A stretch of 52,412 bases of DNA from Piedraia hortae CBS 480.64 (lineage: Eukaryota): positions 62,001 through 114,412 of the forward strand of contig MU006006.1 of the NCBI GenBank assembly GCA_010093745.1. Reading direction: 5' to 3'. The notes beneath the pieces were generated by a model that saw only the letters and a list, made by a program, of their open reading frames with translations, did no database searches and was not told the DNA's origin. Below, in pieces: positions 1 through 52,412 of this stretch (position 1 is its first letter; the number at the start of each line of letters is the position of its first letter). The position numbers and the translations under genes were made by a program.

Positions 1-499
1 CATGGTTCGAATATCAAACTTGAAACTAATGCAAAAGTCAAAGAGCAACCGGAAGCCAAGCTGAGCTACCTGCACATGAGAGAAAGAATAACGCATCAAA
101 TATTACGCACCACTGGCAGGCCGTCACTCTGACCTTACATCTTGGATGGCTAGGGGTCTGGCTCGATTCTGGATGGTCATTGTATCCGCACGGCATATCT
201 TGGGCGTTCAAAGTTGCCAAGACCGGTAGCATCTTTTCTTCGTCGCCTAACACCTAAAAAGGACTACCAATGAGAATGGCAAGTCTGGCCGGTATTTGCT
301 GTGTCGTACTGGTACCACTCTATGAAATAAAAGCGGTCTGATCGCGGTTTAATTAGCATAATTGTGCAGAGAAGGTTACGACCGGATAAGAGACTTGTCG
401 GAGGGGTTAACCTCCGAGGACTAGAGCGGAGTGGATGTCAATGACAAAAGTTTTCACTCAACTTTTACTGAAAAATATGTAATGTAGATGTCTATCTCT

Positions 500-665
500 A
501 TGAGGTGAGATCCGAAACCTCTCCCACACTACCTCAGTCTGACCGCATCTGCCAGGACAACGTCAGCGAACCATGCCCTTAAGCATGAACGAGACAATGA
601 CCGTCTCAGGGAAAACTTCCTCTATAGAGGTAAAAACCCTGAGAAGTTTCCAGTCCTATCTACAG
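500..665. repeat. Diverged ~165 bp dispersed repeat, copy A (core CAGGGAAAACTTCCTCTATAGAGGTAAAAACCCTGAGAAG at 607-646)
   Basis: The core matches 5385-5425 with two substitutions and one indel. Flanks also align (tgaggtga...cacactacctcagtct...gaccgcatc...gcatgaacg). Outer limits are approximate. Confidence 0.75.
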
Positions 666-840
666 TTCTAGTCATGGTAGGTGCCACATCCTTCTGACAG
701 GTAGTAAAAACAACATCGTCTTTCGTGTCATTTCCAATTTTGACATTGACTACATTTACCCCACTCAAGAGAAGATCCGGAATCCCGATACTAACACATG
801 TGCTATTATTTCTATCTACGTATCACTCGATTCTAAGATA

Positions 841-1042
841 CAGTACTCACTCGAGTGGTTTATCGCTAGCGTGCCTCTTTAAGTTTAGTGCCGCATCTCA
901 GCCAATCTGACGGGGTCTCCTTCGGACCACGCTATATACCTATACTAGGTTAATGGGAAAATGACAGCTCTGTCTGATTGGTCGGAGTATGGAAATAAAC
1001 ACATTTAGGCACGCTAGCGATTAAACCCTCGAGCGAGTACGG
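841..1042. mobile_element. 202 bp MITE with ~70 bp imperfect TIRs and TA target-site duplication (Tc1/mariner-like)
   Basis: Left end TA|CAGTACTCACTCGAGTGGTTTATCGCTAGCGTGCCT...GCCAATCTGAC. Right end GTCTGATTGG...AGGCACGCTAGCGATTAAACCCTCGAGCGAGTACGG|TA. TA at 839-840 and 1043-1044. Confidence 0.85.
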
Positions 1043-2811
1043 TATCTGCTTTGATATGTGGCACCGTGAATGATGAGTGGCGTTTTTCTCCCTTCAGATA
1101 CGTTTATGGGAGCTTTGGTCACCTTGTGGAAAGAAGAGGGATAGAGAGGGAAAGTTGGAAAAACTTGCTTCTAGAGTCCACGGAACACGGGTTCTCTCTC
1201 AATCCGTTGAAGACATGCTCCACTCGGCTGAAGAGTTTCACGGAGCCATGCCGTAGTGCTCAACCCTCAAGCCGACCTCTGTGCGGTCGTATGTGTGGTG
1301 GTTTCGTCAAGTAAACGAACACTGCTCATGATGTACCTGTCCAACGGCACCGTCCCTTTGGGGCAGCATTGCTTGTTCCATGAAGCAGTGCGTGTACTGG
1401 GCAGCAGCTTTGTCGGAAATGGCGTCCTTTGTGATATTTAGCGGTTTATAAGCCAGGAGGCGCTCCCGGGTAGATGTCATCTCTTTGTCCTTTCTGGCCT
1501 CTGAGGTCATCTCTGTGCCCGTTTTTCCTCAGGTGCACTGATATGTCCACGGTCTGATATCAGCACATTTTCCCAATGTCCTAGAGTACCCGAGTTTGAA
1601 AAAACCTAGGTCAAAGACCTTGTGTATAGCATTGCAAGACGCACTAATTCGTGGGCCCTTCTGTCTTTCGTGCACAACGATTCTCCAATTAAAGTTGAAG
1701 GGCTAGTCATGCGAACGCCACGTGATTTTCTGTACGGTCGAACCTGGTTTTAGCGGACTCTGGATATAGCAAATGCCTCCTTAAAGCGAATTTTCAGGAC
1801 CTCCAATTTTCTACCGCTACCCTGTAGGTACCTGAATGCAGCGGATCCTCGAAATAGCGGAGAGAATTCTCGCGCCAATCAGTCCACTATAACCAGGTTT
1901 GACTGTCTTCTCGTCTGTAGAGCTTTGATTCCACATTCCCTTTGGAGACACATGTTCCAGCTTCGCCGATCAATGTTCTGCAAACTGCCTGGCGATCAGG
2001 GGTTGAATTCCTGTTACGGGCTAGCCCTTTCGTCCCATGGAACAACCATGGGTGTGGTTCACCAGGAGCGCGCGTACTGCGTACGCACAAGCTAAACGGA
2101 CGAGGCGCTTCTGTGCAGGAGCACATGAGCACATAGCAGGCCCTCTGGCCCTTGATAGCTTCCATACGAGACAATGTCTTGCTCGACCTTGGGTCCGTGC
2201 ACACTCCCAGTGCTTCTCTTGACCATTTCAGCGAAAAACATCGTCATAAATTCCTCAAAATCCTTGCGCAGATGCTGATCATGGAAATCGCACATCAAAT
2301 CCCGGCGCACCCACCTTTCCACAAGACAAACCCACCCACCCCCCACAGCATAAACACGCAAACTTCAGTGGATCAGCGAATGCCCTGCTACCATGACACA
2401 ATCCGAGTTTACCTCGCAAACTTACCTTTTCCAGTCCCATATCTCTACCCAACCTGCCCCGTCCACGCTCCACCACAGTCCTGAAACTACGTTCCCTCCC
2501 TCTTATAGTCATCGCTCGCTTACCATCCGCCGATCCAGCACACGTCTAGGCAAGTCTTACAATGAGCGTCGAGACTGTCACATTGCAACGCGGCAATGAA
2601 CTGGTTTTTTCCTCTCACTGAGAAAAATTTCAACAAGGCCCTTCCCTACATGTTCTGACTGCGATGAACATAGCGAGCATTGCATTGCAGTTCTCGCGGA
2701 GAACATCGTAGCAAGTTCAGGGAAGAAACTTAAAGTTTAGCAACGCGTACTTACTTCATCGATCAGTGAATGGATTGGGATCGTTAGAAACATCAATAAA
2801 TTCAATTTCAT

Positions 2812-3196
2812 TCAGAAGGAATCTTTGCCCGTGAAATACAGCACAGTAAAACCAGTCTCTTCGTTGGGAAAAACCATTGTTCGCCCGCACGAGAATCATA
2901 TCAATGGTTCCAGCTGCTCAGGAAGCTTGGATATCTGCCGACCATTGACAGTGGTCCACTGTCCTGTACGGTCCAAGGCCAAGATTTGTCGGCCGTGGAA
3001 CATCGAAGTCGACATTACCGAGGTAGAAGAGTCCGCCTGCGTTTGGGGCTGGGAAGCTTCGTTAGCTACTAACCTGTCCACGACAGACAGGAACGTTGAC
3101 GACACAAAGCGACCATCGATAAGTATCAAACTACCATCACGGCCGGGATCGAGTGTGCGCACAATGCACGCCTTTTCAATGTCCCATTCGCATATG
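2812..3196 (-). pseudogene. Truncated paralogue of the 3' end of the NACHT-WD40 gene
   Basis: Encodes ICEWDIEKACIVRTLDPGRDGSLILIDGRFVSSTFL...FTVLYFTGKDSF*, aligning to 22730-23128. Has a premature TGA at 2896-2898 where the intact gene has Trp. Homology ends abruptly at 3196. Confidence 0.9.
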
Positions 3197-4344
3197 TGAA
3201 CTGAACTACACTCATTTAGGCACGCCAGCGATAAAGAATTAGTGCGGTTGTTCTGATAAGCAGCGGCACCTCACAGGTCTGTCAGTATACACGCGTATCT
3301 AGAGCTACAAGAATATTTCTGAGTACTCGAGCCCTGTGCAGGGATGTGGGTCATCACCTGCGGCTCGCTCCGTGGCGAACTGCACAACAGCGGTAATATC
3401 ACCGTCCGCATAATGTCATATCTTGAACATTTAACGAATCATATCTCGAACATATCAAATACCATACCTCGATGATAATGTCGGTCAGGTTTTCATGGAG
3501 CTACTTATCATCAAATCTCGGGTCTTCATTATATCGTTTGCAGCTCCAAGAATCTGCTGCAGTGACCATTGCTTCGTTTGTGTCTATGTTCGAACTGCTC
3601 CCCTCCAACAGCCCGCTCCCTAAGTGGTTCGTTTTGTGCGACCACCCAAAAACTACCACATACGTCTGTAGGATACTTTTTCTTGATATATAAGATCACA
3701 TAGCTCATTGTGATGGCTAAAACTACATCTATTCATAAGTCAACGAACCGTACGTATCGTGCGTATTGTAGAATATGGAATAGGACTCAAGCTAATCGTT
3801 GTCGACTTTCCATCGCTGTGAGACTTAGGACAGTTCTCCAAACCGATTATAAGGTACATGCCCTCATGGCACTTGCCTCTGCCGACCCCCCTTGACTGCA
3901 CGTGGTCGTTCTGCGTTGATGTTCTACTGGGCTGCATTCGAGGATCAAGGAACTCAGGTCCGTACAGCTTGAGACCGTTGAAGGGGTAACGCAAGACAGT
4001 GACCCTCCCTCGTCCTCAGAGTCTCCTGCTGGGCAAGTTTCCTTCTCAAACTCCCCTTCTTCAAACTCACTTCCTCGAGTGCCCCCCTCTTCAGAGTCAG
4101 TTGCCGAAATTGCTACCCCTTGCGACTTTTCAAGGTTCGAGGTAACTGGCTTCTGCGCAATTTCTTCTCCTCACCATGCCACCCACAGTTGTGTTTTAGC
4201 CTTCAGTAAACATATGAAGTTTATGAGCCTTCTGTGACGGTCAAGATTCCTTCACGGCTCTGGATTCTGCCTCGCTGGTACCGCTGGTCGTGTTTGCTTT
4301 GTTCCTCTCCTCTACGAGGACGAGACATCTCTTCCGGTGATGCG

Positions 4345-5156
4345 TCATCTTGCCGCAGGACTCATAGCAAAACACCATCGCATACCTAGGGGATCACTGC
4401 AATCGCGAGCATTCCCAGATATGATGGCGAAGTATACGAAAATGAATGTGCCCGTGAGCACACATTTCATTTCCTCTTGCTCGAATTCTTCGGCGGACGA
4501 TATGCCATTATCAGCTCCGTTGATTTCTCGACGGCTCATATTTATCTTCCTATGAAACATCCCAATCTTCCATGGGCGCCCATTGCTTTACACAAGATTA
4601 ACTTCGCAGGGAACGCAGAATTGAATGACATGAATAGGTGTGCTTCGGTTCAAGCCATGCTTTGTTACTTGTACCTGTCCCATCCGAATACGTCTTTGCT
4701 TTCATAAACTCTCTCAGCTGAGTGTAACCCATGGCCAGGGTGTGGCGTGCGTATGGTATTAAGACATCAGCGGGATCGCTATCTTGCAAGCCTCATTAGA
4801 TCCATGACACGGCTTCTTCGCAGTTTCGCTAATGAAGCAGTTAAACCTGACCGATGATCGCGCACGCTCGTGCTCCTGCGGCCGCCAGCTCTCCAGAGAG
4901 CGCAGTCATACCTCACTCTTGTAATGTGATTTGGCATTGAGAAGCTTTTTCTTGGCAAAATAAACTTGAACTCGGCCAGTGGAGGGTACCATTTCCAGAA
5001 TACATCACCTTTGCACAAGATCTTTTCGTAGCCGGCATACGCCTTCTGGAACATCCGTTCCGCATCCCCTGCGAGGCTTTCATACTGGTAGAATTGACCT
5101 ACGCGGTAGGCTTCCCGAGCATCGAGTGAGTACGTGGTTCTGCGCTTGGCTCGCAC
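4345..5156 (-). pseudogene. Degenerate TPR-repeat-like gene fragment
   Basis: VGQFYQYESLAGDAERMFQKAYAGYEKIL resembles the fungal NLR-type TPR consensus (LGxLY...AExMYxRALxGYEKAL). A second TPR-like helix (HTLAMGYTQLREFMKAK) lies in another frame. Broken into several ORFs. Confidence 0.45.
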
Positions 5157-5277
5157 TCTTACAAGTCCTTGCCGGACTTTGCGGTAGTCTCAACGCAATG
5201 ATCTAGCGGCTTGATGTCGCAGAATTAGGAAGGCAATGGTGTGTATTATCTAGAAGTTTGTCTGTTCAGGTAATGTT

Positions 5278-5442
5278 GTGAGGTGAAGTGCAGAACTTCA
5301 CCTCACGCTAACCCAGGTCTAGCGCATTCACCCAGACCACATCACCAAGCACGCACAGAGCATGGACGGCACCGTGCGTCGTCGCAGGGAAAACTTCCTC
5401 CTATAGATGTAAAAACCCTCAGAAGCATCGACATCTATCTAA
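5278..5442. repeat. Dispersed repeat, copy B, with a perfect 12-bp-stem hairpin, upstream of the transposase remnant
   Basis: GTGAGGTGAAGT-gcaga-ACTTCACCTCAC at 5278-5306. Core motif at 5385-5425 is nearly identical to 607-646. Confidence 0.75.
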
Positions 5443-5678
5443 GCTGGCAAAGGTGACCCGGCTGTATACTGCATGAGAGGATTTACCGTCTCACAGTATG
5501 ACTTTGAGGAGACAGGTGATCCAGCTGAACTTAGTGATATACACGATATCAGTTTCAACTCCGAGTTTGAGGACGTGAGCAGTGCATCTGAAGATGAGAC
5601 AGGTCAGTCGCGGCTGTGAAAGACCACAAGACTGAAGCGACGTGATTAGATTCCAATGCCTCGCGACTCATCTCCTTT

Positions 5679-8600
5679 GTGGCCCCTTCTTCAGTTCGCA
5701 TATCTAAGCGTGACTCGGCTTACTACCCGTATACATCTAAAGCCCATGCGGAAGTGCATATTTTCTACCGAGCGCAGAAGAATGTGATAAAAAAGGCTCT
5801 CATGGGCAGTATTCTTCGACTTATCTGTAATTTTCTCGATGACAAAGTGAAATCATCCGATTTACCAACTATGAACGAGCCTTTACCTATGACCAGTGCA
5901 TTTCGAGCCCAGAAGTTTATTGTAGACGAAATTCTGAGAGCAAGCCATTCTATGTGGTTAGCATGCTGGACTCCATTCGCATGGACTTTGCTAAACTCGG
6001 TCCACTGCTTGTCCAGCATTCCGAAGTGGTCTTTTCACAATCTATGAGCGAGATGAGCACTGACCAGTTGCTGAATATCCGCAAATGTTCCGAGATCTGG
6101 GACGGTACGAAGTGGAGTTTGAGTCTTTCGCTTTTGCAATGATTGGAAACCCTCGATCTTGGGAGCGCGGTCGCGGATGTCTGGCTCAGGGATGTCTTGG
6201 TGCTGAAACACGGCCACTCCACGGACTATGCCCTATTCTACGGCTGCGAATTGCAGTCAGGACCAAGTGGTAAGGACGAGGTGGTACGCGCCATAGTGCT
6301 TCGATCTTCAGGAGCCATAGGCCGTGAAATCTCATCTACACTTTCAATGGAATATGGGTTTACGGCCATCAACTCAACCACTGTCATCTTCCTCCAGGGC
6401 CTTGAAATCTCTGAAGTCTACCATCCCGCTTCATTCAAGTTTGTTTCCAGACAAAGGGGAAGACCTTGATCCAACTTTTAACGAGTGTTAACTTGAAACA
6501 GGTCAATGTCAACATCTGGTTTGACGGGGTAAGCTCGGTCAGGAGCTCGATGCCCAGCTCCCATGAGGTATTCTCTTTCACCTTCGCCGGAAAATTACGT
6601 AATGTAAGAATCCCTTCTTCAATGTGTCTCTTTAACTATGGAATGAAACAGGACAACTTCAACCGATCCGCCAACAAATTCATTACCATCGGGCCGAAAA
6701 TGAATGGCTCAACCATGCTCGAGTCTTTCAAGAAGGACTTGGTTGAGCTAGAACGCAGCATCAAGGCTTTCAACCCTGAGACGAAGACCATACAATTAGC
6801 TCGTGCTGGCGTATGTCAAGGCCTCAGAGACAATGTCGAAGTTGGAGAGATGATGTCCCATTCTTCAAACAGCCTTTACCCTTGTCGGGTATTTGATCTT
6901 TACTGCCCAAGACAAGCTGGAAGCTGGGAGGATGTTGCATACCCCGGAAACCTCAGCAATGTTAAAGATACGAGAGCCTGTGTGAACAATCGTGAGAAAG
7001 GGGTCAAGCCACCGCTCACATGTGTCTACAGCCTGCCGGGTTTCGATCCTCACGTTGATTTCCCATACGAACTTCTCCATGGCATCTATCTGCGGATCAC
7101 TCGACATTCGATCAACCTCACCATAGACCATTCGATCATCAAGCATGATATCGAGGACATTGCTCTCCGTCCCATGGCAGTCGATAAGAACGGGTTGACC
7201 TAGTTTGTTAGTCGTCGACAGACTACTAACTGTTGGATTCAAGCATCGCCGCTAGCGCGTATGCAGGGCACTTGCATAGCAAGTCAGCGATACCTCCTAC
7301 ACTACCAGCTGCACCCTAGGTTTTTGCCTCACAGAGGTTTTCCCTCAGGGTCATGTCATATGTGACATGGTGAATACGCCCCGCTAGTGTACGACGTGAC
7401 GTCACCGGCCCACCGGAACAGAATTTTCATTCTGAACGTCCCCTTATTGAATATAGTCATTCACACTACCATACTGCAACTGGTATTTTGACTTACATAC
7501 ATCTACATCTTTCCTGTCCCTGATTCCGTCTATCGCTGCGCCCTCTTCGGGTCGCTGTGCACTCTCACCCACGAGAGCTAAATATCTACACTAACTACAT
7601 TAGGTCTCTAACGGGAGGATATTACAAAAACATTCTATAAGTTTGGCCTAGCATATTGATATCATATTATGCCTCAGAAAACATGATCGCGGAAGTATAA
7701 TCGCCGCTCCATCTTTGGTGCGCTGAAGTCAAGCTGGCCTGCCTCCTCTGGGTGACGCAAATTGAGGACCTCCCTGCTTGGAGCAACCTGTGGGGTTGCA
7801 GCAGCTTCTGGAGGAAAATCAAGGACCATTTGCTCTGCCACATCCCAGACTTGGTGAAACGATTTGGTCCCATCATTGGGGCAGTTGTAGAAACTCAAGA
7901 GGCTGACAATAGATACCCGCACCAGTTGATGGCGCTCAGCAATAGCCAAGCCACTTCTCGAGACATTGTAGTCAAAGCCGCCATGAGAGCGGGGCTGCTA
8001 TCCCTCCGCGATGGCGGCTGGTAGTGCGTTGAGGGGACGCGCATGGTCGGTCCGGGACGCCAACTTGTTGCCTTGATGAGCAGCCAGTACGTCCGGGACA
8101 TGCTGGACTCCCCTAATGAGGCTCCGCCCACAGCAAGCATTTGGCAGCCTGCCAAAAAGTGCGTGCCTGGAGCCCAGGAACTTGAGGAGCGATATGCGAT
8201 TCGTTGAGCCACAGAATCGCGCAAATGCTACGAGCGTTTACTGGACGTTGCGGCTTGTCAGGTAAGGGCGTTCGTCAAATGCACAATCAGCGACAAAATC
8301 TTTCGGATCATGTTTCTGCTCCGCGAACTCTCTACAAAACGCAAGATTGCCCTTCTTGAGGCATTGGATTCTGTTTCATCCAGCACCGAGGCCGACGATT
8401 TCTGCAGAATGGAGGCCATTGCTGTAATAGCGTCGCTGGAGCAGTATCGGCACGTTGAGGTCCGACAAATATCAACTGTCGTGAACGTCCAGCACTTATG
8501 CAGTTGCTTCTGCAATAAGACGTACGTTGCTTCTGCCAGTCGAGTGGAGCACGAGGACATCGCCGGTTACGTTTGATAACATGCAGAAAACTATCCTTCC
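5679..8600 (+). mobile_element. Degenerate DDE-type transposase (fungal CMC/Plavaka-like family) pseudogene, interrupted at ~7260-7670
   Basis: Motifs occur in the expected order across frameshifted ORFs: YYPYTSK (N-term), IWFDGVSS...HEVFSFTFAG, GLRDN...SH...PCR, GFDPHVDFPYELLHGIYL, KIKDHLLCHIPDLVKRFGPIIGAVVETQEADN...SNSQATSRDI, VNVQHLC..C. Multiple stops and frameshifts. Confidence 0.7.
7317..7390 (-). repeat. Dispersed repeat, copy C (inverted)
   Basis: Reverse complement of 7317-7345 is AGGGAAAACCTCTGTGAGGCAAAAACCTA, versus AGGGAAAACTTCCTCTATAGAGGTAAAAACCCT in copy A. Weaker similarity continues to ~7390. Confidence 0.6.
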
Positions 8601-9339
8601 AGTCGTTTGATGCTGAACGTGCATATGCTCAAGCACGAATGAAATTTAGGTCTTCGACCAACACATAGGGAGCGCATGTTTGGCAGATTTGACTGATATG
8701 ACACACAGAGTCCATTTTGTAAGCCTATAAATGTCCTAAGCCAAATCTCTTACGCATTTAAATCTTGACTCTTTGGAGGCAAATTCTGCGACATATGTAG
8801 ATTGACATCGAAACTTTTTTTCTACTTCACGTGATAGCAAACAGTTGGTGAAATCGATCGATCGAGAATTATTTAGATCACTTGACTGCATGGTTCACAT
8901 TCTCTATATTGAAGTATATTGAGGTCGATTGACGCAAATATGGCCCTGTGGCCAAGAAGACCATTTTTCCGGCAAAATTGTTGGACAGACGGAAAGGATT
9001 GCGCCGCCAAGCGGTCTATCGATCAACACCGACCACGACGTTGGACATATAGAGTGGGGAGACGATTTTGTTCCTTGCGCCGCCGTCATTCAATGCGAGG
9101 GTTACAGATTTCGTTGCCTCCTCGTTCCTTTTCTTTCCACGGGCGACAAGGCTGAAGAGGAACACGTTTGGTTTCAAATTTTTGCCGTAAGGCGTTGGTA
9201 CGAATGCATGAGTTCGCCAGAGGTGTGGGACGTCTTTTTCGGGATCCCATGGGAGTGGGAGTCGTTCTGTCTAGGCTGGATTTTTAGGTCCTATATGTAA
9301 CATCATGGCATTTGCAACTGAGACAAGTCAGTGCCATCC

Positions 9340-10561
9340 ACACAGGCAGGGCTGGTGCGCGCTTCGCTTCGGTTAGACAGCCAGCGTTAGCCCATCTCAA
9401 GAGGTCGGCACGAGCCTGGAACTCGAGCATGCCCCCCACACTACCATCCTACGAATCACCGATGGAACACAGCCTTCAACGGAAAACATTGCCGCAGGAC
9501 GAAGCATGATGATACCACTAAAGGTTCAATCACCACTGGCCTCGCGGGCCTCAAGACCCGGTACTTCTATTTCCGTCCCAAAGGCATGGCTGTACAATGG
9601 CTCATCCGGTACCGCTTTCCACGCACGGCGCTCGAGGAAACATTTCGCCAGGTTTATGGAGTTGTATGAGGACATTTGCCCTGCAGTTGGCCGAGAAGAT
9701 CAGAATTCAAGATAGCCCTAGAATGATGGGCCGTGGTGCGGTGAGACAGAGAGAGGATAGAGTGAAAAAACTAGCCCCGGTTTCGGCTTGCGCAGGCTTA
9801 ACTGACGCCATCTAACGCCCATGAGAGTCTGGGCATAAGCTCCTACATAACCAGCGGTTGAACCAGGGTGGCCTTCGGGCTCCATGACCACTGGATCCTT
9901 GATCACGAAGGCCTCCTCGTCTCCTCCCTAGCGAAAGAAGGTGCTCAGCTAGATGAGTCTCTCCTACATCCTTCCCTGTCCCACCATAAGAATAAGACAA
10001 AACTAAATCCTCGCAAGGCCTCGCAGGTAGAGTGATTCAAGTCAGCCCTAAGATCTGGAAATCAATCTCCACACTCCCCACAGCCACGAGGTCGAGCACG
10101 GGCTCAGACGCAATTCTCAGCCGTCTGGTCGCAGCAAAGTCCGGTCACGGCGATTTCAATTCCTACCTTGAGCACTTTAAGCACCATGATGCCATCGACA
10201 CTTGTAACTGCAGACGCGAAAAAAATGCCATTCCACTTTTTCTTTTGCGACTTGGCCCGATGCTGGTGGAAGAAAATTGGAAAAGGAGAGGCAGAAATAG
10301 CCTGTGGGAAACCGTGGGCGGGATTCTCACCACGACATCCGGCGCCGAGATCTTTGGCAGCTCTGTGCAAAAAAAGTTCTTCTTTAAGAATATCTGCCCG
10401 GGAGATGTATCTGGCGAGCCCTTCCTTTCGAGGCAATATCTGAGGGTAATGAAGACAAACTGGTCACGCCCAGTTGCCCATCGGGAGGCCGCAGATTCCC
10501 CGCTCGGGGTTCTGCCGGGACGTTATAAAGATAAATCAACCAACCAACCAACCAACCAACC
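9340..10561 (+). mobile_element. 5'-truncated non-LTR retrotransposon (Tad1-like LINE) remnant
   Basis: LSRLVAAKSGHGDFNSYLEHFKHHDAIDTCNC followed, after a frameshift, by PFHFFFC matches the C-terminal zinc-knuckle region of fungal LINE ORF2. Ends in ATAAAT(CAAC)6. The 5' boundary is uncertain; the confident part is ~10030-10561. Confidence 0.75.
10537..10560 (+). repeat. (CAAC)6 microsatellite, LINE 3' tail
   Basis: Six perfect CAAC units read directly from the sequence. Confidence 0.9.
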
Positions 10562-10706
10562 AGCCCGGACATGGGCTCGTTAGCAGTGGTGAGCCTTACA
10601 CAGACGTAAAACGAAAAACAAACAAATAGATACGTCGTCTGAAGTAAATACATCAGGAATCATGCAATCACTACCCTACCCTCGAAACTTTACTTCATTA
10701 ACACAC

Positions 10707-13232
10707 CTAAACCTCCTTCATTTCACCCATCAACCCCTTCAACTTCAAAATCTTCCCAACAAGTGTCCAGTGTTTCTTCTTCGTCTCAACATCTTGCCTC
10801 ACCGTTAAATTCGACTCCAGGGTTGTCAGAATTGTGGGAATCATTCCTTTAACATCATCGCCCTTGACGTCGAGATGACGCAGACCCACGTCCAGGAACC
10901 CAAGCATAGACTCGATGTTCGTGTCCATCTCCAGTAAAAAGTTGGTGCAAATAACTATGAGAGCCAGGTGCAAAAGGGGCGTGAGCTCCTTGAGACGAGC
11001 TGGGGTCTTCATAACGGCATTCGCAAAAACTGAGAGAGACTCCCTCTGATCGGATTTAGTAGATTTCGCAATGTGAGCCCCTGCAGCTTGGTAGTTTCCT
11101 TCGGTCAGCAAATTTGAAATCTTCTGTTGCGCAGAAGTGAGTGGTTTGGGATCCGGCTCGCTCTTTACAGCCGGTGGCAATGCTGACTGGGTGGTTTGAG
11201 GGATTATGGGGGAGATTGCGTTGTAGATTGATTGGAGAGTGGCCAAGTTGTCGGCCCCAACTCGCGCGAGTTCGGCTTCTCGCTTCTCCAAAGCCGCAAT
11301 TATGTTTCCCGTTTCTGCCTTGAGCATCCTCTCGAATTCAGGCAGGAGTTCCCTCTTCATCTGGTCCGGCAAAGCACTCAAAATGTTGACTTTGGGCTCC
11401 CTCTCACGCTCTTTGGTAGTCGAAAGTAGTGAGTCAATAAACGCCTTTCTCTTTAAAAGTGCCTGATATGATATCCTCGGCACATTAACTGGTTCTTTCC
11501 TCGTGGAAAGTCCAATGTCAGAAAGGGCAACCGTCCAGAGGGCGCATCCAGCAGCGAGATAGATTGCAACCTCCAAACCAATGGAAGTATGCGGGGTAAG
11601 GCTCACGCTTCGTATCTGGCCGACATATCTGAGCGAAACCTCCCTCCAGGCCGTAACTGTCAGCCTACCGTGCTGGGGAAACAGATCGTGAAGCACGCCC
11701 TCCGCGCGTAGCGAAATGAACCTGCTTTGACTCATGGATGGGGGGAGGTTGTACTGCGGCAAGGTAAGCTGGAAAAAGAAAACAGAGTTTCGTTCTGGGT
11801 GTCCGAGAACGATCGTTTCCAAATGGGCCGAGTAGCTAAGAGAACAAAATCCCGTTCCGGGTCCTCGGGGAACTCGGATCTCATGGACGATTAAGCCGCT
11901 TGCAAGGTCTACCAACCTTAGGACGTGGTTGCGATCGGTAGCATGCAGCATAAAACGTTGCGCGCGGGCACCAGGACGATCAAAGAGAAGAACTGTAGAT
12001 GCAGACACAAAGCTAGAATGTCCGCAACAGTATGCTGCGATCGGCCCAGGAGCATGATGGTGCACATCCCAGAATTTGACAATGTTGGTGTCGTCCGCAG
12101 TCGCCAGCATCGTGTCGTCAGCAGAAAAGCAAACATCACTGCATGTGCTGCCGGTCCTGATGATGCCGATGTTGGAGTTCTTCTCCGCAAGAAAAGCTGG
12201 CGTGTCGACAACGCAGGATGCCGGATTGAAGTGATTGGACTGCATCAGTATTTGAACCGATACTACGTAGACTGTTCCGTCGGCTCTGCAGATGGCAAAG
12301 CAGTCATGGTGGTTGCTGAGCTTCGATTTAATTTGGCCACCAGGTTTCATGCTTAACGCTTCCGCCTGCATGTTAGGCTGAACCTTTGCCAGAAAAACTG
12401 TGCCCTGAATGCCAACGCCAAGGACGACGTCAACATTCGAAGAAGGGGAAAAACATTGCAGATCTATGATGCGCTCTGGGACGTTCCTAAACAGCTTTTC
12501 ATAGCGTTTCGTGACTCGGTTGAAAACTTGGAGAAGACATGAATCCAGGTAAGAGCTTGGGCGACAATAAACAATGCTGATGTTGCCAGCTGTGATCTGA
12601 TTGCGGTTGATAGGGTCGTACATTGTGGTGAAACTGTCGAGATGTTGCACACTGGAAAGTCTGGCGTGCTGTATTGGCATATCAGTGGTTGTGGCAAGCA
12701 CTGGCACCGACATGACAGATGGGACACGTTCCGACGCAGGCCTAGGGTGACCCAACTCTTTGATACCCGACCATTTCGAGACCACGTTGTCGGACCTGTG
12801 CAGATTACTGCCATAGGACGCATCACGCTGGACAATAGCGCGTGGCGTGTTAGCCGGAGGCCGATTTTCTACTTTGTTGTCCGCCAAAGGCATGGAGCCA
12901 TCTTGTACCATGCCATTGGGATTCGAGTTGAATGTCGGAGCGTTTTGAGAGAGCTTGTCATTATCAATCTTCCAAGTCCACTTTGGCTTGCTTAATGGCG
13001 GTACGAATTCTTCAGACTCCTCCAGCGGCGGTGACACAGGACGAAGCTCGGGGTCTTTCCACTGCCATTTCTTCTTCGTGATAGCCTCGTTCTCTACCCC
13101 TTTGTATCGAGCTTGCTCGCGACGTGGACCCTTGTTATTGCCATCATCTTTACGACCCCAGATCCACACCTCGCGGACCGCGGCGGAAGAATCGCTTCTA
13201 GAGACCGAGTCGCCGTCTCCCATGTAATCCAT
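10707..13232 (-). CDS. WD40 beta-propeller protein, probable EDC4/Pdc1-like mRNA-decapping enhancer
   Basis: 841 aa ORF with a WD repeat (VCFSADDTMLATADDTNIVKFWD). The segment IVLGHPERNSVFFFQLTLPQYNLPPSMSQ resembles fungal EDC4-like proteins. Helical C-terminus. Confidence 0.6.
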   Translation of the reverse strand: MDYMGDGDSVSRSDSSAAVREVWIWGRKDDGNNKGPRREQARYKGVENEAITKKKWQWKDPELRPVSPPLEESEEFVPPLSKPKWTWKIDNDKLSQNAPTFNSNPNGMVQDGSMPLADNKVENRPPANTPRAIVQRDASYGSNLHRSDNVVSKWSGIKELGHPRPASERVPSVMSVPVLATTTDMPIQHARLSSVQHLDSFTTMYDPINRNQITAGNISIVYCRPSSYLDSCLLQVFNRVTKRYEKLFRNVPERIIDLQCFSPSSNVDVVLGVGIQGTVFLAKVQPNMQAEALSMKPGGQIKSKLSNHHDCFAICRADGTVYVVSVQILMQSNHFNPASCVVDTPAFLAEKNSNIGIIRTGSTCSDVCFSADDTMLATADDTNIVKFWDVHHHAPGPIAAYCCGHSSFVSASTVLLFDRPGARAQRFMLHATDRNHVLRLVDLASGLIVHEIRVPRGPGTGFCSLSYSAHLETIVLGHPERNSVFFFQLTLPQYNLPPSMSQSRFISLRAEGVLHDLFPQHGRLTVTAWREVSLRYVGQIRSVSLTPHTSIGLEVAIYLAAGCALWTVALSDIGLSTRKEPVNVPRISYQALLKRKAFIDSLLSTTKEREREPKVNILSALPDQMKRELLPEFERMLKAETGNIIAALEKREAELARVGADNLATLQSIYNAISPIIPQTTQSALPPAVKSEPDPKPLTSAQQKISNLLTEGNYQAAGAHIAKSTKSDQRESLSVFANAVMKTPARLKELTPLLHLALIVICTNFLLEMDTNIESMLGFLDVGLRHLDVKGDDVKGMIPTILTTLESNLTVRQDVETKKKHWTLVGKILKLKGLMGEMKEV

Positions 13233-14032
13233 TGCCTTGATTTAGTGGGTTTAGTGTGATTCCAAGAGTGTGTTGTGCGGTAGGAAGAAGTGCGCAGACA
13301 ATTGAGCCCTACCTTCGCTGGGGCACAGAAGAGGAAGGCACGACTGATGACAGCGGGGCACAAGATCACTCAATGACGTAATTTTCACGCAACCGTGTTC
13401 ATCATCGATTCTATTGGCTGGCTATCAACAAGTTCCGTTGTAACTAGAGTGAAAGATCCTTCGTAAGGTCGTGAAACACAATGCAGGCGACATGATATTG
13501 TGAAATGATTGGAGGATTATTCTAGGGGATAGATGTTGCCATGTGAGAAAGAGGCTGAACAGTGAATGGCTGTGATTCAAGGAAAGACTCTCATGTACCT
13601 CCTTTCTCGCAGACGAGACAGTCCTGTAACATTGTGCCAGAGAATGGCAAGACGTGATCAGTTTACACTAATGCCACGAATAATAGAGGGCTCATATCCA
13701 ACGCTCTGTATCTGTGGTTTGCCTTTCATACAGCTCGTTGAGTCATTTGAGGCTACACAACACCCTTCAGCCAACCAAGCATCGAGTCTGACCTGTCCCT
13801 TATGGATTATCAAGTCTGTTATGAGACAAGGGATGACAAACTGCACTTTGTTTGTCAGTTTTGATGACTGAGTGATGCATGTGTGGTGGATGTGTGTGTT
13901 GTTTGTGGTGATGCCAAGAAGTGCGTGTGTACGGAACAATTCCGCCTCCCCTAGACGACTTGTGCGAAGGTGGTTGAACATCAAGACATAGAAAGTATAC
14001 AATACATACATGAATCCCTATCCATACACAGC

Positions 14033-17000
14033 CTAGACTCCTTGCACCTTTCTATAGCTCGGTGGTTTAATTGTTCTGTGGATCCATTTGCCTCCCGCAA
14101 CGGGGATCAAACTCGCCGCGCCAATGGCCACACATCTCCACACAAACGCCACAGTCACCAAATATCCCAGATCAAAGTAGTCTCCAAGCGCAGGAAAGCT
14201 GCCTAGAAACAGCAGCATTGTGCCGAGTATGCTTACGATCATGACCGGATGCCATGTCGTTATCTCAACCGCGACCATGAAGATCTCATTCAGCACTAGC
14301 ACAGTGTACGAAACAGCGACTAGCTTGTTGAACGGCGCTTTCTCACCCAATAAAAGACTCGCGCCTCCCTGAATTATTAGCCCTTGGTAAAGGGAGATGG
14401 CGACCCAGCCAAAGAACGATCGGTAGCTGAGACTCTTGCCTAGAGTAAGCTCGCGATACAGTTCCGGGTACAGCTCTGCGAGGTTCTCATCAACATCACG
14501 ATCGAGAACCAATGAAAACACGGGCGCCATGGTGTACACCGTTGCGTAGCCAACGAGAAGCCAGTCCCGGTATAAGGCCACCGGCTCGAAGTGTGAGGAA
14601 ATGGAGTAGACTGTTTGGCAGACGGAGATGATCAGGCCGCGATGCATGACGAACTGTGCCAGCTTCGCAGACCGTTTGTAGCTGTTCCGGCCATGCCAGA
14701 GCAAGAGCTTTGTAAGAAAGGAGAATTGGGTCACACTGAAGTCGGCGGCTAGAGAGGCTTGACGACCTTCTTTGCCGACAATGCCGACGCCGACGTCTGC
14801 CGCTTGGATCATGGATACGTCGTTGCCTCCGTCACCGATACAGGCTACTCGCTTGCGGGTGTGACTTCTTATGAGGCTTGCGATTTCGGCCTTTTGTGTT
14901 GGTGAGCACCGGCAGGCGATTACGCTGGGCATCTTAACAGCTGCCGAGATGAATGCGCCGCTGTGGTAGGTTAGATAGAGGCTGAGACTTTGCCCATCAA
15001 TCAACAAGGCCGAGGTGGGTCGGTTGTGCAGGATGTGAAGTGCATCCAGGGCGGAGTCTTTCTGCGTAATGCCTGTGATTGTGTGAATATGTTGCCCTCT
15101 GCTGACGAGTTTAGAAGCAATGGCCACGCACCGCGCGGTCTCAACTTTGTCGCCTGTCAGCATCCAGATTTTGATGCCCGCATTGCGGAGGAGCTCTAGA
15201 CTGGGCTTGACGTTGGCTTGAAGTTTGTCTTCCACACCCGTCACGCCGAGGAGATCAAGGTCTTTCTCCAGATGATCGCTGACGACTCGTGCTTGAGTCG
15301 CTTCACGGTCTGTGAGACTGAGGGAGGCGCTGGTGTATGCACTGCTGAAAGCGGCGTATTGATCCTTGCTTAGAGCCTTGCGACCAACGACCAGCGTACG
15401 GAGGCCTTCACGAGCCATGTTACTCGTTTCCTCGTCGAGCCAATCGTTTGCAGCAACGATACTAGACATGATGGTATCGGCACCTTTTTGGAGAAAGAGA
15501 ATGTCACCCTCGCCATCGGTCTGATGGAAACGCACGATGATACCCATTCGTTTGCTTTCAGAGGTGAATGGAAAGACATTGAGAACATCCACCTTGACGA
15601 TGATATTGCCGCTGTGAGAGGATTGTAGTGTAATAGTCTTACGGTCTCGGTGGGCGAGACGCAAACCAACGCCCTCTGTCCACTGCACAATGGCAATCTC
15701 ATCTGGGCTACTTGCCTGGTAAGTAGTCACTTGCTGACCATCTTCCTCGCTGGTCGTGGGCGTTACGTTGTGACAGAGAGCGAGAGCAAGGACAACGTTC
15801 CTTATACGCGTGCTGATCTCGCGTTTGGTGCGGGCCATGTTGCCCAGAGAGCCCATGCCGTTCGATGGGGTAAAGAGGGAGCCACCAGCGTCGTCCATGG
15901 CGAAGGCTTGCTTGATGTACGTGCTCACTTCTTCCATGGCATCGCCGCCGTAGCTGACGGTGCCCACGTGCAGTTTGCGCAGTTCCATCTCATTCCTGGT
16001 CAAGGTTCCCGTCTTGTCGGTCAGGAGATAGTCAATCCGGCCCAAGTCTTCTGGAATCGTGCTTGTTCGGACAACAGTCCCAGGAATGCCTGCATCGCGT
16101 TGGATGAAGCGAGCATAGGCTGATTTGCCCATGTCCAGATTCACCCTCAAGCTAATGGGCACGATAGTGCTGAAGAGAATAAGGAAGCGCATAAAGTCAA
16201 CGTACCACTTGCGTTTCTCAGTGCTCTCAACGCGCTCTAAGAGCACCAGCAGCAAAGAGAGTGCGGCAGTGAGGAAGCAAAGGATCTTGGTGAGGTTGTT
16301 AATTTCGTTCTCCAACAGTCCAGTTTTGGAACGGGACGCAGATGTAGACAGAGCAGCACGGGTTTGCGGACCCGTGTAGACTACAACTGCATGAACTGTC
16401 GAGCTGGAGGCCAAGACTGTGTTTGCCCACGCAGTGTTGTCAATGGTCAGCGGGCCAGACTTGTCCTGATCCGACCCCTTCTGCTCCACGGTGCCTGCAA
16501 AGGCAGTCACGTTCTTCTCTGGTTTCCCAGCCATGATCTGCAGGCGCACATATTCGCTTGGTGGCAGCGTCTGCGCAAGAGGCGATGCCAGTCGCAACTT
16601 CCAATCTGTCTCTCCATCAAGCTGATCAGTGCGGATGAAGGCTTCTCCACCACCACTGGGATCGTCAGAGGTTGTATTGTTATCAAGTTCAGCGGCATCA
16701 GCGGCTTCTTGTTCCAGCTTTGGGGCTGATTCGAGGGCCGAGTCACCAGAGAAGCTCTTGAGTATTACAACATCAGCAGGAACTCGCTGCTCCTTGGACA
16801 GAACCACGATATCTCCCACTTTCAGGTCTCTGCTGGGCTTCATGGCTTCTGAGACTGATGCGGAGGGCACATGGCCATCCAGAGTCTCGTCCGAGTCTCT
16901 ACTAGACCCTCGGCGAACACCAAAAGTCAGGACTTTGTACATCTCGCTGTTGGCTTCTCTGTCTCTCTTGCGTCTGTAGATGTCATCGTGAGCCTCCTTT

Positions 17001-17620
17001 CCCAGGGTAATCATGACAACAAACGCCAGAGGCGCAATATAAGTGGACAGGTAGCCGATGCGCAAAGCCGGAAAAATTTGCGAGAGGGCGACCAACAAGA
17101 AATAAAGGTTGAAAAAGAACTTGAATTCGTTCCAGAGCGTCCTGGGGAGGAATGATAGGGGCGTATATTTGGCATTGCTGACGGCATTTGGGGGGTATTT
17201 GATGGCTTGTTTTTGGCCTACTAGGACGTTGCGGCTTGAGCCAGAGCCGGGTTCATCAATAGGCAGCCTTACAGACGTTTTCCTTCCAACAAAGGGAAGG
17301 TACCGCCTTAACCCATATTCTTGGGGCTCAGAGCCTCGGTCGGCCAACAGCGGGTTGTCCTCCGCGCCGATGCACGAGCTCACTCCGGAGACTCGTGCAT
17401 TCTGATCATCATCGTCCCCTACCAGCGACTCCAGTTCCTCAGCATCCTCGTCTCTCTCCTTCTTCATAAACCCCAGGCGGCGCAACGGGATGCGGTCGAG
17501 TTTCTGCGCAGGACTCTTCCGCCCTCGGGAGGTCAGCGGATCCAGATCATCAAGGTCGCTGCTGTATCTTGCATCTCTGGAATCGCCTCGAGGGCTGCGG
17601 TAGCCAGCTAACATTGTCAT
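14033..17620 (-). CDS. NEO1: P4-type ATPase phospholipid flippase
   Basis: 1195 aa. Motifs DKTGTLT, TDQLDGETDWKLR, WMLTGDK, GDGGNDVSMIQAA and GKEGRQASLAADF, typical of the Neo1/ATP9 class. Confidence 0.95.
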   Translation of the reverse strand: MTMLAGYRSPRGDSRDARYSSDLDDLDPLTSRGRKSPAQKLDRIPLRRLGFMKKERDEDAEELESLVGDDDDQNARVSGVSSCIGAEDNPLLADRGSEPQEYGLRRYLPFVGRKTSVRLPIDEPGSGSSRNVLVGQKQAIKYPPNAVSNAKYTPLSFLPRTLWNEFKFFFNLYFLLVALSQIFPALRIGYLSTYIAPLAFVVMITLGKEAHDDIYRRKRDREANSEMYKVLTFGVRRGSSRDSDETLDGHVPSASVSEAMKPSRDLKVGDIVVLSKEQRVPADVVILKSFSGDSALESAPKLEQEAADAAELDNNTTSDDPSGGGEAFIRTDQLDGETDWKLRLASPLAQTLPPSEYVRLQIMAGKPEKNVTAFAGTVEQKGSDQDKSGPLTIDNTAWANTVLASSSTVHAVVVYTGPQTRAALSTSASRSKTGLLENEINNLTKILCFLTAALSLLLVLLERVESTEKRKWYVDFMRFLILFSTIVPISLRVNLDMGKSAYARFIQRDAGIPGTVVRTSTIPEDLGRIDYLLTDKTGTLTRNEMELRKLHVGTVSYGGDAMEEVSTYIKQAFAMDDAGGSLFTPSNGMGSLGNMARTKREISTRIRNVVLALALCHNVTPTTSEEDGQQVTTYQASSPDEIAIVQWTEGVGLRLAHRDRKTITLQSSHSGNIIVKVDVLNVFPFTSESKRMGIIVRFHQTDGEGDILFLQKGADTIMSSIVAANDWLDEETSNMAREGLRTLVVGRKALSKDQYAAFSSAYTSASLSLTDREATQARVVSDHLEKDLDLLGVTGVEDKLQANVKPSLELLRNAGIKIWMLTGDKVETARCVAIASKLVSRGQHIHTITGITQKDSALDALHILHNRPTSALLIDGQSLSLYLTYHSGAFISAAVKMPSVIACRCSPTQKAEIASLIRSHTRKRVACIGDGGNDVSMIQAADVGVGIVGKEGRQASLAADFSVTQFSFLTKLLLWHGRNSYKRSAKLAQFVMHRGLIISVCQTVYSISSHFEPVALYRDWLLVGYATVYTMAPVFSLVLDRDVDENLAELYPELYRELTLGKSLSYRSFFGWVAISLYQGLIIQGGASLLLGEKAPFNKLVAVSYTVLVLNEIFMVAVEITTWHPVMIVSILGTMLLFLGSFPALGDYFDLGYLVTVAFVWRCVAIGAASLIPVAGGKWIHRTIKPPSYRKVQGV

Positions 17621-17917
17621 TCTTCATTGTCTTCGTCTTGGTCGAGGCTGTGACGTTAGTGACACATCCGGGGCGCGGAACGGGCCGCTGCACAATTCCA
17701 ACCCTAGCTGCGAACGTCTCCTGCAGCCCAGAGCGAGTGAGGTGGACGACAAGGGACGAGTTTTAGCGTTTGGCCACGTTTCCAGACTCCGCTATCCGGT
17801 CTGCAGCTGTGTCTATTGCTGTATCGTCCCAAATTCCGGATCCGAGACTCGGCCGAGGCCCGGCCAGTTGGCAACTGCCGGCCAACATCCAACGTCCAGC
17901 ACAACCGCCACGAGAAC

Positions 17918-20900
17918 ATGTCGCACGCCGGCTCCACTCATTCTGCCAGCGCGCATCCACTCGAGACATTACATTCCGAGGAAATCCATCCGAGCACGAC
18001 CGACGGTATCGAACAGACGACGGCGGCGGCGGCGGCGGCTGTGGCGGAGGAGGCGGCAGCGCCGTGGCCGCCCCAGGACACGCTGCTGGATCCTGCAAAG
18101 GAAACAGAAGACGTCCCAATACATGGCGGAGATGTGCCAATCGCGGCGGAGAATGCGTCGGAAGCGCTGGGACTGGGAATCAGACAGTCACCGGACGCCG
18201 TGCTTTCCGAACCAGCGGCGCATTACGACCATCAGGGCGCTGTGCCAGACATGGAGGCGGCGCAAAGCGAAGAGCCCGATCTTCCGCTGCTTCAGGACGC
18301 CGAGGAGCCGACGCGGAGGGAGACTGAGAGCCGGACATCACCGGTTCGGCCTGCAGCCATGGGGGAGAGCTTTCCAGACCTCAACGAGATACCAACAGCG
18401 AGCGCAGATGGGGCCAACGACGACGCTTCCATTGCCGAGAACTGGCCATCGTTTGACGACGACGAGACTTTTGGGGAGCTGCTGGGGGACGACAGTCGGC
18501 CAAAGGAAGCTAAGCCCGAGTCGCCTTTCCTGGACGAGGACCAAGATCTGGCCGCCCGTTTTGAGGCTGCTCTAGACATGGATCTGTTGGAAGGTGACAT
18601 TGACGATGTTCCGCTCCTGGACGAGGAGGAAGAGGAGCCGCCGGCGCAGACGGAGCCCCAGCAGACGCCGCGGCAGCCCTTGTCTCACACCCCAAGCTGG
18701 CCGTATGCATCCCGTTCGCAGTTCATTGAACAGAACAACAGCCGCTCCTCGGCCACGCCAGACACGGGGCTGTTTGACATCTACAACACGCAGCCGTCCC
18801 CCGTTGCGGTCAGACCAGCGCTCAAGCAGGCGCAGAGCTTCGTAGACAAGTCCAAAGGCGAGTATCAGTCGCCTTATGATCTCCCCATGGAGATTGTCAA
18901 GCCTCGAAAGCGGACGATACAGCCACAGCGGGCGTCGATTCCCACTCCTCCACCTCGAACTAGCAGCTTCAGCGGCAGCTTCCCGCCCAAACAAGTGGCC
19001 AGTCCAGCAAGGACCACAACGCCCGCTTCTCGCGCTGGCAGCAACTTCTTTGAGGAAATGCCGATTCCAGCCAAGCCTCGTACGCGTCCAGCTGCTCCAA
19101 CAGCCCAGCCATTCAGTGCTCCAGGTTTTGCTGCTCCTGCGAATAGGGCACTTCCCTCGCTGCCGCTGCAGAGTCCGGCCTTTTCCCCGACCATGCTGCC
19201 TGGCCCCATTCCCGAATCTGCCACTCCTCCTCCTCCTCCCAGAATGACCAACAAGTACGCAGCTCCCTTGCAGCAGCCAATCAGTTTTTCCCAGCCGCCG
19301 AGACCCCGAACGCAGTCTCCGGCTGCCATGGTCAAGCAATCCAAATATGCGGCGATGCCCATAGAACGGCCTACTTCGGCTGTTGCTCGCCCAAGCACAG
19401 CTACGACGGTTACAAAAGCTCCTGCATCTCACAAGCGTAGGCCTTCTCGTCCCATCAACTTCATTCCACCAGCCGACGAGCGTGGCGAGGACCCTCTGCA
19501 GAGGTGGAAGGGACAACCAATCTTCAGCTGGAACTCGACTGGTATGATCGTGCACACCTTCCCCAAATACACTCCTGCTTGGGACAGCCATGGTGGGCAC
19601 TCAATGAAGTGCCATCCCGACTCCATAAACATCACAGACGCCGCAACCTTTTGTCCAATGGACGGTCGGGATGCCAAATTTCCCGGTCCTCTTCCTGCTA
19701 GAAGCAAAGGGAAGAAGAAAGAAGTCATGGGCTGGATGGCAGAGAAGATCAACGATTTGGAGCGGGCCAAAGATCATGCCATGTTGGAATACAACCTCCC
19801 TGACGAGCTTAAGAAGCGAACTGAGGAGAAGTTGGTTCTGTGGAAGATTGTTCAGTTGTTTGTCGACAACGACGGCACGCTGGAGAACAAGCCCAAAGCC
19901 ACCGAGGACGTTAGAAAGATCCTACTGCCTAGTCTCGACCAGACGAACCTTGCTGCCATGCAGTCACCCGATTCTGCCCTGTCATCAGAACCCGTTGACA
20001 GGTCGTTGGTAGCTCAGCTCCGTCAGGCCCTTTTGCATGGGGACCGGGAACGTGCCGTGTTCCTCGCCGAAGAGAAGAAGCTTTGGGGCCATGCCTTGTT
20101 GATTGCGTCCGTCACGGGAGCAGAAGCTTGGAAACAAGTCGTTCAGTCGTTTGTCCGCACCCAAGTAAAACCAGTTGGGAGCGATGCTAGAAGCCTTGCT
20201 GCCGTTTACCAGGCCTTCGCAGGTAACAGCCAAGAGTGCGTCGATGAGCTGGTACCGCCGAGTGCAAGGGCGGGTTTCTCGCTGGTCAACAAAACAGACG
20301 GAAGCACCACGGCCAATCCCCTCGTCGGGCTGGATCAATGGCGCGAAACGCTGGGTTTGATAGTCAGCAACCGGACGGCAAACGATCCGGCGTCTCTGAT
20401 CAAATTGGGCACGATGCTAAACGACTATGGCAGAGTAGAAGCCGCTCATGCTTGCTTCCTCTTTGCCCGTGCCTTTGCCAAGCATTCTGGTGCGGACGAT
20501 CCCGAAGCCCACTTTGTGCTTCTTGGTGCGAATCATAGGAATCCCGCCGAAAGCTTGGGCAACGACTTGGACCCCGTTATCCTGACCGAGATCTATGAGT
20601 GGGCCTCCTCCTTCGCCCCTTCGACCGGTGCATCTTATACTCCTCACCTGCAGTCCTACAAGCTCATGCACGCTCAACAGCTGGCTGCCTTTGGCTACAA
20701 GACCAAGGCTCTCACGTACTGCGATCATGTTGCCCAAGCGCACACCTCTAGCACCAAGACAAGTCCGTACTATCATCACAGCTTTGTCCAGGCCGTAAGT
20801 GATATGCGCGCGTATCTGTCCAAAGCCCCCCAGGACGGTAAAAGCGGCTTCCTTCCCTCCATCAGGGGCGGTGCAGCCACCTTGTTGCAACGCTTCATCG

Positions 20901-22324
20901 AGGGCGGCGAGGAAGAGAGCGAGCAAGACGACCGGTCTCGCACTGGCATCCATGAAGGGCCTTTTGGGATGGTCAACGCACCTGCAGAAGTCTATGCCAC
21001 TTCCGCCATTCCGATTCAAGTCGCAACTCCCCCGCCACAAACAGCTTCTTCGGCAGCAACAGCTGCAGCCGGACGCTATACTCCACGCGAAGGTCGCTAT
21101 AACGCACCGATACAGCGCGCCTCGTCGGTCATACCGGCGGGCTACCATCCTCAAGAGCGGAGTCGATTCAATCTCCCAGAAGCCAACGGACCACAGCCAC
21201 GTTCGGCTTCTGTATCTCGCATTGCAAACTCCCGGTACGCACCAGCAAACCATACACTCACCCCATCACCGCTTGTCGAAGCTCGATTGGGCATTCCCCG
21301 TCCGCCAGCAAGCCGCGCGGGATCAGACCATGGCTTCTCCTCCCGCCGTGGCTCCAACCAGACGCTGGACAGCTACCAGCCCTCGCCCAGACTCGCTCAG
21401 GAACAAAGCCCTTATATGCAAGCCTCCCCATCTCTACAACCTTCACCAACCTTTCAACTGGCATCGACAGAGGAGGAGCCCGCGGCCGAGACCGCAGAAA
21501 CAAATGTTGCATCAGCAGAGACGGGTGGCTTCCAACCACTCAGTCCCGACAAAGGGTACACTCCCTACGAACCAGAACCCTACAACTACACTCCCTACGA
21601 ACCGGAGCCCGAACCGGAGCCCGACACAGAACCCGAACCAAAGCCCGAAGCCCCTCCCAAACCCAAAGAGCGGAAACACGACGACGCCTTCCTCGCCGCC
21701 GTGGCGGCCGACAACGCCCGCAGCGCCAGTCCCTCCAAAGACACCAAGTCCGCGGCCACAAAATCCGGCGGCGGCTGGCTCAAATGGTTCAAATCCGACC
21801 CTTCGGCCCCGGAACCCAACAAACCCATCAAAGCCAAACTCGGCGAGGAAAGCTCCTTCTACTTTGACAAAGAACTCAACAAATGGGTCAACAAGAAAGG
21901 ACCCACCGAAACGGAAGAGAAAACTACAAAACTTGCTCCCCCGCCCATGGCCCGCTCCGCGAGCAATAACCCCGCTGTAGCAGCTAGAGGGGCTGTCCCA
22001 CCCGTTAGAGCCGGGTCCGTTCCGCCAAGAACTATGCCTCCTGCCTCGGGTGTGCCGCCTGTGCCGGCGTTGCCGGGTATGGCTATGCCACCGCCCTCTG
22101 GGATACCCTCCGGGATACCCTCCGGGCCGCCGTCAGGACCCCCCTCGAGAGCGGATACCCCTGCCTCCGTGGCGTCCGCACCACCGGGGAGGGCTGCTGC
22201 CGCTGCGGCTGCGAAGGGGGAGGATTTGGATGAGTTGCTTGCTGGTGGGAAAAAAGCGGGGACGGTTAAAAGGAAGAAAGGGGCTGGGAGGGGGAGGTAT
22301 GTGGATGTTATGGCTAGGGATTAG
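17918..22324 (+). CDS. SEC16: COPII coat assembly protein Sec16
   Basis: Acidic/Pro-rich N-terminus. Central FPGPL...KKKEV, LLHGDRERAVFLAEEKKLWGHALLIAS and LTEIYEW. C-terminal KAKLGEESSFYFDKELNKWVNKK and RYVDVM. First ATG at 17918. Confidence 0.92.
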   Translation: MSHAGSTHSASAHPLETLHSEEIHPSTTDGIEQTTAAAAAAVAEEAAAPWPPQDTLLDPAKETEDVPIHGGDVPIAAENASEALGLGIRQSPDAVLSEPAAHYDHQGAVPDMEAAQSEEPDLPLLQDAEEPTRRETESRTSPVRPAAMGESFPDLNEIPTASADGANDDASIAENWPSFDDDETFGELLGDDSRPKEAKPESPFLDEDQDLAARFEAALDMDLLEGDIDDVPLLDEEEEEPPAQTEPQQTPRQPLSHTPSWPYASRSQFIEQNNSRSSATPDTGLFDIYNTQPSPVAVRPALKQAQSFVDKSKGEYQSPYDLPMEIVKPRKRTIQPQRASIPTPPPRTSSFSGSFPPKQVASPARTTTPASRAGSNFFEEMPIPAKPRTRPAAPTAQPFSAPGFAAPANRALPSLPLQSPAFSPTMLPGPIPESATPPPPPRMTNKYAAPLQQPISFSQPPRPRTQSPAAMVKQSKYAAMPIERPTSAVARPSTATTVTKAPASHKRRPSRPINFIPPADERGEDPLQRWKGQPIFSWNSTGMIVHTFPKYTPAWDSHGGHSMKCHPDSINITDAATFCPMDGRDAKFPGPLPARSKGKKKEVMGWMAEKINDLERAKDHAMLEYNLPDELKKRTEEKLVLWKIVQLFVDNDGTLENKPKATEDVRKILLPSLDQTNLAAMQSPDSALSSEPVDRSLVAQLRQALLHGDRERAVFLAEEKKLWGHALLIASVTGAEAWKQVVQSFVRTQVKPVGSDARSLAAVYQAFAGNSQECVDELVPPSARAGFSLVNKTDGSTTANPLVGLDQWRETLGLIVSNRTANDPASLIKLGTMLNDYGRVEAAHACFLFARAFAKHSGADDPEAHFVLLGANHRNPAESLGNDLDPVILTEIYEWASSFAPSTGASYTPHLQSYKLMHAQQLAAFGYKTKALTYCDHVAQAHTSSTKTSPYYHHSFVQAVSDMRAYLSKAPQDGKSGFLPSIRGGAATLLQRFIEGGEEESEQDDRSRTGIHEGPFGMVNAPAEVYATSAIPIQVATPPPQTASSAATAAAGRYTPREGRYNAPIQRASSVIPAGYHPQERSRFNLPEANGPQPRSASVSRIANSRYAPANHTLTPSPLVEARLGIPRPPASRAGSDHGFSSRRGSNQTLDSYQPSPRLAQEQSPYMQASPSLQPSPTFQLASTEEEPAAETAETNVASAETGGFQPLSPDKGYTPYEPEPYNYTPYEPEPEPEPDTEPEPKPEAPPKPKERKHDDAFLAAVAADNARSASPSKDTKSAATKSGGGWLKWFKSDPSAPEPNKPIKAKLGEESSFYFDKELNKWVNKKGPTETEEKTTKLAPPPMARSASNNPAVAARGAVPPVRAGSVPPRTMPPASGVPPVPALPGMAMPPPSGIPSGIPSGPPSGPPSRADTPASVASAPPGRAAAAAAAKGEDLDELLAGGKKAGTVKRKKGAGRGRYVDVMARD

Positions 22325-22729
22325 GCGTAGACACTTTGGGGGGGTGTATTAATAGGCTTTCTTTGTGTAGATGTATGGATGGTTGTGCTGGCTTTTTTAC
22401 GTTCGTGTTGAGAGGGTGGGGTGGGAATGATTCTTGGGTGCATGTTGTTATTCTTTGGAGGGTGTGAGGTATTTCTGGTCTCCACAACAGAGAGCGTCGA
22501 GAGGCCCACAGCGCAACGCGGCCGAGGACTGGTGTCTTCATCTAGCTGGAAATACATTCAACAAGGCCCTTTCTCGGAGGGTACCCTAGCACACGTTGCA
22601 TTGCAGTTCCCTTTATGGAGACATTTACGGCAGGTTGAAGAAAATGCTTCAAATTTAGCGACACAGACCGACTGTATCACTCGGTAAAGGAATCAGGACC
22701 GTTGGAAATTTGAACAAATACAGTTTCAT

Positions 22730-25700
22730 TTAAAAGGTGCCTTTGCCCGTGAAATAGAAAACAGTAAAACCAGTCTCATAGTTGGGAACAATCATTTTTC
22801 GCCCGCACGAGAACCAATCTTCACCGAATCGTGGCTGATCAGGGAGCTTGAGAACCTTCCGACTATTGACAGTGATCCACTGGTCTTCATCTTCATAATC
22901 GCCTTCTAAACCCCAGATTTGTCGGCCATGGAACATCGAAGATGATCTTGTCGAGGCGGAAGAGTCCTCCTGCGTTTGGGGCTGGGCAGCTTTGTTGGCT
23001 ACTAGCCTGTCCACGACAGGCAGGAACGTTGACGACACAAAGCGACCATCGATAAGTATCGAACCACCATAACGGCCCGGATCTATTGTGCGCACAATGC
23101 ACGCCTTTTCAATGTCCCATTCACATATGCCATTCTTGAGGTCATAAACGTAGAGCATCCGACCGTCTGCTGAGAAACATGCCTTAGACGCAAAATGTTT
23201 AGAGCTCAGTACCAGCGGGGTTTGTGACTCCGGTCCCCAAATCCTAATTATGTCATCGATTGATCTCGATGCAAAGTTCTGCCCATCGGGAGAAATCGCT
23301 ATATCATTGACGGATGATGTATGACCCGTGAATTTTTCTCGCAGAACTCCACGTTCCAGATCAACAGCCCATATCTGGCCGTCGTAGAAACCGCAAAGGA
23401 GTGTTTTGTTGTCTGGGGATAACGCAAGAGCTTTAACTTCGCCTGGTCTGTCTTTTAACTCTCTCAGTTCATCTGCATCCATGTTCCAAATCAAAAGCGT
23501 ACTGTTGACTAGGGAGGCAACAACCACGAAACGACTGTCCGATGAGATCAGGATCTGCCTGTAATCGTATGTATAGTCATATATAAGCCTGTGATCTGTT
23601 AACCGCCGTTCGCAAATTCGCGTTTCAATGTTCCAAAGGCTGAGCTGGTTTCCCTGAGTCCATAAGGCGAGTGATCGTCCATCCGTTGACGGTGCTACGA
23701 TAGCGTTGTTAGTCGGATGCTGCGGGCTCTTCAAGGCTAGATCCACGTCCAGCTGTATGATTTGTCCAGTCCAATACCCCGCCCAGATTGTCTTCCCGTC
23801 GGGAGATAAGGTCATGGCTGTGACGCCGCTTCTCAATCGCAGTTCCATCGGCTCTTGTTGCGTTTGTAAGTCGTAGAGATAAAGACTATCCCCGTCACCA
23901 AAAAGAACTTTCTGGCTGTCTGGCGTAACCATGAGAGAATTGACATCAGGAAGATCTTGCAGGATCTGGTCAACTTCGTGGGTGGTGCAGTGAAACACCG
24001 ATATCGTGCTGTTTTCCAAGTGATACGCAACTCTCGTGCCAGAACAAAAGACAACGAACTTGCGGTTTGGCGAAATGGCGATGCTCTCGATATCAGTACC
24101 AACTTGGCATATCCTCTTATGCCCAGCTTGTGGGCTCCATTTCCAGATGTCTGTGGATCCCGACACCAGTGTCTCGCTATCCGACGAGAACGCCATGCAT
24201 TCCACTGAAGAGCTGTGACCCTCAACCACCTGTCCGGCGTTTTTGTCGGCGTCCCAGATGTAAATCTCGCCGCTCTTCAAGCCCCAAGCGGCATATCGGC
24301 CGTTCGGAGAGACGGAAACGCAGTTTGCATTGCTTGGGAGTTCGAGATCAATTCGTCTGGCGTCGTCTTCCAAATTCCACCTCCAATGACTTCCCCGCGA
24401 CGCGGCAATGACCACAATGTCTTCTTCAGGGAACGCCGAGGCGACCTCGTGAACATTGTGATATGGCATTCCAGTTTCCGCACCTTTTTCTTCGGTGCCG
24501 CTTTCAACATCCCATAGTCGCACTGTCCTGTCATTGCCAACGGTCACAAGCCGTCTCCCGTCGATTGAAGGCGTTATCGACAGTATATCATCAGTATGCC
24601 TCCTCAGGGTTTGCAACTCAAAGCCCCAATCAGTCGCGGCTGGCGGCCAAACTTCCATGTCACTTCTGAAGCTGTTTCGTACGATACTGTTGCTCGGCGC
24701 AAAGGCCAGTGCTGAGAGATATGTCTGAAGCGGTGCATCGCTGATCAAATCTCGATTTGCTGGTACCCATCTCAGAGCATCGGCGATAAAGGAGTGTAGT
24801 CTGGGCGATGATTGTGGCTGCTCAGGGTTAGGCATTTTCTTGGCAGACTGAAACAGAGGCAATACATACGCTGATGGCCCTTTGCAGCTGCTTCAGGCAT
24901 ACTATCATTTCCCCAAGCTTGTCCAGCCACGCCATTGCCTCTACCCAATAAAGGAGACACGCGCGTACAAAACGATCTACTTGTCCGCCATCTTCGATTG
25001 CCTCATTGCTATGAATCGCATGGCCGGTCCAGTAGCGGCAGGCGTACTGTACTGACTCGGATATGTGCTTTTCGACATGCTCTGCGGACACATCTATGCG
25101 TTCCGTTGCTGGATCTTTCTGCTTGCAGACATCGCGGCCAAGCTTGTTAGTGAGCAAGTCTAGACATCTCTTTAGGAGGATACCATGAGTCTTGCCTTTG
25201 TCAATTGAGAACTGGAATTTGTCCTTGAGATTGGGATCCACAAGGAAGTCTCTGAAGGATTCATGATAAATCCGCACCGTGGCTCGAGAGCCTGATTTCA
25301 CCTCCTTTTCGCTCGGGAAATCGATTACCGAACTCAAGGGTTTGAGAGCATTCGGAACAACCATGTTATCTCCTTCCCCCAGCAAATCCGTCAGCGCCGG
25401 AATTGAGAGGGGAGCACGCAGAACGGCAATTGGCTCGATGGTTCGCTTGAAGTGGCCGAGCCACTTTGGATCAGCCCTAGAAGCCTGCTCGAGAATGCCT
25501 GAATAGATGCAGTTCAGCCCTTCTGAGCCAGTGAAGTTGAGCCGGTCGACCCATTCCCGAAGCTGCCTTCGTGGATCATTGCTCACTTCTTGGAATATCG
25601 TGGAGGCTGCAATGAACAGTGGCTTTGATATGTCAACAAGTTTGTCGACAACGCTTTCCCCTGGCCAGTCATCCTCGAGCTCGTCATAGCTGGACTCCTT

Positions 25701-27400
25701 CCTGCTTTGCTCTCGAAGCCTTCTCAGTTCATCGTGACAGAACAACCTCAAGTCATCCTCGATAGTACTCGATTGCCAGTGCTCAAGCCTCTCGTGCTGA
25801 AGATCCTTGCGCCCCATCTCGCCGAGCGCATCCCCGACCTTGTTGCCAGACCGGCTCGTCAAGAAAACTCTTAGATTCATGGAGCTTTGTGCACGAAGAC
25901 TCGGCCAAAGAGTCATGGCATGGCCTATCGCTCCCCAGTCCTCGCACTCGTCCAGAGCATCGATGACAATCGCCCTAATATATGTCGCGGAACCCGTCCT
26001 ATACCCTGAAAGCGGCCCTTTGATAAGCGTGTCGAACTGAGTTGTCAGCGGCCTTACATTCACCGGAGGGGAGTCTTTGGAGGCGGCAGCAATCTCGTGG
26101 CTGATGCTGGGTACGAAGTCTGCCATTTGACGGGCAATGGTGGGAAACAGAATGCAAGCGCGGCCCAACTCACCATGGCCACGCTTGAAGAAGAAGCTTC
26201 CCACCAGGTACCCTTGCTTCGCCAGTTCATCGGCAACGGTTAGAGCAATTGTGGACTTGCCCGTTCCGGCCTTTCCAGACAGCCAGAAAACTCTCTGATC
26301 ATTGACTGTGGTCGCCCAGTCCAGGATCTTCTGTCTGATCTGCACCCGGGTACCGTCCAGACATAGCCGCAGCTCGCCAATGTCGTCAGCATTACGATAG
26401 TTTATGGAGTCGTAAGCTGCCCCAGCAGCTGCCTGTAGAGCACTAAGATCCAGCGCTTGTTGATCGCCTTGGACTCCTCGATTGATCTCCTGCTGGGCCT
26501 TCTCCAGCGTGTTCAGCTTTTGGTTGACCCATGCCCGCTGCTTCTCAGAGACCTCGCGATCGACAGCTCTTGCATGATATTCAACCGTCTTCAGCATCCC
26601 ATTGTGATCGGTTTCGAAGTTTGGTATGGCCACACCAGTCAGAGAATGTACAACACGTTCCCACCGGTTCATCTCGCAAGCGTTTCGGGCGTGCGCGACG
26701 AACTTCAGAATGAGGGCGTACAGTTTTACCATGTTGTGATACAAGTTCCCAATCGTGGGCGTGCCATCGAGGCGGCCGTATATGTCAAAGTATACGTTTA
26801 GGAGGTAGCTGGTGTCTAGAGCGATTTCGATGCCCTTTAGGATCGATTCCCCCTGATGATGGACCTTTTGAGCAGTCTACGAAGTGTTACATGGGTTTGC
26901 AGTGACTGAACAGCTTAACAGCAACTTACCATCAACAGAAAGCGAATGCCGGCCCACGGTAGGCTAAGAACCTCTGGTTTAACATTCGTTGCGACGTCAA
27001 CTACTGGCGCAAATTGCAGGATTTGACAGGCAATCTTCCTCATGCTGGCAATCCATTGATTGGGCTTTCTGGTCTGATTTTGACTTCGCAAGGCAAGCAC
27101 TTCAGCTGTGTCTCTTTCATAATCACCATCGGGTTGGAGTTGCTCCTCAACCAACCTGCGGTCGTCAGGTGAAAGACCAACAAGGGCATCAAGCATCATC
27201 TGCCTCCTATCTCGAAACGGGCTGTTTGAAACCATCGGTGGAGGCAAAGACTGGACAGGCGCATTTTGTAGCTGCAAGGGCTGTGAAGGCAGAGCAATGG
27301 AAGCGGAGGCCCGCGACGTGGAGTTGAGTGAAGCGGCAATTTGCGATTGTGAGGTCTGCCATGCTCCATCCAATTTTCTGCGCTTCGACTCTGCCGGCAT
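22730..27400 (-). CDS. NACHT-WD40 (NWD/HET-E-like fungal NLR) protein with helical N-terminal domain, ~1521 aa, 3 exons
   Basis: Exons 27400-26930, 26876-24870 and 24817-22730 join in frame across GT-AG introns 26929-26877 and 24869-24818. Walker A GKAGTGKST, Walker B IVIDALDEC, HESFRDFL, YACRYW, and many WD40 repeats. Start codon inferred. Confidence 0.9.
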
Positions 27401-28635
27401 TCTGGGCGTGGAGAAGCGGTGACAATGTCGATGGAGAAAGCCGTTGCAAGGCTTCGCCCCCAAGGCTGAGGGCTGATGAGGCGGGGTAAGAGTGGCGTGC
27501 ATGCATTTTACGCCATGGCCAAGCTCCGGCGTCTTGCAGCATCTGGCGCCTGGTTTCGAAGCAAGTTGTGGCAAGTGTAAAACATTGGAGATTTGGTACA
27601 TATAACCTTGAGGCGATCCAATAAGCCAGGGAAAGTCATAGAGCGCCTAACTCTCCGCAGATGAGTGCCAGCTGATGGAAGCATTCCCTATTAAATTGTA
27701 TAATTGCGAAATTACCATAATGTGAGTTGTCTATGGAGACCTGCACAGAAGGACACCTGGGTGGACCGTCCAACTTTAAGCTGGGAATTAGAATACAACT
27801 GGTGGTGTGTTCCTGTGATATGATATATTTGTGTAACATCACAGTTCGCAACCCCTCTTAGCTGGAGGATTCCGTGCACAGCCTCCCATGTCACCCTGCT
27901 GGACGGTAGACCGCTTTCTCTAAACGTTAAAAATCCTTGCATCTAATCCCGACCCTTATTTTTATCTAGCTAAAAACCAAAGGCCTCATTATGCATGGTG
28001 GGACGCCCGATTCTCTGCCATAAGCGCGACGAGTATTTGAATATGTCGTCGATTCTCGTTGAAATTTGGAGTCAAAACGTATGTAGTGGGACCCTCTATA
28101 GATGGTCAGCCCTAAGTACATGAAGTTAATAGTCTACCCACTGAATACAACGATTTTATTACTAGCGTGTCTATATCAGCCTAGTCCTCCGCTTCGGCCA
28201 ATCATACAGTGCCTTGCTTTGCCTATGGGAAAGAGAAAGTGATAGTTAAATCTGTGTGCCAGGACTGCCCCACATTTCGGCACGAGGCGGACCGCATCCG
28301 CCGCATTCGGTAGAAATCCAGGTAGCACAAGCGCCTTACACCTCCAACATACATCTGACAAACTACCATGGATGTTGTTGTTGCATGCTTGTGAGTAAGC
28401 GACTTGGAAGGACCTCAATATCTCGAGTTTCATAGCTATCGGACTCGATACTGGGCGCAAAAGCCAGACCACTCCTTGACGTCTCAATTCAATTTGCAAC
28501 ATCCTCGAACACGCAACGACGACCAGTTTCTATGGCTGGTATTACAAGTGACCTATCTCCAAGTGAGATCCTTTTCTAAGCAAGCGTGCCCAGCATGTTG
28601 CACTGTTCCGGTGAATTATACCAGTTACCCATGTT

Positions 28636-29799
28636 CTACTCAGTAAGGGCACGAACGCCACCAGATGTGATTTCAAAGTTCACAGACGCCTCGTGACACC
28701 AAGCACTAAAGACTATTTTCATAGTTCTTTTCGTCGTTCCATTGCTAGCAAGACCCTTAAGTAAAGCGATTCGCGTGCCGAGCTGATTTGTCCACGCCAG
28801 GCCTAGACATGGCGTCTTGAGGCTAATCAAACTTGTGCCATCGCCCCATCCAGTGTCGAAACATTGTTGATGGTCTAATGAGATCGGATCATCTGTTGAG
28901 AAGCAAATGCTGTCTGCGCTAGACGTCGTGGAGTGAGGTGTTTGTTGGGGTTTCTCGAAGCGATCGATGACCTGATTTGCAACAATAACTGCGACATTGT
29001 TCTCGCGAGCCATCTTTCTGAGAAAGGCGCTCAAGTCCGTCACACTGCGATTTCTTCTTGCTAGACCTTCAACCTTGTCCTGGCTTTTATCAAACTCTGA
29101 GCGATAATTTGCTGCGACACTGTCAATGACGATCAAGCCAATATCATGCCGTTTGATAACGACAGGAACTTGATATCGAAGTATGTGTTCTTGTGCTTCT
29201 AGGTCATGGACATGTGTGCTTTGCACCCGGCTAAGGGAAGGCTTGTATTCGTCTGCATTCAGGTGGGCAAGGTAAGGGTGGAAGCGCAGAATCTGCGCAA
29301 GTCGTGCAGTTTGTAGTGGTGCTTCGGTGGAGATGTAGAGGGAATCCTTCCCCAACCCGTGGGGTGGAGGCAACTGTGCCGACAGCAGAAGAGTCATGAG
29401 AAATTGAGTCTTGCCCGTTGCACTTTTTTCCACCTGTCTTTAAGCGATTCGAGGGTGGCAATGTTGGGGAGATTAGGCTTACCTTTCACCGACAAGCTCG
29501 GTAATATGACCAACAGATATACCCCCACCAAGTGCGGAGTCTAGAGTAGAGTCAAGCGTACTGATTGATCCAGTCGGCGTTTCAGGGTGGCAAAATTTGT
29601 TATTATTCTCAAAGGCAGATATTACAGCCGCCGTAAGTCCTTTGACGTCAGCAACAGGAACATGAGCACGTTTAGCTACAGCATCGCCGTCAAGAGTGAG
29701 CAGTTCTGTGATGGATATGTGTGCGTTCTCTAATGAGGGCAAGATTTGGCTGAACGGCGCATTATCGAAAGTGGGAAGAACAGCAAGAAGATCAGTCAT
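28636..29799 (-). CDS. RAD57: Rad51 paralogue Rad57/XRCC3
   Basis: MTDLLAVLP N-terminus, ISTLDSTLDSALGGGI, Walker A GESATGKTQF (across intron 29482-29423), LYISTE, IVIDSVAANYR, VANQV. Confidence 0.9.
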
Positions 29800-30339
29800 G
29801 ATTCGGCCCGAGCATACCCAGTCATGTAGGAGATGATTCCGATTCGAACTACACACATCACACGAAGCAAAATTGACCGATCAGTGTGCGAAATTTGTGA
29901 CAGGTGTGACGTATGACAGTGTCTAGAAGGGCCGGAACGGGCCGAAGGCAGAAGGATAGGAGGGAGGTTTGAGGGGGAGAGGGGATCTTGGGGGACGGAC
30001 GAACGTTATCACAAGTGGATGAGCGGCTTGTCACGACGTGGGTGTGACGTCAGCGGGGACACTGGCCAGCAACCCTTGCAACCCTAATCAATGTAGACAA
30101 CGTTCAGTAGTCTATCTTGCGTTTGTGATGTTGACATGAGCCAAAATTCAGCGAGCGCTCAGCTTCTTAGCCTAGGGCCAATGCTGTACTGGGTGATGAT
30201 GAAAATCTTATGACATCATCTCTCGGTTCATGTGCTGACCGAGGCTGGACAAGCTCCAGATCTAAGTAGCGAGAGGGCGGTGTGAGGGGTAATCCCAGTA
30301 TGATGGTCCTGACTCCCATAGCTGATGATACTATGAACC

Positions 30340-32510
30340 ATGGGATCAACATTTAGATCACAAGATAGTCTACCTAAACTCCCCATTCCCGATCTCAGGA
30401 ATACCTGTGCGCGATACCTTGCAGCCCTGAGGCCACTGCAGGATGACATTGAGCACGCCGAAAGTGAACAAGCAGTATCTGAATTTCTTGCCAGTGAAGG
30501 CCCGGAGTTACAGAATAAACTCAAGCAATATGCTACAGGCCAAAGTAGCTACATTGAACAATTTTGTCAGTCCCTAAGTTTTGCGTTCGTGGACCATCTA
30601 ATTTAGACAAAGGGCATGACTTATATTTGAACTATGACGACCCCGTCGTTCTCAACCTCAACCCGTTCTTCTTATTGGAAGATGACCCAACTCCCGCACG
30701 CAACAATCAAGTCACGCGAGCGGCATCGCTGGTTATATCTGCTTTGTCTTTTGTAAGAGCACTGAGGAAGGAAGAGCTCCCCCCAGATTCGATTCGCGGC
30801 ACTCCATTGTGCATGTACCAATATACACGCATGTTTGGGACTGCCCGGATTCCCACGGATCACGGTTGCTTCATCTCACAGGCTCCGGATGCCACTCACA
30901 TCGTGGTCCTCTGCCGGGGGCAGTTTTACTATTTTGATGTACTAAATTCCTCCAACGATATTATCATGTCCGAAAAGGATGTATCACGAAATTTGGAAGC
31001 AATTGTTGACGACGCAGCGCAGACGCCCATCTTCTCCCTAGCAAAGGGAGCGTTGGGGGTGCTCAGCACCGAAAATCGTAAAACCTGGTCACGTCTTCGA
31101 GGCGTCATGAGCGGTGCTTCCGGTTCCCACAACGACTCATACCTACAGATAATTGACTCTGCCCTCTTCATCCTCTGTCTTGATCATACAGAGCCTCAGA
31201 CGCAGTCGGAACTCTGCATGAATATGCTCTGCGGCACTTCCGTGATAGACCGGGGTGTTCAAGTCGGAACATGCACTAATCGCTGGTACGACAAGCTTCA
31301 GATCATAGTCTGTGCGAACGGCAGCGCAGGCATCAACTTCGAACACACTGGTGTGGACGGACATACCGTGTTGCGCTTCGCCTCAGACGTTTATACCGAC
31401 ACGATCCTGCGATTCGCCAAAAGCATCAATGGACAAGCCCCATCACTCTGGGCATCGACTTCCCCGCCCAATCCATCCACAAAAGGACTGGGCCTCATCC
31501 CCCGCAAGCTCGAATGGGAAAAATCCCCGGAGCTTCTCACGGCCCTGCGCTTCGCCGAAACACGTCTAGCGGATCTGATCCAACAGAACGAGTTTGCTAC
31601 ACTCGACCTCCTCGCATACGGGAAATCCTTTATCACATCCATGGGTTTCTCCCCAGACGCTTACGTGCAGATGGCGTTCCAAGCAGCATACTATGGGATG
31701 TATGGGCGAGTAGAATCTGTCTACGAGCCCGCCATGACAAAGACTTTCTACCACAGCAGGACTGAGGCCATTCGTTCCGTCACGCTAGAGAGCGTTGATT
31801 TCGTCAAGACCTTCTGGGCGGAGCTTCCAAGCCCCGAGGACAAGGTAGCTGCGCTCAAGCGGGCGTGCGAGAAACACGTCAAGACGACTCGCATGTGCGC
31901 CAAGGCGGAGGGTTTCGAAAGGCATCTCTACGCGTTATACTGTCTTTGGAGGAGGGAGGTTGGCGATGCGCTTCATGGTGGTGTGTCACCGCTGCAGCCA
32001 AAAATCTTTGCAGATTCAGGCTGGAGTACACTTTCGACGACGATTCTGTCGACTTCAAACTGTGGCAATCCCTCCCTGAGGCATTTTGGCTTTGGGCCGA
32101 CATCATCTCAGGGTTTTGGGATTGGGTATATTATCAAAGACAATTCGGTATCCATTTGCGCGAGTAGTAAGCATAGGCAGACGAAGAGGTTTGTAGATGC
32201 GTTGGAAGAGTGCTTTCTCGAGATGAGGAGATTGTTGAGAATGGCCACTGGAGGGAGCGTTGCCAAAGGAAGGGGCCTAGTAAAGGTTCTGACGGGGCTT
32301 CCTGTAGCCGATCACAAGGCGGAAATGCATGAAGAAAAGGTAGAGCACAATCATGATGAAGAGGATGACGAGGAGGACGAGGGAATGGGTGGATGTAAGT
32401 TGCTTCAAATGATCAATCGCGATGTACGGATGCTGACGCATTTTCTAGATGGGTTCTTCGATGCAGGGATTTTGTTGCAGGTTCTGAAGGGGAAAAGTGC
32501 AGAAAAGTAA
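30340..32510 (+). CDS. YAT1: Carnitine acetyltransferase (Yat1/FacC type)
   Basis: QDSLPKLPIPDL, NRWYDKLQIIV, FEHTGVDGHTV, LSTSNCGNPSLRHFGFGP. Introns 30566-30612 and 32395-32448. Confidence 0.92.
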
Positions 32511-35380
32511 CTACCTACCTCTGTTAAGGCTGTTGATGTAAGGATGACGTCTCATATTCTGGACAATATGCTTTAGTGGGTAAGAATCATTCTCAGTCTA
32601 CCAAGATGCCATAAATCGCTCAACGCGGTCAGGATGGTGTGGCTAGCGGGCGCAGCTCACATCAAATCAGATATGTAGGTCTTGCAGATTTAGCGGCAGT
32701 CTTTGGGGATAAGGTTAGGGAGCCAAAGCAATTCTGGAAGATATCAGTCTCCCAGGTCTCGGAAAGCTCTTCCGCAGATTTAAGATCTTTGCACGTGCAA
32801 AGCACCGCCTTCAAAATTTCCCAGAGGCCGCGCCATTCACCGCCATGGCATGACTATGGTATCCGTGTCTCACAAGTAGTATTCCAGTGTTTGAATCGTG
32901 CGTGATGCCGAGTAGCCTCTGACTTGCGGCACCACAGATCACCTGACTCATTAAAACATAAAGGTTGGAGAGCTAGTTCCAGATACTGGTGTCTTAGCAG
33001 TGGGTTCAGGAGAAGGTGAGGACGACTTAGGAATAACCTGCGAGTTAACTTTCCAAACATAGATCCAGTGAGGAGCTGCGAGGTATCTCACAGCGCTTTT
33101 CGCCCCTGCTAACTCTTGAAAATGGAAGTCACACTTATATGTGATGTGTACTCAAATAATATAAGCCTTAGTTAGGACTAGTCTAACCAGAGCCATATCG
33201 TAGTGATCTTACTGACTCATTAGCCTTGATAGAGTTTGCATATATTAACTCCAGCGTGTGAAACTGTGGATATGGAAGCAGGCTCATAAGCTTGGACTGA
33301 ATTTGTGGTTCCAGAGCTAGTAACGCTGGAAATGTGCGTTGGGTAATGTACTCAATGATCAGGAAACAAACGCTGATCAAGTGAGGTTTGACCCCTTTTT
33401 AACATTGAAAGGTGCAGGGCAGGTATACGCGCTCAGCAAATCAACGTGCTGTGAGATTTGAGCTCCGTACCTGGACGAAGCAAGAGTTACAGGAATTTGA
33501 ACAAACTATCGCGGTGAGACGTGCTAGCTGGGCAGGTGGGTGCTCGAGTTGTGAGATTCTTGGCATAGGCGTTTGAGTGGTTGGTCAATCTTTATCGCAG
33601 AGATTGCACGCCACTCATAACGGCCAAGCTAGACGTCAACTGCTAGGTCGGAATACTTACTCCGCGACTGCTGACATCGACATGATGGCGAGTCGATCGA
33701 TGGCCTATCACTGTTGTGGGTTGCCAAATGCAAGTTTGTCTGGCCCCAGGATGGCGATACGAAACACGTGTGAAAATTTGGGGGCCAAAGTACGGAAAGC
33801 CCACCTGAGTAGTCAATATCTGCAGTGACGCATCCGTACTTCTTTCAAGATGTGAATCCTCCAGCGAGCTGAAGAGCGAAAGCTAGAATGGTAGCCGATG
33901 GGTTAATTGTAACCCAGTGGGTACAGTATGTTGCTATTGGCATGCCAAGTCTGCAGCAAAACAACTGGCAATTGCTGACGTTGAAGGCGCTCGAGTTATT
34001 CAAAAGGAGTGACGACATTCGCTCGGACCATGATGTCAACGTCGGCCACATTGCCGCACACCACTCCCGACAGCCGCTGACCAAGAACACGCAGCAATGA
34101 CGCAGCTATTAGCTCATGCACATGCAAATGCAGGCGTACAATCAGGATCGAGGATCGTTATTAGCAGTAGCCGAGCCCTGTGAAACAACCCAAGTACAGA
34201 TAACTGTCGCACAATGCGGATCTGGTTCTGCAGTTTTGTTTTCCCAGCCATTAAACACTGTGCTCTAGGTGGTACAAACCATCGCGGACGCATGTTCAGC
34301 AACGCGATGCTGTCCAGTTTAGACTCACGCTAGTGCCCGACTGACCACAGGATGCGTTAGCTACGAAAACTTTGCATGTTCCATGCTTTGTACCATCCTA
34401 TCCACCTCAGGAAAGCCGCTCGAACTGGCGAAGGTAATTGCGCTCAACAAGGAGTGTCACTCACGCACAGGCTTTGTTAAGAATTCATATCCAAGAAAAC
34501 AAAGAGTTCCTGAAGGCTTCGGGAACGGTGCCATTCCTTTAGCAGACCGTTATCAAGACCGTATTCGACATGCATGGCAGTGACCGAATGAGATCTCTGC
34601 ATTGGGGGCACGTCTTTGCGGTGGCAAACCCAGTGAGCTAATAACAAGATCCCTTGCCATGTTGACCTGCTTCACCACTTTCAAGCCACCAAAAGCAGTT
34701 TGGACGATAGCCACAAGCTGCGCAGCCACCCCGTAAAATCAGAATTGCGTGCAGCATGTGGAATCTAGGATACCACCGGCTCAAGCATCCGCAATCCGGT
34801 TGACATATCCGGGAAATCGAGTCTTTTTCATGCAGATGAGAGGACGAGTCAAACGGGACTTCCACCTTTATTGGCCGTAGAGCCTTGAACATTTACGTAA
34901 AAGTTCATTTGCAAAGGAACTCGGCGCTTGGGTGCTGACCAATTGAGTCTCTAGCTACTGCTCTGCTGGGATCCTGCGCCAGCAACTGGGTTCTTTGATA
35001 TATGCTCAGATTGTAAAGATGTTTGAGAGGGGCATGTGCTCGCCGTAGCCAATTCGAGAACTTAAGGCCCGAACGGCCTACGGAGTCATACGACCGGTTT
35101 CGGCATCTCTGCAACTGCTCAAAAGGAGTTAGCTTGTGGTTCACGGCGGTGAGCCCGCGCGTTTGGTATCTTCCAGAAGAAGGTTCCATAGGACGTTGAC
35201 AACACATCCAGCTGCATGGACGATGGAACGCCGCACCTGTGGAGTAGATCTTTAATTAGCAACTGCAATGGCATTGATGGGTTCTTTTTTCCAGCGTTGT
35301 ACTGATCTGCTGACCACGACTTGAGCTCGATGAAGACATTTCTAGCTCCGAGGCCCAACTAATGACGGACAGTCGCAATA

Positions 35381-36879
35381 ATGACATCTGCTTCGGCCAT
35401 GATGAGCTCCAATATTGAGATGGAGTCTGCTTCAGAGAGAATGGACTTTGATCCTTATCATATCCCGACGGAGATTGTGATAGAAATCATCAAACACGTG
35501 GGTAAAAACCGTGCAACGCTACTCAACGTCATCAAAGTCAGCAGTGTATGGTTCGATATTGGCACGTCGTTCCTGTGGCGTGAACCTCCGATCCATGCCC
35601 TCATCGCGCTTCCCCCAGCCCGACGGCAGTACTACGCTGACAAGATTGAGCTGCTCTGCACATCAGAAGAGGAAGGAAGCCAGGGTCACTACGAAACCAA
35701 GAACTTGACCTTCCCCCGCCTCGAATGGCTTTCAATCGACCACGGCGTGGATGTATTCCCCATAGGACAATATCTCCAGTCCAGCCTGACATTCCTGAGT
35801 TTCGCCGGTGGGCGGCCAGAGGAGGATGTCCTGGCACTGCTCGCAGTCAGATGCAAGAACATGAAGCAGCTATCGATCGACGACGTGCCTTCGTACTGGG
35901 ACACGGATGGGGTGATTGCAATGCTGGACCATTTCAAAGATCTGGAGTGCTTCCGCATGGGCCAAAGACTCCCCCAACACATAGACGGGGGCCGACTCAT
36001 CCTCTACCTAGCCAACCGTCCCAAAATATGGAGCCTCAAGGCATCGTGCGACAACATTGGCTACCATGCCTTGAGTCGAGTTGCAGCCCTGGGCGAAAGG
36101 ACACGAATATACCCCAACATCCGTGGTCTGGAGCTAGACATTGACTGGGATGCAGTAACGCTTATCCCTGCTTTCTCCAAAAACATCATCGCGCTGAAGC
36201 TGGGCATATTCGGCCGACCACAAGCCGCCAACGTGTTCGCAGTGGTAGGCACCATGATTAGCGTCAAGATTCTCGAGCTACATATAGACAACGGCCAGCC
36301 TTTGCAGAGGCAAGACCTACGAAACCTCGCCAAGCTCAAAAACCTGCGTCGGATGATCATATCCATCCGCAACCACCCTGCCACGTACGACGCCCTCGCC
36401 GACACGGATTTTACCCACCTCTTCCTCTCCCTTCCAAACCTAGAAGGCATAGCCTGGCACGCGGGGGAAAATTTCCCTCTCAAGGCCTTCCTGGCTTTAG
36501 GTCTGCACTGCCAAAGACTGCATTTCTGCGAAATGAGCGCCCGCATAGATTTGCTCTCCTTGCAACAATCGCCCAGGATATGCTTCCCTAGCCTCGACAC
36601 ACTTAAACTCAGCTCCGGCGTTTCGGAGGAGAATATCAACGTGTAAGTCTCCCCAGCTAAGTGCCGAAAACTAAACTGATAAATTTGTTCAGCCGCAACA
36701 TCGCGAAAAAAGTCGTCGATGTTCTACAACTGCACGCGCCATGTCTCTCGGAGCTGGAATTCGAGGACAAATCTCACCAGGCCTCCGCTGCGGTCTTGAG
36801 GGCGTGGAACATTGCACCAGATAACGGTCTCGTGCATTGCAACTCTGACCCCGAAACGGTCTATGAGGATTGGATTTAG
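35381..36879 (+). CDS. F-box/LRR-like protein
   Basis: N-terminal IPTEIVIEIIKHV...LLNVIKVSSVW (F-box-like), followed by LxxLxL repeats. Intron 36643-36692 joins the two ORFs in frame. Confidence 0.75.
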
Positions 36880-37284
36880 GGACTTGGTTGAGGTTGATGC
36901 ATATACTGTTGAAAATGGATGTTACCTCTACTATCTTTCGTGGATGGGCTCGTTGCGTATGGGGCGATCGGTGTCGATTAGCTTTGATGGGTAGGGGTAT
37001 GGGTTGAAGTCGTCGACGGGCAGGTAGATGCTGATCCCCACGAATGCGCGAAGCGTAGGCCCGCTTTATGGACATCTTGACTTCAGGGAAAGGTAGTGAT
37101 TACAGGAGTATACCTGATCATCAATGTAGGGTGATATCCACCACATAGTTCTCTGCGCGCTTAGATCTAAATGCACACTCTCGTCGATAAAACTACCCAC
37201 CGTTAGGATTACCTACTCCTCCCCCAAGACACAGGCAAACAGATAACAAAAGGGTTATCGAGAAAAAAAGGGGGGTATGACAAT

Positions 37285-38088
37285 CTAGCAACAACCACCG
37301 GCGCTACCCGACTGGACACCCTGGCCCTGGCCGACCTGAACAGACGGCTTATTGTTGATTGGCGTATTGCCCATGCGCTCTTTGATCTGGCGGGCCATAG
37401 TAAGAAAAGCCTGTTCAACGTTACTGGCGTTCTTGGCCGACGTCTCGAGGAAAGGAATGTTCAGGCTGTCTGCGAATTCCTGTAAGAGAGTCAGTTGCTG
37501 GGCCGCTATGTTTGTCTGCAACGTGCGTACCTTGGCTACGGTGTATTCAACAACCTTCTTATCAGTCATATCGCTCTTGTTCCCGACAAGCAGCTTATTG
37601 ACGCCCTCGGTGGCATAGCGATCAATCTCCTGAAGCCATTGCTTAACGTTGTTAAAGCTATCCATGTCCGTGACATCGTAGACAACGCAGATGCCGTGCG
37701 CGCCGCGGTAGTACGACGAGGTGATTGTGCGGAATCGCTCTTGGCCTGCCGTATCCCACTGTGTCTCCATCAGTCGCCGCATTTACAAATTGCTCTCAAA
37801 CTCACAATCTGAAGCTTTACAGTCTTGCCATCAAGCTCAATGGTTCTAATTTTGAAGTCGACGCCGATCGTCGAGATGTAACTCTCCGTGTATGTGTCGT
37901 CGGCGAACCGCAACAACAGGCACGACTTTCCAACACCGGAGTCGCCGATGAGGAGCAGCTTGAAGAGATAATCGTATCTGCCTCGGTTAAGCGTGCCAAC
38001 GCGTGGGCGGAAGCGGTTCACTCTATTGCCGTCAGTAGCGGGACAGGAAGAGGGCGGCGGGCATCTAGACTGACCACTCCGGATTCAT
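37285..38088 (-). CDS. YPT1: Rab1 family GTPase Ypt1, 201 aa
   Basis: Exons 38088-38078, 37977-37806, 37758-37531 and 37479-37285 give [22 protein letters not shown]...[10 protein letters not shown]...GGCC. Confidence 0.97.
37978..38077 (-). other. Putative spliceosomal twin intron ([D3,4]-type stwintron) in YPT1
   Basis: GTG + [GTCAGT...TACTGAC...AATAG, 52 nt, 38074-38023] + AGTGAAC...GCTTAAC...GCAG. Removing the inner intron creates a GTGAGT donor for a 48 nt outer intron. Confidence 0.75.
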
Positions 38089-38334
38089 GATTGCGGTGGA
38101 CTAGCCGGCGGGCAATGGATCGGCGGCGCTGTGTGGGGGTTCGCTAGGGGAGGTCAAACGTGCTTCTCCTTGGGTGGTCGTCGCATCAGCTGCGCCTGTT
38201 TCGCCACACCTTCCGTATTCGTCAACTCACGTGGGGACAAGGGTCACGTGAGACTTTCACAAGGCGAATGCGACTACAACGTCTACGAACTATCAATTTT
38301 TGAACGACGTAAAATCATAAGCTTCGTCTGCCTA

Positions 38335-39384
38335 TTATCGCCATGGAGGGTTTCCATTCTGCCCGCCATAGCTTCCTCCATAGCCCGACTGTCCATACTG
38401 CTGCCCAGGGCCGTAGTAAGACGAATATTGGCCCGGAGGATATTGATTGACCGTGTACGGTTGGGCCGCGAATGCGTTTTGTGGATGATGCATTGGCTGC
38501 TGACCGTAGCCTTGGGCACCGTACGCTGCATGTTGGCCGTACCCGTTTGAGGGCGTGTAATATGGTTGCTGTGCACCGTGATTATTACCATGATTCATCG
38601 ACACATGATACGCAGCACCTGGCTGAAACCCTGGCGCTGAAGCTTGAGGCTGACTTGCCTGATAGCTCGGCGGTGGAGCTTGGCCTGAGTAGGTGCCGGA
38701 GTTGTGACCGCTGTTAGAATACCCATAGGAGCTCCCACCATAGCTAGAGCCCGATGCACTGCCATGGGCTCCCTGGGTGCCGTGAACTCCCGCCTGGTTG
38801 TGTTGTCCGCTCGATAGAAAGGATTGCGCCAGTCCACCCAGCATGGCCAAGCCTGAGTTATTCTGGTGTTGACCGCTGGGACCATGACTGTTTGCGCCTC
38901 CGAAAACAGCAGACGCTAAGCCACCGAGACCCTGCTGATGACTGTTTGAATTCTTGTTCAGATATGCATTCATCAACGCACCCTGTTCCAGGTCAGGAGT
39001 CGTTTGATCAATGGCCAAAGAGCCTCACCCCCAGCCCGCGGTCTCCTTCTCCCATTCCCTTTGCGCCCTCTCCATCCAGGGGGGGCGCATATGGGTTGCC
39101 ATGGGCGGGAGTAGTCCCAGGACTGGGAACATTAGGTGCAGCCGATGTTGGCTTTTCCCACGTGGACCTTGCAGTGCTGATCTCAACAAAATAGTATTTG
39201 CGCAGCCTTGTATGACTTATAAGTAACAGCCTTATTGGGCTCAACAGCGGCTACTCACCTTCCATCCCATTGCGCAATCCTAAGTGCATCAGGACAGGTT
39301 TCGCACAAGGTTAAGTACTTACCAGCCAGGTGGCATGGGAGGGGGCGCCTTATCAGGCCCAGCGTCGGACGCGGTGTCCGCCAT
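38335..39384 (-). CDS. WW-domain, Gly/Gln/Tyr-rich protein (Wwm1-like)
   Basis: Splicing introns 39322-39280, 39258-39207 and 39028-38983 gives PPGWIAQWDGRLRKYYFVEISTARSTWEKP (WW domain), a DRGLG motif and a low-complexity tail. Confidence 0.8.
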
Positions 39385-39662
39385 GACTGTTGGTGTTTGT
39401 CGTCGCTTTAACAGGTATAGAGATGCGCACTATTCTATAACCATCGTAATGCTGGACAGTCTGGTGAAACAGCCACGCTGGGCGAAAAAAACGCCCGTCT
39501 TCACCACCTTTGCGCTAATCTAGCATCACATGCCGCAAATAGGGATAATAGCCAATCACAACTACAGATGACAAGCGCCGGCTTGGAACACTCTGGATGA
39601 ACGTCATTTAGTCCTGCGATTAGACTGGCACATCAATAGCTATTTACCGACCCTGGGACTGC

Positions 39663-41127
39663 TTAGTATTCGGTTTCAACGCCCTCATCTCCCTCACCCG
39701 AGTCGGCCGCAACCTCCTCGTAATCACGCTCAAGAGCAGCCAAATCCTCACGAGCCTCGCTAAACTCTCCCTCCTCCATGCCCTCACCCACGTACCAGTG
39801 AACAAAGGCACGCTTGCTGTACATAAGATCAAACTTGTGTGAGAGCGCAGACCAGGCCTCGGCAATTGCCGTCGTGTTGGAAAGCATGCAGCAAGCACGG
39901 TTGACCTTGGCACAGTCGCCATTGGGCACCTGCTGCGGCGGCTGGAAGCAAATGCCGAGCTTGAAGCCTGTCGGGCACCAGTCAACAAACTGAATAGTAC
40001 GTTTCGTCTTGAGGTGGGCCACGGCAGCGTGCGTGTCCTTGGGAACGACGTCTCCACGGTAAAGCAGACAGGTGGCCATGTACTTGCCGTTGCGCGGGTC
40101 GCACTTGACCATCTGCGCATTGGGCTCAAAGCAATTGATCGAGATCTCCATGACACTGTGGGCCTCGTGTGCAGCCTTGGCGGCCGAGACAATGGGTGAG
40201 TAAGCGACCAAGGGGAAGTGAATGCGGGGATACGGCACGAGATTGGTCTGGAACTCGTTAAGATCCACGTTGAGGGAGCCGTCGAAGCGAAGCGACGCCG
40301 TGATCGACGAGACAACCTGCGCAATAAGGCGGTTCAAATTCTCGGCATTGGGGCGCTCGATGCCAAGGTTGCGGCGGCAGATGTCGTAGATAGCCTCGTT
40401 GTCGACCATAAAGGAGCAGTCGCTATGCTCGAGCGTAGTGTGCGTAGTGAGGATAGAATTGTAGGGCTCAACCACTGACGTGGCCACCTGCGGAGCCGGA
40501 TAGACGCAAAACTCCAGCTTGCACTTCTTGCCGTAATCGACCGACAAACGCTCCATGAGCAGGGCACCAAAGCCGGAGCCAGTGCCGCCTCCAAATGAGT
40601 GGAAGACAAGGAAGCCCTGGAGGCCAGAGCAGTTGTCGGCCACGCGGCGGACCTTGTCCAGGACCTCATCAATCAATTCCTTGCCGACCGTGTAGTGTCC
40701 ACGCGCATAGTTGTTGGAGGCGTCCTCTTTACCGGTAATCATTTGCTCGGGATGGAACAGGCTGCGGTAAGGGCCAGTGCGGACTTCGTCGACGACATTG
40801 GGCTCGAGGTCGCAGTAGATGGTGCGAGGCACGTACTTGCCGCTACCTGTTGTTGTCAGTAAACGTCCACAACTGTGGCAGCTGTCAGAGCTTACCCGTC
40901 TCAGAGAAGAAGGTGGAAAAGCCGTGGTCTTCGTCAGTGGCCTTGCGCTCCGGCGTAAGGAAACCATCGGGCTGGATGCCATGCTCGAGGCAGTACAGCT
41001 CCCAGCAGCTGTTCGCAATCTGGCACCCGGCCTGGCCAACTGTGGAGTGTTAGTGACTTGCCAAACTTTTCTTAGACGCCGTCATGATGGGGCCATACGC
41101 ACCGTTCAGACTGACAACTTCACGCAT
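39663..41127 (-). CDS. TUB1: Alpha-tubulin, 450 aa
   Basis: [24 protein letters not shown] after introns 41102-41040 and 40895-40847. GGGTGSG motif. Acidic C-terminus ending in EY. Confidence 0.98.
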
Positions 41128-41394
41128 TGTGGCGGTGAGATTCGGTGGTTGGGTGTGAGGTTGGCAAACTACGCAGAAGAGTGTGTGTGGGAGAGGCTGA
41201 AAGAGAAAGGAGGTTGCGGTGTGTTGGCGCGTGCATCAGCAGCGAATGTTTACGGGCGGAACCCTTCCGCTTGGCGCGGTGTCGTTGACCCAATCACTGT
41301 CGAGTGTCGTAAACAAGTGACGTCTATTACGCGCTGCACGGTAAAACTGTCTCGATTCGGCAGTCAATAACAACGACCTCCAAAGGCCACCATC

Positions 41395-42107
41395 ATGAGA
41401 TTTCTTCCCATCTTGTTCGCATACACTGCTGTAGTCTTCGCAAATACTGAAAAGACCGTTTTTAAGGCTCCCATTTCAACAGTTGTTGTTGATGGGAGGC
41501 CGGGTTTCGAAGACTTGCGCCTTGACACGCTCTCCCCAACGAGATCAACATTGAGACTTACAGTGCCTGTGGTCTTTCCCACCGAAGAGCATCCTAGCGG
41601 GCTAGATTCGTGGTTTTTGCTTCACGGGCTTGAACCCGAGCGGCAGTACGAAGTTAGGGTTTGCTGGGCTGCCGTCGTATGTACGAAGCTTATGGTAGAG
41701 ACAATACTCATACAACACAGCAACCGACAGCCGTCACGGTTGACACGTTCAACATAAGCCACGTGTTTGATACCCCTGAGTTAATCACAAGTCTTGCCAC
41801 ATTTTCCGAGAGGCAAAGTCCAAAAGAACTCCAGCAAAGCAATATCTGGCTTGCCAAAGACTATCGAAGCAGTATCCTATTCCTCAGAGTGCAATCAGCG
41901 GCTGACTTTTTCACCTCTGCCAAGGAATTGATGCAAAACCCCCCAGCAGTTGAAATCGATATCATTTTGGACCCTTATATCGCTAACCTCTTGCCAAGTT
42001 CAACTGTTTCGATTGTTGGATTTGTTGCTACACTGGCGGTTGCAGGGTGGGTCGTCTCTGGAGTGATCTCCAAGCGCCTACATCTGGATAAAGAACGAAC
42101 CGACTAA
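41395..42107 (+). CDS. Type I membrane protein, Pga1-like (GPI mannosyltransferase II co-activator)
   Basis: Signal peptide followed by ANTEK, YEVRVCWAAVQPT (intron 41677-41720), DIILDPY, and a C-terminal transmembrane helix. Confidence 0.65.
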
Positions 42108-42130
42108 AGTCTGAATAACCCACCTCGACC

Positions 42131-42520
42131 ATGGATCAACAACAAAACGTGGAAAAGTGCCACCCGTTCTGGAATCTGCCACTGGAGCTCATCTGGGACA
42201 TTTTGGACCTTCTTCCACCCGAGGCCATTGTCAGGTTTGCATTTGCCAGCTATCCGATGATGATACAGCGTGGCCTGGCTCCAACCCTGTCTCGCGTACG
42301 TCTGTTATACTTGGCTCCTCTTGCGGGGCTTTTTATGTGTCTGCCGTTTTGTCGGCTTCCAACAGAGCTCATGTTGGAAGTCGTTAAATGTCTGAAGCCA
42401 GCCGACCTTGTTTGCTTCACTATTGCCAACTACAGGGACCTCGCCGGTCGTGGAATCGCTCCACCGTTGACTGACATGATTCTCCAAGAGCTGAAAAAAA
42501 CCACTGAGGGACATATCTAG
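42131..42520 (+). CDS. Small protein made of two tandem F-box-like repeats
   Basis: PFWNLPLELIWDILDLLPPEAIVRFAFASY...RGLAP and PFCRLPTELMLEVVKCLKPADLVCFTIANY...RGIAP. Confidence 0.7.
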   Translation: MDQQQNVEKCHPFWNLPLELIWDILDLLPPEAIVRFAFASYPMMIQRGLAPTLSRVRLLYLAPLAGLFMCLPFCRLPTELMLEVVKCLKPADLVCFTIANYRDLAGRGIAPPLTDMILQELKKTTEGHI

Positions 42521-42555
42521 GCGTGTTCAGTTTCTTGTCATAGGAATCAGTGTTT

Positions 42556-43794
42556 TCAAGACTTTTCGGCGAACTCTCTAAGATATTTTGTCAACCTCTC
42601 CACCGCGGCCACGGGGACAGCGTTATAGTTTGAGATCCGTATTCCGCCCACACTACGATGGCCCTTGAGCCCCAGCATGCCCTGATCCTCGGCACCTTGT
42701 ACAAAGGCTTTCTCGGCCTCCCTGTTCTCGAGCCGGAAGCAGATGTTCATCCTACTTCTGGCCGCTTTATCTGGTACAACTTTGTAGATATCTGGATGAG
42801 CATCCAAGGCATCGTACAGTAATGTAGCTTTATGATCAGCCTCTTCTTGCTGACCAGCAATCTTATCGCCCTCTTTTGGTGCCTTATCAAGCAGTTTCTG
42901 CATTACCTGCCCCGCTATCCAGACGTCGAAAATCGGAAGCGTGTTGTAAAGGCTCTTGTTTGCAGCCACGACAGGCCAGTCTAGTGCAATAGGGCCTACC
43001 GGCAAGCCAAACTTACGCATCAGGCTCTCGTTTGCCATGTCAGCGTGTGGCGGCAAGACGCGGTTCGATACGATGACAATGGTGATGCCCGTCGATCCTA
43101 CATTCTTCTGCGCCCCGCCAAAGATGACAGCATGGCGCTTCACATCGACCACCCTCGAAAGAAGGTTGGACGACATATCTGCGACCAGGTTCTTCCCCGA
43201 TGGTGGAGAAGGAAACTCAACGCCGTCTACCGTTTCATTGTCACAGTAGTAAGTTAACGCAATTTCATCGGGCTGTTTGGTCTGCGTCAATGACGTTTGC
43301 GGGGGGATGACGCCAAACTTGCCATCTTCACTGTGCTTCCTACCGTCTGCGACAATGTTGATGTGCTCGGCGCCGACCAAACGTGCAGCCTCTTGGCTCG
43401 CTTTTAGACTCCAGCTGCCCGTGACAAAGTAGTCTAGACGCAAACGGCCGATTTCTTGTTCTAGACCCTGCTGCTTTCTTTTGGCTAGCCTTGCGAGCCA
43501 GAGGCTAACCATGTGGTACACTACGGCGCTGAATTCGCCCGTTCCGCCCCCTTGTAGGAACAATATCTGGTAGCCATCCGGGCCATCAGACTCTGGGATG
43601 TTGAGGAGGCTTCTTAGACAAGCTCTGGCGTGATCTAGGATGGCATTTGCCTCTGTACTACGGTGTGATATCTCAGTAAGGCCGAGGCCGGTGTTATTGT
43701 AATTTATGAGGACTTTTCCCGCCTCCTTCAGGACAGATGTCGGGAGAGGTGCAGGACCAGCTCCGAAATATTGCACTTGATCCCTAGACGGCAT
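42556..43794 (-). CDS. SER1: Phosphoserine aminotransferase
   Basis: YFGAGPA, EISHRS, NETVDGVEF, ADMSS, FGGAQKN (PLP lysine), GHRSVGGIR. ATG at 43794. Confidence 0.96.
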   Translation of the reverse strand: MPSRDQVQYFGAGPAPLPTSVLKEAGKVLINYNNTGLGLTEISHRSTEANAILDHARACLRSLLNIPESDGPDGYQILFLQGGGTGEFSAVVYHMVSLWLARLAKRKQQGLEQEIGRLRLDYFVTGSWSLKASQEAARLVGAEHINIVADGRKHSEDGKFGVIPPQTSLTQTKQPDEIALTYYCDNETVDGVEFPSPPSGKNLVADMSSNLLSRVVDVKRHAVIFGGAQKNVGSTGITIVIVSNRVLPPHADMANESLMRKFGLPVGPIALDWPVVAANKSLYNTLPIFDVWIAGQVMQKLLDKAPKEGDKIAGQQEEADHKATLLYDALDAHPDIYKVVPDKAARSRMNICFRLENREAEKAFVQGAEDQGMLGLKGHRSVGGIRISNYNAVPVAAVERLTKYLREFAEKS

Positions 43795-43966
43795 TTTCTG
43801 GTCAGTGGACGCTAGTTGAATGTCTTGGCGTTGACGTGTCGTCCCCAGATACCAGCGCGGCGCCATTCCGCGCTGAGACCGCAGTAAACAATATCATCCT
43901 CCCAGGGAGGAAGCCACATTCGTTGAACTGCTTGTGTGATGATAAGGAAAATATAATAAATCCGCA

Positions 43967-46288
43967 ATGTCCATCCGCTCGCTGCGTAATATCTGTTCAG
44001 CTGAACGGCCAACTCTTTCCTACCATAGCAGGCTCCTCGTACTTCAAAGAGCTGCTTTCTCTTACCAAATACGGAGCATCTCCCATACCCTCAGCAGACC
44101 CAATACCACGCTCGAGGCATTCCCTTCGCAACTCGCCAATACATCGTCCTCGATCATCCAGCGGGCGGCGCCTAACACAACTCATCCACAAACGCTCACT
44201 GAAAAAATTGTCCAACGCTATATATCATCCACCAAACCTGTCAAAAGCGGCGACTATGTAACCCTATCCCCAGCACGATGCATGACGCACGATAACTCAT
44301 GGCCGGTTGCTACAAAGTTCCTTTCCATGGGCGCCAGCCGCATTCTCAATCCATCGCAGATCGTAATGACGCTGGATCACGACGTGCAAAACAAAAGCGC
44401 CAAGAACCTGGAAAAGTACTCCCAAATTGAGAGTTTTGCAAAGGAACAAGGCGTACCTTTCTATCCTGCCGGCCGCGGAATCGGGCATCAGATCATGGTC
44501 GAGGAAGGTTATGCCTGGCCCGGCACCATGGCTGTTGCGAGTGATTCCCACTCCAACATGTACGGAGGCGTTGCGTGCCTTGGGACGCCTGTAGTTAGAA
44601 CAGATGCCGCCAGTATCTGGGCCACAGGCAAGACGTGGTGGCAGATCCCGCCCATTGCAAGGGTCAATTTCCTGGGCGATTTGCCCCCTGGAGTGACCGG
44701 AAAGGATGTAATTGTCGCACTTTGTGGGCTATTTAACAAAGACGAGGTGCTTAATCATGCCATTGAATTCACTGGGTCCATCAAGTCGCTGGCCGTTGAC
44801 GATCGGCTAGCGATTGCTAACATGACGACCGAGTGGGGGGCGTTGAGCGGGCTTTTCCCCATCGATGACGTTCTGAGAACGTGGTTACAGGAGAGATTTG
44901 GGGATAGTGACTTGGGTCAGCCGCTTGTTGCAGATCCTGGTGCCACTTATGCGAAGGAACTCCATCTCGACCTCTCAACCCTTGCACCGTTCGTCTCGGG
45001 GCCGAACTCGGTAAAGGTAGCCACACCACTTCCGGAGTTGGAGAAGAAGGAGATCGGCATTCAGAAAGCGTATCTTGTTTCGTGCACCAACTCGCGAAAA
45101 AGCGATATCGCTGCTGCAGCCCGTGTTTTCAGAGATGCTACTGCTCCTGCAAAGGTTGCGGATGGTGTAGAGTTCTACCTTGCCGCCGCTTCGTCAAAGG
45201 AGCAGCAAGCGGCTGAAGAGAGTGGTGATTGGCAGACTCTAATATCTGCGGGTGCGAAGCCGCTCCCTTCTGGTTGTGGACCTTGTATAGGCCTCGGAGC
45301 GGGTCTACTCGAGCCCGGTGAGGTTGGCATCAGTGCGAGTAACCGCAATTTCAAGGGCAGAATGGGAAGTGCAGATGCAAAGGCCTATCTTGCGTCCCCA
45401 GAAGTTGTCGCTGCTTCTGCCCTTGCTGGCAAAATTGTTGGGCCGGGCTGGTACACCCCAACAGGACAAGAAGTGCGCAGAGGACATGGGGATGGCATCC
45501 CAGAGGAAGATCAAATGATTAGCATTGAAGACGCACTTGACAAAATCGTGCGCCAAGCCGAACAGGCTGTGCAGGAAGGCGAAGCCGCTCTTTCTCCATC
45601 GGCAGAGGATACCAGCACCAAGACAGAAGTCCATCCAAGGTTCCCATCCACACTGTCCGGTGAAATCCTGTTCTGCAATGCGGATAATATCAACACCGAT
45701 GCTATCTATCCCGGAAAGTACACCTATGATGATGCCTTTTCCGCGTCGCCGGATAAGATGGCAACGGTGACAATGTCCAACTACGATAAAGACTTTGCAG
45801 GTATCGCCCGCAAGGGTGACATTCTCGTAGCAGGATACAACTTTGGTTGCGGTAGCTCCAGAGAACAGGCCGCCACTGCCATCCTAGCCAGTGGGATCCC
45901 ACTAGTAGTTGCGGGATCTTTCGGAAACATCTTTAGCAGAAACAGCGTCAACAATGCTCTGCTGGGGCTCGAAGTTCCTGGTCTAATTGAGCGGCTAAGG
46001 AACGCCTTCGCGAAGCAGCCCTCCAAGCAGGGGAAGGGTGTCAATGAGCCTAAAGGAAACAAACAGAGTCTAGAATCACCTCCACCGGGACAGGTCGAGA
46101 CTGCAGCACCGCAGCCTCTAACTATCAGAACAGGGTGGACCTTTACCTGGGACGTGGCTTCAAGCAAAGTCACTGTACGCGAAAAGGACGGAAAGACATG
46201 GGAACAGAAAATCGGCGAGATGCCGCCCAACGTGCAAGAGATTATTGCCGAAGGCGGTCTAGAAAAGTGGGTAAAAAACCGCGTGTAA
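43967..46288 (+). CDS. LYS4: Homoaconitase, mitochondrial
   Basis: [51 protein letters not shown], with a presequence-like N-terminus. Confidence 0.95.
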
Positions 46289-46289
46289 A

Positions 46290-47414
46290 TCAATCATCTT
46301 CTAGCAGAGCCGCCAGCTCAGCATCTTCTTCAGCAGTCGTTTCCACCCCACCCACAGCGACAGCAGAAGGAGGGATATCCTCCTTCATCGTCACAGCCAC
46401 CTTCCCCCGATCCAATGACCAGGTACGAACCGTCCCATCAATACTCCCACTAACAACCTCATCCCCCCTTTCCGTCACGAAAAGAGAGGTAATCTCCTCA
46501 TAATGCCCCTTATAAACCCCCAACAACGCCCCGCTCCCCTGATCCCAAATGCGAACATGTTCATCCCTACAACCCGTAACAACAACCCCCGCGGCGCTAG
46601 CGACAACTATATCACGCACAAAATCGGGGTGCGGGAGCGATAAATCTGCCCTCCACCCCTCTTCTCTCAATAAAAGCTTCGCGGTTTTATCCGCCGATGC
46701 GGTCCACACGTCGCCCTCGTCCGTGAAAAACACGGCGTAGATGCTAGTTTCGTGCGGTGTGAATTCCCCACACGAGGATAGAGTATACCCCCCTCCCATC
46801 TGTGATAATTTTAGTTTTAGCATGGAAATTGTGGGGCTGCTTGTCGCGGCGAAGATTATGGGCTCGACTGTGGGTGAGAGGGGGTCTACAGCTAGGGCTT
46901 GCAGTGATCCTTTGTTTAAGTTTGTTTTCCCTCTTTGGGTGGGGGTGCCGTTCTCGAGGGTGAAAATTGTTATGTTACCGTCGGCGCTGCCGGATAGGAG
47001 GATCTGGATTTTGTCGCAGGTGAGGAGGAGGAGGGTTTTGACGAATTCTTGGCTGACTTTTGTGGCTGTCTGGGTCGTTAGTATTTGGGTTGTTGTGGTG
47101 GAGTAGATGTTGCCGTCCCAGCAGCCGGCATAAATTTCATTGGAAGGGCCGATGGCGAGGCAGGTCATTGGTGCTTTGGCGCTGAGGATGGGTTGAGATC
47201 CCAATTGGGTGGTAAGGTCTACACTTGTGACCGTTCCGTTGGCTTGTGCCGTGTAGATTTTTGCTCTTTTATTGGCAGGTGAGGCTAATGCGAGGATTTT
47301 GGAGCCGAGAGTGATGGGATTCCCGAGTTTATTTTGCACTTTGGCCTTTTTGGAGGCCTGTTGGGCTATGGATGCTGTGGTTTGAAAAAAGTAGCCGGCG
47401 TTTGTGCTTGACAT
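46290..47414 (-). CDS. WD40-repeat protein
   Basis: 374 aa with WD repeats (LLSGSADGNI, VWTASADKTAK, HPDFVRD, GHYEEITSL...SGSIDGTVRTW) and a C-terminal TAEEDAELAALLEDD. Confidence 0.85.
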   Translation of the reverse strand: MSSTNAGYFFQTTASIAQQASKKAKVQNKLGNPITLGSKILALASPANKRAKIYTAQANGTVTSVDLTTQLGSQPILSAKAPMTCLAIGPSNEIYAGCWDGNIYSTTTTQILTTQTATKVSQEFVKTLLLLTCDKIQILLSGSADGNITIFTLENGTPTQRGKTNLNKGSLQALAVDPLSPTVEPIIFAATSSPTISMLKLKLSQMGGGYTLSSCGEFTPHETSIYAVFFTDEGDVWTASADKTAKLLLREEGWRADLSLPHPDFVRDIVVASAAGVVVTGCRDEHVRIWDQGSGALLGVYKGHYEEITSLFVTERGDEVVSGSIDGTVRTWSLDRGKVAVTMKEDIPPSAVAVGGVETTAEEDAELAALLEDD

Positions 47415-47664
47415 CTTGCGGTCGACAAGCCCTTGCGTGGACTTTGGGATTATTTCGTTGTTTGTATGCTTATTTATTGCAGCGGTGTGCGTGGTAACTG
47501 AAGTTGCTGCAGTTTACGATACAGACGTCATCACTTAGGGTTCTATAAACCGTCAGTGAAGATGGAGATCTTTATGCTCACGAGACTGGTATCGCACTTA
47601 ATGGTCAATGTTCATACGCTAACAGCAGCTACTACTCGACCGTCATGAGAGACCAATGGCCAAT

Positions 47665-48045
47665 TTATTCTTCCATCTTGTCGTCATCGTCAGCCTGAAA
47701 ATCCTCGTCTTCTGCGTCATCATCATCATCCTCGGCCATTTCCTTGGAGGCTTTGGAGTAGTCAATATTTTTTCCACGGGTCCGAGAGTTGACGATGTTG
47801 GTAGGGTCAATCTCCTCCAAGTTGTCCTCTTCGGGCTCCTCGGGCTCGACGTCAGCCTGGAAGATTGTCAGTGTGACCATGAGTCAGTACTCTCAACTTA
47901 CGTCAGTCTCTTCCTCATCTTCGCTGGAGTCCACAGAACCGACGTTCGGGGCCTTGCCCTTACCCTTGTCGGGCATCTCGGTGCCCCCCATGGCCGCGTC
48001 TCCCTGTTCCTTGGTCGCGGGATTAGTTACGTTGCTGGTATCCAT
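47665..48045 (-). CDS. CHZ1: Histone H2A.Z chaperone Chz1
   Basis: Acidic protein with the CHZ motif DNLEEIDPTNIVNSRTRGKNIDY and KGKGKA. Intron 47901-47857. Confidence 0.85.
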
Positions 48046-48261
48046 TGCAAAAGACAGCTGTCGAGTGGCGCAAGTGTCAGTGGATTGTCGGATGGAGCGC
48101 AAGACTGTTAGCAGGAGTGGTGGGCCAAACGCCGCGGAATTGTGCCCGCGCTGGCAATTAAACGCGTCTGAACCCCCGCGACGCGATCTGTCGCGTTCTG
48201 TCGCGTTTGTCGTGTCCCCCCGCGCGTTCCTCACGCGTTTCCAGGTCGCAACTCCCATCGA

Positions 48262-50709
48262 ATGCCTACAATGCCCACCAGATCACGCCCTGCCCACGCC
48301 CCTGGCTCCAGTTACTGCGCTTACACGCCCAACGGTAAGAAAATTGTCACTGTTGGTTCGAATAGCGCTCTCCGCATCTTCAATCATGGATTGGAAGACG
48401 AACCATCGACTATCGACGTCATGACCGACGAGCACACGGCTATAGCAGCATGTAGCGACTTCTTTGTGGTCGGCTCCACTGATGGCACGGTTTCAAAGTA
48501 CTCGTTTGCCACAAACTCTCTCGACAATGTTCTCATTCGTTCTTCACTTCCAATTCGAGATCTTGCCCTCGGAAAGAATAATGAGTGGTGCGCCGTTGCC
48601 AGTGATGAATTGGAGGTCAAAATTGTCAATACAATGGATATGACCAAGGTTAAATATCTAAGGGACCTCACCAGGCCGGCCAAACATGTCTCTTTTGATC
48701 CCAATGGGATCACCCTAGCCGTTTCCAGTACAGATGGGATAGTCTACTTATACAATCTGATAGAGGAGGAGCCTCTATTGGTCAAAAGATTGGATGGATT
48801 GGTGCAAATGCTCGACTCGGATGCAGAGGCAAGCTCCAAGGTTTACTGGCACCCAAATTCTGACATCTTTGGCGCTGCCACTGCTTCAAGGGATTTCCAA
48901 CTGGTTAATCGTAGTAGTTGGCAAAAGCAAAAGGCTTTCACCGCCGGTCATAGAGCGGATATTACCGCAGCTGCTTGGTCTCCAAACGGCTCCCTCCTTG
49001 TCACAGCTGACGAAAATAATGGTCTTTGTTTGTGGGAAATGCAGTCGCAGCGGATGATCAAAAACTTCGATGATGTGCAAAAGACCATCACTGCCATCAG
49101 CTGGCATCCAACGGAAAATACGCTGTCGTACACTGACGCCTATGGTGAGCTTTTCATCAGGGACGATTTTGTGCCTTCGACATACGCGAATCTGCTCTGT
49201 AAAGAGAATGACAAGCCTCTTCCTCGTTTAGATGCTGGCCTGGATGATCACCTCGATGATCTCCTCACCCCCGATGTCATGTCTGAAGATGGTGACTTCA
49301 TTGACGACGATGACGGGGCTGGATATGCTGAAGCATTTAACGTGAATGGAAAACGCCCAGCCCCCGCGCTCAATGGGCGGCCTGCAAAACGGTACGAAGG
49401 ATCATCAAGTTGGCGTCCGAAAATCCACGAGCCCATCCAGCCCGGGAGCACACCTTGGAACATTGATCGCAGATACCTCTGCCTCAACCTCACTGGCTTC
49501 ATCTGGACTCTCGATCAGGAATCCGAATACAATACTGTCACGGTCGAATTTTCCGACCGCCAAGCTCATCGCGACTTTCACTTCACTGATGTCTACAAGT
49601 ATGACAAAGCCTGTCTCAATGATAATGGCTCCCTGTTTTCCTGTGCCCCCTCGGCTCTCACCAAGAACCTTGCCATGATTCACTACCGGCCACATGAGAC
49701 GTGGACCACCCGATCTGATACACGCTTCTATCTCCCACCCGGCGAGGAAATCCTCTGCATGAGTCTTGGTGAAACAAGCATAGCTGTCGCTACCTCGTCC
49801 AGCTATGTCCGTGTATACAGCCTCTTTGGCACTCCCATCAAGGTCTACCGTTACCGAAATGCACCTGCAGTAACCTGCGCCAGTTTTCGGGACTATGTCA
49901 TGACCGTTGGCAATGGACCTGTTACCTCATCGGGCTCTACGCAACTAGTCTACACGATTGAAAACATCAAACGTGACGAAGTTTGCCAGTTGGACGATGT
50001 GCTCGCCCTGCCCGACGGCGTCAGCTTGAGATCCGTCTTCTTCAGCGACCGAGGAGATCCATGCATATACGACACTGAAGGCGTCCTCCTCGTCCTTCTA
50101 CATTGGCGTACACCTGGACAGGCCCGCTGGGTCCCCTTACTAGACACCAAAACCCTCGACCGGCTTGCCAGCGGTCGGAAAGAGGAGACCTATTTCCCCA
50201 TCGCCGTCGCACAAGAGAAATTCTACTGCATCATTCTAAAAGGCGGGCAGCAATACCCCTCCTTCCCCCGCCCTATTTCCACCTCTCTGGACCTCAAAAT
50301 TCCCATTTATGGCGCCAAGCCCGAAGATGATGACGAAGAAGAGGTAACTGGCAACTTCAAACTCGAAGAGCAGTTTGTGCGGACAAACATCCATCTCTCT
50401 CTCCTTGCAGACATGCTTGAAAACACAAATGCCACCTCTTCGCAAAAAGCGGAGCTACCTGCCCTCGAGCGCGAGCTCGACAAGCTTCTCTTGCAGCTCA
50501 TGGCTAATGAGTGCAGAGAAGGCGAGGAGAATGGCATGAAAGCGCTCGAACTCGCAACGATGATGAGAGATCGCTCTGGCAAAATGCTCGAGGCGGCTGG
50601 CAAGGTTGCGGCGAGGTTTGAGAGGGATGTCCTCGCCGAGAAGATCAGGGATTTGGCTGAGGGGAGGCTCGTTGGCCTTGTTGATGAAGATGATGTTGGG
50701 ATTTTGTAA
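48262..50709 (+). CDS. CTF4: Chromosome transmission fidelity protein Ctf4/SepB/Mcl1
   Basis: N-terminal WD40 repeats, then the SepB domain: QPGSTPW..RRYLCLN, YNTVTVEF, FFSDRGDPCIYD, WVPLLDT, FPRP. Confidence 0.93.
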   Translation: MPTMPTRSRPAHAPGSSYCAYTPNGKKIVTVGSNSALRIFNHGLEDEPSTIDVMTDEHTAIAACSDFFVVGSTDGTVSKYSFATNSLDNVLIRSSLPIRDLALGKNNEWCAVASDELEVKIVNTMDMTKVKYLRDLTRPAKHVSFDPNGITLAVSSTDGIVYLYNLIEEEPLLVKRLDGLVQMLDSDAEASSKVYWHPNSDIFGAATASRDFQLVNRSSWQKQKAFTAGHRADITAAAWSPNGSLLVTADENNGLCLWEMQSQRMIKNFDDVQKTITAISWHPTENTLSYTDAYGELFIRDDFVPSTYANLLCKENDKPLPRLDAGLDDHLDDLLTPDVMSEDGDFIDDDDGAGYAEAFNVNGKRPAPALNGRPAKRYEGSSSWRPKIHEPIQPGSTPWNIDRRYLCLNLTGFIWTLDQESEYNTVTVEFSDRQAHRDFHFTDVYKYDKACLNDNGSLFSCAPSALTKNLAMIHYRPHETWTTRSDTRFYLPPGEEILCMSLGETSIAVATSSSYVRVYSLFGTPIKVYRYRNAPAVTCASFRDYVMTVGNGPVTSSGSTQLVYTIENIKRDEVCQLDDVLALPDGVSLRSVFFSDRGDPCIYDTEGVLLVLLHWRTPGQARWVPLLDTKTLDRLASGRKEETYFPIAVAQEKFYCIILKGGQQYPSFPRPISTSLDLKIPIYGAKPEDDDEEEVTGNFKLEEQFVRTNIHLSLLADMLENTNATSSQKAELPALERELDKLLLQLMANECREGEENGMKALELATMMRDRSGKMLEAAGKVAARFERDVLAEKIRDLAEGRLVGLVDEDDVGIL

Positions 50710-52412
50710 CTTTCGTCGTCTTGGAGAGTGTGCTTGTGTATTAGTGGATGGGTGCCATGGCATTTGGAAGGGTTGAACAGGACACATGTTATTACAGCGT
50801 TGAAATACATAATGTTATCACAGACACATGGCACAGCATATGGTTTCAAAAATATAGAACGAGAAGCTTGGCGCCAGATGAGCTGTTATCAGAAGATGCA
50901 ACTCTCTGGGCTCATAACTTTTGGGATGGAAGGGAAATCTACCCACGTTACACCGATGTGGTGAAAGATGAAATGGACTACAGTTTGCGTTATCCCATGA
51001 CTATGAAAAGGAAGTGAAGAGAAGACTTGTGTGCCAAGACTGCCCCACATTCGACTGTTCCGGCACAACCCGAACCACATCCTCCCGGACTATGTCTTAT
51101 GGCATGACCATGTCCCAAGGAGAATAGGCTTGATAAGGCAGAAACCCAGGCAATCCCAGCGCCCTATTTAAATGAGAGATATCGGGTGCCCGTTACCCCG
51201 AAAGGTTTTGCCATCTCACAGAGAGGCTTTTCGTTGGGACAAGGTCACATCAGCATGTGGCTTCAGCGATCGAGTTCCGGCCCAGGGTCGGTCCCTTTGG
51301 CGTGAAAGCTTTACGCGCAGTATTGCTTAGAGACAAGCGTAGGTGTATTTGAAGAGCATACTGTATACAATACTCTCAGAACGACAGTTTATTGTCTTAC
51401 AAAACATCAAGCTCGGCCTCCTTCCTTGAACGGGCGCGAGGGCATAGGCTCAGGCGTGGCCCACCGACGCTTAGCATTTTGCGATTTCCGTCCCGTGACA
51501 GCTGTTGCCGTGTCCATGCGAGTATCATACAGTTACATAACCACCTTAAGTGGTTGAAGTGACTCTATCCATCAATTTTTTTAATGGTACCACCGTCATC
51601 AGAACAATCCAAACTATCTTATTCAGTATACGAGGCGACGCGTAGCGATTCGTGTTGTATGGTTGACCCCAATGACTGGTGTGAAGAAGGTGTGGAAAAT
51701 AAGCCGCTTATACCTGTGCTCCTGTAACAGGTGCCAGTAGTAAATTTAATCAGCTCAAGCACCCTTCCTCATCACTTCGATAGGAATTGTGACAGTGGGC
51801 TCTATGAGAAGTTTACACTCCACCTTTATCCCATGCTTTTGCCTAATATGCATGCTGATGCCCTGTTGGCTTGAGGCCCGCCGCCTTCTTGGAGTCTAGT
51901 CGTCCACATTTACTGCTGCCTGAACACACTCATATCAAGATAATCATGTAGTCCTGGGTACGGTATACTGCAGGTGCCGGCACCGATTATCAACCCAATC
52001 GAGGCGTTGACGTGCAGGAACGATAGGCCTGTCAAATGATCGCAATCTCTACATATGTCATAATCCTGACTGAAGCACGCCAGCCATGAAGCAAGTTCCA
52101 ACAGCAATCAAGAATCGAAGAGGCTGATAGCACCCATGATGATCTCCTGCAGATATATACCAGTCGCTTTACCAGGCGCGTAAAGGCGAGTCACCGTAAT
52201 CATGCTCTGATAACTAGATGAAGGCAGAAACTCTGACTACCTTCCGTGCAAGATGATATCGAAGCTTACGTATAAGCTTTTGAAGATGACTGTTCATGTT
52301 CAAACCGCTGAATGATACGTTGAATATGGACGGAATCTATCCACAGATGGGGTGTTGTGAATATGCGGTATATTACGCGCATTATTAGTAACCGTCGCTC
52401 GGCTCTCGACTT

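Follow-up and report, generated by a model that had tools for sequence, protein, structure and literature searches.

The first intervening sequence of the YPT1 gene described here begins with GT and ends with AG as an ordinary intron would, and it contains a further set of splice signals; the locus thus raises the question of whether these 100 nt leave the transcript in one step or as two introns, one nested within the other. The gene lies on the minus strand of a 52,412-nt stretch of Piedraia hortae CBS 480.64 DNA (contig MU006006.1, positions 62,001 to 114,412), referred to below as the window and numbered from its first letter. The window resembles an ordinary fungal chromosome arm. Its other genes include a P4-type flippase, Sec16, a gene with NPHP3_N and WD40 domains, a carnitine acyltransferase, a Ctf4/Mcl1 gene, a tubulin and a member of the aconitase family. 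An F-box-like neighbour of YPT1 gave uninformative Atlas taxa. The nearest Atlas clusters of the Ctf4-like protein are Ascomycota-dominated, one of them named SepB, which hints at Ascomycota without amounting to a placement.

YPT1 gene model and mature transcript

The YPT1 coding sequence consists of four exons totalling 606 nt, which translate into 201 aa with no internal stops (Table 1). The best matches of exon 2 to proteins of solved structure are Rab1B, Rab1A and Ypt1 (102-113 bits, E 8e-33 to 3.5e-29), with Rab8 (89 bits), Rab35 and Sec4 (78 bits) ranking below them, and judged by its translated product the host gene is a Rab1/YPT1 small GTPase. The protein terminates in ...GSAGGCC, a double cysteine that we take to be the prenylation site. 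An in-frame TAG is located at 38103-38101, 15 nt upstream of the YPT1 ATG.

Evidence at the RNA level came from one run (X1), flagged 'RNA?' and used in the form of assembled contigs aligned to positions 36900-38500. No depth was recorded across 37980-38033, which lies within the gap, or across the intergenic bins 38142-38249, while the bins touching the gap are explained by the exon parts that they contain; this pattern fits RNA and not DNA. A 282-nt contig runs from 38129 to 38078, resumes at 37977-37806 and then at 37758-37723, and another contig passes over 37529-37479. Read on the minus strand, each of the three segments missing from these contigs has GT..AG ends. At the joint 38078|37977 exactly 100 nt are left out with zero ambiguity, and this joint contains the mature junction GA|A and the frame MNPEYDY that the initial annotation of this DNA had predicted. 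The mature RNA-like contigs are therefore without the whole complex sequence, with the 201-aa reading frame kept. No part of the gap is covered by the X1 contigs, and a form that has lost 38074-38023 alone was not seen among them; since rare forms drop out of contigs, this says nothing about splicing intermediates.

Table 1 Features of the YPT1 locus, listed in the direction of transcription
Feature	Position	Strand	Basis and detail
5' leader	38089..38129	-	RNA-like contig; 41 nt, without ATG; contig ends at 38129, adapter letters beyond
Start codon ATG	38088-38086	-	Sequence
Exon 1, coding part, ATGAATCCGGA	38078..38088	-	M N P and first two bases of the Glu codon; ends at A38078
Whole complex intervening sequence, 100 nt	37978..38077	-	Missing from mature RNA-like contigs; GT..AG ends
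GTG, predicted outer donor nucleotides 1-3	38075..38077	-	In-situ hexamer GTGGTC
Predicted inner intron, 52 nt	38023..38074	-	GTCAGT 38074-38069, TACTGAC 38037-38031, ends AATAG
Inner branch A	38032	-	9 nt from inner 3' splice site
Inner acceptor TAG	38025-38023	-	Sequence
AGT, predicted outer donor nucleotides 4-6	38020..38022	-	GTGAGT forms upon removal of the inner intron
Outer branch element GCTTAAC	37986..37992	-	Branch A 37987, 9 nt from 3' splice site; fits YTNAY
Outer acceptor CAG	37978..37980	-	Sequence and RNA-like contig
Exon 2	37806..37977	-	Opens ATACGATTATCTCTTCAAG at A37977, its first base completing the Glu codon; translation ...KLQI
Intron 2, 47 nt, donor GTGAGT	37759..37805	-	Skipped in RNA-like contig
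Exon 3	37530..37758	-	RNA-like contigs and translation
Intron 3, 51 nt, donor GTACGC	37479..37529	-	Skipped in RNA-like contig
Exon 4, coding part including stop codon	37285..37478	-	Sequence and translation

Nested splice signals in the window and in orthologues

Read on the minus strand, the gap is laid out as GTG, then GTCAGT...TACTGAC GGCAATAG, then AGT GAAC...GCTTAAC CGAGGCAG, and the coordinates at which the initial annotation had placed these elements were all correct. Two full U2 intron units are nested here, with GTCAGT/TACTGAC/TAG inside GTGAGT/GCTTAAC/CAG, the outer unit being complete after fusion of its donor. The inner intron sits between G3 (38075) and A4 (38022) of GTG|AGT. Because AGT comes directly after the first AG past the inner branch element, excision of 38074-38023 makes GTGAGT, and the sequence agrees with the earlier claim that this excision restores the outer donor (GTG 38077-38075 plus AGT 38022-38020). 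The outer intron then consists of 38077-38075 and 38022-37978, or 3+45 = 48 nt. Its GCTTAAC is a moderate consensus match, weaker than the inner TACTGAC, which is a good one. Beyond the 5' end itself, a GT occurs in the first six bases of the gap at offset +4 only, so that the donor can be split at 3/4 alone and other [D] nestings are ruled out. Introns of 43-63 nt had also been claimed for the rest of the window; the two RNA-supported YPT1 introns, the ones checked, are in keeping with this at 47 and 51 nt.

The hexamer at the 5' end of the gap is abnormal. The control set comprised 24 simple YPT1 introns, taken from the window itself and eight related loci. In GTGGTC, +4 is a G and +5 a T; the controls have G at +5 in 23/24 cases, A in 1/24 and T in 0/24, and G at +4 in 0/24. 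A second GTNNGY at offset +4 was found in 0/20 of the control introns tested for it. The fungal donor consensus given by the stwintron authors, in passages of PMC12403724, PMC7138796 and PMC6616335, is GURWGY, from which GTGGTC deviates at both +4 and +5.

Translation of the partially or differently spliced forms gave early stops for several of them. The unspliced reading frame stops after 7 codons, and removal of the inner intron alone leaves a stop after 4. Joining the inner donor GTCAGT to the distal acceptor, a 97-nt excision, creates GAG-TGA and hence MNPE-stop, again 4 codons; the statement that alternative readings of the gap fail was thus confirmed. Splicing from the weak donor to the inner acceptor (55 nt) would produce an in-frame 15-codon insert, a form that is not in the X1 contigs. 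Recursive splicing, in which the weak donor is joined to the inner acceptor and the regenerated donor is then used, would be expected to leave one extra A, and we rejected it because the 100-nt skip is exact and unambiguous.

Relatives of the gene were searched for in JGI metagenome contigs with 57 residues of exon 2, and the best 80 of 474 were kept; the upstream region was inspected for all 80 loci, and for 17 in detail. The junction AG|A-TAC-GAY, as in the window, occurs at five loci among these best 80 of 474 (L033, L038, L047, L048 and L058). The L038 contig begins 93 nt upstream, so that exon 1 is not visible, and this locus was left out of the nesting count. In the loci with visible exon 1, nesting is present in 4/4, following ATGAAYCCNGA, and all four share the pattern GTR + GTNNGY...CTRAC...CAG + AGY. 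The 5' triplet GTG and a CAG + AGT that restores GTGAGT are found in L047, L048 and L058, with the inner donors GTAAGC, GTACGC and GTATGT and inner/outer lengths of 67/91, 65/80 and 183/78, respectively. L033 instead has the triplet GTA, the inner donor GTGCGT and CAG + AGC, which restores GTAAGC (inner/outer lengths 69/85). CTGAC or CTAAC lies 14-28 nt ahead of the inner acceptor in each of the four, and each outer end has another branch element and YAG. Including the window, AGT or AGC follows the inner acceptor and the split falls at the same 3/4 position in 5/5 loci. The GTG-GT...AG-AGT architecture for which the initial annotation proposed an orthologue check is accordingly seen in every informative locus, with GTA/AGC as the L033 variant. 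Among the best 80 of 474 relatives, cDNA contigs matching the four genomic orthologue loci at at least 88% identity numbered none, and confirmation of the mature junction by RNA applies to the organism of the window only.

Exon 2 of the five nested loci has a nucleotide identity of 0.80-0.89 over about 123 nt and encodes an identical protein. The intron halves have identities of 0.26-0.69 among these loci, and inner and outer lengths differ (52/48 in the window). The splice signals are thus retained while the surrounding intron sequence and its length drift, and it is difficult to account for this retention without use of the internal sites. In 5/5 loci no other intervening sequence of the gene is as long as the complex one, and the inner and outer halves fall within the simple-intron range of 47-110 nt, except for the 183-nt inner intron of L058.

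Chance occurrence was estimated with 20,000 dinucleotide shuffles per locus. The combination of a +4 inner donor, a branch point, YAG and a triplet that restores the donor arose at a frequency of 0.00045 for the window and 0.00035-0.00135 per locus, and an internal 3' site with a restoring triplet alone at 0.007-0.040 per locus; as the five loci share common ancestry, they are not independent trials and these per-locus frequencies are not to be multiplied. A scan of genome contigs with exon 2 returned 20 loci, all prokaryotic or Asgard Rab-like and none fungal, and a scan of viral contigs for the shifted acceptor junction pattern gave 0 matches.

Probable two-step removal and its alternatives

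Based on the exact mature junction, the abnormal 5' hexamer and the nesting in 4/4 diverged orthologues, the first YPT1 intervening sequence is probably a [D3,4] stwintron that is removed in two steps. The initial annotation had made this claim, with two-step splicing as obligatory; of it, the anatomy, the mature junction and the conserved nesting stood; the order of the two reactions, and the two-step path as the main route, we infer. Intron definition is established in filamentous fungi, as described in passages of PMC7138796 and PMC6616335, and the same literature presents inside-out removal of stwintrons via intron definition as experimentally established in fungi (main-text passages of PMC12403724, PMC5639578, PMC7138796 and PMC6616335). 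Under intron definition in YPT1, U1 and U2 would match the strong inner donor to the branch point and acceptor closest to it. The 52-nt inner intron would then leave as a lariat, with G38075 joined to A38022 to form GTGAGT, and the predicted intermediate junction is ...CCGGAGTG|AGTGAACC... (G38075|A38022). In the second step the fused GTGAGT would pair with GCTTAAC...CAG, and departure of the 48-nt outer intron would yield the junction GA|A and the frame MNPEYDY.

The mature junction alone suits one-step and two-step removal equally and cannot decide between them, since the gap has, in formal terms, GT and AG at its two ends. In a one-step excision, U1 would bind GTCAGT while cleavage occurred at the upstream GT (38077), and the 100 nt would leave as a single lariat formed at the distal branch point, with no use made of the internal branch point and acceptor. 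The start of the gap, GTGGTC, does conform to the GYNGYN motif of tandem donors, and passages of the tandem-donor literature document alternative use of such donors in several species and describe the choice of site in human STAT3 as independent of the exact U1 binding position. However, removal in this manner would need near-exclusive use of the upstream site despite a +4 G and a +5 T that no control intron has (0/24), and use of the downstream site means a stop after 4 codons. GYNGYN donors are recognised by two productive in-frame isoforms 3 nt apart; here the downstream site gives MNPE-stop, and the upstream junction is the only one seen. One-step excision also leaves unexplained why a branch point, YAG and a restoring AGY recur in five diverged loci (chance 0.007-0.040 per locus), and why the gap has its longest-in-gene length when nearly all of its halves are of normal size. 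We consider this route unlikely.

Use of both internal and external sites could alternatively be regulated, with YPT1 output tuned between the two-step route and a route from the inner donor to the outer acceptor, the product of which would probably be degraded. Both sites of the latter route are canonical and it gives MNPE-stop, the GAG-TGA or GAG-TAA geometry is present in 5/5 loci, and comparable mis-splicing is described for [D1,2] stwintrons in passages of PMC12403724. However, the X1 contigs show the correct junction alone, and the stop follows automatically from the GAG-TRA geometry, which makes its conservation uninformative as to regulation. The 4-codon product from which the initial annotation had argued for a regulatory switch is equally automatic, leaving that claim unsupported and such a switch quite improbable. 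Less credible again is that the nesting reflects chance resemblance or a wrong gene model, that is, an ordinary long intron that happens to carry signals resembling those of an intron, or another first exon. GC-rich sequence commonly contains short splice-like motifs, and an intron census of the window by ORF chaining gave 592 candidates, mostly spurious. Nevertheless, the first exon and the junction are fixed by the RNA-like contigs, with an in-frame stop upstream of the ATG, and the low shuffle frequency in the window together with the recurrence of the nesting in all four informative orthologues gives this explanation hardly any weight.

Intron position and relation to known stwintrons

Among the best 80 of 474 relatives, five loci (L015, L020, L026, L027 and L057) have an AG|C-GAY junction 3 nt further downstream. 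A single ordinary intron is present in L015 (GAT-TA|GTAAGT), L027 (GAG-TA|GTTTGT), L057 (GAA-TA|GTATGT) and L026 (GAG-TA|GTGAGT, 611 nt). The L026 gene is an animal-like Rab1 and begins MSTMNPEY, the start known from animal Rab1. For L020, exon 1 was not found within the 741 nt available. The introns of L015, L026, L027 and L057 follow nucleotide 14 counted from the ATG of MNPEY, which is where the inner intron starts in the nested form, so that the inner unit sits at a position that is old and widely shared. Relative to this nucleotide-14 position, the nested form has its effective exon junction 3 nt upstream, and a simple intron at the shifted site was found in none of the sampled loci.

The YPT1 element may be both the missing [D3,4] member of the donor-split series and a trace of how the position of an ancient Rab1 intron moved by 3 nt, a combined reading that we put forward tentatively, as possible and somewhat short of probable. 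The inner unit would be the ancient intron. GTR, formerly exonic as the last Glu base and the first two Tyr bases, would have become the first bases of a younger outer intron, and the 3' end of this younger intron would supply a new A-TA. If the inner unit were then precisely lost, a simple intron would remain, 3 nt upstream of the ancient site. If true, such a shift would carry the published stwintron shift model from 1 nt to a whole codon, and the YPT1 element offers a concrete test case for one-codon intron displacement by nesting. Such a case should be easy to trace across fungi, as YPT1 is a highly conserved housekeeping gene and the intron position is common to animal-like Rab1. Since the 100-nt gap is formally GT..AG, gene models appear normal and a two-step requirement goes unnoticed. 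Stwintrons are the clearest evidence for splice-site pairing across introns in filamentous fungi and serve as models of intron gain, movement and loss; the relevance of the YPT1 element is real for the field of intron evolution and modest beyond it.

The demonstrated stwintron types named in main-text passages of the stwintron literature are [D1,2], [D2,3], [D4,5], [D5,6] and [A2,3], with [D6,7] and [D7,8], two forms placed beside the donor, sensu lato (PMC12403724, PMC5639578, PMC6616335, PMC7138796, PMC9024468, PMC5587772). An earlier summary of the known types as [D1,2], [D2,3] and [D5,6] was right by the same kind of passages (PMC5639578, PMC7138796, PMC6616335), to which PMC7138796 adds [D4,5]. 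Almost all known cases are [D1,2] according to the 2025 paper, and others are seldom encountered (passages of PMC12403724 and PMC7138796). The [D3,4] type is absent from the lists of demonstrated types in the main-text passages of PMC12403724, PMC5639578, PMC6616335, PMC7138796, PMC9024468, PMC5587772 and PMC8469720, and YPT1 is not named in these seven sources. A full-text literature search on YPT1 introns and fungal nested introns returned nothing relevant. By these main-text type lists, the YPT1 case probably adds the 3/4 split to the known donor-split stwintrons; a [D3,4] case, if true, would complete the donor-split series.

GYNGYN tandem donors, such as that of human STAT3 exon 21 in the passages cited for them, likewise have two GT 3 nt apart at the 5' end of an intron. 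They give two in-frame isoforms in one step, whereas in YPT1 the downstream site leads to a stop and an internal 3' site and restoring triplet are conserved. A nested intron also displaces the effective junction in the 1-nt intron shift described for [D1,2]/[A2,3] stwintrons (NAR 2017, passages of PMC5587772); the YPT1 offset is 3 nt rather than 1 nt, with no alternative [A]-type route to the same mRNA.

The [D1,2] stwintrons of Hypoxylaceae and of Aspergillus lipS belong to the same class, and when their internal donor is mis-spliced to the external acceptor, additional bases stay in the mRNA (passages of PMC12403724). The residue is 1 nt with a frameshift in [D1,2], and 3 nt (GTG) with an immediate stop in YPT1. 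In addition, [D1,2] stwintrons can spread as sequence-similar copies, while in the loci examined the YPT1 element occurs as one case only, at a conserved position. In the bioDA [D2,3] stwintron of Sordariomycetes, characterised by Flipphi, Fekete and co-workers, an internal U2 intron splits the external donor in the same manner. That split falls after nucleotide 2, in another gene, and the authors report experimental characterisation of the type, whereas the YPT1 split falls after nucleotide 3 and is known from sequence and the mature junction. The [D4,5] stwintron of the Lipomyces lipofer reticulon-like gene and the [D5,6] stwintron of rtnA in Pezizomycotina are likewise rare, donor-disrupted and removed from the inside out, as described in passages of PMC6616335 and PMC7138796. 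Their external donors are GUGA|GU ([D4,5]) and GURWG|Y ([D5,6]), compared with GUG|AGU, split at 3/4, in YPT1.

Possible splice routes within the probable nested intron

In the first intervening sequence of the window YPT1 gene (minus strand, 37978-38077), pairing the weak GTGGTC donor with the inner acceptor is predicted to remove 55 nt and keep the reading frame, with 15 codons inserted ([22 protein letters not shown]...). No such product occurs among the RNA-like contigs of X1, a sequencing run available only as contigs, from which rare forms are dropped. In L058, a metagenome Rab1/YPT1 locus in which the nesting is readable, the inner unit is 183 nt (L058:1740-2000 region). A second CCAG|AGT is found at offset 113 inside this unit, with no branch-like element upstream, and could be either an alternative inner acceptor or a chance occurrence.

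Introns of related YPT1 loci

Six related loci (L033, L047, L048, L058, L038, and L057) have an intron of 57-90 nt after ...GVDF; the window gene has none, and its exon 2 (37806-37977) runs unbroken there. Among 24 simple YPT1 introns from the window and eight related loci, the only one that lacks G at +5 is the L047 intron after ...VAK, with the donor GTACAA. The contig carrying L038 starts 93 nt upstream (L038:1-93), which leaves the first intervening sequence of this locus unreadable. Its AG|A-TAC junction is shared with the nested loci, all three of its other intron positions coincide with theirs, and L058 matches it at 88-91% identity over the exons.

Genes and contigs around YPT1

Low complexity and a prion-like composition characterize the Q/G/Y/S-rich ORF, the 3' end of which is covered by an X1 contig. 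At the other end of YPT1, a 3634-nt X1 contig extends from exon 3 across the 3' end of the gene and beyond 36900, heading toward an F-box-like gene. The 3' ends of these two genes may overlap, though a contig covering a pair of genes is no proof that they share one transcript.

Features of the window and X1 contigs aligned to it
Feature	Position	Strand	Remark
P4-type phospholipid flippase, Sec16	14036-22321
NPHP3_N (NACHT-type) and WD40-repeat ORFs	22733-26744	minus	head to tail
Candidate GTATGT...CAG intron, 52 nt	24869-24818		from ORF-chaining
F-box-like gene	35381-36642	plus	convergent with YPT1
3634-nt X1 contig	36900-37721		continues beyond 36900
YPT1	37285-38088	minus
X1 contig	38284-38500
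Q/G/Y/S-rich ORF	38335-39024	minus	adjoins YPT1 upstream

The flippase, Sec16, and YPT1 form a secretory-pathway trio within ~25 kb, and their closeness may be coincidence. The intron suggested by ORF-chaining, a noisy heuristic with mostly spurious candidates, would join the NPHP3_N and WD40 ORFs, a pair that looks like a fungal NLR-type gene.
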